A stretch of 64,000 nt of DNA from Catajapyx aquilonaris (Eukaryota), in assembly GCA_000934665.2 (NCBI GenBank), contig KZ538766.1, positions 1 through 64,000 on the forward strand, written 5' to 3'. The position numbers and the translations under genes are program-made. Numbering within the stretch: position 1 is the first letter of the stretch; every line of letters begins with the position of its first letter. The notes beneath the pieces are model-generated. The model saw only the letters and a program-made list of their open reading frames with translations. It did no database searches and was not told the DNA's origin. This document shows, piece after piece, positions 1-64,000 of the stretch.

Positions 1-326
1 AGAATTCAACAATACCTCGGACATGAGCAATGGCCAAGTTACAGCAAGAGAAATTCCATTAAAATCTTTCGATGATTAAACTTAAGGTCGACCTGGAAAA
101 ATAAACTTAGTGGTTTAGGTTGAAGAAGTTGAGAATGCCAGTAATTGACAACGACGTTGAACTTGGCCGTATTTCAGATCTCACCACTTTTTACGGCCAA
201 GCAGTCAGGAGAACTTGGCATTTTTTTTACAGAAAGGTTTCTGGTGGTACTTGTTATTTGAAGTAGGTTACGACACATGCAGTGTACATTGTCTGAGTGT
301 TAGTCCCTAAAAATGAGGAAACATAC

Positions 327-3300
327 TCCGTGATAGTTACGAAGCGCTTGCATCATACATCGCTTCAGTGCATCAATTATCTCGTGACCGGGCTCCTGGA
401 ACGCCACCGTCGAGAACCACTGGGTGAGCGTGTCATTCAGTGTGGCCACAAATCCCATCACGCTCTTCTTGTTCTTCGCAACACCCTCATGGTAGACATC
501 AATGCCTATCACCATGGGGTTTTTCTGTCACAACGAGAACATTCATTAAAACATTAAAATCGAATAGCATTGCAGCAATGAATGAGACTTACCACAGGCA
601 TTTTCACGGCCCAGGGAGCGCCTCCCAGCTTGCAGTTAATCTGCAACGCAATCTTTTGTGTCACGGTCCTCAGCTTCCGTTCATCTCCACTCAAGGTTCG
701 AGACACAATGACCTGCGATGGAACAGGCTTGTCCGCCCCGCACAACTTCTTAATGGCGGAGTAGAGGTCGTCTCTGGACGTTGGCATGATTATGGTGGCA
801 AACTGCAAGTTTTCGTTGATGCACTCGGACAAGCTGCGGACAAATTCCCCCACTCGGGGACGCTGGGACAGCATCACATCCCTAGGAGGGGCTATCCTGA
901 TTCCCATCTGCTCGGATACCTAAAAATAATAAAAGTAATTTAAGATTCGGCGCAAACAACTTCTAAGAAAGTACATTGCATTACTTGATATAAAAACTCA
1001 CCTTCAGAATGGTATACGTGAAGTCTTTAGCCTGGCGGTGGTTTGTACTACTGTAAATCAGCACCCAATTCCGCAACTCAACCTACAGAACGAAACCAAA
1101 TCTCAGGTTAATATAACCCTTTCTACTGCTCAATCGTTGCAGATTATATTGACAGACAGAATAAACGAGAGGAAAGTAAACAGGGCAATATCTTTGTAAT
1201 TTGAAAAAATTAAAAAAATTAATGTAATTTGGCAACCGAAAAAAATTAAATGCATTCTCAATCTGTAGCTTCCACCTGCCGTAAGAGATGAAAACATCCC
1301 CCCAGATGATCAGGCGTTGGGCCTAATTACTCTACGCCCAGGCCCTGTGCAATTAGTCCATATCTTAATGATCCAAAAGGCTGTGCACCTCGAAAACCTC
1401 GGCAAAACATTACTCAAAAACTAAACACAGAAAAAGACGCAACCCGCCAAAAGAGAACGGTTGGGATGCAAAATAAATGGTAACTGACTGGCTGCAAGAT
1501 GGGGCCTTGGACGAGCATCTTCCCCCAGTCTGCCTTGCGGTTCCCGATGTCTTCTCCATTTCCGACGATGATACTCTCCAAAGGCAGGATACGAGCTTCC
1601 AGAGGTACAGTAGCCTTGTCCAAGCTGAGCCCCCAGTTGGCCAGGACATCCTTCGCCTCCTGGCAGTCTGTTAGCACGCAACAAAACGGTAAGTAAAAAG
1701 CACTCGCCAAACACGAAACAGGTTTTACCATCAACGTTCTTCAGAAACTTTTGCAGCGCAATTTGTCTCTGGAAGGGCGTCAATTTGGTATGCTTATTAA
1801 TATCTTTCATCAAATTATAGTTGGATCTTTGGTCATCTGTCAGCCCACTCATGTAACAGAGCTCTGGCACAAGGCAGACGAGCTGTGTGGTCATCTCCTT
1901 CCCACGCTCCTTCTTCTTCAGCTTGTGCATGAGCATGGGCTGAGTCTTGTCTCGGATATCCAGGTTGTACGCACTTTTGTAGTAGTCAATGTACGTCATC
2001 TAGGAAGATAGGCTGTTGTTAATAATTTTTCCCGAACAAAACTTCATTCTACAGTAAACTGAAGAACTCACCCGAGTTCCGTCCCAGCGGTCGAAGGTGT
2101 CTGTAGGGTGCCAGTCCCATTCGATGTCATCCACCTTATACATCTTATTATTATAGCGAGTCAGTACGTGAGCACCGATCATCGCTTTCAGGACCTCATC
2201 CCTGTAGGTTCCACTATCGTGTTTCATAATTTCCCTCCTGCATAGCACATTACATACATTAACAACAACTCGTCACATCCCGACAGCAATGAACCAATGA
2301 CAATGTTCATAGCATCAATTGAACCATGCCAGAAGCATCGCTAAAACTTACATGACATCATGCACAGTCTGCGTGCGCAGTACTTTATGCGACACATCGC
2401 AGCACAGCATCAGCCCACCCTCGTACTCGTGGACAGCTGTGACGTAACCTGGCCACACTTCCAGTCTTTAGAGAGAATCAAAATTATTAGCCGATGAGCA
2501 TCATAGTCAAAATCTACCGTAACGCAAACGTAAAATACTGACCTATGTTGCGGAATCTGCGACCCATTCGCTGGATTGTAGTAGTTTCTCATTCCGACTT
2601 TGACCAGGTTCAACTTGGACATAATCTTGTTCATGAGCACGTTGTAAAAATGGATTCCGTATTCACTGTTCTTGTGCTTCAGAGTCAGCCTGAGTTGTAC
2701 TGCGACCTGGTCTACAGGGTGGGTCGATGTTAAGTACGTGACCTTCTCAGGCAACTCGTACGGCAGGTAGAGTTTGGCACCATCGAAATTCCGGGTTGGC
2801 CCCAGAATCTCCGATTGCTCTTTCAACAACAAGAAGCGCATGTTCTTCGAATCCACAACGGGATCGAAGGTCACCTCGTACTCGTACATCCCCTTTCCTT
2901 CGGCAACATTGAGATATATGTAGTTGGCCGTTGCATTCACTCTGTAAGCAGACGGGTTAAGGTCACAAGATCAACGGATGGGTAACGCAGTGCAACTCAC
3001 GTCTGTCCGGAAGTCCCTCTGCGATTGGCAGGAGGTGGATGCGGCTTTTCCAGCGACATTCTGGACAAATCTTCCGTGATGCTTCTGGATGATGTAGGTT
3101 GGCATGTACTGTTGAGAAATCCGTACATTATAGCATCCCATAATATTTTGATGATCGGTTAGGATTAGGACTCACCTCCCGCTTACTACTGACACTGCGG
3201 CTACCACGCCGGCGATAACTGCTTTCCCGCGGCCACTGGGACCTGAAGAAATCATGCTTCCCGAGGTCTTAGATGACGTAGACGCAGGTGGCGCCACGAA

Positions 3301-3703
3301 TCCTCCGACGGCTCCAGCATCACCCCGAGGACCTCTAACAGGCTCGGACGACCCTGCCTGAATCAGGGCCTGCAGCAAGGCAGCCCTTCCGACTGGCCTG
3401 GCTCTAGGCGGTTCCACTGCCACCGCAGGCTGTGACGGTGTCGGCACCTTGAATCGAGATCATTAATAATTCCGGTTCAATAAGAGTGGCAAAAATGGGA
3501 AAGATGCTGACAACATCTGCCACATAAAATTTTATCTTCAGTCGTAATGTCCTGACATTTTTGACTTTACAGACTGGAAGAGGAATGACGTTGATACATA
3601 CATGGCTTTGCTCAGCCTGTGCCGGTCCAGGCCTTCTTGCCCTCTCCTCCTGCTCCTTCAAGGCCTGCAGCAAGGCGGCTCCTCTGCCGCCACGACCAGC
3701 CAT
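327..3703 (-). CDS. Ago3: PIWI-clade Argonaute, Ago3/PIWIL2 type, 3'-partial. Exons approx. 3703-3602, 3447-3176, 3108-3001, 2941-2543, 2465-2352, 2237-2072, 1999-1729, 1667-1489, 1082-1002, 919-593, 524-327; rest of the PIWI domain lies left of the window
   Basis: PAZ (VLTRYNNKMYKVDDIEW, YYKSAYNLDIRDKTQP, LVPELC), MID (YSAIKK, VPSQV, QINCKLGG) and PIWI start (MVIGIDVYH) motifs joined by in-phase GT-AG junctions. N-terminal GRGAALLQAL and GIDVYH fit the Ago3 subclade. Confidence 0.92.
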
Positions 3704-3949
3704 CTCTCGCTCCAACTATTCTCTACAAATGCAATAAAGATAAATCAGCATTCTTTGGGCCAGTCTATTAATCAGCAAATGCCACGAAACACGTTACTCA
3801 TTCTTACTCACTTATGCATCAGAGCATCGATAGGGACGTGACATGAAATGCGCACCCTTTTCGGAGCCTGGGGGGGGTCACAGGATCTTAAATTCCTGCG
3901 AATTATGTGAGGTTATGATCCTTTCTCAAGGCATAGAACAAAAGGAGAT

Positions 3950-4085
3950 GGAAATAAATGGCCGCCCTAGGAATATGGTGACGTCACACACACACAACTT
4001 TAACGCAGCTGTTACAAAATAAATAACACGTTGGTGCAAATAAGCAGCTTTGATCGTTTAAAGGTAAGCTGCTATCGATAACGGA
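3950..4085 (-). promoter_or_regulatory. Putative Ago3 promoter region with YY1-like, CRE and DRE motifs
   Basis: AAATGGCCGCC at ~3956, TGACGTCA at ~3979 and TATCGATA at 4073-4080, upstream of the first coding exon. Confidence 0.45.
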
Positions 4086-4253
4086 TTTGTGGCGCATGCG
4101 CAATGGGAGCAGGAAAGATGTTGGAAATAATAAGGAACATATTTACACGTAGGAAATATGAGGGAAAAAAAATACCTTAATTGCATTTAAGGCTTGAAAA
4201 TGTCTAGAAAAATTTGGGTTTCGTCCAGTTTGGTTGGAAATATGAGGAAATAT

Positions 4254-4265
4254 AATAATAACAAG

Positions 4266-4336
<71 letters not shown>

Positions 4337-4611
4337 TCATACCCCACGGCTGCTCTTTATAGGGGGGATAAATTATATTCATTTGACTGGAACTCTTCGT
4401 TTCGTTTTTACTGCGCTTTTTTGGGGGTAGGATCGGAAAGGAAGCAAGCGGCTGTGGCCTATTAGTTTGGGAAACAACTCCGGAATTCTCCTGGAGGAAC
4501 TGTGGGAAACCACAGAAAAACACGGTTAGGGATGCCGGCACCGGGATTCGAACCCAAGACCTCCCGATTAGCACTCAGATACCATATCCTATCCGCCACC
4601 ACTGCTTCGGT
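4254..4611 (-). mobile_element. tRNA-derived SINE with (ATT)n tail
   Basis: Minus-strand B box GGTTCGAATCC; body GTGGTTTCCC...GGCCACAGCCGCTTGCTTCC; tail is the (AAT)n tract at ~4263-4335; 14-bp direct repeat ATATGAGGAAATAT at 4240-4253 and 4612-4625. Confidence 0.75.
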
Positions 4612-5288
4612 ATATGAGGAAATATTAATTTTGCAAATTTTAGATTGGCAATTAGAAGTTAATTAGGGTTGAAAATATGAGGGAAAAATTATCTTAATTG
4701 CATTTAGGTTGGAAATGTCAATAATTTGTTTTTTTGCAGTTTGGTTGGAAATTTGCGGAAATATTATTTTTGCAAATTTTAGATTGGAAATTGGAAGCAA
4801 TTAGGGTTGGAAGTGTGAGGAAAAATTCGTTTCTTGTACACTTGTTGGAAATAATAAATGATTAGAGATGGAAATGTGAGCAAATAATTTAGTTTTTGCA
4901 AATGTGAAGCAAAATTCATTTTTAGCCCAGTTTAGTTGGAAATATGAGGAAATTGTATTCGGAAATGTGATGGAAACATTTAAGTTTTTCACATTTAAAG
5001 TTGGAAAGTTGATTAAATTGGGGTTGGACATAGGTTTCGCACATTTAGGTTTCTATAATATCGAGGAAATATCACTATTAATGCTAGAATGAACAATTGA
5101 CAGGCAATTAAATATTCGATATGGCATAGAATGGTGTGATAGCTAGACAAATATTGTTTCATGGTAAATACCTATTAATAAATATCTGAATGACAACCAG
5201 TGCGTGAAGTGTATTGATTCACTTTTTATTACAATACAGGATAATTCTTTTTAGTGATGTAACCACAATTTCTGAACCCTGCTTTTTT

Positions 5289-7110
5289 TTACTTGGCGGC
5301 CTTGCCCTTCCCTCCCTTTCCGGATGACGGTGCTGCTGCGGTTGTGGCTGCAGCTGCAGGCTTGGCGGACGCGACCTTCTTTGGGCCTGGAGGCTTCTTG
5401 TGCTTGGCCGCCTTGCTCTGGGCCTTCAGGACCTTCACCACAATCTTCTGCTCCTCAATCAGGAAAGCACGGAGGATCCTAAAGAGAGGGGGTTATCCCA
5501 TAATCACAACACGGACAATTAATGGTGCAGTCGACTTACTTCTCCCTGACACACTTGTGGCAGAGGACACCGCCATAGGGACGCTTGACGGTCTTCAGGC
5601 GGAGGCTCAACCTGGACTTCTCAAAGCTGCGGGCTGGCCTGATGCCCTTCAGCTTGGTCTTGCACTGGCCGCATTTGGGCACACGCTTCAGCTTCTTCTG
5701 GTGCTGGCATATCAGATGGCCACCAGGGGCACGGATACTTGAAAGGCAAAGTTAGCTGGCGTTACGAGAGGCGAATTGGTAAGTGTAATGAAAATGTCCA
5801 ACAAATGACATTTTCGGTTCAAATACAGGGTGTTCCAAGTTTGGTGGGCCTTTTAGTTATGGGAAATTTCGCTCAAATCAGCAATGTTTTTTGTAGCTTG
5901 TTGTTGTGCCCATAACCAGTTTCCCTATTCAGCTGAAAGTACTGAGGCACCTGGACCGGACCACATGCTACACTAAAATAATTACTTGGGACAATATCAT
6001 TGATAAAGAAAAATGGCCCCTGAACTTGGCACACCCTGTAATTACCTCCACAGCCATATGTGACATCAAATTAAAATGAATAATGTAGATATTGTGAAGA
6101 AATACATATAATAAAGGAATAACGATAATAGATAATTAAACAATATAGATAAATAGGTACACGATGGAGGTGGATCAATAGAATTAATTGGTACAAAAAC
6201 AATTCCAAATTGTGCTGTTGAAAAGGAGCAACTTTTACATTAATTTTACGTACACTTCACTCCATAGTAAAGTTACAATATTTACGTAACTCAAATGTGT
6301 AGCTTCAAACTTAATAATTAAAGGGAGGCGTGGTAGTCTAGTGGTTACGCCACTGACTAGCCAAGTGGGAGGCCTGGGTTCAAATCCCGCCCCCGTCACC
6401 TCTGCTGGGCCGGGTCTTTTTCCGCTTTTCACCCGACACGCCGGGGCAGCATTGCACTCCCTTAGCTGCCCGGGGCCAGAGAAAAGGTCTGGTGATCTGA
6501 CAGAGTCGTGAGTGACTATAAACCGTGGATGCCCCCCCTTGGGAACCCTTCCCCTCCCCCCAAAACGAGCCGCAATGGCTCGAGCACGGGGTAACAATTT
6601 AAAAAAATTAATTAATAATTATAACAAAAAACGCCCTTTTCCAACAGCAAAAATTCATCCGTTATAATAACTGTCATTTAAATTCATTTCTATAGCAATA
6701 TCAAGCCAGTGGAACATTATGTATGAGAACAAAGTTATGAATTTTGTCACATAAATTCTCAAAATGGCGGCACTTGCGCTCAAATATGTCGGTGTGAGTC
6801 TAAATATTTTTTCCAATATTTATTTTTCAAAGCACTAACAATAAATGCGGCTCTTCAAGTGTCCGTCACATAATTTTTGGAACGTGCACTCGAGGCATAA
6901 TTTTCATGTCGCACTATCCATTGTTATACATCATTTTAATCGGCCCAACATGCTGAATAAACACGTGACAAAATCATACGTGCGGCCTAAGTACCAACAA
7001 CAACAATTCCACAAAAAAATGTACACGTGTCGTTCGATATATTACATTTTGCTCCTGTTGCTTGGTGTGTTGTACGAGAGTCGACGCCTGTACACCACAC
7101 GCTCCACCAT
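5289..7110 (-). CDS. RpL34: 60S ribosomal protein L34 (eL34). Coding exons 7110-7046, 5737-5540, 5478-5289; probable non-coding first exon ~7265-7222
   Basis: Spliced translation MVERVVYRRRLSYNTPSNRSKIIRAPGGHL...PKCGQCKTKLKGI...[31 protein letters not shown], followed by a Lys/Ala-rich tail. Confidence 0.96.
5826..6038. mobile_element. Tc1/mariner-type MITE in RpL34 intron
   Basis: TIRs CAGGGTGTTCCAAGTT / AACTTGGCACACCCTG flanked by TA on both sides. Confidence 0.7.
6322..6600 (+). mobile_element. tRNA-derived SINE in RpL34 intron
   Basis: A box TAGTCTAGTGG and B box GGTTCAAATCC in a tRNA-like head with no proper acceptor stem, followed by a GC-rich body and an A/T-rich tail. Confidence 0.7.
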
Positions 7111-7221
7111 CTTTATGCCTGTGGATGAAAGAGTGACGCGGTTAGAACCTTCCTCTGTCCACTCCGCCTCCGGATGATTCAAGAATCCGGGACAAATCCG
7201 GAGATAAACCCGGATTTTCAC

Positions 7222-7620
7222 CTCAACTTATTTCGATGCCGACAACGCGAAGTTCCAGAAAAAGCAATATGGCCGACCAAGTGACGTCACGAGTCGAAAT
7301 GAACGCAGCAGCTTGGTTAGGTCGACAAAGCTAATAAAAGTAACAGGTGCGTTTGGAATAACAGCTACCAGCTGAAATCAGCCGCCAGTTTTATTTAATT
7401 ATAATTATTTACAATGTCATTATTAACAGTTTACATATCTAGTAATTGCACTGGCGGTGTGTTCGTATTAAATCGTTCTTGAAACAAAGTGTTGGTCTGG
7501 CAACTGTGCGACCAAATCACCCACTTACAAAGCAGCAGACAATTTCCTTTTCCTTTTTTTCTCTTTTTTAATTAACTCTCAAGCACTTTCAAAATTAATT
7601 TTTTCGCCCAACAAAAAAGT
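7222..7620. promoter_or_regulatory. Bidirectional promoter shared by RpL34 and Vti1a
   Basis: Divergent starts ~350 bp apart. Pyrimidine TCT/TOP-like start GCTTTTTCTGG on minus at ~7265, ATATGGCCG at ~7268 and TGACGTCA at ~7282. Confidence 0.6.
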
Positions 7621-9238
7621 ATGGAGTCGCTTTTAGAAAACTACGAGCAGCAGTACGGTATACTCAGCGCCGACATAACCTGCAAGATAGGGAAGATACA
7701 ATGCCAGGCGGCAGGTACAGTACGATGAGCAACGCAAAGCCCATTAATTTTGTACTGAGGACATCATGTCATCACAGTTAAATAAATCTACATTACAAAA
7801 TTAAGGGGGGAAAAAATATATGTTTTAGCATGTCGTGTCGCCATGCCAGCGTAACACCAACTGTTGTCGACGCATCACAACTCATTGCCACGGAAAGCCA
7901 AATCTGGACAAACAGACACAGAGACATTTTCCCATTTTATGATAACATAGATGTCGACGCATCACAACCCGTTGCCAGTTGAACCACAAGTTGCCATGAA
8001 AGCCAAATCTAGACAAATAACAGACACGCACACAAATCTGGACAAACAGACACGCAAACAGTGCCATTTCATGATAACATAGATGTCAATACATCACAAC
8101 CCGTTGCCATGTTAAGCACAAGTTGCCATGGAAGCCAAATCTGGACAAACAGACACGTAAACATTGCCATTTCATGATAATAACGTACATATGTCGACGC
8201 ATCGCAACCCGTTGCCATGTGAACCACAAGTTGCCATGGAAGCCATATGTGGACAAACAGACACGCAGACATTACCATTTTATTTTAATAGATGCAAGAT
8301 GGCAACCTTTTGTCGACACATGGCAACCTTTCGTCGACACATAGCAACCTTTCGTCGATGCATGGCAACCTTTTGTCGAAGCATGGCAACCCGTTGCTGT
8401 GTGGACGAGGTTGCCATGGAAGCCACATCTGTACAAACAAACGTTGCCATTTTATAATAATAAATTAATAGAGATGTATTGTGTGCAGGTGACAAGCGGC
8501 AGCTGGTGTCGCACACGGAGCGTAACATCGAGGAGCTGCAGGAGTTGGTATGTTCTGTTGAGGCGTACGTTGTTTCGTACTGTACGTGTGCTAATGTGCA
8601 TGACCTGCTCAGTTGGAACAGATGGACCTGGAGGTTAGAAATGTTGCGCAGGAATCGAGGCCGAAGCATCAGATGAGACTGCAGAGCTACCGGGCCGAGC
8701 TGGTCAGACTGGAGAGGGAGTTCCAGCAGGCAAAGGCTTCCAGGAGCGAAGGTACAATCGGCTGGAATTACATGCTGGAAAAAATCATTGGAATAATTAT
8801 TATAATTTGTAGCGGTTCGTACCGAGCTGGGGCTTGACGAGAGCGAGTTGGATCCAGGGGCAGACTTGGGTCAGCGTCAGAGGCTGTTGGACAACACGGA
8901 GAGACTGGAGAGGACCGGCAACCGCCTGGATGCTGGATACAGGGTGGCGGTTGAGACGGAGGAGATTGGACAGCAGGTTCTGGAGCAGCTTCATTCGCAG
9001 AGAGAGACCATACAGAGATCTAGAGGACGGGTGAGTCGCAAAGGTTTGCATACAGACAGCGTACTAATTACTGCTTCGTTTTTAGTTGCGGGACACGGAC
9101 GAGGAGTTAAGTCACGGCTCCCGAGTCTTAACCAAAATGATGGTCCGAGTGGCGCAAAACCGTGCGCTTCTCTGGGCCATCGCAATCGTCATGATCACGC
9201 TTATTGCCCTGGGAATATACTACTCCGCCACAAGATGA
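7621..9238 (+). CDS. Vti1a: Qb-SNARE Vti1a. Exons 7621-7714, 8489-8547, 8613-8751, 8813-9030, 9086-9238
   Basis: MESLLENYEQQYGILSADIT..., LEQMDLEVR, QRQRLLDNTERLERTGNRLDAGYRVAVETEEIGQQVLEQLHSQRETIQRSR and a C-terminal transmembrane anchor; all junctions are in phase. Confidence 0.93.
7835..8455. repeat. Tandem repeat (~105-130 bp units plus short GGCAACC/GTCGAC units) in Vti1a intron 1
   Basis: Recurrent ATGTCGACGCATCACAACCCGTTGCC...AAGTTGCCATGGAAGCCAAATCTGGACAAACAGACAC. Confidence 0.85.
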
Positions 9239-9453
9239 AACCGGATTGCTCCTTCAAACAATGGACCAGAACTGTACATTAGACTCGCTACATCTATTTA
9301 TTTCATGTGCCCTGTATATTTAAAAATGTGTTGTAAATTATGTATAATGAACATTCCAGCTGATTAGGCTGAATTAAAGATGACCATGCTGCAATGCCTA
9401 CGTTTTACTGGGAACAACATCTCGACATTACCTGTAACAAAATAATTTCCTGC

Positions 9454-9724
9454 TATAGTAGGTGTAAGCTAACTTATGGGTTTTGGGAGGAGGCTTGTGT
9501 CCTTGGCGACCATAATAAGCCCCGCCCCCTGCTACGATTGGTGGGGAAATATTGGTTACCACTTTCGTGTAAACAAGCTCATCTTCCTCGAGGTTTTGGA
9601 AAATAACGCCCATCCCCTTTGAAATCGATCCTTATTGGTCGACTGGAAGGGGGCGTGGCTAATTATGGCTGCCAAGGACACAAGCCACCTCCCAAAACCC
9701 ATAAGTTATCTTACCCCTACTATA
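9454..9724. mobile_element. MITE with ~75-bp terminal inverted repeats
   Basis: TAGTAGGTGTAAGCTAACTTATGGGTTTTGGGAGG... is mirrored by ...CCTCCCAAAACCCATAAGTTATCTTACCCCTACTA. Confidence 0.8.
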
Positions 9725-9980
9725 ATGGATACCCCGTGCTAGGCCTCCTTGGGCCTCTTAGGGATCATCTTTTATTCAACCGACTTTAATCATTGCCTGC
9801 GCTGTGATGGATTTTGATAGCGGGAGGAAACGGGAGAACCCCGAGAAAACCCACGCGAACACGGAGAGAACCCATTGAAACTCGATCCACATAAGCATAT
9901 ACTCAGTCTGACCCGGGGATCGAACTCAGGACCTTCGAGGTGGAAGGCTGCGGCGCTAACCATTCCGCCAGTGTCCTCCT
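9722..9980 (-). mobile_element. tRNA-derived SINE with V-SINE-like central domain
   Basis: A box TGGCGGAATGG and B box GAGTTCGATCC; body GTTCTCTCCGTGTTCGCGTGGGTTTTCTCGGGGTTCTCCCGTTTCCTCCC; 11-bp TSD TTACCCCTACT at 9711-9721 and 9981-9991. Confidence 0.75.
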
Positions 9981-10175
9981 TTACCCCTACTCTAACACAT
10001 GGACAGGTTTACCGATGAAGTTGGGTAAGAACCTAGAAATGCAGTCGCAAGTAATAAGCTTGTACGATTATCTTATACAGCAGGATCAATATTTCATCAT
10101 AAATAATAATTTCATTCAAAAAATAATTTATTTTTTGTTTTCGATTCACCAGCGAATGACAGAATTTCACAAATA

Positions 10176-10667
10176 ACGTCTCGGTGGCCGCCTTCTTGGC
10201 TGCAGGTTTTCCCCCCGGCTTCAGTTTCGACACCTCAATCAGCATGTTGCGGAATCCAAGTGTCAAACCCTGGAATCAACAGGCATTACATGAGTACAAT
10301 TTCATATTAATGCAAAAAAAAAACAATGCGATGAAACATTACAAATTGGGATCAGATTATAAGTCAAATCACAGGTGTTCATAACCCAATGCTCTGAATT
10401 AATGTGGGTTTCATCACATCCGGGCCTTGCAGCTCAAAATGGCGCTTTTAAAATTAATTAATGCACCGATAATTTGCTCACCAGATCTTTGTTGTAAATG
10501 ATGACGGGACATGCTTCTGGACACAGCGATGGTTGCGCATCTTTCCCTTTCCGGTATGGAATCGGAAGGACTCGCACGCCAGGTGGTATAGGGTTACACG
10601 GCAGCACCAGTCACCTCATTCTTCTCGCTGTACACACTGATCAACAGTCGGGCTCCCGTCACCGACT
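10176..10667 (-). pseudogene. Collapsed RpL4 duplicate hosting a snoRNA: pseudo-exon 10665-10482, intron 10481-10270, pseudo-exon from 10269
   Basis: [23 protein letters not shown] (exon 2 copy) is fused to a GKGKMRNHRCVQK-like exon 5 copy with a frameshift. GLTLGFRNMLIEVSKL (exon 6 copy) is fused to KPAAKKAA (tail). GT/AG sites intact; AATAAA at 10127-10132. Confidence 0.88.
10347..10422 (-). ncRNA. Box C/D snoRNA, SNORD88/snR76-like, copy 2 (in the mini-duplicate intron)
   Basis: C box GTGATGA, guide ATTCAGAGCATTGGG, D' ATGA, D CTGA; 10350-10417 is identical to 12060-12127. Confidence 0.85.
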
Positions 10668-10922
10668 GCAAGTAGATTTCTCGACATTTTACATTAGAAT
10701 AATGTTAACATATCAAATGGACAGCTAGACAAAAAATGAAGCCCATAGGAAATTTTCCTATGCGAGTGACTATCTCCATAATGTTAGTCGAGGTTACATT
10801 AGAAACTCCTGCTCACAGCATACGGACAAAATATCAGCCAGTTTACACCACCAATTAAGACAATGTATGTTTTCAGAGCACTTTATTCTGGCAGACTCGT
10901 TATTATTTACGACAAGCGTCTT

Positions 10923-13900
10923 TTAAGCCTTTGTGGTCTTCTCTGCAGGCTTGGGTGCCGCCTTCTTCTCTGCAGGCTTGGGTGCTTCCTTCTTGGCTGC
11001 AGGTTTGGGTGCTGCCTTCTTGGCTGCAGGCTTGGGTGCCGCCTTCTTGGCCGCAGGCTTGGTTGGCGGCTTCTTGGCTGCAGGCTTGGTTCCTGCCTTC
11101 TTGGCTGCAGGCTTGGGTGCTGCCTTCTTGGCCGCGGGCTTCTTGGCAGGCTTCTTCCCCTCGGCCTTCTTGGTCTTGGCCCTCAGCTTGGCTGCCCTTC
11201 GCTTCTTGATAACCCTCATGGCAGCCTTGTCTACGGGAGCAGGAAGCTGAAACGCACAAGCGGATAATTAGCATTTGTGAAGACTCTCGCAGTGTTCATC
11301 CGAGATAACACAACCGGTTTGAGATCAGAATAGTTCAATAATCACAATGCTTCATAAACACGGATCAAGGAGTCAAAACTGATATTGTGATCATCATGTC
11401 TCAAAGCTTTTGTTCTGTCCTGGGAGTCGAAGTGTCCCACTAATGCTGCATCATTTGCAAAAGACGAGGCGATAATAGGGAGATCTTACCCCTCGCTTCT
11501 TGGCCAACAAGGCTTCCCTGTGACGCTTTCTCCTAAGCTCCACGGCCCTGGCAACCTTCCTCTCAACCAAGGCGTATGGGTTCAGCCGAAGCATCGCACG
11601 AACATTCTTCAGCGGGTTCTTCTTAATCGGCCTCGTGTTTGTCCTCTTGCGCCTGGAAAAATCATGTGTTAAACCGAGCCGCAACGTTCAGACTCGAATA
11701 CTTACATGGGTTTCCTCAGGACCTTCTGGATCTCCTCGGACCTGAGAATCCTCATGAGGTCGGTGTTGGACATCTTGGGAACTGGCAGGTTGAAGCCCTT
11801 CTTCTTGGTGGATGGCTTCCTCCAGGTGCCGTAAAGGTCGTCCAGGCAGCGGAAGGCAGACTCGGTCCAGATGCAGAAACGGCCGAGATGACCACCGGGG
11901 GCAAGCTTCAGAAGGTTCAGTTTGGACACGTCAATCAGCTCAACTCCTGGGATGTTGCGGAATCCTCGCGTCAGGCCCTGTAAGCAACAGATGCATTAAG
12001 CTCGTGGCGAATTGATATAAAAGCAAAATTAAAGCGATGAAACTTTACAAATATGGTCAGATCAGATTATAAGTCAAATCACAGGTGTTCATAACCCAAT
12101 GCTCTGAATTAATGTGGGTTTCATCACGTCCGGCCTCAAAGTAGCAATTTCTTAAAAAATAATTGAAGTAATTTAGTAGTTGCTCACCTGATCTTTGTTG
12201 TAAATGATGAGGGGACCCAGCTTCTGGACACGGCGACGGTTGCGCATCTTACCCTTACCGGCACGGAAACGGCGAGACTTGTACACCTAGAAAGCAATTA
12301 ACATCGGTGAGTATTGGGCGACACAGTTTCTTTACAGGCTTTACATACTGTTGGTGCATTAATTGCTTGATATCAGAACATTAAGAGTTCAATAATCAGT
12401 GTTGTCATAAACACAGGCCAAGAACTTTTGCGTCATCATTTCTTGTCGTATTTTGATGGATCAGCTTGAGAGTCATGTCCAAAAATTTTACCTTCTGGAT
12501 GTCAGACCAGGCCTTGATGCGACGCAGGAAGATTGTGGCCTGCTTGGTCTTGTTGTATTCCTGGATCTTGTCCGACACAACCAGGGGAACCTCCGGGATC
12601 TCATTGATGGCATGGCCTAAACACAAAAGGCTGGGTTGGATTACGACAATTCATGTGTCCGTAAGTCAGACTATAATTTTCCCAAGGTTTGAGATCAGAA
12701 AAGTTCAATAATCACGATGCTTCATAAACACGGATCAAGGAGTCAAATTGATGTTGTCATCATCATGTCTCAAAGCCAGATTTCAGTTTGAAATTCTGTG
12801 GGAAAGTCAATGCAAAAAGTAGAGCGATCGCAGCCTATTTTTCCACGAACCTGGTGTACAAGCGATGCCTCAAAACTGCGTACCTTTAGCCATGACCAAA
12901 GCAGGGATTCCTGCTGCCGCGATGGCCGAGCAGACAGCATAACGCTTCTGGTGCAAGTTAATCTTGCGGTGCCAGCGACGCCAGGTCTTGGTCGGAGCAA
13001 ACATGCGTCCTCCACGGCACATGTTTCCAAACGCACCCTGGCCTGAGCGGTGGGTACCGCCACCACGTACGCGGGGAATACGAGCCACAGCACGCCCCGT
13101 ACCCCATGACTCCGCACTTGTCTGATGCCCTGAAAATGACCATATTTTCACATGTAAAATTATCTATCCCCAACCCTTCAATATGACCAGTACTTGGGCA
13201 CGTATTGAGATCAGATGCAGTTCAATAATCAAAGCACATCATAAACACAGGCCAAGAACGTTTGCATCATCACTTCTCTGTTTGAAACTGTACCAGAATA
13301 TTATGATCATCATCATTTTGAATGTTATTATTAGAGAACATATTTCTAGGTTTCAACGTACCTTTTATTATTATGATTATCATCATCATTTTACAATTAT
13401 TGGCATTATACCAGTTATCTAATCTGTTGGTTTTAACTTTTATTAGTGTTCAAACAGTTATAATAACTTACTAGTGTTCAAACAGTTATTATAATAACTG
13501 TTACCAGAGTTCAAACAGTTATTATAATAACTGTTATTAGTGTTCAAACAGTTATTATAATAACTGTTATTAGTGTACAAACGGTTATTATAATAACTGT
13601 TATTAGTGTACAAACAGTTATTATTATAACTGTTATTAGTGTTCAAACTGTTACCATTATAACTGTTATTAGTGTTCAAACTGTTAGTTATAACTGTTAT
13701 TAGTGTTCACTATTATTATTGTAACTGTTATTAGAATTTTCACTGCTATTAAATTTCAGTTATTTTAACCGTTATTAAATTTAAGCTATTTTAACTGTTA
13801 AAGCCATAATTATTGTAATTGTTATTTTATGCCACAAATATTTTAACTGTTAAGCCATAATTATTGTAATTGTTATTTTATGCCACAATTATTTTAACTG

Positions 13901-14940
13901 TTATTTAAGCCATAATTATTGTAATTGTTATTTTATGCCACAATTATTTTAACTGTTATTTATGCCATAATTATTGTAATTGTTATTTTATGCCAAATAT
14001 TTTAACTGTTATTTATGCCATAATTATTGTAATTGTTATTTTATGCCACAATTATTTTAACTGTTAAAGCCATAATTACTTTAACTGTTATTTTATGCCA
14101 TAATTATTTTAGCAAATGTTAATTTATTATTTTTGAACCTAACAAATTGGTTGAATGACAAGATGTTGTTTTCATGTAAGTGATGTACCTGCTTCGGCGC
14201 TCACGGCGTACGGCTGGCGCCTGTTCTTGGCCATGTTGACGTGGACGAAGTTGACCACGTCGGGGCGTATGGGCACCTTGAAAACCGCTGGGAGCGGCAC
14301 ACTGGCACCGGTCGCCTCATTCTTCTCGCTGTAAACGCTGATGAGAGGTCGGGCTGCTGCCACCGACTGGAAAGGCAAAGGATTACAACACTCTCTTTAG
14401 CTAGCTGCCAAGGAGATTTCTCCACGGGGTTCGTCACTCGATATACTACAGTTCATGACGGACTTCAACTGCGTGTCTTTTTTCCCCAAGTTATGCGATT
14501 TCCTGTCAGCTAATCATTGTTATATGCGGTCTATATTTAATGTTTGGGACTATCATTTTCGTCCAACTTTTTTTTTCATTTTATGTAACATTATCTTGCG
14601 TACGTATCTGCTCAGAGTTAAGTTTCACATCAACCTTGCAAATGAGCTGTATTTGGACGCAGGCATGTGTCCGCTCAAGTGCAGTCCAACGCAATTTACA
14701 TCATCATCACAGACACTTACTGTTGGCCTATTTGGAACACGTATTTTGGAACATTTTTGTTGGCGTGGTCGAAACTAGGCTAGGCCTAGGCCTGGCTTCG
14801 AACCTGGTTTTGCGACCCCTGCTGTCAGCCTGGGGGTGTCCCGCGGTGGTGGTCCTAAAGACCCTTCCAAACCTGACCCGCCTGGCTTAAAACCGGGCCG
14901 AGTTGGCCGTCCTAAACAGAAGGGGAAAGGACCTCACCAT
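10923..14940 (-). CDS. RpL4: 60S ribosomal protein L4 (uL4). Exons 14940-14938 (ATG only), 14366-14189, 13129-12884, 12616-12492, 12286-12188, 11977-11706, 11652-11490, 11246-10923
   Basis: [101 protein letters not shown] at 10882-10887. Confidence 0.98.
11318..11405 (-). ncRNA. SNORD18: Box C/D snoRNA U18-like, subtype A, RpL4 intron 7
   Basis: C ATGATGA, guide GACTCCTTGATCCGTGTTT, D' ATGA, C' GTGATTA, D CTGA, terminal stem TTTGAGA/TCTCAAA. U18 is hosted in RPL4 introns in vertebrates. Confidence 0.88.
12057..12132 (-). ncRNA. Box C/D snoRNA SNORD88/snR76-like, RpL4 intron 5
   Basis: Guide ATTCAGAGCATTGGG pairs, with one G.U, to conserved 28S CCCAGUGCUCUGAAU. The D'+5 rule lands on the third C (yeast Cm2197 equivalent). 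An extra TTTGAC element is complementary to the adjacent GUCAAA. Confidence 0.85.
12368..12443 (-). ncRNA. SNORD18: Box C/D snoRNA U18-like, subtype B, RpL4 intron 4
   Basis: C ATGATGA, guide TTCTTGGCCTGTGTTT, D' ATGA, C' TGATTA, D CTGA. Confidence 0.8.
12688..12774 (-). ncRNA. SNORD18: Box C/D snoRNA U18-like, subtype A, RpL4 intron 3
   Basis: Same boxes, guide and terminal stem as the 11318-11405 copy. Confidence 0.88.
13207..13278 (-). ncRNA. SNORD18: Box C/D snoRNA U18-like, subtype B, RpL4 intron 2
   Basis: C GTGATGA, guide TTCTTGGCCTGTGTTT, D' ATGA, C' TGATTA, D CTGA, stem GAGA/TCTC. Confidence 0.8.
13435..14112. repeat. Two adjacent AT-rich minisatellites (33-bp unit, then ~55-60-bp unit) in RpL4 intron 2
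   Basis: TAATAACTGTTATTAGTGTTCAAACAGTTATTA repeats, then GCCATAATTATTGTAATTGTTATTTTATGCCACAATTATTTTAACTGTT repeats. Confidence 0.9.
14605..14714 (-). ncRNA. SNORD16: Box C/D snoRNA U16-like, RpL4 intron 1
   Basis: C GTGATGA, GTAAATTGCGT and TGCCTGC elements complementary to the 18S GCAGGCGCGCAAAUUAC region, AAGGTTGA, D CTGA, stem TCTGT/GCAGA. The layout matches vertebrate U16, which is also hosted in RPL4. Confidence 0.8.
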
Positions 14941-16029
14941 TTTCGCAGCGTCTCTTCTCCGGGCCACGCCACGTTGATGGAAACCCGGCTGTGACGTCAC
15001 CGGATGTTGGCTACATATGCAAAGACGCCCAGTGCAGTACGCATGCTCAGTAGAGCCTCGTTATGATTGGGCAAGACTGTTCAATTGCGCGTGATGATTG
15101 GATGGTGATTTAGTGACTGGGTTGTGTAAACGGTACATGCAGCGCCAACTGGGAGCCGGGACTTAAACCAGAGCGCCTCTAGTGGCTGGTACTTGTAACA
15201 ACTCATTGAAATTACGAACGCTGAATATTTACGGATATAGTGCATAAAATATTGGAGTTTTAATATAACAGATCTGTACCTACCTGTCATTAAGTCATGG
15301 TTCAATACATAATATAGGAATTAGCCCATGAATACAATTGTGCGGGCCTGTCCTTTCCATCGTTCGCACCCCCGAGTAAGTCCCACCCCGTATAGACCTG
15401 CACCCACCTAAACGGGCTGAATTTCATACTCTGGTTCCTCTTCAATCCTCGTGTAAATCTTTCGCCTTTTACTAAAGATTTCCGTGGAGAGGTACACTCT
15501 GAGTCTTATGTAATTTCTTGTCGCCTGCCTGGAGCAGGCGGATAAACCAAATCAAAAGACAATACCCAAACATTTATTCACACCCAGAAAATGGGAGGTG
15601 GCCCGGGGAGGGCCTTTCTTGTCCATTTTCGGGATGTGCTGACCAGGTTCTGACCTTAATTTAATGTTATTTTATTTCAAAATAATATATTCAAAGTTAT
15701 GGCCGCCCTTCGGCAATCACCTTTTCTGCCTGTACTGGTAAATGAAGCTCTCAAAAAATCCGATTTCCTTCGTGATCTCGCCTTCATTTCCTATTATTGT
15801 ATTTGCAAAAATATTATTTATTACGACTCGCGGCCGCCCCTTGTCCAGTGCCTACTGTGCCTAATGGGAAATCCGCCGCTGACCGCCAATTTCCTTCTAC
15901 CGCCAACATACATTTTCCTTTGCCGCCAAAATAGTCCTGAGCGCCAAACTGAACAGGGATCCAAATTGGCGGAAGAGGAAATTGGCGCTCAGGACTACTA
16001 CTGCTGGCGGTAACGAAAATTGGCGGCTG

Positions 16030-16380
16030 GCGCATTTATGGAGCGAATAACTGGCGGATTGATGTAGTGACTGGCTCGCCGGTTGACCAAGGGAATGACT
16101 GGCGCATTGATGGAGCAAATAACTGGCGGATTGATGTGACTGGCTCGCCGGTTGACCCAGCGACTGACTCGCTGGGTGACCGAGGGAATGACTGGCGCAT
16201 TGATGGAGCAAATAACTGGCGGATTGATGTGACTGGCTCGCCGGTTGACCAAGCGACTGACTCGCCGGTTGACCGAGGGAATGACTGGCGCATTGATGGA
16301 GCAAATGACTGGCGCGATGGAGCTACTGACTCGCCAATGGAGCGCCCAACTGACTCGCGGATGGATGGAGCCAATGGTCC
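16030..16380. repeat. GC-rich tandem repeat, ~93-bp unit, ~3 copies
   Basis: GACTGGCGCATTGATGGAGC recurs at ~16097, 16190 and 16283. Confidence 0.85.
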
Positions 16381-16719
16381 CATCACCGTGGCAGATCACT
16401 AGTTTTCTTGTCATTTGCTGATTGTCGCAGTGACAATTGCTGCGTATGAACGACTCAGGAACGTGAACTTTATTTTACATGCCAAATAATGAAATATCGA
16501 TTATCACCATTTGTTCGTCACATCTACCGCTTGGTCATATTGTTAATTTATTTGTTAATGTTACTCAGTTTGTGTGTTAATTTCCAGTTAATTTGCATAT
16601 CAGGTTGTTCCTTTTGTTAGCCTGTGACTTAATTTGTTGGTCAGTTTGTTTCCTTGTTCCTTTTGTTTGTTTCACAAAGTGTTTGTCAGCATCTCTGTTC
16701 AATGTGTTTGGTCCTTTGG

Positions 16720-17255
16720 TAGTTTGCTCCTTTTGGTTAACGTGTTAGTTTGTTCCTTCTGGTTAAAGTGTTAGTTTGTTCCTTTCGGTTAACGTGTCAG
16801 TTTGTTCCTTTTGGTTAACGTGTTAGTTTGTTCCTTTTGGTTAGCGTGTTAGTTTGTTCCTTCTGGTTAACGTGTTAGTTTGTTCATTTTGGTTAGCGTG
16901 TTAGTTTGTTCCTTTTGGTTAGCGTGTTAGTTTGTTCCTTTTGGTTAACGTGTCAGTTTGTTCCTTTTGGTTAACGTGTTAGTTTGTTCCTTTTGGTTAA
17001 CGTGTTAGTTTGTTCCTTTTGGTTAACGTGTTAGTTTGTTCCTTCTGGTTAACGTGTTAGTTTGTTCCTTTTGGTTAGCGTGTTAGTTTGTTCCTTCTGG
17101 TTAACGTGTTAGTTTGTTCCTTTCGGTTAGCGTGTTAGTTTGTTCCTTCTGGTTAACGTGCTAGTTTGTTCCTTTTGGTTAGCGTGTTAGTTTGTTCCTT
17201 TTGGTTAGCGTGTTAGTTTGTTCCTTTTGGTTAGCGTGTTAGTTTGTTTCTTTGG
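16720..17255. repeat. 26-bp minisatellite, ~20 copies
   Basis: Unit GGTTAACGTGTTAGTTTGTTCCTTTT. Confidence 0.95.
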
Positions 17256-17389
17256 TAGTGTGTTGACTTCTGTTTACCAAGAAAACAGGCTGTGCAGAGT
17301 TGGTTGATTGGTTTGTTTTTCAGCAAAGAATGAATTCTACTGCCAGTTTTGAATACATTAAAAATGTATGATATGAAAAAAGCGTATTT

Positions 17390-19703
17390 TTATTCATGCC
17401 CAGAAGTGTCCATCTTACAGTTGGTGCTGAGGAACAGTATTTCCTTGACCGTTTCCAGCTTCCGATCGCTGCAGTAGTCGTCCAGCAGCACTCCGGCCCT
17501 GGAGAAGATACGCTCTGAGGGGATGCAAGTGGCCTGGACGCAGAGCTTGTTCCTGGCCACCTTCTCCATCAGGGGGTACAGGTCCTTGCGGTCTCGCCAC
17601 CACTGCAGGGGGTCCTCGTTCATCTGCAGGCAAGGGTCGGTCAGGTACCTGCAAGATGGAATGCTACAGTATTGTACCGAGTACGTTCCCACACCATGCA
17701 AAGTAATCCTCACCGTTCCAGCTCCAGCATGCCTCTTGATAGTGGCTTCTTAGCAGTCGGTCTGGTTGCTTCCAGCTTCCCCTGCAGCTTCGACAGGATT
17801 GACAGCCTGCCAGGCGTACTCTGTGCCGGTTTTGCCCGCGCCGGTGACACCTTTACAGGCGATGGCTCCTCAGGAAGCTCCTGGTCATCCTCCGCCACCA
17901 GCAGCGACTCCAGCTGACCCCTGACCCTCTCCGCTTGGGTACTGTCTTGGAATCCCAGCATCTTGAACCGTGGGTCCAGAAGCGTTGCGAGACCCAGTGC
18001 ACTGTTCTGGTCTACTTGCCCCAGTATGTTGCTAAGTCCCATTTCCATGCAGTTCAGTACGTCCAACCCGACTCCGGTGCATCTAGTTTTCTGGTCAGCG
18101 CTGTGGTCCCGAAGAGCTTCGGTGTAGACGACAATCAGGGCAGCAGTCACATAGTCTTCCCCACCCAGTTTAGCAATCAGCTCCTCCCAGGGTACCAGTA
18201 TGTCCACTAGTTCCCGGCATGACTGCAGCTCCGTAGCGGTCACCACCGGTACGTCAGGGTCGAACAGCGCCATTGTGCTCCAAACGGCTTCCTCCTGCTC
18301 AGAGAACCGCCGCAGCATGCTCAGCGTCGATTTCCAATCAGCCTCATCGTCTTTGAACAGCGACTTTGGATCGTTGTTGGAGCTTGTACGCTGGATCGCA
18401 ACCAACCGGTCATACGATGGTCCGCACTGTTTAAAGTGCGATACAATACCACGCAAATTGTCAAGCAGATCTTTGGCGACGACCAGCGACTTTTGCACAA
18501 ACTCATTCAGTGTGCTGGCGAAGCATCGGAATACGTTCCATCCGGTTAATTCATCAACACCTGGTATGTTAGTGGTCACCAACAGCAAGACCTTATCCTG
18601 CAAACCCCAGTCTTGCACTACCCGCTGCAGCACATCCTCCAGACTGTCGACTATTGGCGAGCATTCCAGCAGAGCATGTTGCATTTCAACGTCCTCGTTA
18701 ACATAATGAGCCGTGACGACTATCATACTCTCAGTGCCAAGGAAGCAGCTGTCCGTAGTTAGGCAAACGCTGCTGACTTCGGACAGATCTTCCTGGATGG
18801 CCCGGACACACTCTTGGTACGTGTCGGGCAGCAGCTTCTTCGTCAGCTCTTTTTTCGTGGGCGGCGTGTAATTGCGGTTCAGTGCACGCGAGTACTTTAA
18901 GAACCCGGGCGTGTCCAGCAGTGAGAGGTCGAAGTTGTCCTTGATGAACATGTCCATCAATAAGCGATCCAGCGTCTTCTTATCACCTGCCACGACCTTT
19001 TTGGCTAAGGCAAGTGCCATGCTGCTCTCTCGTCTTGGAGGCGGCACAGGAACCGTGCGCTTGGGCGGAGTAGGCTGTACCACAGTTCCTGCATTGTTCT
19101 CAGCATCGCCGTAGTTGACCACAAACACTGCAAACGTTTCAAATACAAATCATTTTCATGCAAAAAAAATTAAAATTACACAAAAATTACTTTAATTGGG
19201 AACAGGCTGTGCTGCTAATTAAAACAATTACACGCTTTGCATCTTGTAACAGCTGCTTGATGAAATATGATTGATAATGACAAACTGTGGGTACTTTATC
19301 GCCTGCGAGTGAAGCTGTGCAAGTGCGGTCCAAGTGCAAAGAGTTGCAGTACCAATGTCTCCTTGTCCGTACGAGGAGTCTTGCGTTGGCTGCTGGGTCA
19401 CCTGCACTGCACTTGCGTGCGAGGTGGTCGGTGGTCCATCGATCTGCAGCGTTGGGTGCTTCGACTGCAGGTGCTTCTTCAGGTTATTGGTTGACGTCTT
19501 GTAGGAGATGTTCTTGAAGCAGATGTTGCAGGTGGCTGCTCGGACGTCGCCCAGGTCAGAGAAGTGGTTCCACAGGAGGCTCTTCCGCTTCCTAGTCGCG
19601 TACTCCTTAGGACCTTTCGCCTCCTGCGTTAATTAAACCGTATGAATAGTCGCAGCACGCTTTCTTTCGTGAGGTGTCAGCAACGTACCTGTTTAGGGCC
19701 CAT
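17390..19703 (-). CDS. BED zinc-finger, hAT transposase-derived protein (ZBED/DREF-like). Exons 19703-19689, 19623-19353, 19127-17714, 17648-17390
   Basis: BED finger LWNHF...ATCNICFKNISYKTSTNNLKKHLQSKHP; hAT core CLTTD, VTAHYV, LATLLDPRFK; dimerisation domain DPLQWW...YP...QATCIPSERIFSRAG; three in-phase introns. Confidence 0.9.
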
Positions 19704-19949
19704 GGCTACTCGCCCTTCGATTGTAACAGCCGGACACTTCTGATGGATTATTTTTGCTGAAATAAGCTTTGCAATTAATACAAATTAATGATTGAAAGTA
19801 CTTTATGTCATTTATTAGCAGCTAAAGAAAACAATCACTGGACTAAACTATGATTTAATATTAAATTTAATGAACACTAATTACTCAGTATGTGTTACTA
19901 CATATAAAAATTATTGTGCATTTTTACTTACATCAAAATATGACGCTTT

Positions 19950-20190
19950 CAGTCCGCCATCTTGGATTTTTTTTACGATTCAAAAACATGTATCGATATA
20001 TCGATATATTGATATCCTACCACGGTGAGGGCAGTATAATCCGTACATGAAACCGACATGAAACAGTATGAAATTGACGCAATGGTCGAACAGCTTTTTA
20101 TTAAACTCAATTTTGCAAAATATTGACTAATTTCGTGATGTGTACCCTATAATCGTGTTTTACCGTTATCAGGCGATAAAGTATCGATAT
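19950..20190 (-). promoter_or_regulatory. DRE cluster and YY1-like motif upstream of the ZBED-like gene
   Basis: TATCGATA twice in tandem from 19991, a degenerate third copy after it and another at ~20182; AAGATGGCGG on minus at ~19954. Confidence 0.6.
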
Positions 20191-21610
20191 TTTACAGTTC
20201 ACACAATCCAGGCAATATAGAAACGGCTGATCATTGGCCCTTTCATACGAATGCCTCAATACGATTGGTCCATCTTTCACATCATGATGAAAAACTAGAC
20301 TGTGTTAACTTTTGGAGTCAAATTAAGCGGAACTAATATTATAACCGCTTTTCTGAAGAAATTGGCAGCTATATTAGTTAACTGTATAACTATGTACAGT
20401 ATTGAAAAATTATTGTTATAATTATTGATAATGCATGTTTTAAAAAAAAAATCTCGATGTCACATTAAGTTAATTACGGCAGAACATGTCAACAGCTGCC
20501 CTTCACAAATACCCATAATGGGTCGTATCAGGTAATTAATACTAATAATACTAATAATAATGCTAATAATAATGCTAATAATAATGCTAATAATAATACT
20601 AATAATGCTAATAATAACACTTACTATTACAATGTATTATTTATTAGTATTAATAAATCATAATAATAAACAATAAATAACAATAATAAAAACCAATAAT
20701 TAATAATATTATAATAATTAATACATTTGAAGGCATCACCTCTTGATATATGACCCACAAAAAAAGTGGTTAATTTGTGATTTCAGTAACAAGTGTACAA
20801 TGAAAACACGCTGTCGTACTTTTCAATTTTTTTATTATTGCTCAGTTGGCGGTCTCGAATCAAACGCTACAATAAATAGGGACAATTTTTTTTTGTTTTG
20901 GTGGGTGGGAATGTTCACTTATGACCCACTAGAAAAAATTGGGGGGGTAGGGTGGGGGGGGGGGGGNNNNNNNNNNNNNGGGGGGGGGGGAAACGATGTA
21001 AATGAAATTTGTAGGATGGCAGGAAAACCCCTAATGACTTGTTGCAGGGAGGGGGGAAAAAAAACAATCTTTGGGATACTAAAAAACAGCCAAGTACAAA
21101 TCGCGCCCCGTCTAAAGTTAATACATTGGCCTTCCAAAATTTTTAAGTACAAGGCAACTCACTATATTTTCAATCGGGCATGTGAAACTGTACAAGAAGC
21201 AGAGAGAGAGAGGGAGTGAAAAAAAAAAAAATTAATCAGTCGCACACGCATTCACACAAGTGGACAAAAAACATGGTTTTAAATCTACTCCGAAAAAACC
21301 CCAGTCGTACTCTCGCCTTGAAACTGTTCAACAATAATCCGTACCCATAATCCGTGCGAAACACAACGAAAAAAAATAAATTCACAAAAGTATGCCTTGA
21401 GATAACAAAATGCGACGCTGCAAGTAGAGTGAAAAGTGATGCGATTCTCGTGGTTTTGCTCGAAAGTGGGGGGGAGAAAAAAGTTACGTCGCTGCTTCAT
21501 TCATTTTTTTTTTCTGTCTCTTCCTGTAAATTCAAAACCCACCTCAAACAGTTGATTGTTCGTGAAACAATAATTTTTCGTCGTCAAATCGTCTTCTTTT
21601 TTGTTGCAGC

Positions 21611-24600
21611 CTAAGGGAGCTTAGAATACATGTCTTCAAGTTGGGGCTTATAGTACTTTTTCAGTTCAGGTCGCCGGGACTTGAGGGTCGGGGTCAGCAA
21701 GCCATTCTGGACGGAGAACGGGTCCGGATGCAGGTAGATGTCCTTCACCTGCGACGTACACAATTAGCATTACAATAATAATCCGCCTGGCCGCAAATTG
21801 TTAATGATTCGTACGCAATGAAATGTTTCAAACTTGGGAACGAACCTGTTCGAAGGACTTCAGCCCGGAACGCTTTCCGTACTGAACCATTTCGTCCATG
21901 ATTAGTGCCTTGACGTCCGGGTTGGCGCAGAGGACGGACAGTGTGCCTGGAATCCCCTGCTCAAGCGCCCAGCTCTTCACAATTTCCACGTTCGGCACCA
22001 CTATTGCTACTATGCACGACTGTAAGAGGTAAACAGTCAGGAAAATTCATGACATGTCAATAAAATGTGGCGTACCTTTAATGACTCGCCGTACACAAAG
22101 ACCTGTGCGACGTAGTGGCTCTGGAGGTAGATGTTCTCAATTTTCTCGGGAGCAATGTACTCGCCCTGACTCAACTTGAAGATGTGCTTCTTCCTGTCGA
22201 TGATCTTCAGAGCGCCGTTTGGTAGCCACATGCCGATGTCGCCTGTGTGGAGCCAGCCGTCACCATCTATGGTGTCCCTTGTCCTGTCAGGATCCTGAAT
22301 GTGACGAGAAACATTTTAAAACCGCAATTTCGTAAGAAACCATTCGTAATAATTCCCACCTTGAAGTATCCTTGGAAGACGTTGGTCCCCTTGACGCAAA
22401 CTTCTCCTTGTCCAGCGGAAGCGTAGTATTCCATCTCGGCTACGTCGCACAGCTTGATTGCATTGCATGGCAATGGTGGACCGACATGCTCGGGTACGTA
22501 ATCTCCAGCAATGTTAAGAGTGCAGGGCGCCACACACTCGGTCTGGCCATACCCTTCTATCACCTGTAATACAATCGGGTGTAATTAAACTGTTAAAAAT
22601 TGTAAGCGAAATGAGTACTAACCACACATCCAAGTGCACAGCGCATGAACGTCAGTACATTTCCGGCCAGCGGTGCAGATCCAACCACCATCAGTCGGAT
22701 CCTCCCACCCATGGCCTCCCTGACTCCCCGAAAGACTAGCATGTCCCAAAAACCGTTGTCGCGAATCACACCTCGCTTGATCTCCTTCTCCTTGCTGGCC
22801 AACGCCATTCGCAGCAGGCTCTTCTTGATGCACGAGCCGTTCACGCCTGAATGGACCTGTTAGAAGACAATGCGGTGTTATTGCTGGCAACGACAAAACT
22901 CCGGCCCGGCACAAACCTTGTCGTAGATGCGGTTGAGCAAGCGGGGTACAGCCGGAGCGACAGTGGGCTTCAAGGCCTTCATGTCGTCCGCCAGCTTCTG
23001 AATGTTTCCGAGATAGAACCCGACAGCTCCACCTTGCATGTAGAGAGCCACCTCGCAGCATCTCTCCAGCATGTGGGCCAGGGGCAGGAAGGAAATCATG
23101 ACGTCTTCCTTCACGGGCTTGAACTCGCCCATCTGAAGCAGCACTGCGCTCACGTTCGCTATCACATTTCCGTGAGACAGCATCACTCCCTTTGGGCTGC
23201 CTGTTGTGCCCGAAGTGTAGCACACGGTGGCTGTGTTTTCTGCCTTAGGAGGCTTCGGATAGACAAGAGGTCATCAACTCAGTTTGCAAGTATGTTTGAA
23301 AGGTAATTTGTCAGTTAGCTAGTTTGTTTGTCCTGACAAACAAGATAACTGATAAATTAACTTGTTAGTTACTTTGATAGTTGGCTAGTCCATTTGTTAG
23401 TTAATTTGATAGTTGGCTAGTCCACTTGTTAATTTGATAGTTAGCTAGCTTGTTAACTTGCTAGCTAACAAACTAACCAATTTGTTAGTTAGATAATTGG
23501 TTAGCTCAGTTAAATTTAGTTAGCTAGCTAGTTTGTTAACTAGCTAGATAACAAATTAACTAACAAATGGATTAGCTTAATTTAAATTTTTAATTAGCTA
23601 GTCTGTTAATTTGTTAGTTAGATGGTCCATTTGTTAATTTTGTTAATTTCTGAGCTAGCTAGTTAGCTTAGTTAATTTGTAAGTTAAGCTAGTTATAGTT
23701 TGTTAACTAGCTAGCTACTAACAAATGGACTAGCTAAATTTACTTAGTTAGCTAATTGGTTAGTTAGTCCATTCATTAATTTGTTAGTTAGCTGGTTCCT
23801 TAACTAGTTAACGAACTAGCTAACAAATTAACTAGTTAAGGAACTAGCTAACGAATTAACTAGTTAACGAACTAGCTAACAAATTAACTAGTTAACGGAC
23901 TAGCTAACAAATTAACTAGTTAACGGACTAGCTAACAAATTAACTAACAAATGGACTAGCTAACAAATTAACTAACAAAATAATGGACTAGCTAAATTTT
24001 AATTTTTAGTTAGCTAGTCTCGGCTAGTCTGTTTGTCAATTTCTTAGTAAGCTAGTCTCTTTGCCAATTTTACTTAAATTGTTAATTTATTAGCTAGCTA
24101 GTTAGATTAGTAAGCTGGTTAGTTAATTTCTAAGTTGGCTAGTTTGTTTGACTGTACTTGCTCGTACTCACCACTTCCTTGTGGTTCTTAAGCGCTCCTA
24201 TCCTCTCGACCTCCTCGAAGTTGATCATCTCGATCCCGTGTTTCTTGGCCCTGGACAGCGTCTCTTGCGTAGGTGGCTTGATAGTGACCATTCGCTTGAG
24301 GCACCTTGGGGCACGATCCATGAGTGAGTTGCACTTGTCGTCATTCTCGCACACCACCACGCTCATCTGGGCCTGGTTGATTATGTAGGCGCAGGCGTCC
24401 GGACCAAGCGTGTCGTACAAGGGGACGATCACCATGGAGTAGCAGTACAGGCCCTGCTCGCACAGGATCCATTCTGGGCAGTTCTGACTGTAGATGCCGA
24501 CGAAAGTAGACTGCGACGGGGTGAGGCCAAGCTCGACCAGTCCGGAACCGAAGTTGTGCGCACGGAGAAGGGTCTCGTTGTAGCTCAACCACTGGTAGGG

Positions 24601-27600
24601 CTTCCCTGCCTTTTCACGCCAACCAAGGCATGGACCATTGTCTGAGGAAATAAATTTAATTCTTATTACATTTGTTACGCTAAATATTTGTCAAAAAGAC
24701 TTGACATATAAGCATAAGTGGTCACCTTTAAGAATTAGGCCGTGTTTACATGTGATTTGATCAGCGATGAGCAGCAATAACCGATTGTTACTTTCGCCCC
24801 AAACAATTGGTTTCATCACTGCTCATCGCTGATCAAATCGCTCACATGTAAGTGCGGCCTTATCACAGTGCGACGTGCAGTTGGCAGAAATTGCCTTTCA
24901 TGTCATATACACAAGGATTAAACGCATCGGTCTACTAGAACTGGCAATCAGCACGCGGCTATGAATAGACCATTTTTCCACAACGTAAATGCGTAACAAA
25001 TGAAGCTGCACGAAAAAGAAAAAAAAGGGGCAGGTGTGAACATGTGTGACAAAAAAACTCACTGGATTCTTTGGCTCCACGTCGAAATGCATCGTAAATG
25101 GTGCGGGTGTCCTCGTAGATGTAGCGCAAGAAGTTTCCCTCTTTGGCCTCCTTGTAATACTTGGAGGTGCGGACCATCTCAGGACCCTGAAAAATATTAA
25201 AGAAAAATTTCAAAACAAATGCAAATGAGCAGTTTATCATCATCGTCTGTCGTTGTTGGCGATTTGCCTGAAACAATATCACGCTGTCAGTACACGAGGA
25301 CTTAATAATTGCGGCTTATGTTCATTCACTGAATCCGCCCCGAGGAGTTTTTGACCCCATTCAATATGCGCTGCCTATTTATCTCTCAAGGTCAGAGTGT
25401 TGCAATGTCAAGCCCTGCTCAACTGACACATATCCCACAGGAAGTTAAAACTATTCCGATAAAGGTAATGCTTGGATAATAAACGTCGATTTCAGTTATG
25501 TCAGTACGTCACATTTAAATTCATGCATTATGTACTGTACTGTAAAAAGAAGAGGGAATAAAATCAGATTATGATGAATAAAAAAAATTATTGCATATGA
25601 AAATAATCAGCAACGTTGCTACACGTCGCTTTATAAATAACACACGATTTCAATACGCAATAGCACAAGTTTCCTCATCAAATTCCACTCCACTAGTGCA
25701 TGTTTAAGCACTGCATAAAATCTGATAATCTCATGCCTTGCTCACACCTTTCTATTTATTTCCTAAGTCTCCAAAACCGACAAACGGCCAAGTGGGGAGT
25801 CGGCCAATGCTTGAAATAGAGAGCCTCGCAAAACTACCACAATAAAGCGGACTTGCACCACACACACAAACAACAACTTGCGAGGATCAACATTCCACAT
25901 CAATTCCTTTTCTTAATCCCGCTCTTCTCTTGCGGTTTTATAACGAAGCAGCATACCAGCAATGCAAGCTTTCGAAGCAAGACGGAATATCCTTGACATT
26001 TCAGTGAAGATTCTAAAAATAAACAGTCCGTCTCATTATGATCACAAGACTTGACCCTTCCAATTTTAACAGCTGCTTTCGCAATATTTTTTGTGTGTCA
26101 CACTTCTCCTTCCCCATCTGGGATTCAGAAATTTCAATGTGGAGCGATGCCAAAGTAAAGAGGAGGCCTGCTTGTCAAAATGACGCATGCCAAATGGCGC
26201 GGATCATAAGTGGCAACAATCAACAAGGCTTTAGGTGTGATGCGATGTGTATGGTTCATTAAGCAGAAATTGCAAACTCTTTAACGATGCGGAACATGTA
26301 AAATAAAATCCAAATTCAAAAGCGTGACTTGTACTTTTAGAGCACGCCACAATTTTTGAATACGTAGCACGTATGTTATTAATTGCTGGTTAATTCTTTT
26401 CAACAATTGGTCCTCGGATGTTTCAAATTGAGATTCATTGATTGGTTCACGCAATTAATACTTCAAGTCAAATTTAAATTTCAGGTATGAACTTCAATTA
26501 AAAAGCAACGCTCATATCTAATAATTTGCACGACGAGCTGATGGGAAACTCGTTCTTCAATTAAAAAGTAACGTTCAAAGTAACTTCAATTAAAAGGTTA
26601 CATTCATATCAAATAATCTGCACGACGAGTTGGTGCAAAAATATTTAAAAAAAGTAACGTTCAAAGTAACTTCAATAAAAAAGTAATGGTCATATAATTT
26701 GCAGGATGAGTTGGTGCAACACTTAAGTCATGTTCATATCAAATAATTTCCACGATGAGTCGGTGCGCAACTCTTTTCAAATTCCGGCTCAGCAGCACTT
26801 AGAACTAAAAATGAACAATTGTTAATACAACCACATCGCATTACAGGCGTGCCCTTAAGAAATGTGAACGCTGCGATTTTCATGAACCTGAAACAGCAGT
26901 ACGAAAATACGACTTATCTAGCCATCTGAAAGTTCGCATATCTTTGCCAGACGGTGAAACAGATAACTCAAAAGATCCTTTCTTTTTTTGGCTCTCAACC
27001 AGACATGATATCTCACCTTAATCACCTCCGATTGGTGATCCAAGTTCAGTTCTATGGTAATTTGATTAACCATGGTTATAAAAAAATATATAATCTGTGA
27101 ACTTCACACTAACACATCACTTCCACTCAATTGCCCAACATGTTCGGAGGGGGCCACCAAGGGCACCGGAGAAAAGAAAGAGCACAGGAAGTTCCCACTC
27201 TATTGTGTCAGTCACGTTTTAACCAATTGAACTGCGGCCGTCTTTTCCGAAATAATGAATAAAAACATTGGATAGGGCGTGCAAAAAGGTTTAAGCTCCG
27301 GGGATATCTGCAGCTAGTCTAAATCCGGACCCCCAACCAACTTTTTGGGGATGTGACCACGAGACTTTTGCACTGTGCCAAATTATCCTACTCCCCTAGT
27401 GTCAAAAATAATCGCACACTTGCCACTCCCACTTTAACCTGCCTCCCCCTTACGACCCTTTCTTTTTTTCTTCTTCGCGTGTTCCGCATCTTTCTTTGCA
27501 ATAAAAGTACTGCGCAGCTTATGTGTTTTGTCTACTCGGATATGCAGGATAGCAACATTGTTAACTAAATGGTGTTAACCCAGTTGGCAGACCTACTTGA

Positions 27601-30600
27601 TTGGTAGCCAAACTGGTCATGCGCTGATCTGATTGGCGGAGTTTAGGACACAAGCCAGAACATTTCTCACGAGCATTCTTCAAAAACTGTCGATACGTTA
27701 ATTAAAAGTAAAATACGACAACAGTACTTCCCATCACAAAATTTCCCAGTCGCGTAACAAAGTTTCCGTCAATATTGCAAACGGTTTCGTAACAAACCAA
27801 CCGGACATCAAGTGCAATGAACTCAATTGAAATTCACTGTACAGCCCCCCCCCCCCCCAAAAAAAATGTAATAAGAATCAGCGGGCATCATTACACCAAA
27901 ATAATGTGCGTGCTCAAAACTCGTATGAATTAAATAATCACCTCAGCATAATTTTCCTGCTTTAATTGCATGATTATGCAAATCGTCGCTGTAAAATTAA
28001 AACCTGCTATGTGTTCAGGAGGCCTATAAAAACCATTTAATTTTAAAGGCACTATGTACATTAGTCACAATCGTTTACCTTTAAAAGTACCACGTAAATT
28101 ACGTAAGGTATACCTTGAAGTGGTTTTTTAAAGGTGTCCTGAGAAGTCGTCATTTCACGCAAAACAGGTTTTTATTTCAGAGCGATGGCATGTAAATTAA
28201 TGGAAAGTTTCCAATTACGCTATGGTATTCACCGTACACAATCAGTAACTTTCTCTTAATAAGCGCAGATGCAACTGGGCCTTACAGCTGATCGTAGCAC
28301 GAAAGATGCGCAATTTTCTCTATTATTTTTGTATCTCTGTACTTTCAATGGTACTCAGATCTCAGTACGACTTGAACAAATTTCATCCTGTCAATCATTA
28401 ATGAAATCATGCGATGCAGATAATTACATACGATTTTTTTTTTTTTGCATGTATTTATATAGCATCACGATTAGTTTACAATGTTGAACTTAATTATGAC
28501 ATAGTTCTATACACATTAATTTGCAGCAAAAGGGAGTCTTGGTACAATCCATACATTTCCCATCAGTAATTACGAAGAGAAATTATTAGCTTCGAGTAAT
28601 AGAGCCACCAATTTTCCTCTCATATTTTCTCGCTGCGAGCAAAGCGCTATCTTTTCTCCAAATCAATGCACCCTGCATTCCTGCCAAGTACAGTTTCACT
28701 CCCACCATGTAATTATGTAAAAGATTACGTAACCCGGTCTTTCATTCACAAGATTCCTTTGCGGAAAGGTCGCATGAGCACATATGGAATTTCACGGCCT
28801 TGTTTTTTTTATTAAGTGAGTTATCCATGAGAAAATCAAACTGCTTTTTAACATCGCATGTACAAAGGGCAGTTGCTGAATTTTATAACAATTGTAATTC
28901 AGTGTAAGTGCTCTTTTTCTATTTAATGTTTATGGTTCGACAATTTGGCAGCTATTTGCATATTTTGTGTTATTGCTCTGTGGGAATAAAACAAAGTTAC
29001 GATGCGAAACTTACCAAATGACTCTGACTGGAAATGTCGACCATGGGTTTGTACGACGTAGGTCTTGTAGCGTAGTAAGCTGCTGCAAGGGCCAGGGTAC
29101 CAGCGCCGGTCAGCGCCAGGGCACCGGTCGTCCCTCCCATCCATTGCAAATATTGGTCCATATCACCAACTGTAAAAAATTAACAGATTATATAATTTAC
29201 ATGCGGCATAAACTTGGCAACGAGCCGTAACAAGTAAAACTATATTCGCTTAGGAATGTGATGTGCATGCATCAAACACCGCATTTGTTTATGTCACAAC
29301 CAAGATTGAGTTCACGCCCTCAAAATATTTGCACTAACAAAGTCTATGCCAAAAAATTTTCAGGGGGTTCCCGAAACCCATAAGCCAACTTTCACACTTG
29401 TGCACTATTCGTCAAGCCTTACAGCACATGTCCCTGCAAATAGAAATGCGGTTGCCCCATCCTCTGATAAACTGCAGCTTATCAGTCCAAACAATTACAT
29501 ATAAAAGTCAGACATCGCGCCTCAAGACTGATTACTCATAAAAGGTCTGTAATTGAACTCGGTGGGAGGGGGGGGGGAAAAAAAAAGCTGGAAAGACGCC
29601 AAAGAGAAAGTTACGCAACATACTAAAGGTTGTTGACAGATGTTGCTTGCTCTTCAATGAAGCCTTGCACTGCGGATTAACCTGTTTTGCATTTACCTTT
29701 TTTCAATGTCAACAGGAAGTGCAAGCAATATGCAGACAATGCAACTCTTTCCGACTGCATTTATCACGATAAAACAAATCGCTCGGAAACATACAAAGGA
29801 GTCGAGACCACGAACTAATCTTATCAAACGATGCTGCTCGTAAGGTTTAAACACGCATAGAAAAAAAACCATACCATTTAAGAAAATTATTATTATTAAT
29901 ATGTACACATTTTGGCCACATTTGCCGAAATTTTCCAACCATTTTGGGCCGAAACTTTGTACGACAGATAGTACATATTGTAATTTTACTATTACAGTGC
30001 AGCCCCAACAATGGGGTTACTTAAATAAATACAATAAAATAAAATCATTACAGTGCAGTACTTACAGAACTTATCATACAAAGCTGCTCGTTATTAATCT
30101 TAACAAATTTATTCGAAATCATTATTTACATGCACATTTTTACTATTACAGTGCAGTACTTTCAGCACTTATCGTACGACCAATCTTAAATAGTGAAACA
30201 GTAGCATATTTTATTAACAATGATTTATAAGCACGGTAATTTTACTATTATAATACATGTAGAATACGACTAAGATTTATGCGCAAAATTAGGCATGACT
30301 TGTAATGTATAAACTGTACCATATTATTATTACGATGCCATGTAAAGTCGAAGCGTTTGAAACGTAATTGACATTGCGGATAACGCAGTGTGCTTGACGT
30401 TAACTATTGGAACCAACCTTGAGTCGCTTTTACCGCCCTTCATTCCTTGTAATGTATAAACTGTACCATATTATTATTACGATGCCATGTAAAGTCGAAG
30501 CGTTTGAAACGTAGTTGACATTGCGAAAAACGCAGCGTGCTTGACGTTAACTATTGGAACAACCTTGAGTCGCTTTTACCGCCCTTCAAATCCATTCCGC

Positions 30601-33600
30601 ATTGTTCATGTACATTTGCAACATTCACGTTTACTACCGCAGTAACTAGGCTTGTGCGGCGGTTTGCAAAATGTCCATAAAACAGTGAAGCCTACTCCAC
30701 CTCCCAAACCATACGCCGCAATGACACTAACCTGAATTATTAAATCTGGCCGTACAACACTGCGTTACACTTGCTACGTACAAAAGAACATGCTAAGTAA
30801 ACTCCCAGCCCCAATATCTCACCTTGCATTTTTCTCTTTCTTTGTTTTTAAATACCGTACCTTACAATATTATATTTAACGAGAGAAAATGTATTGAAAA
30901 AAAAAAAATGGAACACAAAAAAAAATCACAGGTCAACAACTTTTTTTTTTTCAGGTTTTGTTCTACAGCAACTTTTATGACTCTTTTTGAGAGGCTTTCC
31001 TTTTTTGTATTTAAATAATGAGATCAAGCTTTTACAGAGAGAGAGGACTAGAAGTACATGAGGACGTGCTCGTTGCAAACAATCCGAACATTACAAAATA
31101 AATTAAAAATAATTAGACCACACAAAAAAAAGAGGAGGGGCGCAATCGCATGTTGGCTCCTCCCCCCCTCCGGAACTATGACGTCACAGTGGTGTGATGG
31201 CAAAGGACCAATCAGAACGCAGGGAATCGATTCGGTTGGTACAACACAAAAATTTTAAAAACAATTACCATGAATTAATTAGCAAATTGTAAGTACAGTG
31301 CCATAATAAAAATTGCGGGTTAATTTTTATATACAAAAAAACCCGGATTGGAAAGCCGCGCCGGAACGAACGCTGATTGGTCAACACTGTTCGAGAGCTC
31401 AAAGATGGCGGCGACTATTATTCGAAAAAATAAACATTTCACACGCAATCGTTAATTAGTTTAATTGTTATTATTTTAATTCGTAGCGTGATGCGTGATT
31501 TTGTTAATTAGAGCGTGTTTTTGAAGCGACTGTTATTAATCGATCATTACGGACTACCATGTTGGGAACACTGTGGTCGTGGCGCGATTTCAAAAAATTG
31601 TTACGATTTGGCCGGTCTGATTCGTGCGGATTATTTTTTTGCACAACTTTTTTGTCGGTTCTAATTGGCAGCATCACGCTTTTTAAACATCATGTACATA
31701 TTTAATGACGATTTCACCATCAAGGTGTTCCGGTTGAGAGAGAGAGAAAAAAAACTGGTAGTAAAATCGGTTTGACAATAATTGCTAATTAAACTTCCGG
31801 TACTTGTTAGTGGAATTCGAGCAACTATAACCTCCTGAGACCCCTAGTACACCTTTCAATCACCTTTTTTTACGCGTTTGAGTTAGTCAGGTGCTGGAAA
31901 AAACAAAGGTACAGTATACTGTACCAGGGGTCTCAGGAGGTTAAAACCGAAAACGCAAAAAAAAAAAAAATGTGACCTAAAATTATGTTCTTACCAATAA
32001 GTGATCGTACTTTTAAATTTTAATATCCGGATATGTACGTACGTCACTTATTAATAGCAATTCCGGTTCAATTTTACGTGTTGTGTCCGACAACAATTTT
32101 CGAGCGTACATTATCTGGAAACAATTAGAAGCCATTCAAAACAACGTATTGTTTCCAGTCAGCTGTGACTTACATTTTGATTTGAAATATTATCAGCATA
32201 TTTTTAATAACCATCTCACGGCCATAGCCAGATCATACCTCCCACGTGATCGAATTTCGAAATTTGCCGCCGCCCCTGCGACCTTCTATCGTGATAACGG
32301 ACAGGATCAATAAGCTCCACGTTTATACTGCGTACCTCCAAACGACAAAACGTACAAAAAAAATCATTGCAATTTTTCAGTCACAAAATTATTGTCAAGT
32401 CAAAAGTTCGGAAAAACTCACCATAATCCCAAAGAGTCTGCATTATTGTCACGAGTGTCCACGTGAATCAACCTTTGACCTGTCCCCCTCCCGGTTATCT
32501 CCAGAGGTCACTCACGAGCTTGGGGTTTGACTTTGGTTGTCACTAGTCAAATACCACTACAATAGACACATTGCCAATCCAGCTATAGTCTCCCCGGGTC
32601 GCAAAAAAAGACTATGGTGCACCTCTTCGACCAACACAAAAAAAAAATTGCGCTGCCACGCACTTGCTATGGCGCATAGACTCTAGTGGGCAAGACGTCT
32701 ACTTGATAAGATAAGTAATTGAAACCCGGCGCGATTTGCAGCACTTGCAGTACTGTGCAAAAATCGGGTTTTAAATTACGACGGAGCATAACAAACCACT
32801 TCCTAATCGCTGCACTTCCCGCCCCCTCATTTGGCCTTGAAACACTGACCTCCATAAGAGTCAAATGGAATGCTAATTACAACACAAGTACCGCAAAAAA
32901 ATCTCAAGTTATTGTCCGGAACATACATTACGATAATTATCTTTTGCTTTCCATGTCCTCATTACATATATCAATGCATCGTAAATACTTATAACTTGTC
33001 CAGTATGTGGACACTTAACGATCCCAGATTTTTCCAAATATATAAAAATAAATAGGCTACGTACATAGGCTACATAAATTAATGAATAAAATGCATACAT
33101 AGGCTACATAAATTAATGAATAAAATGCATACATAGGCTACAAATTAATGAATAAAATGCATACATAGGCTACATAAAATAAGCTACATACATGCACAAG
33201 CAGGCTACATATATTAGTGAAAGTACATATGAAAATACTTATATAAATAAATTAATAAAATATATTATATTAAAATACTTATAAATAAATTAATAAAATA
33301 TATTATATTAAAATACTTATAAATAAATTAATAAAATACATTATATGAAAATACTTATAAATAAAATACATATATGAAAATATATAAATAAAATACGTAT
33401 ATGAAAATACTTATAAATTTATAAAATACATACAGTAGGCCTACGTAAGCTACATAAATTAATGATAATGTATAAGCTACATATAAATAAATTAATAAAA
33501 TATAATACAGTAGACCTATATACATAAGCTACATAAATTAATAAAATACATACAGTAGTCCTACATAAATTAAAGAATAAAATACATAACATAGGCTACA

Positions 33601-33680
33601 TAAATAAATAAATAAATCGGATCCTGCATAAATTCGCAAATACCTGGTGATAAGTCAGGAACACTGATGAATTCTGCCAT
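21611..33680 (-). CDS. Long-chain fatty-acid-CoA ligase (ACSL1/5/6 type). Exons approx. 33680-33644 (alternative first), 29169-29015, 25186-25063, 24641-24172, 23253-22917, 22857-22622, 22563-22360, 22295-22076, 22019-21847, 21748-21611
   Basis: AMP-binding CYTSGTTGSPKGVM, gate motif DVMISFLPLAHMLER, EGYGQTE, GWLHTGDIG, IIDRKKHIFKLSQGEYIAPEKIEN, NGLLTPTLK; N-terminal hydrophobic anchor after the ATG at 29161. Confidence 0.93.
23310..24135. repeat. Low-complexity TAGCTA/GTTAAC repeat filling an ACSL intron, with an orientation switch near 23800
   Basis: Repeated CTAGCTAACAAATTAACTAGTTAAC and its reverse complement. Confidence 0.85.
24738..24859. mobile_element. PIF/Harbinger-type MITE; related copies at 44716-44832 and 48706-48852
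   Basis: TIR GGCCGTGTTTACATGTGA / TCACATGTAAGTGCGGCC, TTA on both flanks, internal CGCCCCAAACAATTGGTTTCATC shared among the copies. Confidence 0.75.
30299..30588. repeat. Near-identical ~145-bp tandem duplication
   Basis: TTGTAATGTATAAACTGTACC...TTTTACCGCCCTTCA occurs twice back to back. Confidence 0.9.
31831..31940. mobile_element. piggyBac-like MITE
   Basis: TIR CCTCCTGAGACCCCT / AGGGGTCTCAGGAGG with ATAA and TTAA flanks. Confidence 0.65.
33050..33610. repeat. AT-rich tandem repeats in the first ACSL intron
   Basis: TACATAGGCTACATAAATTAATGAATAAAATGCA and AAAATACTTATAAATAAATTAATAAAATATATTATATT units. Confidence 0.85.
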
Positions 33681-34860
33681 GTTGTGTGTAGCCTAACGTG
33701 TACTTGTTGCGCACTGGAGCTTTGCAATTGCACTACCGAGCTGCAAGGTGAACTCCGACCGACTGACTGGGGATCACCCGATCCCCGACGAGTGAGTGAG
33801 AGATGATGATGTCAAATCAGACGGGGTCAAATTCCTACTTGATGATGTATCCTGAATTTTTTATATGTATATATAACAATATATTGTATATTATTCGCGT
33901 TCATTTGATTGGTGGAAAATTTGTATATATAGAAATTATAGGATGTGTTTATATAATTATATGAGGTGCACTGATCAAGGCCGCTGGATTGTTCGCTCCA
34001 GCAACATATTGCCAGGCTGCTGAGCCATCAGTTGCGATAGTACTATATTAATAGACTGGTCTGTTGTAAAAGGGGAGGGTCACACGGGTCACTGGGAGTT
34101 GGCGATATGCAATGCGGAGTTTAATGTCTCAAAGTCCAGAAATATGTGGCAGGGGGGTTTGACATACCAGGATCCGGGAATGTCAGACAACTTTTTTCTA
34201 AAATTAATGTCGTATGATCGGCGGACTTTGTGACAAAAATCTCATGATGACCTCCAAGGGCGTTTAATGACCAATGGAAACTGTTGACAGACTTTTTTCT
34301 CTCTGTTTTTTTTAAACGGGGGGNNNNNNNNNNNGGGGGGGGGGCGAGCCTCTGTGTTGTTGTTAATACATTATAATCAGTTGACATAAAATAAATCAAA
34401 TTTTACAAGGAGATTTGATTAGGAAGAACCCCAAAGCTACTGTGGCTAATCTGGATAAAATTTATAACCGGAAAAATGGGGGCATTTGCGCATAGTGATC
34501 TAAAAAACGCAATTCCACATGTAATATCATTTCGCAATTCAGAATGAAGCTACTGTATTATATGATTGCATTATCGTACTTTTTTTGCATTTTTAAAAAA
34601 TTCATACAATTATTGTGTAATAATTATTGCCAATAATGAACAAAAAGGAGAAATGCAGCTTTTACTCGTATAACCTGAGCTGAATGTAAATGATATTGTG
34701 CAATACATATGATGGAATATTTCCTCACTTATTTCCGGTGGTGGACACAAAAATAATTGTACTCCCAACTGAACAAATTAAAATAAAACAATTATTGTTT
34801 TATTTTAATTTGTTCAGTTGGGAGTACAATTATTTCAATATTATAATTTGCAGAATAATT

Positions 34861-35148
34861 GAGGCGTTGACGTGGAAGTAAGTCACAATAAAAAATGTGC
34901 CTAAAAATAGCCTACATACTCATAAACTGCTATTACGTTGAATTTTTATGACTTTGTGTAACAAAATCCATCAATAAGAAATATTTTGTGATAAAATAGG
35001 CTTTACTGGTGTTCTCAAAACGGTTTTTTTTGCTTAGCCACTGTATAAAAAAACAGTTTTGAGAACACTGTAAAAATTTGAAAAATTGCCAAAATTGAGA
35101 ACACTGTAGAAAAAATTAATTTGTGACTTACGACAATGTCAACGCCTC
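34861..35148. mobile_element. MITE with GAGGCGTTGAC termini
   Basis: GAGGCGTTGAC...GTAAGTCACAA is mirrored by TTGTGACTTAC...GTCAACGCCTC. Confidence 0.6.
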
Positions 35149-36544
35149 ATATTGTTTTAAATAAAAAAAATGGACGTGCCATAGGCAAATATGGAGGATA
35201 TTTGCCTACATATGCCACGTCCCTTTTTATTTAATAATTTATTTAATAACTTTTTATGTAGTACCGTATATAGAATATTCTGCACAGTACAAGTCACTGC
35301 ATTGCATAACATTATCCAATTTTAATCCGGCCATAACATCCTGTCAGCCAGACTGCCCCTATGAATAATCTGAAGTACACAAGTCCACCAAGCTCTATAT
35401 AATACACCACAAAAATATCCGCACACAAACAAGTATAGAAAAGTTGGGCATTAAAAAAATTTATATACATAAAAAAAGGACCAAACTTCCGTCTGATGTG
35501 CAGACAGCATGAAAAGAAGTCGTTGATCCTCATGTATAAAAATCAGGGGGTTATCTCTCGCACTTGCCTCCAAAAGATTACTTCGAACTTCTGGACTTTA
35601 CCATATTCCAATATTTTATCGGTGTCGTGTCACACAGTTTTTTTTGTCTTTTTTTTGGGGGGGGGGGGTGCACCCCCCCCCGGNGTGCGGTTATTGTGGT
35701 CTGATGATCCCAAAAGCAGCAGCAGCAGACGCGATGGCCTAAATTTTGGGTCGTGCGAAGGCCAAGGTCAACACCGTACTTTACAGTTACTATCGATTGT
35801 CCTGTAGACTTGCACCTGGCACAATTGCATCCCCAGGGCCCCTCCCCCCAAAAAAATATGTCCAACGGCTCCAAGAACTGGCCCATATATGTAGGGTGGT
35901 TGCTGGAGTGGACAATCCCTCGATTTGGACAATGACACATGCCATAATTGATCACTCGTCGTCATGCTTGAACCGGGAGATTCAATGTGTGGAGAAACCA
36001 TGGAGCCCAACAATATACCCGGCCAAGACCAAGACGAAAAGAAAGTCTCGGTTTTATGCACACAAAAGAAATTTGGAGCAAATGAAACTGGCGGAACTGG
36101 TGATAATATTTTAAAATGAGAAAACAAGTACCCCCGGTAGTACTACCTTTTTAAATGAAACATGCGTAATGATGTTGCTCGCAAGCAAGACATTTCCTCA
36201 ATTAGTCCAGGTAAATGGACGAAATTTGTCGAATTTTAGTCCCACTGCTAGTTACTGCTAACTTAGCAGTAACATTGCCAACACTTGGGTACTGCTAAGT
36301 TTAGCCGCACATATTAGCAGTGGGACTAAAATTTAAAAAATGTCTTTAACCCGCATTAAAATTCTTGGTACGGAGCAATATGGCAGCATAATTTCCAGAC
36401 ACAATATGCCAATAAGTATGTTGTAATGTCGCATTAAGTATAGGCTACGCATTCATCCCAGCAAGGAGCGAAAATAGCGACATTATGTTGATATTTTCAA
36501 ACCGGTTTCTGGGGGTTAACAATTCCATAATAGCATGAATTTCG

Positions 36545-38590
36545 AGTACTGTTGTCGTAACATTGTCGTATGGATGTACTGTCGCAACATTCAGCGATGA
36601 TTGTACTGTCGTAACAATGTCGTATGGATGTCGTAGCCTACTCTCGTTACATTGTCGTATAGATGTAATATTGACGTCACAGTGTCGTAACAATGTCGTA
36701 TGGATGTCGTACTGTCGTTACATTGAGCGATGATTGTACTGTCGTAACAATGTCGTATTGTCGTAACAATGTCGTATGGATGTCGTACTGTCGTTACATT
36801 GAGCGATGATTGTACTGTCATAACATTGTCGCACTGTTGTCGTTACACTGTCGTATGGATGTCGTACTGTCGTTACATTGAGCGATGATTGTACTGTCGT
36901 AACAATGTCGCACTGTTGTCGTTACACTGTCGTATGGATGTCGTACTGTCGCATGGATGTCGCATGGATGTCGTACTGTAGTTACATTGAGCGATGATTG
37001 TACTGTCATAACCTTTGGTCATAACATTGTCGTACTGTTGTCGTTACACTGTCGTATGGATGTCGTACTGTCGTTACATTGAGCAATGATTGTACTGTCG
37101 TAACATTATTGTGCGATTGTAGTTGCATTGTCGTATGGATGTCGCAGTCACTTATGAAGTGCTTCATACACCGAGGCTGAAGACTGAAGTCCTTCTAAAG
37201 TCCGTGAAGTCCGTCGTACACTATATGGTATCAACTATATCCCCTCGAAAAATCCCAACATTTACCTGGCACGTGCTTCAAGTTGGCAAAATAATGAGCG
37301 GTATATACTTACAATCCATTGGAACTTCTCGCATTGGCGACTTGGTCCGTTTGCTAAATAATATTATTGTTGGCAAAAAAATGTGTGCGGAATGAAGCCG
37401 GCAGTGGAGACCCGGTTTGGAAGGAACCCGCCTTGGATATACACCCACCTGCAAAAGGGAGGTCCCGCGCTCATCATGCCACACAATCCTCGGCATCGAT
37501 CGACGACGCCATTGGCCAAAAGACCGGTGGTGTGGTCCTCTGACGTCACATCGTCGGCATTGGGCAAAAAAAAAATATGTTGCCGTATATAGCCAGACAG
37601 AGACGAGGTGTGGGTTGGGTCAACCGGGGCCATGCCCGGAACTTATAGGTTGTGCCCACACTGTCGACTAATGATGCTGGGGGCACAACAGTCGACGACG
37701 TCACGGCAGCCTCTAAAAGCCAGCAGCAGCCTCTTCAAAACTTTTATGATAAGATAATAATAATAAATGGAGGAGCAATATTTAGCCCTTGGTGCAACCT
37801 GCTTTTCGTAAAAGGTTGATACCGATGGCATCTGGTCTGCTCTCGAAGTTCGATACTTTCAGTGGTACACGGGCCGCCGTCCTGTGGATACCAACTGACG
37901 ATCCAGGGTACGTAACATTGTCGTAAGATTGTCGTACTGTCGTGAAGTTGTCGCACGGCTATCGTAAGATTGTCGTAACACACTGTCGTACAGATGCCGT
38001 ATGATTGTCGTAAGCTCGTCGTATGGCTATCGTAGGATTGTCGTAACACACTGTCGTACAGTTGTCGTATTATTGTCGTAAGCTCGTCGTATGGCTATCG
38101 CAGGATTGTCGTAACACACTGTCGTACTGTTGTCGTATGATTGTCGTATGGTTATCATAAAATTGTTGTAGCCTCCTGTTGTAACGCTTAATGTTGTCGT
38201 TATGTTTGTAGTGAGATTGTTGTAGCCTACTGTTGCTGTACGTGTCGTAACACTGTCGTACTGTCGTCGCATGATTGTCGTAAGCTCGTCGTATGGCTAT
38301 CGTAGGATTGTCGTAACACACTGTCGTACTGTTGTCGTATGGTTATCATAAAATTGTCGTAGCCTCCTGTTGTAACGCTTAATGTTGTTATGATTGTAGT
38401 AAGACTGTTGTAGCCTACTGTTGCCGTACGTGTCGTAACACTGTCGTACTGTTGTCGTATGATTGTCGTAACGTTATCGTAAGATTGTCGTAGCATACTG
38501 TTGCTGTAACATTGTACACCTGTAAGATTATCGTGCTATTGCCGTAAGTATCGTCGGATTGTCGTTCGTACGATGTACGTACGACAAAGT
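36545..38590. repeat. Two TGTCGTA-rich repeat blocks (36545-37145 and 37910-38590) around a unique core, directly upstream of the BMP gene
   Basis: Dense TGTCGTA/GTCGTAAC units with higher-order repeats. Confidence 0.85.
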
Positions 38591-38638
38591 TAAATTATTT
38601 TTTTCAAGGGGGTGAGTGCCCTCCAGTATGGGGTCAGG

Positions 38639-39887
38639 ATGGGGTCAGTGACTTGGCTGGTCCTCCTCTTCCTGGGAGTGGCGACAATGCACCGTCAACA
38701 CAGGTCATCTCGATATACGAACTTGACCGTACCTCATGTACCGCGGTACATGCTGGAATTGTTCAACCGAGTCCAAGAGACCAACTCTCCGCCTCCGGGG
38801 GAGGTTGTCCGGAGTTTCCAGGTTGCCGGACACTGGAAGAACTCCAGGAGGTCATACCTGCTGATGTTCCAAGTCAGCGTACCGGAGACTGAGAGAGTGG
38901 ACAGGGCTGAGCTCCGGGTTTATGTTCAGACCGTGCCAACTGATGGTGAGACATGGCGTTTCATGGTTCAAAAGTACACCGGTATTACTCTTGGGGTTTA
39001 ATTAGGTGCAGCCATAAGTGTCCTGCTAATTACGGGGAACACCGAGATGATATTGTCCAGAACGCATGTCCACTACGGATGGGCGACACTGGACATATCC
39101 CATGCTGTCCGACGGTGGTGCATACGTCGCCACCAGACCCAACTGTTGAGACTGGAGGTCAGCGGTCATCAGGTCCGCTTGTACCTGACCCCTGGAGGTT
39201 ACTTCGAGCCTCTTCTGCTGACCTACTCGACCCCGATGAACCATGTTAACTACCAGCGAAGAAGTAAAAGAAGCGTCGACATCATCTCCAATGACTACGA
39301 TGACGAAGAGACCAACGTAGTGCAAACCTCCAGGAAAAAGAAGGTCCGGAGCATCTGTCGACGGAAGCCGATGTATGTCGACTTTGCTGAAATTAATTAC
39401 GACACTTGGATTATCGCACCTCCGGGATATGAGGTCAGTAAAATATGAGTTGGCTTATCCTACTTCATTAGCCACATGCAGTACACTCATGTTCATTGGG
39501 AGGTATGACTTCCAGGATAGTTTATCCTACAAGAGCATCAATTAAATTCAATGTACAGTAATTTAACATGTTTTTCTTCATATATGAACATAAAAGTATT
39601 TAAATTGGTAGTGAGAGAATACAATTCAGTTTCTTACCACTTAATGTTTCCAGGCATTCGAGTGTACAGGCAAGTGCTTCTACCCCATGGGCGACCACCT
39701 CAGTCCGACGAAGCATGCCATAGTCCGCACCCTGCTTCACACTGTTGCTCCGAAGAAGGCCTCCAGAGCTTGCTGCGTGCCCACCAGACTGGAGCCCATT
39801 TCCATCCTATACCTGGGAGAAGATGGGGTTGTCACCTACAAGTATCACTACGAGGACATGGTGGTCGCTGAATGCGGGTGCCGATAA
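38639..39887 (+). CDS. BMP10: TGF-beta family ligand, BMP9/BMP10 class. Exons 38639-38945, 39006-39433, 39654-39887
   Basis: Signal peptide, prodomain ([25 protein letters not shown]), furin site RRSKR, and mature domain [10 protein letters not shown]...[13 protein letters not shown]...PTKHAIV...[20 protein letters not shown]...[20 protein letters not shown]. Confidence 0.9.
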
Positions 39888-42513
39888 TATGGAAGCAAAG
39901 AAACTACTGATATTTTTACGCATGTGCTACCTTTAATAGCTTAAATGGTGCGACTTTATGTACAGCAAAAAATTAATTTCAGCTATACAACTACCAGAAG
40001 GACAAAAATTCATCTCCCTTTTTCTTCTTCTTCTTCTTCCGCTGTCTTCTTGCACAGGCTAAACTCGGAATCGCTAATCATCGCAACACCTTTTCAAAAT
40101 CTCCCTGCACACCTTACATTAGGTTGATTTTTTCTTCTTCTTTTTTTCCAAGATTTCTTTTTACTGGATTATACATTACACTAAAAAAGTGTCAATTCTT
40201 CATAAAAATAATTATAATTAAATTTACAGTAATGGAAAGGAGTTTGGGGGGGAGGGATAGGTCAAGTACAGGGGGAGGGGGGGAAAACCAATAAATACCC
40301 ATAACACACCCAAAAATACTTACAATTGAAGTAACCCTTTTTCACCAAATAATCGGGATGGTCGGGAAGGGATAAAGGCGACAAATAAGCTAAAAAATAA
40401 CCATCAACATACAATTGTCCTCTACACCAACATGTGTTGCACTTTCTTATGCTGCCCCCACTATTTTTCTTTTTTTGTTGTTTTTGGCAACATAAACTGT
40501 CCGGCTAACATCACCACAGTTAACAACACTCAAAAAAGTTAACACTGAGAGTCTCTTAAGCCAAAAAAGTGTTCCGTTTTTTTTTTGTCACTCAGTAAAT
40601 GAGTCCGTAATACTTGTTGTCTCCGATCACAGAGACACTTACAACTACAATTTTTCCGCTCTTTCTTGAAGACAGAGACACGCACACCCAAAAAAAAAAA
40701 AAATCCCTGTTTTCGTTAACATATGGTTGAACACCCCCTCCAATGAGTTTTTCTCCGTTTTTTCTTTTCAAATCTTTTCTACAAAAAGCATCTTGGTTTT
40801 AAAAATCGAGTCCTCATGCCTTTTTTTTTTCTAAACCTTTTTGTACATATACACAATATCCGTGTGTGGATGTGGGCACACGCTTATTATTATTTTTTAA
40901 ACTCCTCCAATTTTTTTTATCATTATTATTATACATTATAGGGTGCACTTATTATTGTACTCCGAATTGATTTTTCTTTGTTGCTGATATATCCGACTAA
41001 TCACAGTCTTTTTGTTCAACTCACACTAGGAACTCCACCTACTAAAAAAAATATGGGATACTGATGGCCTTTTACAAAACAAAGAGAACCAAAATTATAA
41101 ACTCACAGAGCACGTGAGGTGGGAGAAAATTACATCACTACCTTATTATTTATCTTAGTAACTTACGGGGGAGGGCAATGGCGGGTAGGGCACTTTTTTT
41201 TTTGTCTTTTTCGAAGGGAAAAAGGATGACAACATGAAACAGCCAAAAAGCGACAACTATTCCTCTTTTTTTTATGCCAACAATTTTTTTCTTTTCTTCT
41301 TCCTCCATACCTTGAACCTACAAATCCTACTTAAAAATTGGAGTGTAATCACTTCAATAACACTGACAACATTGTTTAAGTTTGGGGAGCATGGTCAATC
41401 AGTAGGATTTAATTGCCTACAATGTGAGAGAACTACTTGCGGAAAAAAATTCTGATCACAAAAATAGTTATTACTTATCTAACTAAACCTCCCGACAAGG
41501 GGTGACGGAGCAGGGGGGGGGGNGGGGGGGGGATTTAACTGTACATGTACTTCGGGTGGCTACTATTCGCAATCATCTTTTTCCTCCTGTACATAATGTG
41601 CCCTACTTTATTATTATTATTATCTCTCTCTTAAATGTTATGCACAGGTTCTCGATCAAATTTTCTCCAGTGTGTGGCGGTAAACGAACAGAAACAGAAC
41701 TCCTGAGTTGAAGACAATCCAGATCTTTTACATTTTAGATCAGATCAAACAGCAGCACGAGTAGGTAGTGCAAAGTCTTATTATGCTGCAGAAAACAATA
41801 ACATGTTTTTTTTTAGCACTTTGAGAATCCCCAGACGGTAGCAACGAATTAATTCCGCCCTGCAGACACTCTCGGATATAAGCCTTTTAAGGACATTTGC
41901 TCACGGCCTGCGTCTGGCACGTGTTTACACAACATCTGTGCTTTTATGGCCTTGCGGAAATGCATCCTTCGCCAGTTAATTGAATGCGAAGCAAATTTGA
42001 AAGTGAAATCAAACATTTGCGAACAAACAAACAAAAACTGAAATGGACTTTTAGGCGACAGAAGTTTCATACTCCTTGTCCCTCAAGAATGGTTCAACAC
42101 AAGTTGGTCATCAACATGTTCAAACAGGAGGGCACCACGAGTGGACTCCCCAACAGGGATTGTAAACAATGAATAAACAAAAACTCAAAACCTAACTGAT
42201 TGGCAACATTGAACTTTGGGAGCAGGATATTCTGCACCAAAAACATCGGTCCCTTCTCAAAAACAAACAGTACGTTCTGAATACACTCGAAAATGGCTAA
42301 AACAATTTCCTGTTCCAAAAATGGCCACTGTATATCTTGATCCGAATAACCAACGTGTTTTTTTGCACAAAATGGCAAAATGATCTACTTATCAGATGGT
42401 TTGATATCTTCTGAATATTCCAGAGGGTCACTCACGCAGCCTTCCTTTGAAATGGTGGGGCTGGGCTCCTACAAAATGCGGCTAACTCCATTTGTACTTG
42501 GTGACCACTTATA

Positions 42514-45500
42514 TTATCTTCTCATGGATCCGTTGAGCTGCGGCATGATTGGGCTGTTGATGTACCCATACGTGTACATTGCATTCTGTGGTGCTGTTCT
42601 TGGGATCCCACCAGCGGCTGCCGACTCGGGATACTGGCCCTGAGCAGCTGCTGCGGCGGCCGCTGCGTGCATGTTGACCACTCCCATTTGAACTGGTAGT
42701 TGCGCCTGGTTGATGAACCCGGTGTTCGTAATGTAGCCGGTGTTGAGAGCCAGCGTTGGTGAGCCGGCCTGCTGTGTGGCCATCCTGTATCCGTTCAAAG
42801 GCTGGTATTGCTGCATGAGGTTAGGTCCTAATGCCATATTGGGTCCACCTGAAGCTGCTGCCACAGCCGCTGCAGCAGCAGCCGCCGCCGCCGCTCTTTG
42901 TGCTTGTATTTGTCTTGAGCGTGGCTGGGCAGCAGGTGCCACAGTCGTGCAGGGATTGACTGAAGGGTAATACTTCGGGTAGGTAACAGGCGGAGTGAGA
43001 TTCCTCTGCATTGAAGGTGGAGGTGTCATCGCATGCGGAGGTGGTGCCGGTGGAGGCGTGAGGTTCGGCGGTGGAGTCATAGTCGCACCACCATTGTTGC
43101 ATTGAACCATCTCGAGGCCGTTTGTTAGCTGCTGCAGTTTGGCGAGAGAACAGGATGCTCCAGCCGCCTGTGCCTGCTGAGTTGGGGTTGGAGTTGGAAC
43201 CTGCCCAAGAGAACAGTCACAAATTAATGACTCTGCCCTTTTAAAATACGATGCACTTCTGATTATCCACACATTGCCATAAAATAAAATTACAAACGAA
43301 AGTCTGAAAAAATATCCGTAAGTCTCACAAACGCAGATTTTTTTCTAGAAGACAAACTAAAAATATATGATTAAGTTTTACTATTTTGATTAATAAACAG
43401 GAGTTAAAGCAGCGTACACTGGGTACAGCAGCATCCTGCGAATAGCTCATTTTTACGGTATCCATGACCACTTTCGGATTATCTGTATTGCAATCAAATT
43501 GGAAACTTACCTGTGGTGGCTGTGCGGTCTGTACATAGTAGCTGGTCGAGCAAGCTGATGCAGCCCTCTGTTGTGGTCCTGGGAGCGACGCCTGTGGGCT
43601 CATTCTGTGCTGTAAAACTGTAGCCATCGGGACGCTCACGTACGAGGCATGACCTGGCGGAGCATATCCTGATGCGACAGACTGCGGAAGCACATAGTTG
43701 CCCTGCGTGATGTTGTGCTGCTGCGTTGGGGTGTGCGGATGAGCAAGAGGAGCAGACTGGTTCCCAGTGAAATAACCGGATTGAATTTGATGGCCGACTA
43801 TCTGCGGTGGAGGTGTCGGCGCCTGCTGCATGTGGACTGGTTGCGCTGATGGTGGCGGTGCTGACTTTGATTGCAGGTGGTGGTGTGGCGGTGGTGGCGC
43901 CAGCTGCTGCTGTTGCATCTGGTGTTGTGCTGCCATCGGATGCTGATGGTGATGAGAAGGATGATGCGCAGGATGGTGTGGGTGGTGATGTGGAGGAGCA
44001 TGATGAGGTGGAGGGTGATGCTGTACATGTATCTGAGGATGCTGCTGCATCTGCGGGTGGACCTGCGGATGCGTGTGGGCTGCAGGTTGGGGTGGGGCGG
44101 CAGGGGAATGGACCTGAGCAGCTGCTGGAGGCGGTGGAGCTACATGGTGACGCTGGGGCTGGACCTGCATCGGAGACTGCAGATGCGCCGGGTGCGGAGG
44201 AGGCTGCGGCGTCTGGTGTTGCTACGGGAAACAACAAATTAGTTGTAGTCAGCACATTCAACAATAGGCTATGAAAGTATAGTACTTTTATTACAGTAGA
44301 ACTCAATCTGCAAGAAGAGGTGTGTTGAATCCTTCTTACAACAGAGCCAATTGGGTCGTAATCAGCATCAGGGAACCAACCCCCATAAAGTTGAAACTGA
44401 GAAAAATGAGTTCAAGAAGTCTTATTTTTCATACAACATTCCAAATAGAAAAAAAAAATAACTGAAGTGTGCACAACATGAGGTAGCGAGGTTATGAAAT
44501 TAGATCTACAGTGCCGCATTGCACATGCATTGGTGTCATTTTTATTTTTTTGGGTATTAATTTTTTTACTTGTTTGCTTGAGGGTTGGTTTCCCTGACAT
44601 GCATTACCGTTAATCTTGACACAGGATCAGTAAAAAAATGCGTACGTACATGCCCACCCTTCCTTGCACGGGACATCTCGTTGGTCATAAGTTTGCTATC
44701 AAACAACTTACATTACGCCTCATTTTACATGTGAGCGATGAAACGAATAGTTTGGTCCAAAAGTAACAATTGCGGTGTTTCGCCCCAAACAATTGGTTTC
44801 ATCGCTGGAATTGCTCACATGTAAACACGGCCTTAATATAAACAGTACTGACATGATGCTTACTGCAGCATCAGGATCATTTACACAGTCCAGACGTGCT
44901 TACGACCATGTTTACGATCCCATCGTTACCAACTACACCCCGAACTTGGCCGGAAAAAGTATGTTGGATAGTTACGGGCTCTTTCTTCAGAACATGTGAG
45001 CACTGAAGTAACCAAGACACTGGAAATTCGCACAAATTAAGAGGGGGAAACAACCCTCACCAGACGTAAGCTGCACTTCAAAACGGTATTAGAAGATGCT
45101 AAAAAAAAGGAGGTAATACTGACTTGATGCTGCATTGGATGTGGTGACATCACATGCTGCGGCATGGGTGGCGTTGGGGGATGCCGCACTGGGATAACTG
45201 GTTGAGTCGGCACAGGGGGTGGAGGTTGTGGTGCTTGTTGCTGTTGCTGCTGCTGTTGTTGTGGTGCCTGTTGTTGTTGTTGAGGTGGTGGTGGAGGTGC
45301 TACGACCTGGGGCGGCACAACTTGAGGTACCACCACTGGCGTGGCTGACCTTGGAACCATGTCTTGGTACTGCAGCTGCGTTGTGGTGGATGTTGGTGGA
45401 GCTTCGACAGACCCTTGATTGGCGACATCACTACTTGCAATTGACGTTGGCGACTCCAAACCCAACTGTGCAACATCAAGTTCACACTGGCCATAACCAT

Positions 45501-48500
45501 GCATAGATTGCACCGAGTTGGTTACAGAGTCTGGGGTGTACACGCCAAGACTAGGGATGTTATCGTGTTGGTGCGGTGGTGTCGTCGTTGGTGCCGCGGA
45601 TGTCACAATGACTGGTGCTGGCGGCTGCTTCACCTCCTTATTATTCTCCTCAGGCGTTGGGACCATTGCGATCGGCTTGGGTGATGGTTCTGGCTCAGTC
45701 GCAACGGGACTTGGCTCCGGAGCGGCCACAGGCTCCTCCTGCGCAACAACTGCTGGACTAGGGGCGCTAACCGTTTCACTAGCTTTCTCCTCAATCACCT
45801 CCGGCGCAGGTTCCTCCGGCGCTTCCTCCACTGGCTTTTCTGGCACTGGACTTGGCTTTGGACTGTCAGCCTCTTTGGTCACCTCTTCTGGCCTCTCCTC
45901 AACCTTTTCTGGCTCATTATTATCCGGCTCACTATCCTTAACCTCATTGTCACACTCACTATCACTTTTTTCTGTGTCCTCCACATGCTGCACAGCCTCT
46001 TCCTTCTTTTCTTTCTCTTCCGGTTCCGGAGAAGGAGCCGCACTTTTCTCCTCTTCCTCATCTGCTTCTTCCCTCGTCGCTTCCTCTTCTTCTGCCGCCT
46101 TTGCTTCCTCCTTCTTTGTACCTTCTTCTATTGCTTCCTCCTCTTCCTCCTCCTCCTCCTCCATGCTCACATCCATCCCATTGACTGAAGGGTCCTTATC
46201 CTCTTCCTCCTCCTCTTCATCATCCGATGGCGCAACAGATGGCTGGGAGTCGGTCTTTGGCTCGGATTCAGGCTTGGAATCAGTTCTGGAATCTGTCTTT
46301 GGTTCAGAGTCTGTTTTTGGGGTTTCAGCTGGCTTGGGCATTGGCTCTTCCTCCACTGCCGGACTGTCATCTTCTACAGGCAGAGGCGTCATCATCGATA
46401 TCCTCGTCTTCTGGAAATGAGGAAAAGGAATGTTAAGCTATTGTCTACAACACACTCCATTACAATAATTATCGTAAAGGTTAACAACCAGATGATAACA
46501 TTTTCTAAAAATTACAACATGTAACAAAATTAGTGTTGCAGAGTTTTGTACATTTTCATAATGAACTATAATTCCTAGGTGACTAGTTCACGCATTAGCA
46601 CGTACCTTAGCAAACCTTCCCCTGACAAGTAGCTTCCTCGGCTTCCTGGGAACTCCCTTGGGCCAACCTCTCTTCCTCTTAGGTGGAGGAGGTGGTGCGG
46701 CCTCTGGAACCTCCGCATCCTCTGCGTCATCGACATCCTCCTTCTCATCTTCATCATCCTCTTCAACATCCTCGTCCTCCATGGTGGTAGTAGATGTCTC
46801 TGCTGCCTTACCCTTACCCCGAACCTGCACAGGCTCGTGCTGAAGTGCAGGGGGCGATGATGGACCATTCTCCGCAACAGGAGGAGCCGACGATTTTCTT
46901 GGTTCAAGCTCCACCTGAGAGGAAACCTTGAGTTTAATACGTGCAATGCATGTCGACATATTTCTATGTTATTAAATTAGTTTCTTTGAATGCAGATTAG
47001 AATTTTTTAAAATATAAAAATGGACCAAGAGCGGGATGTGATAAAACCGGGGTTCTGTAGGAAAATCCCTACATATTTGTATTGATTTTCTGAAAGAACA
47101 GTGGTTATATCATGTACCGCTCTTGTTGAAACCGGCCTTTTTAAAAGTCACTTAAATTATCTTTGACGGTCCCAACTATGATTATTACCTCCGGCTCCAA
47201 CTCGGGCATGTCCGAGTCATCCACTGACTCCTCAACCACTGGTCTCCTTCCTCTCTTTGACTTTACAGATGGCGACCTCGGTTTCCTCGCTGGCTGCTTC
47301 TTAAGACTTGATTTCCTCAATGTCGTCGTGGATATTGTAGTTGTTGTTATCGTCGAAGTCGTCACAGGTTCAGGCTTTACTGTTGTCTCCATGTCTCTCT
47401 CCAAATGTTTAGGCGGCCGTCCTCTGGATGCTCTTCTGCTGTACCGCTCCTGTTTGGTAGTTCTTGCTGGTGATGGTGTTGCGGCAATCGTCGTCGTGGT
47501 TGGCGTCACTGGTGATAATGCTGAATGCTTTTTGGCCTCTTCTGTCCGGTTCGGAGTTTTCCTCAATAAGGATTTCGGTTTTGGTGGGGGAGTAGGTTCT
47601 GTTGCCAGACAAGAAACTATTAGCACATGTAGTATCAATCTGACATTCATGCATCAATTCACTGAAAATTACAATATAGTAAAAGTATGGCTGACTTCGC
47701 ATGAACAATACTGACTTCATAAACTATTTCTGCCCCATTACAGTTTAAAAGGTTGCCAAATAAGTTAGGGAAAAGTATCTCAAAAGACTACCAAGTGTAA
47801 GCACTTCAAAAAAATTCAATTTATTAACACGCGAGAATAAAAATGTAAACAGAAAAATTAACTCCGTATATACTTGAATTTGATAACAAAATGAATTCAA
47901 ATGGGTACGAATAGAGCTCAAAAAATGCAACAAGAGAAGACGGCCTGCACACCTCTCAGACGGTGCTTTCTTGACTGTGTCTTGGGAGATCTGACGGGTG
48001 TTTCTTCTTCTCCTCTCCTCCTCCTTCCCTTCCGTCTCCTCGGAATCTCCTCTTCCTCATCCTCATCCTCCTCCTCTTCCGACTGCTCTTCCTCCTCACT
48101 CTCTTCTTTCTCTTCTCTTCTTCGCTTGGCACTCCTTGGAATCGTGGCTGGGGTCACCACCTTCCCTTTCCCACCACTCCTCAGCCCTTCCCTGTCCTTC
48201 CCTTTGCTAGCCCTCGAGTTGTTGGCAGGACTAAGCGACGGGGGCCTACCTCTTCCTGGCCTCACCTTGCTGTTGACCACAGGCAGCTCCTCCAGTACCT
48301 TCTTCGCCTTTTTGTTGTTCTTCTCCTTCACAGAAGGCGGCGTCATGGCAGACGGTGTCCGCCTTTCAGGAGTGTTGTTGAGCTTTTCCATGGTTGCGGT
48401 CCTGGGCTTGATGCTGCGCCATTCCCTACGCTTGCGACGGCCACGTTTGCTGGAGTTCGGTGTGTTGTCCGTAGACTTGGAAGGCCTCTCTGGCGAGTCC

Positions 48501-51500
48501 TTGTCCTGTGGTGGTTTCTCCTCCTGAGGGAACGTAAAATACTAAATGAAAATGTGACCAAGTTGGATCAGCATCAGGCAAAATTACCCCGTTGAAATTT
48601 TTCTCTCACACAATTGGTCAAGTGTGCCTCACTGTGACTTTTGCTCCTCTCTGAATCACCATATATTACAATACTCAAATTTTTCATTGCGACTGACCAA
48701 GTCTAGGGCAGTGTTTACATTGTGGGTGATTTGCTCAGTGATAAGTGTCGATGAGAAATGAAACCAATATTATTTGGGGTAAACGCCCAAAAAATTGGTT
48801 TCATCCCTCGGCAATGCATTGCTGAGTGAATCACTCACATGAAAACGCTGCGTAATACTTCATGACTACCCAATGTTCTTTATTCCCAATGACATTGACA
48901 GCAATATTCAACACTGATCATTATTGTGAACCAGAGCACGTTACATGATAATTCCTAGTCGTAAATATATTGACTCACCTCCTGCCTCCTCTTCTTTTTC
49001 TTCTTATCCTCTACGACTTCCTTTTCATTGACGTTTCTCTTGTTTTCCTCCTCCTCCTCTTCGTCTTCATCATTATCAAAGGCAGGCTCCGCTGAAGCAA
49101 TAAGCGGCATCCACCTGAGGCATTCGGGATCTAGCTGTATCCTGGACTTGGAGGCAGCCACTCTGGCTGCATGGTCATCCACAATCTTCCAGTCGGCGCA
49201 GATGGCAAAGTGATGCTTCGCTCCACTTCCACTTTCTTCGTCATCTGAATCCCAGCTCCGTCCCCTCCCTTTCCCACGAACCATCCCAAGGGCGTGCAGG
49301 GTGGCAGCGATGTCGTGGCAGTACATCCCAGTTTCCCTTGTGACAGCATCAAGTGAGAGCTGTCCGCACCTTCCATGTTGGTCTAGGTACTCCAGCACCA
49401 CTGATCGCCAGTATGCCTGATAGGTCACACGTCCAAGGTCAGACAAGGGCTTCTCAGGGGTACCCGGCTGGCCCTCCTGCTTCGACAGAAGGTAGCCTGC
49501 AATGATGAATGCGCAAATTAATATTTGCTCATATACGTGACCTTCTGGAGAAGTTACAAGGTTAGAACAGAAAAGTGTCGATTGGTCACAGAAGGTTCTA
49601 TGAACACGAATAATTTCTAAGTCAATTTTCAGTCGAGATTCATGCAATGCCTGCAACTTACTGAAGTGTATAAGGAATCGTCCGTATCCCTGTCTCTGAT
49701 ATTGCGGCATGGTCATGATGCAAGAGACGTTGTACTTCTGCTGGCAGTGCTTCTCCTTCGAGAAGTAACCCACCAGGTGGCAGCCCTTGCGATCATTCTT
49801 GGTCAGGACGTAAAACAGGAAGGGCTCCACGTCGTAATAGAGCGTTTTGTGGTCCAGGAAAAGCTTGGCCAATAGGCACAGGTTTTGGCAGTAGATCTTG
49901 TTGACATTGCCATCCACCTAAAAAAGGCCAACAATTAATCGTGTGAAGAATGCACAGTTCACTCGGAACAAAGTGCTCAAAGAAAAACAAGCCAAGTTTC
50001 GCTGACGCTTATATTTACCGCATAATTGAAATAAACAAGTGCAGGTTACAGTACCTCAAAGACAGAGAGGTCCGACCGTCGGTAAATCTCCGTTCCAGGA
50101 GGATGCCTCCAGCAACATTTTTGCAGGTGCCTCTCGAGGACTGCCTTGCTCTTCATGTACTTGAGGCAAAACTCGCACAGGAAAAGCTTAGGTAAATGGG
50201 CATATTCCTGTGGGTACGGGGATGAGTACCATGTCTGGATCTCATACTGGCCAAACTCAATGGCTGCAGGACATCTCTGCTGCTGTTGCTGTTGCTGTTG
50301 CGATTGCGGCTGTGGTGATCCAGGAGGGGAGGAGGGGCAGGAGGGTCCAGGGTCTGACCCGCTCGCTGCCCCCCCACTCCCGTTGGCACCGTTGGTGTAC
50401 AGGCTTGCGCCTGTCTCCTGAGAAACACATGCATTCAAACATGTGTACTGCAGCGGAAGATTTAGCCGGGTTAAGTAAAGATGCACAAATCATTGGAAAT
50501 TTTTTTGACTTGTACCAAATTTTGGAAAATGTTAGTAAAAAAAGTACGTACAACGAACATGCAAAAATGTATCCAATTGATATGTCCAGAGTGGCTAGCA
50601 ATTTTTTTGACATTAATCTCCAGTTACTTTTAGGCCTGGTTGCACCAAAGCTTAGCGGAATTGAATACGACGGGCTTCCAGGTAAGACAATACGACAGTA
50701 GCTAGGTTTCTTCCTTGCAGGGGTTGCAGTCTAATATTAGAAAGCAATGCAGTAACTATAGAAATCTGCAAACTTAATAATCAGCTTCCTGACAAAATAA
50801 TTGTTACCCTCTACAGCCATACCAATTGGTAAGCTCGGAATATCAAGGGAACGTAGTCCTATCCCACACCATCGCTTCGAGTATTTGTATCGACCTGAAT
50901 AGACCATTGGGTGCAGTTATTCTCAGAGGCATGAAAAATAGTCGCAATAACATTGGTACAACTGGCTCAATGTCATTGCAACATGTCTAGTTTAACTGCA
51001 TCTACTGGTTCACTAACTGCCCTTCAGGTATTTTCTCGTAGCAAAACTAGTAACATTTTACATGTGCGGGTTAGCACTATGTTGCCAAACGTTCCTTAAT
51101 ATTTTGACCAATCATATGAACACACATGGCATGCGAAGAAAGTATACAGACAGACGAGAGAAAAGCAGAAAGCGACGGTTGGTTTATTTCAAAGACCAAT
51201 ACCTTAGATGCCCTCTCCTGCGACGTTCTGAACAGGTCAAGGTCTCGTTCATTGACACCTGGCGGAAGTTGGGTCCTCGTCTGGGCATGACTATCATCTG
51301 CAAAAAGAAATCAAAAAGGAAATTCAATACATAAGCTCACTTAAATTTTTCCAAAAATTACATCATTGCTTACACACTATTTGTTAACCACATGAATAAT
51401 CAACTACATCTTCTCTACTTTTTTTTTTTTTTGTAAACACACACCTCCTTTTGTACAAGTACATCGAGACCCATGTTCACAACATTTGTACAAAGTTACA

Positions 51501-54500
51501 TGGGAAACAAAACAAGATGAACAAACTTTGACACTACAAAAGGTGTTACAATATCTGATTTTTTTTTTTTAAATATATAAAAGCCTTTAATTACAGAGGC
51601 AAGAAACATGGATACATTAGACAGGATAGACAAAAAAAAGTATAAAGTGAACACTAAATTCACTTGCTTCAGTGCAGAAAACTAGAGGTCAAAAAAACAC
51701 TACAAGTTGCAAATAATTAAAAAGAGGTAAAATATGCTAACGGTATTTGGAAAAAAAAAATGATATAAAACCATGCATTCCTGAGTGCAACTTTCCATCA
51801 TTCGCAACACTTCGCTCATGTGTGACAAAACGACACAAGTGGGATTAGGCGTGTCATAAAAATTAGGTGACAAAAACATTTACGTAGCAAGTAAATATAA
51901 TAAACCTAGCAATAAAACTTTTCTGCCATCACCCCAAAAGAGATTAGCACACAAAAAGTTGTTTCAGTTGGAAAGCAGTACCTAGGGATTAATAATTCAT
52001 AAATTAAATAAAAATTTTACAACAGGAGAAAAGCATTTGGCAATTTAGCCTGAGACGCGAATAATAAAAATGACAAGTTTTTTCAAAAAAAAAACATTGG
52101 ACCGAAGACAATATATTTGTTAAATTTTTTTTTATACAAAATGTACAGGTGATGGCATGGGTTAAATGGTAAAATTTGTGGTACAATAGGTAAAAAATGG
52201 TGAAAAGAGGTTTTTGGGGGGTGGTGGTGGTNGGGGGGGGGGGGGAGGGGGGCAAACAGGCCGTATCTACACTTCCACCCAGCAACCACAGCATGCTATT
52301 AATCAAGTGGGCATCTTTCTCTCTTTTTTTTAAAAGTATTCTCGCAATATTACTTATTTGCTCTTTAAAAAAATATTATTCATTTAGTCGTCCACTCAGC
52401 CAGTCAGTCCATCCATCCTCGGGGGAGGTTTTTTTTTTTCCGCTAGCAAAAAAGCTTCCAGCCATTCCAAAAAGGTAAGCAAAAGCTAAAAAACTGGGCT
52501 TTTATATAAAAGAGTGGTCTCTCGCTCTCTCTCAGACTCTCTGCTGCCGGTTTTTTTAACGTCTGACCAGACTTTTTTTAAAGTTTGGAAAGGGCGGGTG
52601 GGTGAGATATGGGAATCATGGTCAGCGGAATTAATGTTTTTTTATTATTTTTCAGCCGGTGCTAACATGCGGTGAGTGCGACGTAAGTGCGAACTGTTTA
52701 GATATCTCACATTGCGTTGGCTCCACATTTGAATGTTGGAAAAGAGGGGATGGTTCGTCCATTAGTTGACAATGTCTATCAATTTAGCAATTACGTAATT
52801 GACGGCAGCATGTACAATGTGTGGCGGCACCTTCAATTTTTCATGGCAGCACCACTATTGATTCCATCATGAGTTTCGTCAATGCGACATTGCCTTCCTG
52901 AAGGGTACTGAACGGACATGTCCATCGCGTCTTCCCGTACGACTGTGGACCAACTCAGTGTGAGATATCAATGGCGTGCTCCAGCTCTCAGATATCTGCT
53001 CATCTCACTCGAAATTGGAAAAATCAGCAAAGGGCGGTTTTTTCTAATGTTCCGGCAACCATGGGGGAGGGAGAATGGGCAGCGGAGAGGGCCAGCAGGA
53101 GAGGAAAGGATGGGCTCGCTTCTGTTTTCTCTCTATTTTTTTTTTTTTAGCTTTTGAATATCTTTTCTCCGGTAAACCGCTTTTTTTTCTGAGATGGGCT
53201 TACCCGACAGAGCAGCCGCTGTCTGGAAGGGGCTACGGCTACGTCCCTCACCACCGCCAGGGACCCTCTTCTTCTTACGTTTAAAGCTTTGGAGCTGATC
53301 GTCCGCGACTCGTGGCCGCCGGCCGCTCACCCCCCCACCTCCTGCCCCCAGCCCTGCCCTTGGGCCAACCACCCCGCCACCCCTGCCTCTCCTACCCCCA
53401 CCAGCCCCTTTCCATGAGGAAGAAGTCAAGGATTTGTGGTGGTGATGGTGGTGAGAGTGATGGTGGTGGTGGTGGTGACGGTGGGATTGTGTCAAGGATG
53501 GCGAGCCGCGGCCGGCTGGGCCCCCGTGGGCCGCCCCCGGACCTGCAGCTTCTGGAACCTTCACTCGGTCTCGCGCCAGTACAGGCTCCCTGAGGCCACG
53601 ACCCGCACGGCTCCCTTTCCGAGCAGCTTCAAGTGCTGGCCCACTTTTGAGTCCACGACACCACTGTGATAGAGACACCCCCTGTGGGGCCATTGTAGCC
53701 CAACGAGTTGCTGGTACCGACACTGATGCTGGTTTGGGAGGCGGTGGAGCTGTTGGTGCCTCGACGGGTGCTTCCACCGGGGCAGCTTCCTCCGTACTCC
53801 CCTTTCTGAGCCGCTTTGGTGGTGCATAGTTAACATGACCCAATCTCTTCCGACTGCTAGACGGTGTTGTAAACAGGTGACTCAAGCCATCAAACAACCC
53901 CTTAAGTTGGCCACTACCTGCAGACTTGGACAACGGGTCAGACCCACTCGAGGAGGAGGATGAGGAAGAGTTCTTTTCGTCACGAAGCTCAACCAGCGAT
54001 GGAGCTGCTGGAACACGTTTCGGCGTCTCTTTTTCCGGCAATGCCCCCACCCTAGTCTTTCGTTTGTTGGTTGGCGTGAAGAACTTGGAAAGTCCATCAA
54101 TCAGTGACCTAGCCTGCATCTTAAGAGGTGATGTCGACACTGGTTCCTGCTTCTCCTCCGGCCTGACCTTTGACCGATTGACGTAGAAAGCACTTGCCCT
54201 GAAGAACTTCTGCTTCTCTTCTGATATCCTATCGCTATTCTCCTTCAAACCCCCTGACCCTGCCCCACTCTCATTACCCTCAGAGTCCTCGCTCTCCGTC
54301 GACGGCGCAGGAGCCACCTTCTTCTTCTTCCCTCGCTGCTTGGCGTCGTCCTTGTGGTAGGCGTACTTCTTCTTGACCGCAACAGCCGCCTTGGCCACTG
54401 CCAAACGGTGCTGTCCGGAGCGCTTCTTGTGGTTGTGTGCCACCAAGCACCGGTGGCAGACCCAGGGCAGGCCCGCCTTGGGCCTCCGGTCCAGTGGCGG

Positions 54501-54782
54501 CATGAGGCATGGGAGGTGGTAGCACTGACCGCAATAGTGGCAGCTGAGGAGGGACGCATCGCCTCCTGGCTTGCTGCATTTGTGGCACCTCTTACAGTCG
54601 TCACAGCGCCAGGAAGCAGCACCGCTCAGGTACCGCCGGGCCAGCTCCTGCCCAAAAGGCAGGCAGGACGGATGAGCCGATGACCCACATTCAGAGCAAG
54701 AGATCAGCTCCTCCGAGTGGCCATCCCGGTTCTTCGCCGACGTACCCAGACACTCTCCGCAGATAGGCAGCGGTACCGGCCT
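42514..54782 (-). CDS. KAT6: MYST histone acetyltransferase KAT6 (MOZ/MORF/enok), 5'-partial. Exons approx. 54782-53204, 51297-51203, 50417-50055, 49917-49662, 49496-48979, 48523-47953, 47598-47189, 46914-46606, 46410-45124, 44221-43511, 43200-42514
   Basis: Double PHD finger (PICGECLG...[12 protein letters not shown]...CHRC); MYST domain ([71 protein letters not shown]); acidic region; SM domain ([18 protein letters not shown]); C-terminal LNGSMRR. Confidence 0.95.
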
Positions 54783-56119
54783 CTGTCATAAAGGAAGACA
54801 ACATATGTACACTCATGCATAAAAAGGGTGTGGCACCAAGTCCATGCAATGTTTACCCCCAAAAAACAAGTTTGCTGTCAACAAACCTTGTACATAAACA
54901 TTAGGAGGTGTCAAGGAATACAATTAACCATGTGACTCACCACGTGGCATTACTAAATGCCACGTGATGACAGCTATAAACATCGATAGTTCCCACCTTA
55001 TCGCAAAGTGCACATTATTTCGCTCCCCTGATTTTAACAATCCTTGCCAACTTCCAGAGCAAATAATTGGAACTTACGTAATCCATTTCAGTCAGCCAAT
55101 TTCTTCAGGCACTTTATAGAGCGACACGTCCCCAGCTCTTTTTGTCAACCAGCAAAAGACACAATCACGTGCCCTGCACCGAGCTAGTGATTCCGGCGCA
55201 AGGCAGTTCAGTCACCAAATCCTTCCCCATAATAAAACTAGCTCGGGAAATGGGTGACGTCAAAGTACAGCTCTTATCTAGTACAATATGCGTTTCATTT
55301 CGCGATCCATTTTTTTTGGCGATTTCACATTTTAAAAATTTCGCGACGGCTACATTTGAGACAATGTCGATTAACAATTTGATGGGACAATTTGCAATGC
55401 GATAATTAAATGAGATTACATGCAATGAGCTGTACTGAGTCTTGTTCTACTTATGTTGGGCTTTCATTATTTAGCGGTGAGAAAACACGTGACTTTCTTA
55501 TACAAGTTGCAGTACGTACTGGTGATCTATTAATACCAAGTGCGATCGCAAAAATTTAATGTGGCCGTGAAATCGGTATACATCGCGTGAACTTAGCTGC
55601 CCACCAAAATGCAAAAGAAAACCTCGACACGATGCATAATTTCGATCAGGAGAATAAACAACTCTCGTCACAAATATCGATCTGGAAAAAAGGCAAATTG
55701 CTCAGGATGGATGCCAATTATTTTGGGTAATGTAAAAAATTAAATAAATGAGGCACAACCAAGTACTGGATAATTAATAAGTAAGTGTTCACCGGCGCGA
55801 AAAATAAAAGCTAAGGGGAGTCATAAAATATTCAGCAGTGGTTAGCAAGGGAAGAACATTGCTCTGTGCACTCTCAAAATATAGTTCACTGGCGAGTTTC
55901 CAAGAAATCTTGTTTTTTTTTTTGCCATAGCAGGTATTTAATTGGACGACCCAACTATAGCGGCGCAATTAACAGTTTTAAATGCCAAGCCGTTTTAAGC
56001 CTTAAAAAATACACGCGGTCGGTAACACAATTGAAAGCAATAAACTCTTCTGCGTACTTGGATACATAGACGCAGTGTGCCTGCAAAGCTGCTGAATAGT
56101 CATCGTCACCAGAAAAAAC

Positions 56120-56730
56120 CAGAGCGAAGCGAGTGCTTCCCCAACAGCAGGCATAGAAAAATGGAGCGACGCGAATCCCTCCAACCGCAGGCATAGAAAA
56201 ATGGAGCGAAGCGAGTCACTCCAACCACAGGCATAGAAAAATGGAGCGACGCGAGTCCCTCCAACCGCAGGCATAGAAAAATGGAGCGAAGCGAGTCCCT
56301 CCAACCGCAGGCATAGAAAAATGGAGCGAAGCGAGTCCCTCTAACCGCAGGCATAGAAAAATGGAGTGAAGCGAGTCACTCCCAACAGCAGGCATAGAAA
56401 AATGGAGCGAAACGAGTCACTCCAACCGCAGGCATAGAAAAATGGAGTGAAGCGAGTCACTCCAACCGCAGGCATCGAGAAATGGAGCGAAGCGAGTCCC
56501 TCTAACCGCAGGCATAGAAAAATGGGAGTGAAGCGAGTCACTCCAACCACAGGCATAGAAAAATGGGAGTGAAGCGAGTCACTCCAACCACAGGCATAGA
56601 AAAATGGAGCGAAGCGAGTCCCTATAACCACAGGCATAGAAAAATGAGTCACTCCAACCGCAGGCATAGAAAAATGCGGGCGAAGCGAGTCTCTCCAACC
56701 GCAGGCCCAGTAAAATGCGGGCGAAGCGAG
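56120..56730. repeat. 40-bp minisatellite, ~15 copies, in a probable KAT6 intron
   Basis: Unit GCAGGCATAGAAAAATGGAGCGAAGCGAGTCCCTCCAACC. Confidence 0.95.
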
Positions 56731-59700
56731 ATTTTTTTTTCGTCTTCTAGTAGCCATATAATTTCCATACTGGTTGCAAAATGCTACAAGGAAAAAAGGC
56801 TCTTCGGTTATTTTATTTTTTTACAGTTTTCGACAGAAATGTCTACAGCTCAAATCTAATTCCTCATAGTGCAGTATATAGTTGTATAGACCTGGACGAC
56901 GCAATTTATTTGAGTGCCTTTCACGTACTGTACAGTGCCACCTATTACGGCCCCACTTCTATAAACATACCGAGCCCCTTTTACATAAATGTGCCCACTT
57001 TTCCTTAATCGGCACTTGCCTTTCAAAGATTGCCTACTAAAATATTCCCGTATACGTGGCTGTTGATGACTGGAACTATTGGAGACACAACATTTCCTAC
57101 TCGGCACACCTTTTCCGATTTACAGGTGGTAAACAGCCCCTACAGCCTGTAGGGTCGATTTCTGCTATTAGTCGTCTATAACACTATTTAATTTCGGTGA
57201 AATTTGCACCCTCACATTTCGCAATAAAAAAAACAACAACATGAGGGCAAAGAAACTGTATGAAAATGCATGATCAACCCTTTCACCCCTGAAGCCATGT
57301 CCTAATTATGAGCGATCCTTTGATAATACTGTACTATACCCTCTCTTCCTACTCTTTCTAACGGTGGTTACTGGTTCAGGTATATACCTACGGAGCAAGT
57401 TGTTTACGAACATGAGCCAATATCCTGCTCATCACATGCTTTTAAAGAGAGGTTAGAAAAAAAAACCCTCTCTATCAACAATATACACATTGAAACTTGC
57501 GTAACAATTTTTTTTAAAGGGTGTGTGTCATCCCTTAGCTGGACTGCAAATTGGGAGCTAGTAACGTTAGTGTTTATAAGTGCGCTTATGTGCAACCAAC
57601 GCCACTCTGCATGACTCCATTGTCCCCCATTCAATTTTACCAAGCGCATGACTTTGGTTTTGAGCCCATCCCAGAGTTTGCATTAATTCCCATTACTTTC
57701 AACAACTACCATCCATCCATTCTGATTATGAACGAGGTGGGGGGGATGTTGACAATCCATGGAAAATCAGCATTGAATACTGCAGCATATTGTAGGGGTC
57801 GGACTAGGGGGGGATTGGATGGCCCAGGCTTTCATAATGATGTGGCTTGCTGATATTTCATACTGGGATGGGAGGGAGGAAGGGGTCCTATGTAATCCAC
57901 TCTGATTGGAGCATTTATTCATGAAGATTGTCCACCAGCTAATTACTCTTCATACTGCCAGCAATTTTCGACACAACACCCTCCAAAAAAAATGTAGCAC
58001 CGATGCTGTCACGTTGGAGGTCACCAACTTGCACTGGACAAAAGAAAATATTAAAATTCGACCCCCTGCCATTCCAATGCTGCTCAAGAGCAAAGTAACG
58101 GAATTACCAAAGAAACTGATCCCTCAAGCTGCTATAGAAATTTTAAAAAAAACCTGTTCCTATAAGTATATCAAAGCTGCTAAAGTGGCATGCACTGCAA
58201 ACTTCCCCGGAAACATCTCAATCCTCAACCGCATCCAATGCCCTCCATTATCCCCCCCTCCTTCCTGACCTCCACACCCTTGCAACTTTCACCCCCTTTT
58301 AAAAAAAAAAATGTCAATCCCTCCTTGATTGGGGGGAGGAAGAGAGAGAGAGGCGCATGTGGAAAATGGATGTTGAAAACGGCGCACTCGCACTAACTTA
58401 TCACGGGATCAATAACATCAACTTTGTCCTGGAAAGACCAAGATATAAGAGAAGAGCCTCCCCCCTTCTTCCACACATTTCACTCCTTTCACCTTATATC
58501 CTCCTTCCCACCCACCCTCTTATTCACCCCCCTTAAACAAGCAACAAAAAAAAAACTATCTGACCACTTCCTGTGCTTACAAGACCCGCCGCGGCAAACA
58601 ATGTTTCCAAATCACAATACAACTCACCTGATGAATATTTCACAAGGTTATTATTGATCGTAAAACCGTTCCCAAGGACTACTCCTGTCCCACCCTCAGA
58701 AATTCCCATGTCGGTCTTCTTTTCTGACTTACAAACAACAAAAGGGGTATAGGTGGGGGAAATAGTCGTGGCTTCAAGACATGTTTAGGGGAGCGTATCC
58801 TCTGTATCAATTACGCTAACAAGTAGCTTCGGTCGTTTGATCAACCCATTGGGGAAAAATCTGATCACAACCTGAACATTTCTGGGCTGGATAATTTTAT
58901 ATATATAAAAAAACAGTGGTGCTATTTCTGTCAGCGACGTTGTCACCTTTTGGGACACGGACATGCTGTGCGTGAAAGGGTGCAAGTGGGTTAATAAACC
59001 TCTTTTTTGTATACAGGAGGCTGTTGGGAAAAAGTGGGATTGTTTACCCCAGCAAAACGGCCCTAAGAAAATAATGTTGCTGGAATAAACAACATTTGCC
59101 CACTGTAACCAGCAGGATAAAATATATGTCAAGGCATGATTGCCCCCCCCCCCCCCCTGAAATATATCGAACCCGTCCCAATTTTGGCCTGCTCTATATA
59201 GAGGGGGGTCAAAAAACAGAATGTTGGAAGCGTCCTTTTACCGGAATCGATAGACCCCCGCAACTCACAATTTGCGCCGTGGAAACGAGTTAGCAATCAT
59301 TATCCTGCGTTCCTCCAACCTAAAAGACAATTAGGATGCGCTGTATTTTTTTAAAAAAAAAGAGGAGGTGGCGCTTTTAACCGGATGACAAAAGCGTCGC
59401 AAGAAGCTTGGCGGTGACATTTGCATAGCAAACAAATCTTCTGGAGGAAAACCTCCCCGACTTTGTGCCAAGTTTTTAGGTTAAATCCGGGGGGGAGGCC
59501 TCAGGTTTAGGATCACGAATTCCGCCAGGTGCATGGTGATATATATATATTAAAAAAGGGGAGGTTGGGAAGTAGTTATTCAAATAAGGCAGGTGGGTCA
59601 TCACATCATGCATTTAAAATGGCTGCACATGATTCTCATAGTTCACAGCATACAAAAAAAAATATCCTTGCTGTTTTTATCACACACAGGAAAAAAGCAG

Positions 59701-62700
59701 AGGTGCTCATAACTATGTACTACGTCCAAGCTGTGTTGCCAAAATTTGGCAACAGGTCCGCTACTTAGTGCATATTCGGATACAACGTGATCAGTCACAA
59801 AATTATGCTACTGGCTAGTGGCAATAACTCAGAAGTAACCCTGACAGGGGGGTTAAACCCTAGCACACCCTCTCTCTCTCTTCTTTTTTTTCCTCCTTAT
59901 TAACAGCAGGTTGTCCGTCTCAGTTACCAGTCATGTTTACTTAATCTTCCAGACTTGCACAGCCAAAAACTTGACCTCGCTATAATCGTCCCAAGCAAGC
60001 TTTTCAAGTCAAGGTTGGATGCACATCACTCATTCCCTCTCAGTACTTGTTTTTTTTATATACATATAATGTATATGCATTCGTCTCAACTAACCTTGAA
60101 AATATTAGGCTGAATGGGCTTAACAGTGCAAGTGCCCACCCTTCGAAAAAATACACACACACAAAAAAAGTAGCCTCTCTCTCTCTCTCTCCCAGGAGAA
60201 TAATCTCACCTGTCGCCCCCTCCAACTTTCACATGCACTGTTGCAAAACCAGGCAACTAAAAATTGTTTCCAGCCATATTTTTATGTATTAAGTGTGTGG
60301 TAATAGACCGGCGACCGAGAATTGGGTTCAGTGTGCAGGACTGAGTCGAAACCTACTTTTCCACTATTGACCTTCACCCGCCAGGATGCCCAAGTGCTTC
60401 AGGGCATCGGAAGAATGGGGGTGGGAAGGGTGGGCATGTCTCCTTGCCCTTGTCTCCTCTCACACACATTTACATTTGTGTGTGTGTGTTTTTTTGTTGC
60501 TTCCCTTTATATATATGCTAACGGATATAATGCGCCGAGAATAAATTACACAGAGCGTCACCCCACCTTCTGATGCGTGTCATATGCCTATCTGTTGGGG
60601 GGACCTGGTGTTGCAATAATTGTCGCGAGGCAGGTGGCAAATTAGGAGGGGGAGACATAATTTCTGCATATCTTGCATGCAGGGTAATCGTGCACAAGGT
60701 AATTTAGCATGGAAACACGTCATATTTACTTCTCAATTAAGTCTGCTCATATATGAGAAGCTAAAACTGTGCGCAATGGATTCTCAGTACTTGCTATTAT
60801 CATGTCCCAAATCTTATAATTCCTGCCCAACTGGACAAAAATTATGGATCAAGATAACACAACCAAAAAAGTACTTTCCTCTTATCATATAAGTGTTAAT
60901 TTGGTGACAGGCTCTTTATTGTTGGCCCACACACAAAAAAAAATCGTCCCGTTATACGAATTAACACCCAATTGTTCCCCCCCCCCCCCCCCCCACNAAC
61001 GATTTCTCTCTTCAATTCGACCATTCAAGTGAAGGGGGGGAATCCAGGCCACACTTTCAATGGGTGTGGATGCTGCACGTACAAAAAAAAAAACCCAACT
61101 TCAATGTGACTCGAGTAGATAACACTCCGCCCCCCTAAATTGCGTTTTTATTCACATTACTAGCAGGGGTTCTTCGCACTGTGATTGATAAATAATAAAA
61201 AAAGAGAAAGCTGTGCCACATTGATGCTGAGACGCCAAACATATTTATTAAAAATAATATTTCTAAATTTTGGGTATTATTTAGACTTTAAAAAACCGGA
61301 AATTTTTTCTCCTCCCAAGTTTCAGCACTATCTGAAACTGGGTAGGCGGGACATACAAACATACCAACAATCTTTCTGTTTTATACCAAATTTCGGCAGC
61401 CGTGCTCAAATTCGGACAGCATGGGGCCAACTATTTTGGGTAAATAACAACCTACCAACCCCATGCCATGCCCCTGGCGTCATTATCGTCATAGACACTA
61501 ATCACTGTCATTATTAACGGATCGGGAATTATGCGCCCGAGCTGTACTGCAAAATGTACGGCCACGTCCCGCTGCATCAGCATAATGACGCCAAAATTGC
61601 GCCGCCAACACACACACACACACCCCTTTTCACCTCCCCCCCTCACCCCCCCAGCTCTACACCTCTCCCTAGTATGCAAATTTTCCATTGGCTGCCGCAG
61701 TGATGATAGCAAAAGGGGTTGATGTAAGAGTTGGAAAATACGCATTTACTAACCCACCCCACATCCAGTGTCACATACACAAAATTCCACCCCCCAATTC
61801 AGCCCCCCCCCCAACGGGGCTTTTGCGCAGTGTGATATAGTTAAAATTGCTCTTGTTTCCTACCCAAAATCAATGATGATGTTCCCCTGGACGGCTACAA
61901 AAAAAAGGGGGGGTCGTTAGATACTCTGACAGCCATCCTTTTTTTTTGACTCACCCCACACAACCTAACACCATTAAATTACAGACCTGTAATGAAAATA
62001 TCATGACACTAACTCAGGAGTCGAATTTTAAATTATTTTTTTTTGACCAGGTGCAAAGTTTGCACTCCATATAGTTACATCTGAAGTGCAAATTACTTTA
62101 CATGGAGTGCTTAATTTTTTAAATTAGTGGATTTAGCCACGTTCAAAAGCAGGACCAACTGGACGGTGTTATGCAATAATGAGTCAATCCACAAGAACAG
62201 TTTTGAGACAACCTGTGAAATTAATTTTTATGGCAGAAGTATGCAGATTTCGCCAGTTTGATTATAACTGAAAGTACGATCCTTCAAGGGCATATGATCC
62301 TGGGCTTAACTCAATTTTGACATTTTTGTTGGTTGATTCATTATCGCATAACACTGTCCAACTGGAGTGCAAACTTTGTACTCAAGGCTATATAAGTTTG
62401 GAGTGCAAATTGCACCTTCGCATCCGAATATTTCGACCCAGCTATACTATCAGTGACGCCCAATTTGATAACAAGAGTCTACCTAAGAGCCAAAAATAAT
62501 CGCCTTACCCCGTAAACCTGACCTCCAGCTAAAAACCGGTTCTAAGAAATTACCCAAGCGCGACTACAAATGGCGTTAGTACCAACCCCTATTAGGCGGC
62601 TGTAAAATAATCACTGACTCTAAAAAAAAACTGGAGGGAAACACAAAAACTGGTTGGAAAATAGGAGGGGGTCCAACAGCAGGGGGGGTCACATTCAATT

Positions 62701-64000
62701 GTAGACAAGAGGAGGAGGAGTTTACCCAGATAACCAAACTCTCTCTCTGCCAAGGTCGATTGGTCCATAACAACCCCATGACCAAAAAAAAAAAAAAAAA
62801 AGGAAGCAAAAATTCAGAAATTTAGCCTTTCACTTGTCGACTCATTTGTCTGGCTATGTTGCTATTACTCAATTTTTACCATCAATTTCGATTAAACTCT
62901 TAGCCAAGAAAGGGGTTCAGAAAAAAAGGGTGATCCGATGGGAAAATCTAGGCGACAGTTGACAAGCACCATAGGAATGGTAGGGTGAGGGGGGAAAAAG
63001 CTCTGGGGGCTTCCAACCCCACGAACTCTTCCATCTTTGTTCCCATCTCACGTTTAGGAAAAGGGGCGCCTGTGGATTCCACCATCTGCTCCACGTCCAG
63101 AAAGAGAAAAACTCTACATAAAAACCAGAAAAAGGGGGGGGGGGGGGTTTAGGAAGAAAAAAAAACTAGTTGCCATATAGAATTGCCTATCATTTTACTT
63201 AATGCCCCTGAAGGTCAATTTTCACATTTGTAATCCCTGAAATCCTGGCCCTAACTAGTAACAGGACCCGTTGCCAAATTTTGGCAACACTGCTTGGCCC
63301 ACCCCCCCTAACCAGTTGGAGCATAGGGTCTCCCTCTGCAAACTCCTGACCCTCTCAGGGGGAAAGTAGTACTACATGCACGTTGGTGATGAGGCACCAC
63401 GCGGACAAAGTCCACCAGGGCATTTGGACAAATATTTCTCCTCATAGGCTTATTCTCTCCGTCGGATGTTTGTCCGACCTGATAGTTACGCCATCTCTCA
63501 CGACCTGAGGGTGGCAGGAGTGTGCAGAGGGAGTATGCGCCATCTATGCGTGAAGAATACTACTACGTGGTAAACCGGTGGGCCATTTCATTAGTCGTTT
63601 AATTGTCAGGTGTTTTTTCTCTATTTTGGCAACGTTTTCGCCCCTGCTATTGGTATACTTCCGTGGCTGATTGGGAAAAAAATGCACTATCAGTCGCAAT
63701 GGAATTTGAAGCATCTGTCTGGGAATTTGCTGCCCTCATTACTCAAAACCTGATTAGTGGACAATCTGCAGCAAAACATTCACAGGATTGCAATCAATCA
63801 GAAAACACTGTCTATACTCCACATGTATGAATAGTAAGTGGTGACTGTATTGCCCTTTCTTCGTACCCACTTAGTTTATTGCACAGCATATTTTCAGTCT
63901 CACTCCGCCGACAGTCCTGGCCAAGTTCAAAGCAAACATGTTAAGTGCCTGCTGAATCATTCCTAACTTGCCAATATATTGCGGCGTCATAGGCAACAAC

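Follow-up and report, generated by a model that had tools for sequence, protein, structure and literature searches.

Intronic snoRNAs multiply within their host genes and some hosts have lost their coding value; intermediates between a coding gene and a mere carrier are seldom seen. A decayed piece of RpL4 lying directly behind the intact gene in Catajapyx aquilonaris raises the question of how a snoRNA copy can be kept up without a gene of its own. The locus was analysed in a window of 64,000 nt (assembly GCA_000934665.2, contig KZ538766.1, positions 1 to 64,000). The first-pass annotation had read the piece as a protein gene turning into a non-coding snoRNA host. This reading was supported: the exons looked neutral and the intron was spliced. 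However, the mini-copy behaved as an extension of the RpL4 3' UTR and not as its own gene. The locus therefore probably holds a cis-duplicated snoRNA intron that is kept intact while its exons decay, and that a read-through isoform of RpL4 carries in its 3' UTR.

The parent gene and its snoRNA intron were located as follows.

10887-14940, minus strand: RpL4 parent gene; ATG at 14940-14938, stop codon TAA at 10925-10923, eight exons, 469 aa
11978-12187, minus strand: parent intron 5, the snoRNA host, 210 nt; RNA joint 11976/12187, GT..AG, ends checked in the sequence
12060-12127, minus strand: parent snoRNA core, box C/D, starting at the C box and reaching 2 nt beyond the D box; identical to 10350-10417 over all 68 nt

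Joining the RpL4 exons gave a 1410-nt CDS with one stop only, the terminal one. Pfam matches to Ribosomal_L4 and Ribos_L4_asso_C were found in exons 3 and 6, and the product matched PDB uL4 chains with E values down to 7e-43. Five introns were verified by joints in a contig of run X5, a single public run of unrecorded kind that was used as contigs only and came from a second study relative to the DNA runs. Since a 1239-nt X5 contig of RpL4 had five introns removed, X5 was judged to be RNA-derived. The main mRNA contig had its 3' end at 10886, inside the AATAAA (10887-10882) that had been taken for the RpL4 poly(A) signal; AATAAT at 10907-10902 is the likelier signal for this end. Besides U16, the parent carries four U18-like snoRNAs and one further snoRNA.

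Behind the parent lay a collinear, partial copy of RpL4 of 550 bp (10671-10120, minus strand), damaged by a stop codon, a frameshift and deletions. All of the pieces described from the first reading were recovered on the minus strand by pairwise alignment, blastn and reading of the sequence.

10672-10886, minus strand: spacer from the main RpL4 mRNA end to the mini-copy, 215 bp; covered by read-through RNA
10604-10671, minus strand: exon-2-like piece; 56/68 identical to the exon 2 start plus acceptor at 14372-14305
10482-10580, minus strand: exon-5-like piece; against 12286-12188, 81 matches, 17 mismatches and 2 gap columns, the frameshift
10270-10481, minus strand: mini intron, 212 nt, GTGAGC...TTCCAG; spliced out in RNA
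10350-10417, minus strand: mini snoRNA core; C box 10417-10411, D' guide 10399-10384, D' box AUGA 10382-10379, D box 10355-10352
10220-10269, minus strand: exon-6-like piece; 43/50 identical to the exon 6 start, with a 12-nt deletion
10180-10222, minus strand: remnant of the lysine/alanine/proline tail repeat of exon 8; blastn 74-83% to several 27-nt units, E 4.6e-4 to 1e-3
10127-10132, minus strand: AATAAA 3' of the mini-copy, a candidate signal from reading of the sequence; the X5 contig stops earlier, at ~10180

The exon-2-like piece retained the TTGCAG acceptor (10671-10666). Just 3' of it, within 10581-10603, an in-frame TAA at 10596-10594 formed the 24th codon; these 23 nt (10603-10581), between the exon-2-like and exon-5-like pieces, were assigned no parent counterpart on alignment. 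The exon-5-like piece was the upstream exon of the mini intron and the exon-6-like piece its downstream exon. The mini intron was near native length as described (212 nt, against 210 nt in parent intron 5), with intact splice ends. The ORF list, tRNA scan and tandem-repeat scan had no bearing on the mini-copy.

The arrangement was present in DNA. Three DNA runs from one sample (X1, X2 and X4) each yielded contigs 9941-10379 and 10388-11376 with 0 differences, and the second of these linked the last RpL4 exons with the mini snoRNA in 3/3 runs. The DNA runs may share the sample of the assembly and hence not be independent of it. However, the 10388-11376 contig recurred without differences in all three, and RNA from the second study matched copy-specific sequence with 0 differences over 416 nt, so that an assembly artefact is scarcely credible. 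Chance similarity is equally so, with a blastn E of 1.5e-71 between the mini-copy and its parent.

This RNA evidence came from a 505-nt X5 contig that was unbroken over the 416 nt from 10896 to 10481. It passed from the RpL4 3' UTR across the whole spacer (215 bp) and on through the exon-2-like piece, indicating read-through and making a separate promoter unneeded. In the same contig, a joint from 10268 to 10481 (GT..AG; recorded as 'CT..AC (cut +1)') skipped the 212 nt of 10481-10270 and was followed by 89 nt, which held the exon-6-like piece and ran to ~10180. The 10482/10269 junction that had been predicted was thus found in RNA, and no such splice joint occurred in the three DNA runs. The joint was supported by 1 contig of X5, with a word depth of 9.81 compared with 271.3 for the mRNA contig, or ~3.6% by this rough measure. 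No X5 contig covered the mini intron, parent intron 5 or the region beyond ~10180; contigs lose rare forms and short RNAs, and these gaps say nothing on the snoRNA, the 3' end or alternative splicing.

Two routes of expression had been suggested from the first reading. Read-through from RpL4 was borne out by the contig continuous from the 3' UTR, whereas alternative splicing into the 10665 acceptor was unsupported, the acceptor being unused in the single RNA contig. The mini-copy could instead be an independent non-coding snoRNA host with its own start in or just behind the last RpL4 exon, its overlap with the 3' UTR being coincidental. In favour of this, the read-through contig, with its start at 10896, overlaps the end of the mRNA contig by no more than 11 nt, and contigs cannot prove a single molecule. 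However, the contig does begin before the point where the main RpL4 mRNA ends, and the exon-2 acceptor was read through and not spliced into. The earlier observation that neither an ATG exon nor a promoter is visible in the spacer also held: blastn of the whole RpL4 gene against the rest of the window returned the two known pieces only, with no ATG exon and no homologue of the RpL4 promoter or first exon in 10672-10886, and the RNA contig was continuous. An independent host is thus very improbable. The mini-copy would be transcribed from the RpL4 promoter on a single molecule; contigs as such place neither the start at that promoter nor the end on one molecule.

How the copy arose is a separate matter. 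Its adjacent, same-strand and collinear placement, 215 bp behind the parent, fits tandem duplication. A semi-processed retrocopy, reverse-transcribed from an aberrant RpL4 RNA that had been only partly spliced, would account for the loss of introns 2, 3, 4, 6 and 7 with one intron retained, and for exon 5 homology that starts at, or within 1 nt of, the first base of exon 5. Such an origin is nevertheless improbable. The intron-1 acceptor is kept, perhaps with 20 nt of intron 1 (a weak match; 15/300 shuffles were as good), and the other breakpoints lie inside exons, in exon 2 after ~62 nt and where exon 6 is joined to exon 8 repeats. Reading of the sequence revealed neither a poly(A) tract nor a target-site duplication. 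Homology to the parent 3' UTR was not significant: when the mini 3' end (10200-10040) was compared with the RpL4 3' UTR and downstream DNA, 282/300 shuffles were as good. A fully processed (retro)pseudogene was rejected on the retained 212-nt intron and intron-1 acceptor, the position 215 bp from the parent, and the missing poly(A) tract and duplication.

Judged by boxes, terminal stem and antisense element, the RNA encoded in both introns is a box C/D guide. The C box GUGAUGA (10417-10411) and D box CUGA (10355-10352) were intact and the same as in the parent. The terminal stem GGA/UCC was kept in the mini-copy despite a 3-nt deletion, with a dG of -3.5 kcal/mol; that of the parent was stronger, at -6.1 kcal/mol, and those of RpL4's other snoRNAs (the U18 copies) ranged from -0.1 to -6.9. 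In the mini-copy the D box lay 82 nt from the 3' splice site, a spacing kept though the flank carries 12 gap columns; in RpL4's five other short-spaced snoRNAs the spacing was 78-86 nt. Rfam gave no match on either snoRNA copy at the gathering score, and RpL4's U16 and U18 copies likewise fell below it. At E up to 1, the only match was SNORD126 on the parent copy (22.6 bits, E 0.38), which is at chance level; the mini copy had none. Minimum-free-energy folding of the two copies gave z-scores of -0.32 and -0.45 and thus no signal, as is usual for box C/D RNAs.

The D' guide formed a 16-bp duplex (14 Watson-Crick pairs and 2 G-U) with GCCCAGUGCUCUGAAU, part of a universally conserved element of 28S rRNA, in 8/9 long rDNA loci; in the ninth, L009, the 16-bp duplex had 3 G-U. 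The target element was present in 14/14 rDNA loci covering the region; these loci are the rDNA of metagenome eukaryotes and not of C. aquilonaris itself. When guides were shuffled with the D' anchor in place, 0/1000 attained 16 bp. Unanchored shuffles of the whole snoRNA attained 16 bp somewhere in a 12.4-kb rDNA locus in 3/60 cases; this is a weak control, and the D'-anchored one was therefore used instead. The fifth-nucleotide rule led to the third C of the target element. This C fitted the yeast offsets to Am2220, Am2256, m5C2278, Am2280, Am2281 and Gm2288 in 13/19 loci, and the same offsets shifted by +/-1 or 2 fitted in 0/19. Applied to RpL4's U18 copies, which have the same AUGA D' box, the rule recovered the known U18 site Am649. 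The D' guide is thus predicted to point to the cytidine equivalent to yeast Cm2197 (snR76) and human Cm3680 (SNORD88). For the D guide, which precedes the D box, no convincing match to conserved rRNA emerged (best 12-13 bp, rich in G-U), and it was treated as an orphan.

The snoRNA core was 68/68 identical to the parent, as first noted. The longest common substring of the mini-copy and the parent was exactly these 68 nt (10417-10350 = 12127-12060), of which the 64-kb window held two copies only. Aligned columns outside the tract comprised 278 matches and 69 mismatches (80% identity, 278/347); the tract differed from all other aligned columns with a Fisher p of 1.6e-6 and from the intron flanks with 3.1e-7. 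At the outside identity, the chance of 68 unchanged nt was 0.801^68 = 2.8e-7.

The mini exons were 82-86% identical to the parent, compared with 100% for the snoRNA. Their differences fell 9/10/16 on codon positions 1/2/3, and 19/35 were nonsynonymous. By this pattern the exons look neutral and pseudogene-like, and in the comparison of exon with snoRNA divergence proposed at the outset the snoRNA was the less diverged. Codon positions 1 and 2 differed at 19/141 sites, and from this rate a neutral stretch of 68 nt in the mini lineage would have stayed unchanged with a probability of ~5e-5.

Selection is one explanation of such identity and gene conversion the other. An identity tract extending well beyond the snoRNA would have spoken for conversion; the tract ended 1 nt before the C box, where there was a mismatch at -1, and 2 nt after the D box, at a 3-nt indel. 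The flanks next to it were 70-79% identical with 12 gap columns each, while the 26 nt directly 3' were, two indels aside, ~95% alike. Calibration came from the old U18 paralogues of introns 3 and 7, in which 65/73 core columns were kept although the flanks matched no better than shuffled sequence. With a flank divergence of ~0.25-0.3, the lack of any change in 68 nt is thus compatible with selection alone.

The strongest competing account is that the mini-copy is a dying relic, its identity due to recent short-tract gene conversion from parent intron 5, its read-through and splicing the noise of a very highly expressed gene with duplicated splice sites that are yet to decay, and its snoRNA an unselected by-product. 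The identity spans all 68 nt, including spacers without a recognised role and the orphan D guide, and similarity to the parent stays high over the 26 nt that follow on the 3' side. For snoRNA arrays, conversion and birth-and-death have been reported (PMC8789076). At ~80% identity, the four essential splice-site bases could have been retained by chance with a probability of ~0.4. If read-through amounts to no more than a few % of RpL4 transcription (the contig had ~3.6% of the mRNA contig word depth), the copy would add little supply, since each RpL4 transcript already yields one snoRNA, and this weakens the case for strong selection. On the other hand, under conversion both ends of the tract would need to fall at the edges of the snoRNA, no more than 1 nt from the C box and 2 nt from the D box, between flanks as diverged as these, and conversion between strongly diverged flanks is expected to be rare. 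The snoRNA-to-3'-splice-site spacing and the terminal stem were retained despite several indels, and the U18 calibration leaves the perfect identity explicable by selection alone. We consider the relic account unlikely, yet clearly less so than any other alternative to the explanation preferred here, and we infer that purifying selection is the cause of the identity.

A kept snoRNA intron in a read-through isoform would work as follows. A tandem partial duplicate of RpL4, made at the DNA level, would have decayed to an 'exon - snoRNA intron - exon' cassette within an extended RpL4 3' UTR. Most RpL4 transcripts would terminate at ~10886, and a minority would continue through the 215-bp spacer and the dead exon-2 and exon-5 pieces. 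The spliceosome takes out the 212-nt mini intron (10481-10270), and trimming of the excised intron would yield the box C/D snoRNA a second time, which may then be released and function. Its D' guide would direct 2'-O-methylation of the 28S cytidine of the snR76/SNORD88 site. In the spliced read-through mRNA the RpL4 stop codon is followed, 441 nt on, by an exon junction, and this mRNA should for this reason be a substrate of nonsense-mediated decay (NMD), like the spliced RNAs of non-coding snoRNA hosts.

The nearest known systems are the U16 and U18 cis-duplicates of vertebrate RPL4. Chicken RPL4 carries U16 in introns 1 and 3 and U18 in introns 2, 5 and 6, and intragenic (cis) duplication is described as the main source of snoRNA paralogues (PMC2653536). 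The mini-copy likewise adds a same-strand snoRNA copy to the RpL4 transcription unit, in a read-through contig from which the intron was removed by splicing. Unlike the vertebrate copies, the mini snoRNA is placed past its host's stop codon and poly(A) site, amid decayed exons, and is reached only by read-through. The locus is thus a variant on known cis-duplicated intronic snoRNAs. In the literature searched, no described snoRNA copy behind its host's poly(A) site and reached by read-through was found.

Hosts of the GAS5/UHG type are separate genes with their own 5'TOP promoters. The mini-copy resembles them in having a spliced transcript with unconserved exons of no coding value, a conserved intronic snoRNA as the product, and a spliced RNA expected to be an NMD target; GAS5 is non-coding and subject to NMD (PMC10234308). 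It differs in that it has no first exon or promoter, depends on RpL4, and has exons that are a recognisable pseudogene of the neighbouring gene. Classification as an autonomous host of this type was rejected, there being no own promoter or first exon and the RNA contig starting in the RpL4 3' UTR.

SnoRNA retroposons and retrocopies (snoRTs) are dispersed and made through RNA. Like them, the mini-copy is an extra snoRNA copy carrying pieces of the parental host; unlike them, it is adjacent, collinear and on the same strand, with a full intron, working splice sites and no poly(A) or target-site duplication. The class is named in PMC11028025. Long non-coding RNAs as fossils of coding genes are treated in PMC5577775.

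Within 5 kb, the locus displays an intact parent, pseudogene-like duplicate exons, a snoRNA identical at 68/68 positions, and read-through RNA that is correctly spliced. It could be a nascent non-coding snoRNA host, an RpL4 duplicate reduced to splice sites and snoRNA and fed by the parent promoter, where a leaky, non-canonical RpL4 poly(A) site divides transcription between the mRNA and an NMD-destined, snoRNA-only isoform. We hold this broader view to be doubtful. If true and general, it would explain why non-coding snoRNA hosts are similar to ribosomal-protein genes in promoter type and regulation; further intermediates would then be sought behind such genes, which makes the question testable. 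The locus also offers a testable model for the upkeep of a snoRNA copy outside a gene of its own, for 3'-end read-through with NMD as a possible route of small-RNA production, and for telling selection from gene conversion on a very short element.

The predicted target ties the snoRNA to a known pair of guides. Yeast snR76 guides Cm2197 (PMC5344495) and has been equated with HBII-180a/b/c (PMC2653536). SNORD88A/B/C guide LSU-C3680, 43 nt from G3723, and GCCCAGUGCU is part of an antisense oligonucleotide published against them (PMC10911272). The same motif occurs in the target element of the D' guide, and by hand count a G sits 43 nt after the third C of this element. The predicted target is thus the same cytidine as that of SNORD88A/B/C (HBII-180) and snR76. 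In contrast to these, the snoRNA had no match to an Rfam family of theirs at E up to 1, is hosted by RpL4, and has a layout resembling RpL4's U18 copies. From its guide and target it is predicted to be a functional equivalent of SNORD88/snR76 and not an established family member, and a guide of this type in RpL4 would have a host unlike those in human and chicken.

When 10760-10050 was compared with the RpL4 gene by blastn, three collinear matches were obtained, and these made up a decayed partial duplicate (the mini-copy).

Elements of the RpL4 mini-copy
10671-10604, minus strand: exon-2 piece (blastn, start of exon 2, 82%)
10580-10220, minus strand: exon 5, intron 5 and start of exon 6 (blastn, 76%, E 1.5e-71)
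10222-10180, minus strand: tail piece (blastn, 27-nt tail repeats, E 4.6e-4 to 1e-3)
10132-10127, minus strand: AATAAA (read from sequence)

The reading frame of the mini-copy was ended by a TAA at the 24th codon (10596-10594). Its intron was 212 nt long and that of the parent (intron 5) 210 nt, both starting with GTGAGC. The first-pass annotation had thus described the mini-copy accurately, as the region alignments also showed. No further RpL4 fragments were present elsewhere in the window. The parent gene, also on the minus strand, ran from ATG 14940-14938 to TAA 10925-10923; its eight exons, joined by coordinates, gave a 1410-nt frame with a single terminal stop (469 aa). Exons 3 and 6 matched Pfam Ribosomal_L4 and Ribos_L4_asso_C, and exon 6 matched uL4 chains in PDB with E down to 7e-43. 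Its C-terminal tail (10943-11141, minus strand) held 7.4 copies of the 27-nt repeat at 87% identity, encoding a lysine/alanine/proline-rich extension. The origin of the mini-copy is best explained by a tandem duplication of DNA with later deletions, because the copy is adjacent to the parent, collinear and on the same strand, and because the acceptor and a whole intron were kept while several breakpoints fell inside exons. An RNA-mediated origin, to which the absence of five introns and the start of exon-5 homology at its first base would point, appears improbable; tests for remnants of intron 1 or of the RpL4 3' UTR at the mini-copy were weak or negative.

Four of the sequencing runs (X1-X4) were DNA from one sample, the fifth (X5) came from another study and was of unrecorded kind, and none was recorded as RNA; contigs of X1, X2, X4 and X5 were compared over 9800-15200. 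X5 contained a 1239-nt RpL4 contig from which introns 3 to 7 had been removed at GT..AG joints, and none of these joints was found in the DNA runs, indicating that X5 was RNA-derived. A second X5 contig of 505 nt (record 25) matched 10896-10481 over its first 416 letters with 0 differing letters. The remaining 89 letters followed a 212-nt jump, reported as "CT..AC, cut +1", which on the minus strand corresponds to removal of a GT..AG intron at 10481-10270; the junction 10482/10269, named earlier as the one to look for in RNA, was therefore present with the exact 212-nt intron. The main mRNA contig stopped at 10886, inside AATAAA 10887-10882, and the second contig started at 10896, showing that RNA passes the usual RpL4 3' end, the 215-bp spacer and the retained exon-2 acceptor. 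The earlier proposal of expression by read-through from RpL4 was supported, but splicing into the exon-2 acceptor was not, as this acceptor was unused in the contig. Word depth was 9.81 for the read-through contig versus 271.3 for the mRNA contig, which very roughly puts the extended form at a few per cent of the mRNA level. AATAAT 10907-10902 is a likelier poly(A) signal of the main mRNA than AATAAA 10887-10882, giving a 3' UTR of just ~36 nt; such a non-canonical signal might explain why read-through occurs. DNA contigs 9941-10379 and 10388-11376 were recovered without differences in all three DNA runs compared, indicating that the tandem arrangement is real at the level of reads, but the assembly may itself have been built from these runs. 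The DNA contigs were interrupted inside the 68-nt repeat, in the parent as well as in the mini-copy, which is what a perfect repeat exceeding the assembler's word length would cause.

At permissive Rfam thresholds, snoRNAs were found in most RpL4 introns. Intron 5 held a further box C/D RNA whose single Rfam hit was SNORD126 (22.6 bits, E 0.38), which leaves it without a credible Rfam family.

Intron snoRNAs of RpL4 and the mini-copy, with the distance from D box to 3' splice site (SNORD18-like: Rfam 30.8-33.4 bits, below gathering)
Intron 1, minus strand: SNORD16 (U16), Rfam 34.4 bits, below gathering
13207-13278, minus strand: SNORD18-like (U18), intron 2, 81 nt
12691-12771, minus strand: SNORD18-like (U18), intron 3, 78 nt
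12369-12444, minus strand: SNORD18-like (U18), intron 4, 86 nt
12127-12060, minus strand: parent snoRNA, intron 5, 84 nt
11321-11402, minus strand: SNORD18-like (U18), intron 7, 78 nt
10417-10350, minus strand: mini snoRNA, 82 nt

When the four U18 copies were aligned with the parent and mini snoRNAs, a common layout was observed: C box, guide then UUAUGA, an internal GUGAUU-like box, then UCUGAUC. The D' box was AUGA in all six. Applied to the U18 copies, this box and the fifth-nucleotide rule returned the known U18 site Am649, validating the D' box reading. Targets were searched in eukaryotic rDNA from metagenome contigs (found with a U18 target motif probe) rather than in Catajapyx rRNA. 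Nucleotides 19-34 of the snoRNA formed a 16-bp duplex with GCCCAGUGCUCUGAAU (14 Watson-Crick and 2 G-U pairs) in 8 of 9 rDNA loci >7 kb; the ninth (L009) carried GCCCAGUGCUCUGGAU, with 3 G-U in the duplex. The target element was present in 14 of 14 loci reaching far enough, and the duplex began at the second base upstream of AUGA. Unanchored, 3 of 60 whole-snoRNA shuffles reached 16 bp somewhere in a 12.4-kb locus, so a duplex of this length says little by itself; when the pairing was anchored at the D' box, none of 1000 shuffled guides reached it (maximum 15). Within GCCCAG, the fifth-nucleotide rule singles out the third C as the predicted target. With positions counted from this C, the letters expected for yeast Am2220, Am2256, m5C2278, Am2280, Am2281 and Gm2288 (positions from the table in PMC5344495) were all present in 13 of 19 loci, versus 0 of 19 with registers shifted by 1 or 2, indicating that this C is yeast C2197. 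C2197 is guided by snR76 (PMC5344495), which a chicken snoRNA catalogue equates with human HBII-180a/b/c (PMC2653536). LSU-C3680, 43 nt from G3723, is guided by SNORD88A/B/C, and a published antisense oligonucleotide against these contains GCCCAGUGCU (PMC10911272). The intron-5/mini snoRNA is a predicted functional equivalent of SNORD88/snR76; neither copy had an Rfam match to that sequence family at E up to 1. For the second guide, next to the D box, no conserved rRNA match was found in the metagenome rDNA loci. The parent and mini snoRNAs shared U18-like box layout and spacing, with 32 invariant columns among the six sequences, and may derive from a U18 copy through cis-duplication with a switch of guide. 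The U18 copies fell into two guide variants (introns 3/7 and introns 2/4), and pairing by hand with the conserved 28S target left a single non-standard position in each; at the position where the intron 3/7 guide calls for U, 106 of 110 metagenome rDNA loci had C.

The longest common substring of mini-copy and parent was exactly 68 nt (10417-10350 and 12127-12060), and this snoRNA core occurred only twice within the window.

Mini-copy aligned with parent, matches/mismatches
Exon 2: 56/12
Exon 5: 81/17, 2 gap columns
5' intron flank: 39/17, 12 gap columns
snoRNA: 68/0
3' intron flank: 59/16, 12 gap columns
Exon 6: 43/7, 12-nt deletion

The tract differed significantly from the other aligned columns (278 matches, 69 mismatches; Fisher p = 1.6e-6) and from the intron flanks alone (p = 3.1e-7). 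Differences in the exon pieces were spread over codon positions 1/2/3 as 9/10/16 (chi-square p = 0.26) and 19 of 35 were nonsynonymous, indicating pseudogene-like evolution of the mini-copy exons. Positions 1 and 2 had changed almost only in the mini-copy lineage and differed at 19 of 141 sites (13.5%); third positions (16/69) and intron flanks (33/131) differed at 23-25%, as expected with both lineages drifting. At 13.5%, an untouched neutral 68-nt stretch has, by our arithmetic, a probability of ~5e-5. The tract ended at a mismatch 1 base ahead of the C box and, on the other side, at a 3-nt indel 2 bases behind the D box; an extension well beyond the snoRNA, named earlier as a sign of recent gene conversion, was thus not seen. 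This coincidence of both ends with the snoRNA and the many indels directly outside argue against short-tract conversion on a relic, which we consider rather unlikely, even though the perfect identity takes in the spacers as well as the orphan guide, similarity to the parent continues over 26 nt 3' of the tract, and the low apparent read-through would add little to a snoRNA already made from every RpL4 transcript. Calibration on RpL4's own old U18 paralogues favoured selection: introns 3 and 7 kept 65 of 73 core columns with flanks at shuffled-sequence level, and introns 2 and 4 kept 51 of 68. Under such constraint ~1-2 changes are expected in the mini snoRNA, so zero is unremarkable. The mini snoRNA is probably a kept, working copy, maintained by selection perhaps helped by conversion.

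The spacing from D box to acceptor was kept in the mini-copy despite the 12 gap columns in its 3' flank, and U16 alone among the RpL4 snoRNAs lay far from its acceptor; a fixed branch-point distance has been shown to matter for a few intronic box C/D snoRNAs. The mini terminal stem GGA/UCC was intact despite a 3-nt deletion (-3.5 versus -6.1 kcal/mol in the parent; U18 copies, -0.1 to -6.9).

Most RpL4 transcripts would be cleaved at ~10886, 15-20 nt past AATAAT, and some, started at the RpL4 promoter, would run on in a single molecule. Removal of the 212-nt intron would then rely on splice sites carried by the decayed exon-5 and exon-6 pieces, and the snoRNA would be trimmed from the excised intron; in the RpL4 mRNA that is left, 441 nt would separate the stop codon from the exon junction behind it. 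An exon junction more than ~50-55 nt after the stop usually marks an RNA for nonsense-mediated decay (NMD), so the read-through mRNA should be an NMD substrate. Its predicted fate resembles that of the non-coding host GAS5, whose spliced RNA is degraded by NMD (PMC10234308). Cis-duplication of snoRNA introns is already known (PMC2653536), as are non-coding snoRNA hosts and NMD-coupled isoforms. The RpL4 cassette lies behind its host's own stop codon and poly(A) site, and a decayed partial host duplicate acting as a read-through 3'-UTR snoRNA-intron cassette was not found in the literature searched. The case comes from one genome and one RNA contig.

Directly downstream of the mini-copy, a tRNA-like repeat (~9800-9980) had many loose ends at 9895 and 9970 and a summed DNA word depth of 166,650-293,169 versus ~20-37 for single-copy sequence, indicating a very abundant SINE-like element; ARAGORN called no tRNA there. 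Most of RpL4 intron 2 (1059 nt) was taken up, upstream of its U18, by two large AT-rich minisatellites (13434-14111; periods 33 and 28/55/108, 3 to 11 copies). A second haplotype, with ~20 substitutions and 4 small indels in RpL4 intron 1 and the 5' end (14370-14425 and 14820-14959), was present in X2 and X4 but not X1, showing that the sample was highly heterozygous or pooled; no variants inside the mini-copy were listed among the sequencing-run contigs. Low-depth X5 contigs covered 13219-13423 (3.1) and 14531-14722 (2.2), over the intron pieces with the intron-2 U18 and U16, indicating that some snoRNA-bearing intron RNA was captured in this library. The single Rfam hit at gathering score in the whole window was a full-length U5 spliceosomal snRNA gene (15426-15541, plus strand; 83 bits against a gathering score of 40), which is oriented opposite to RpL4 and begins ~490 bp upstream of its ATG.
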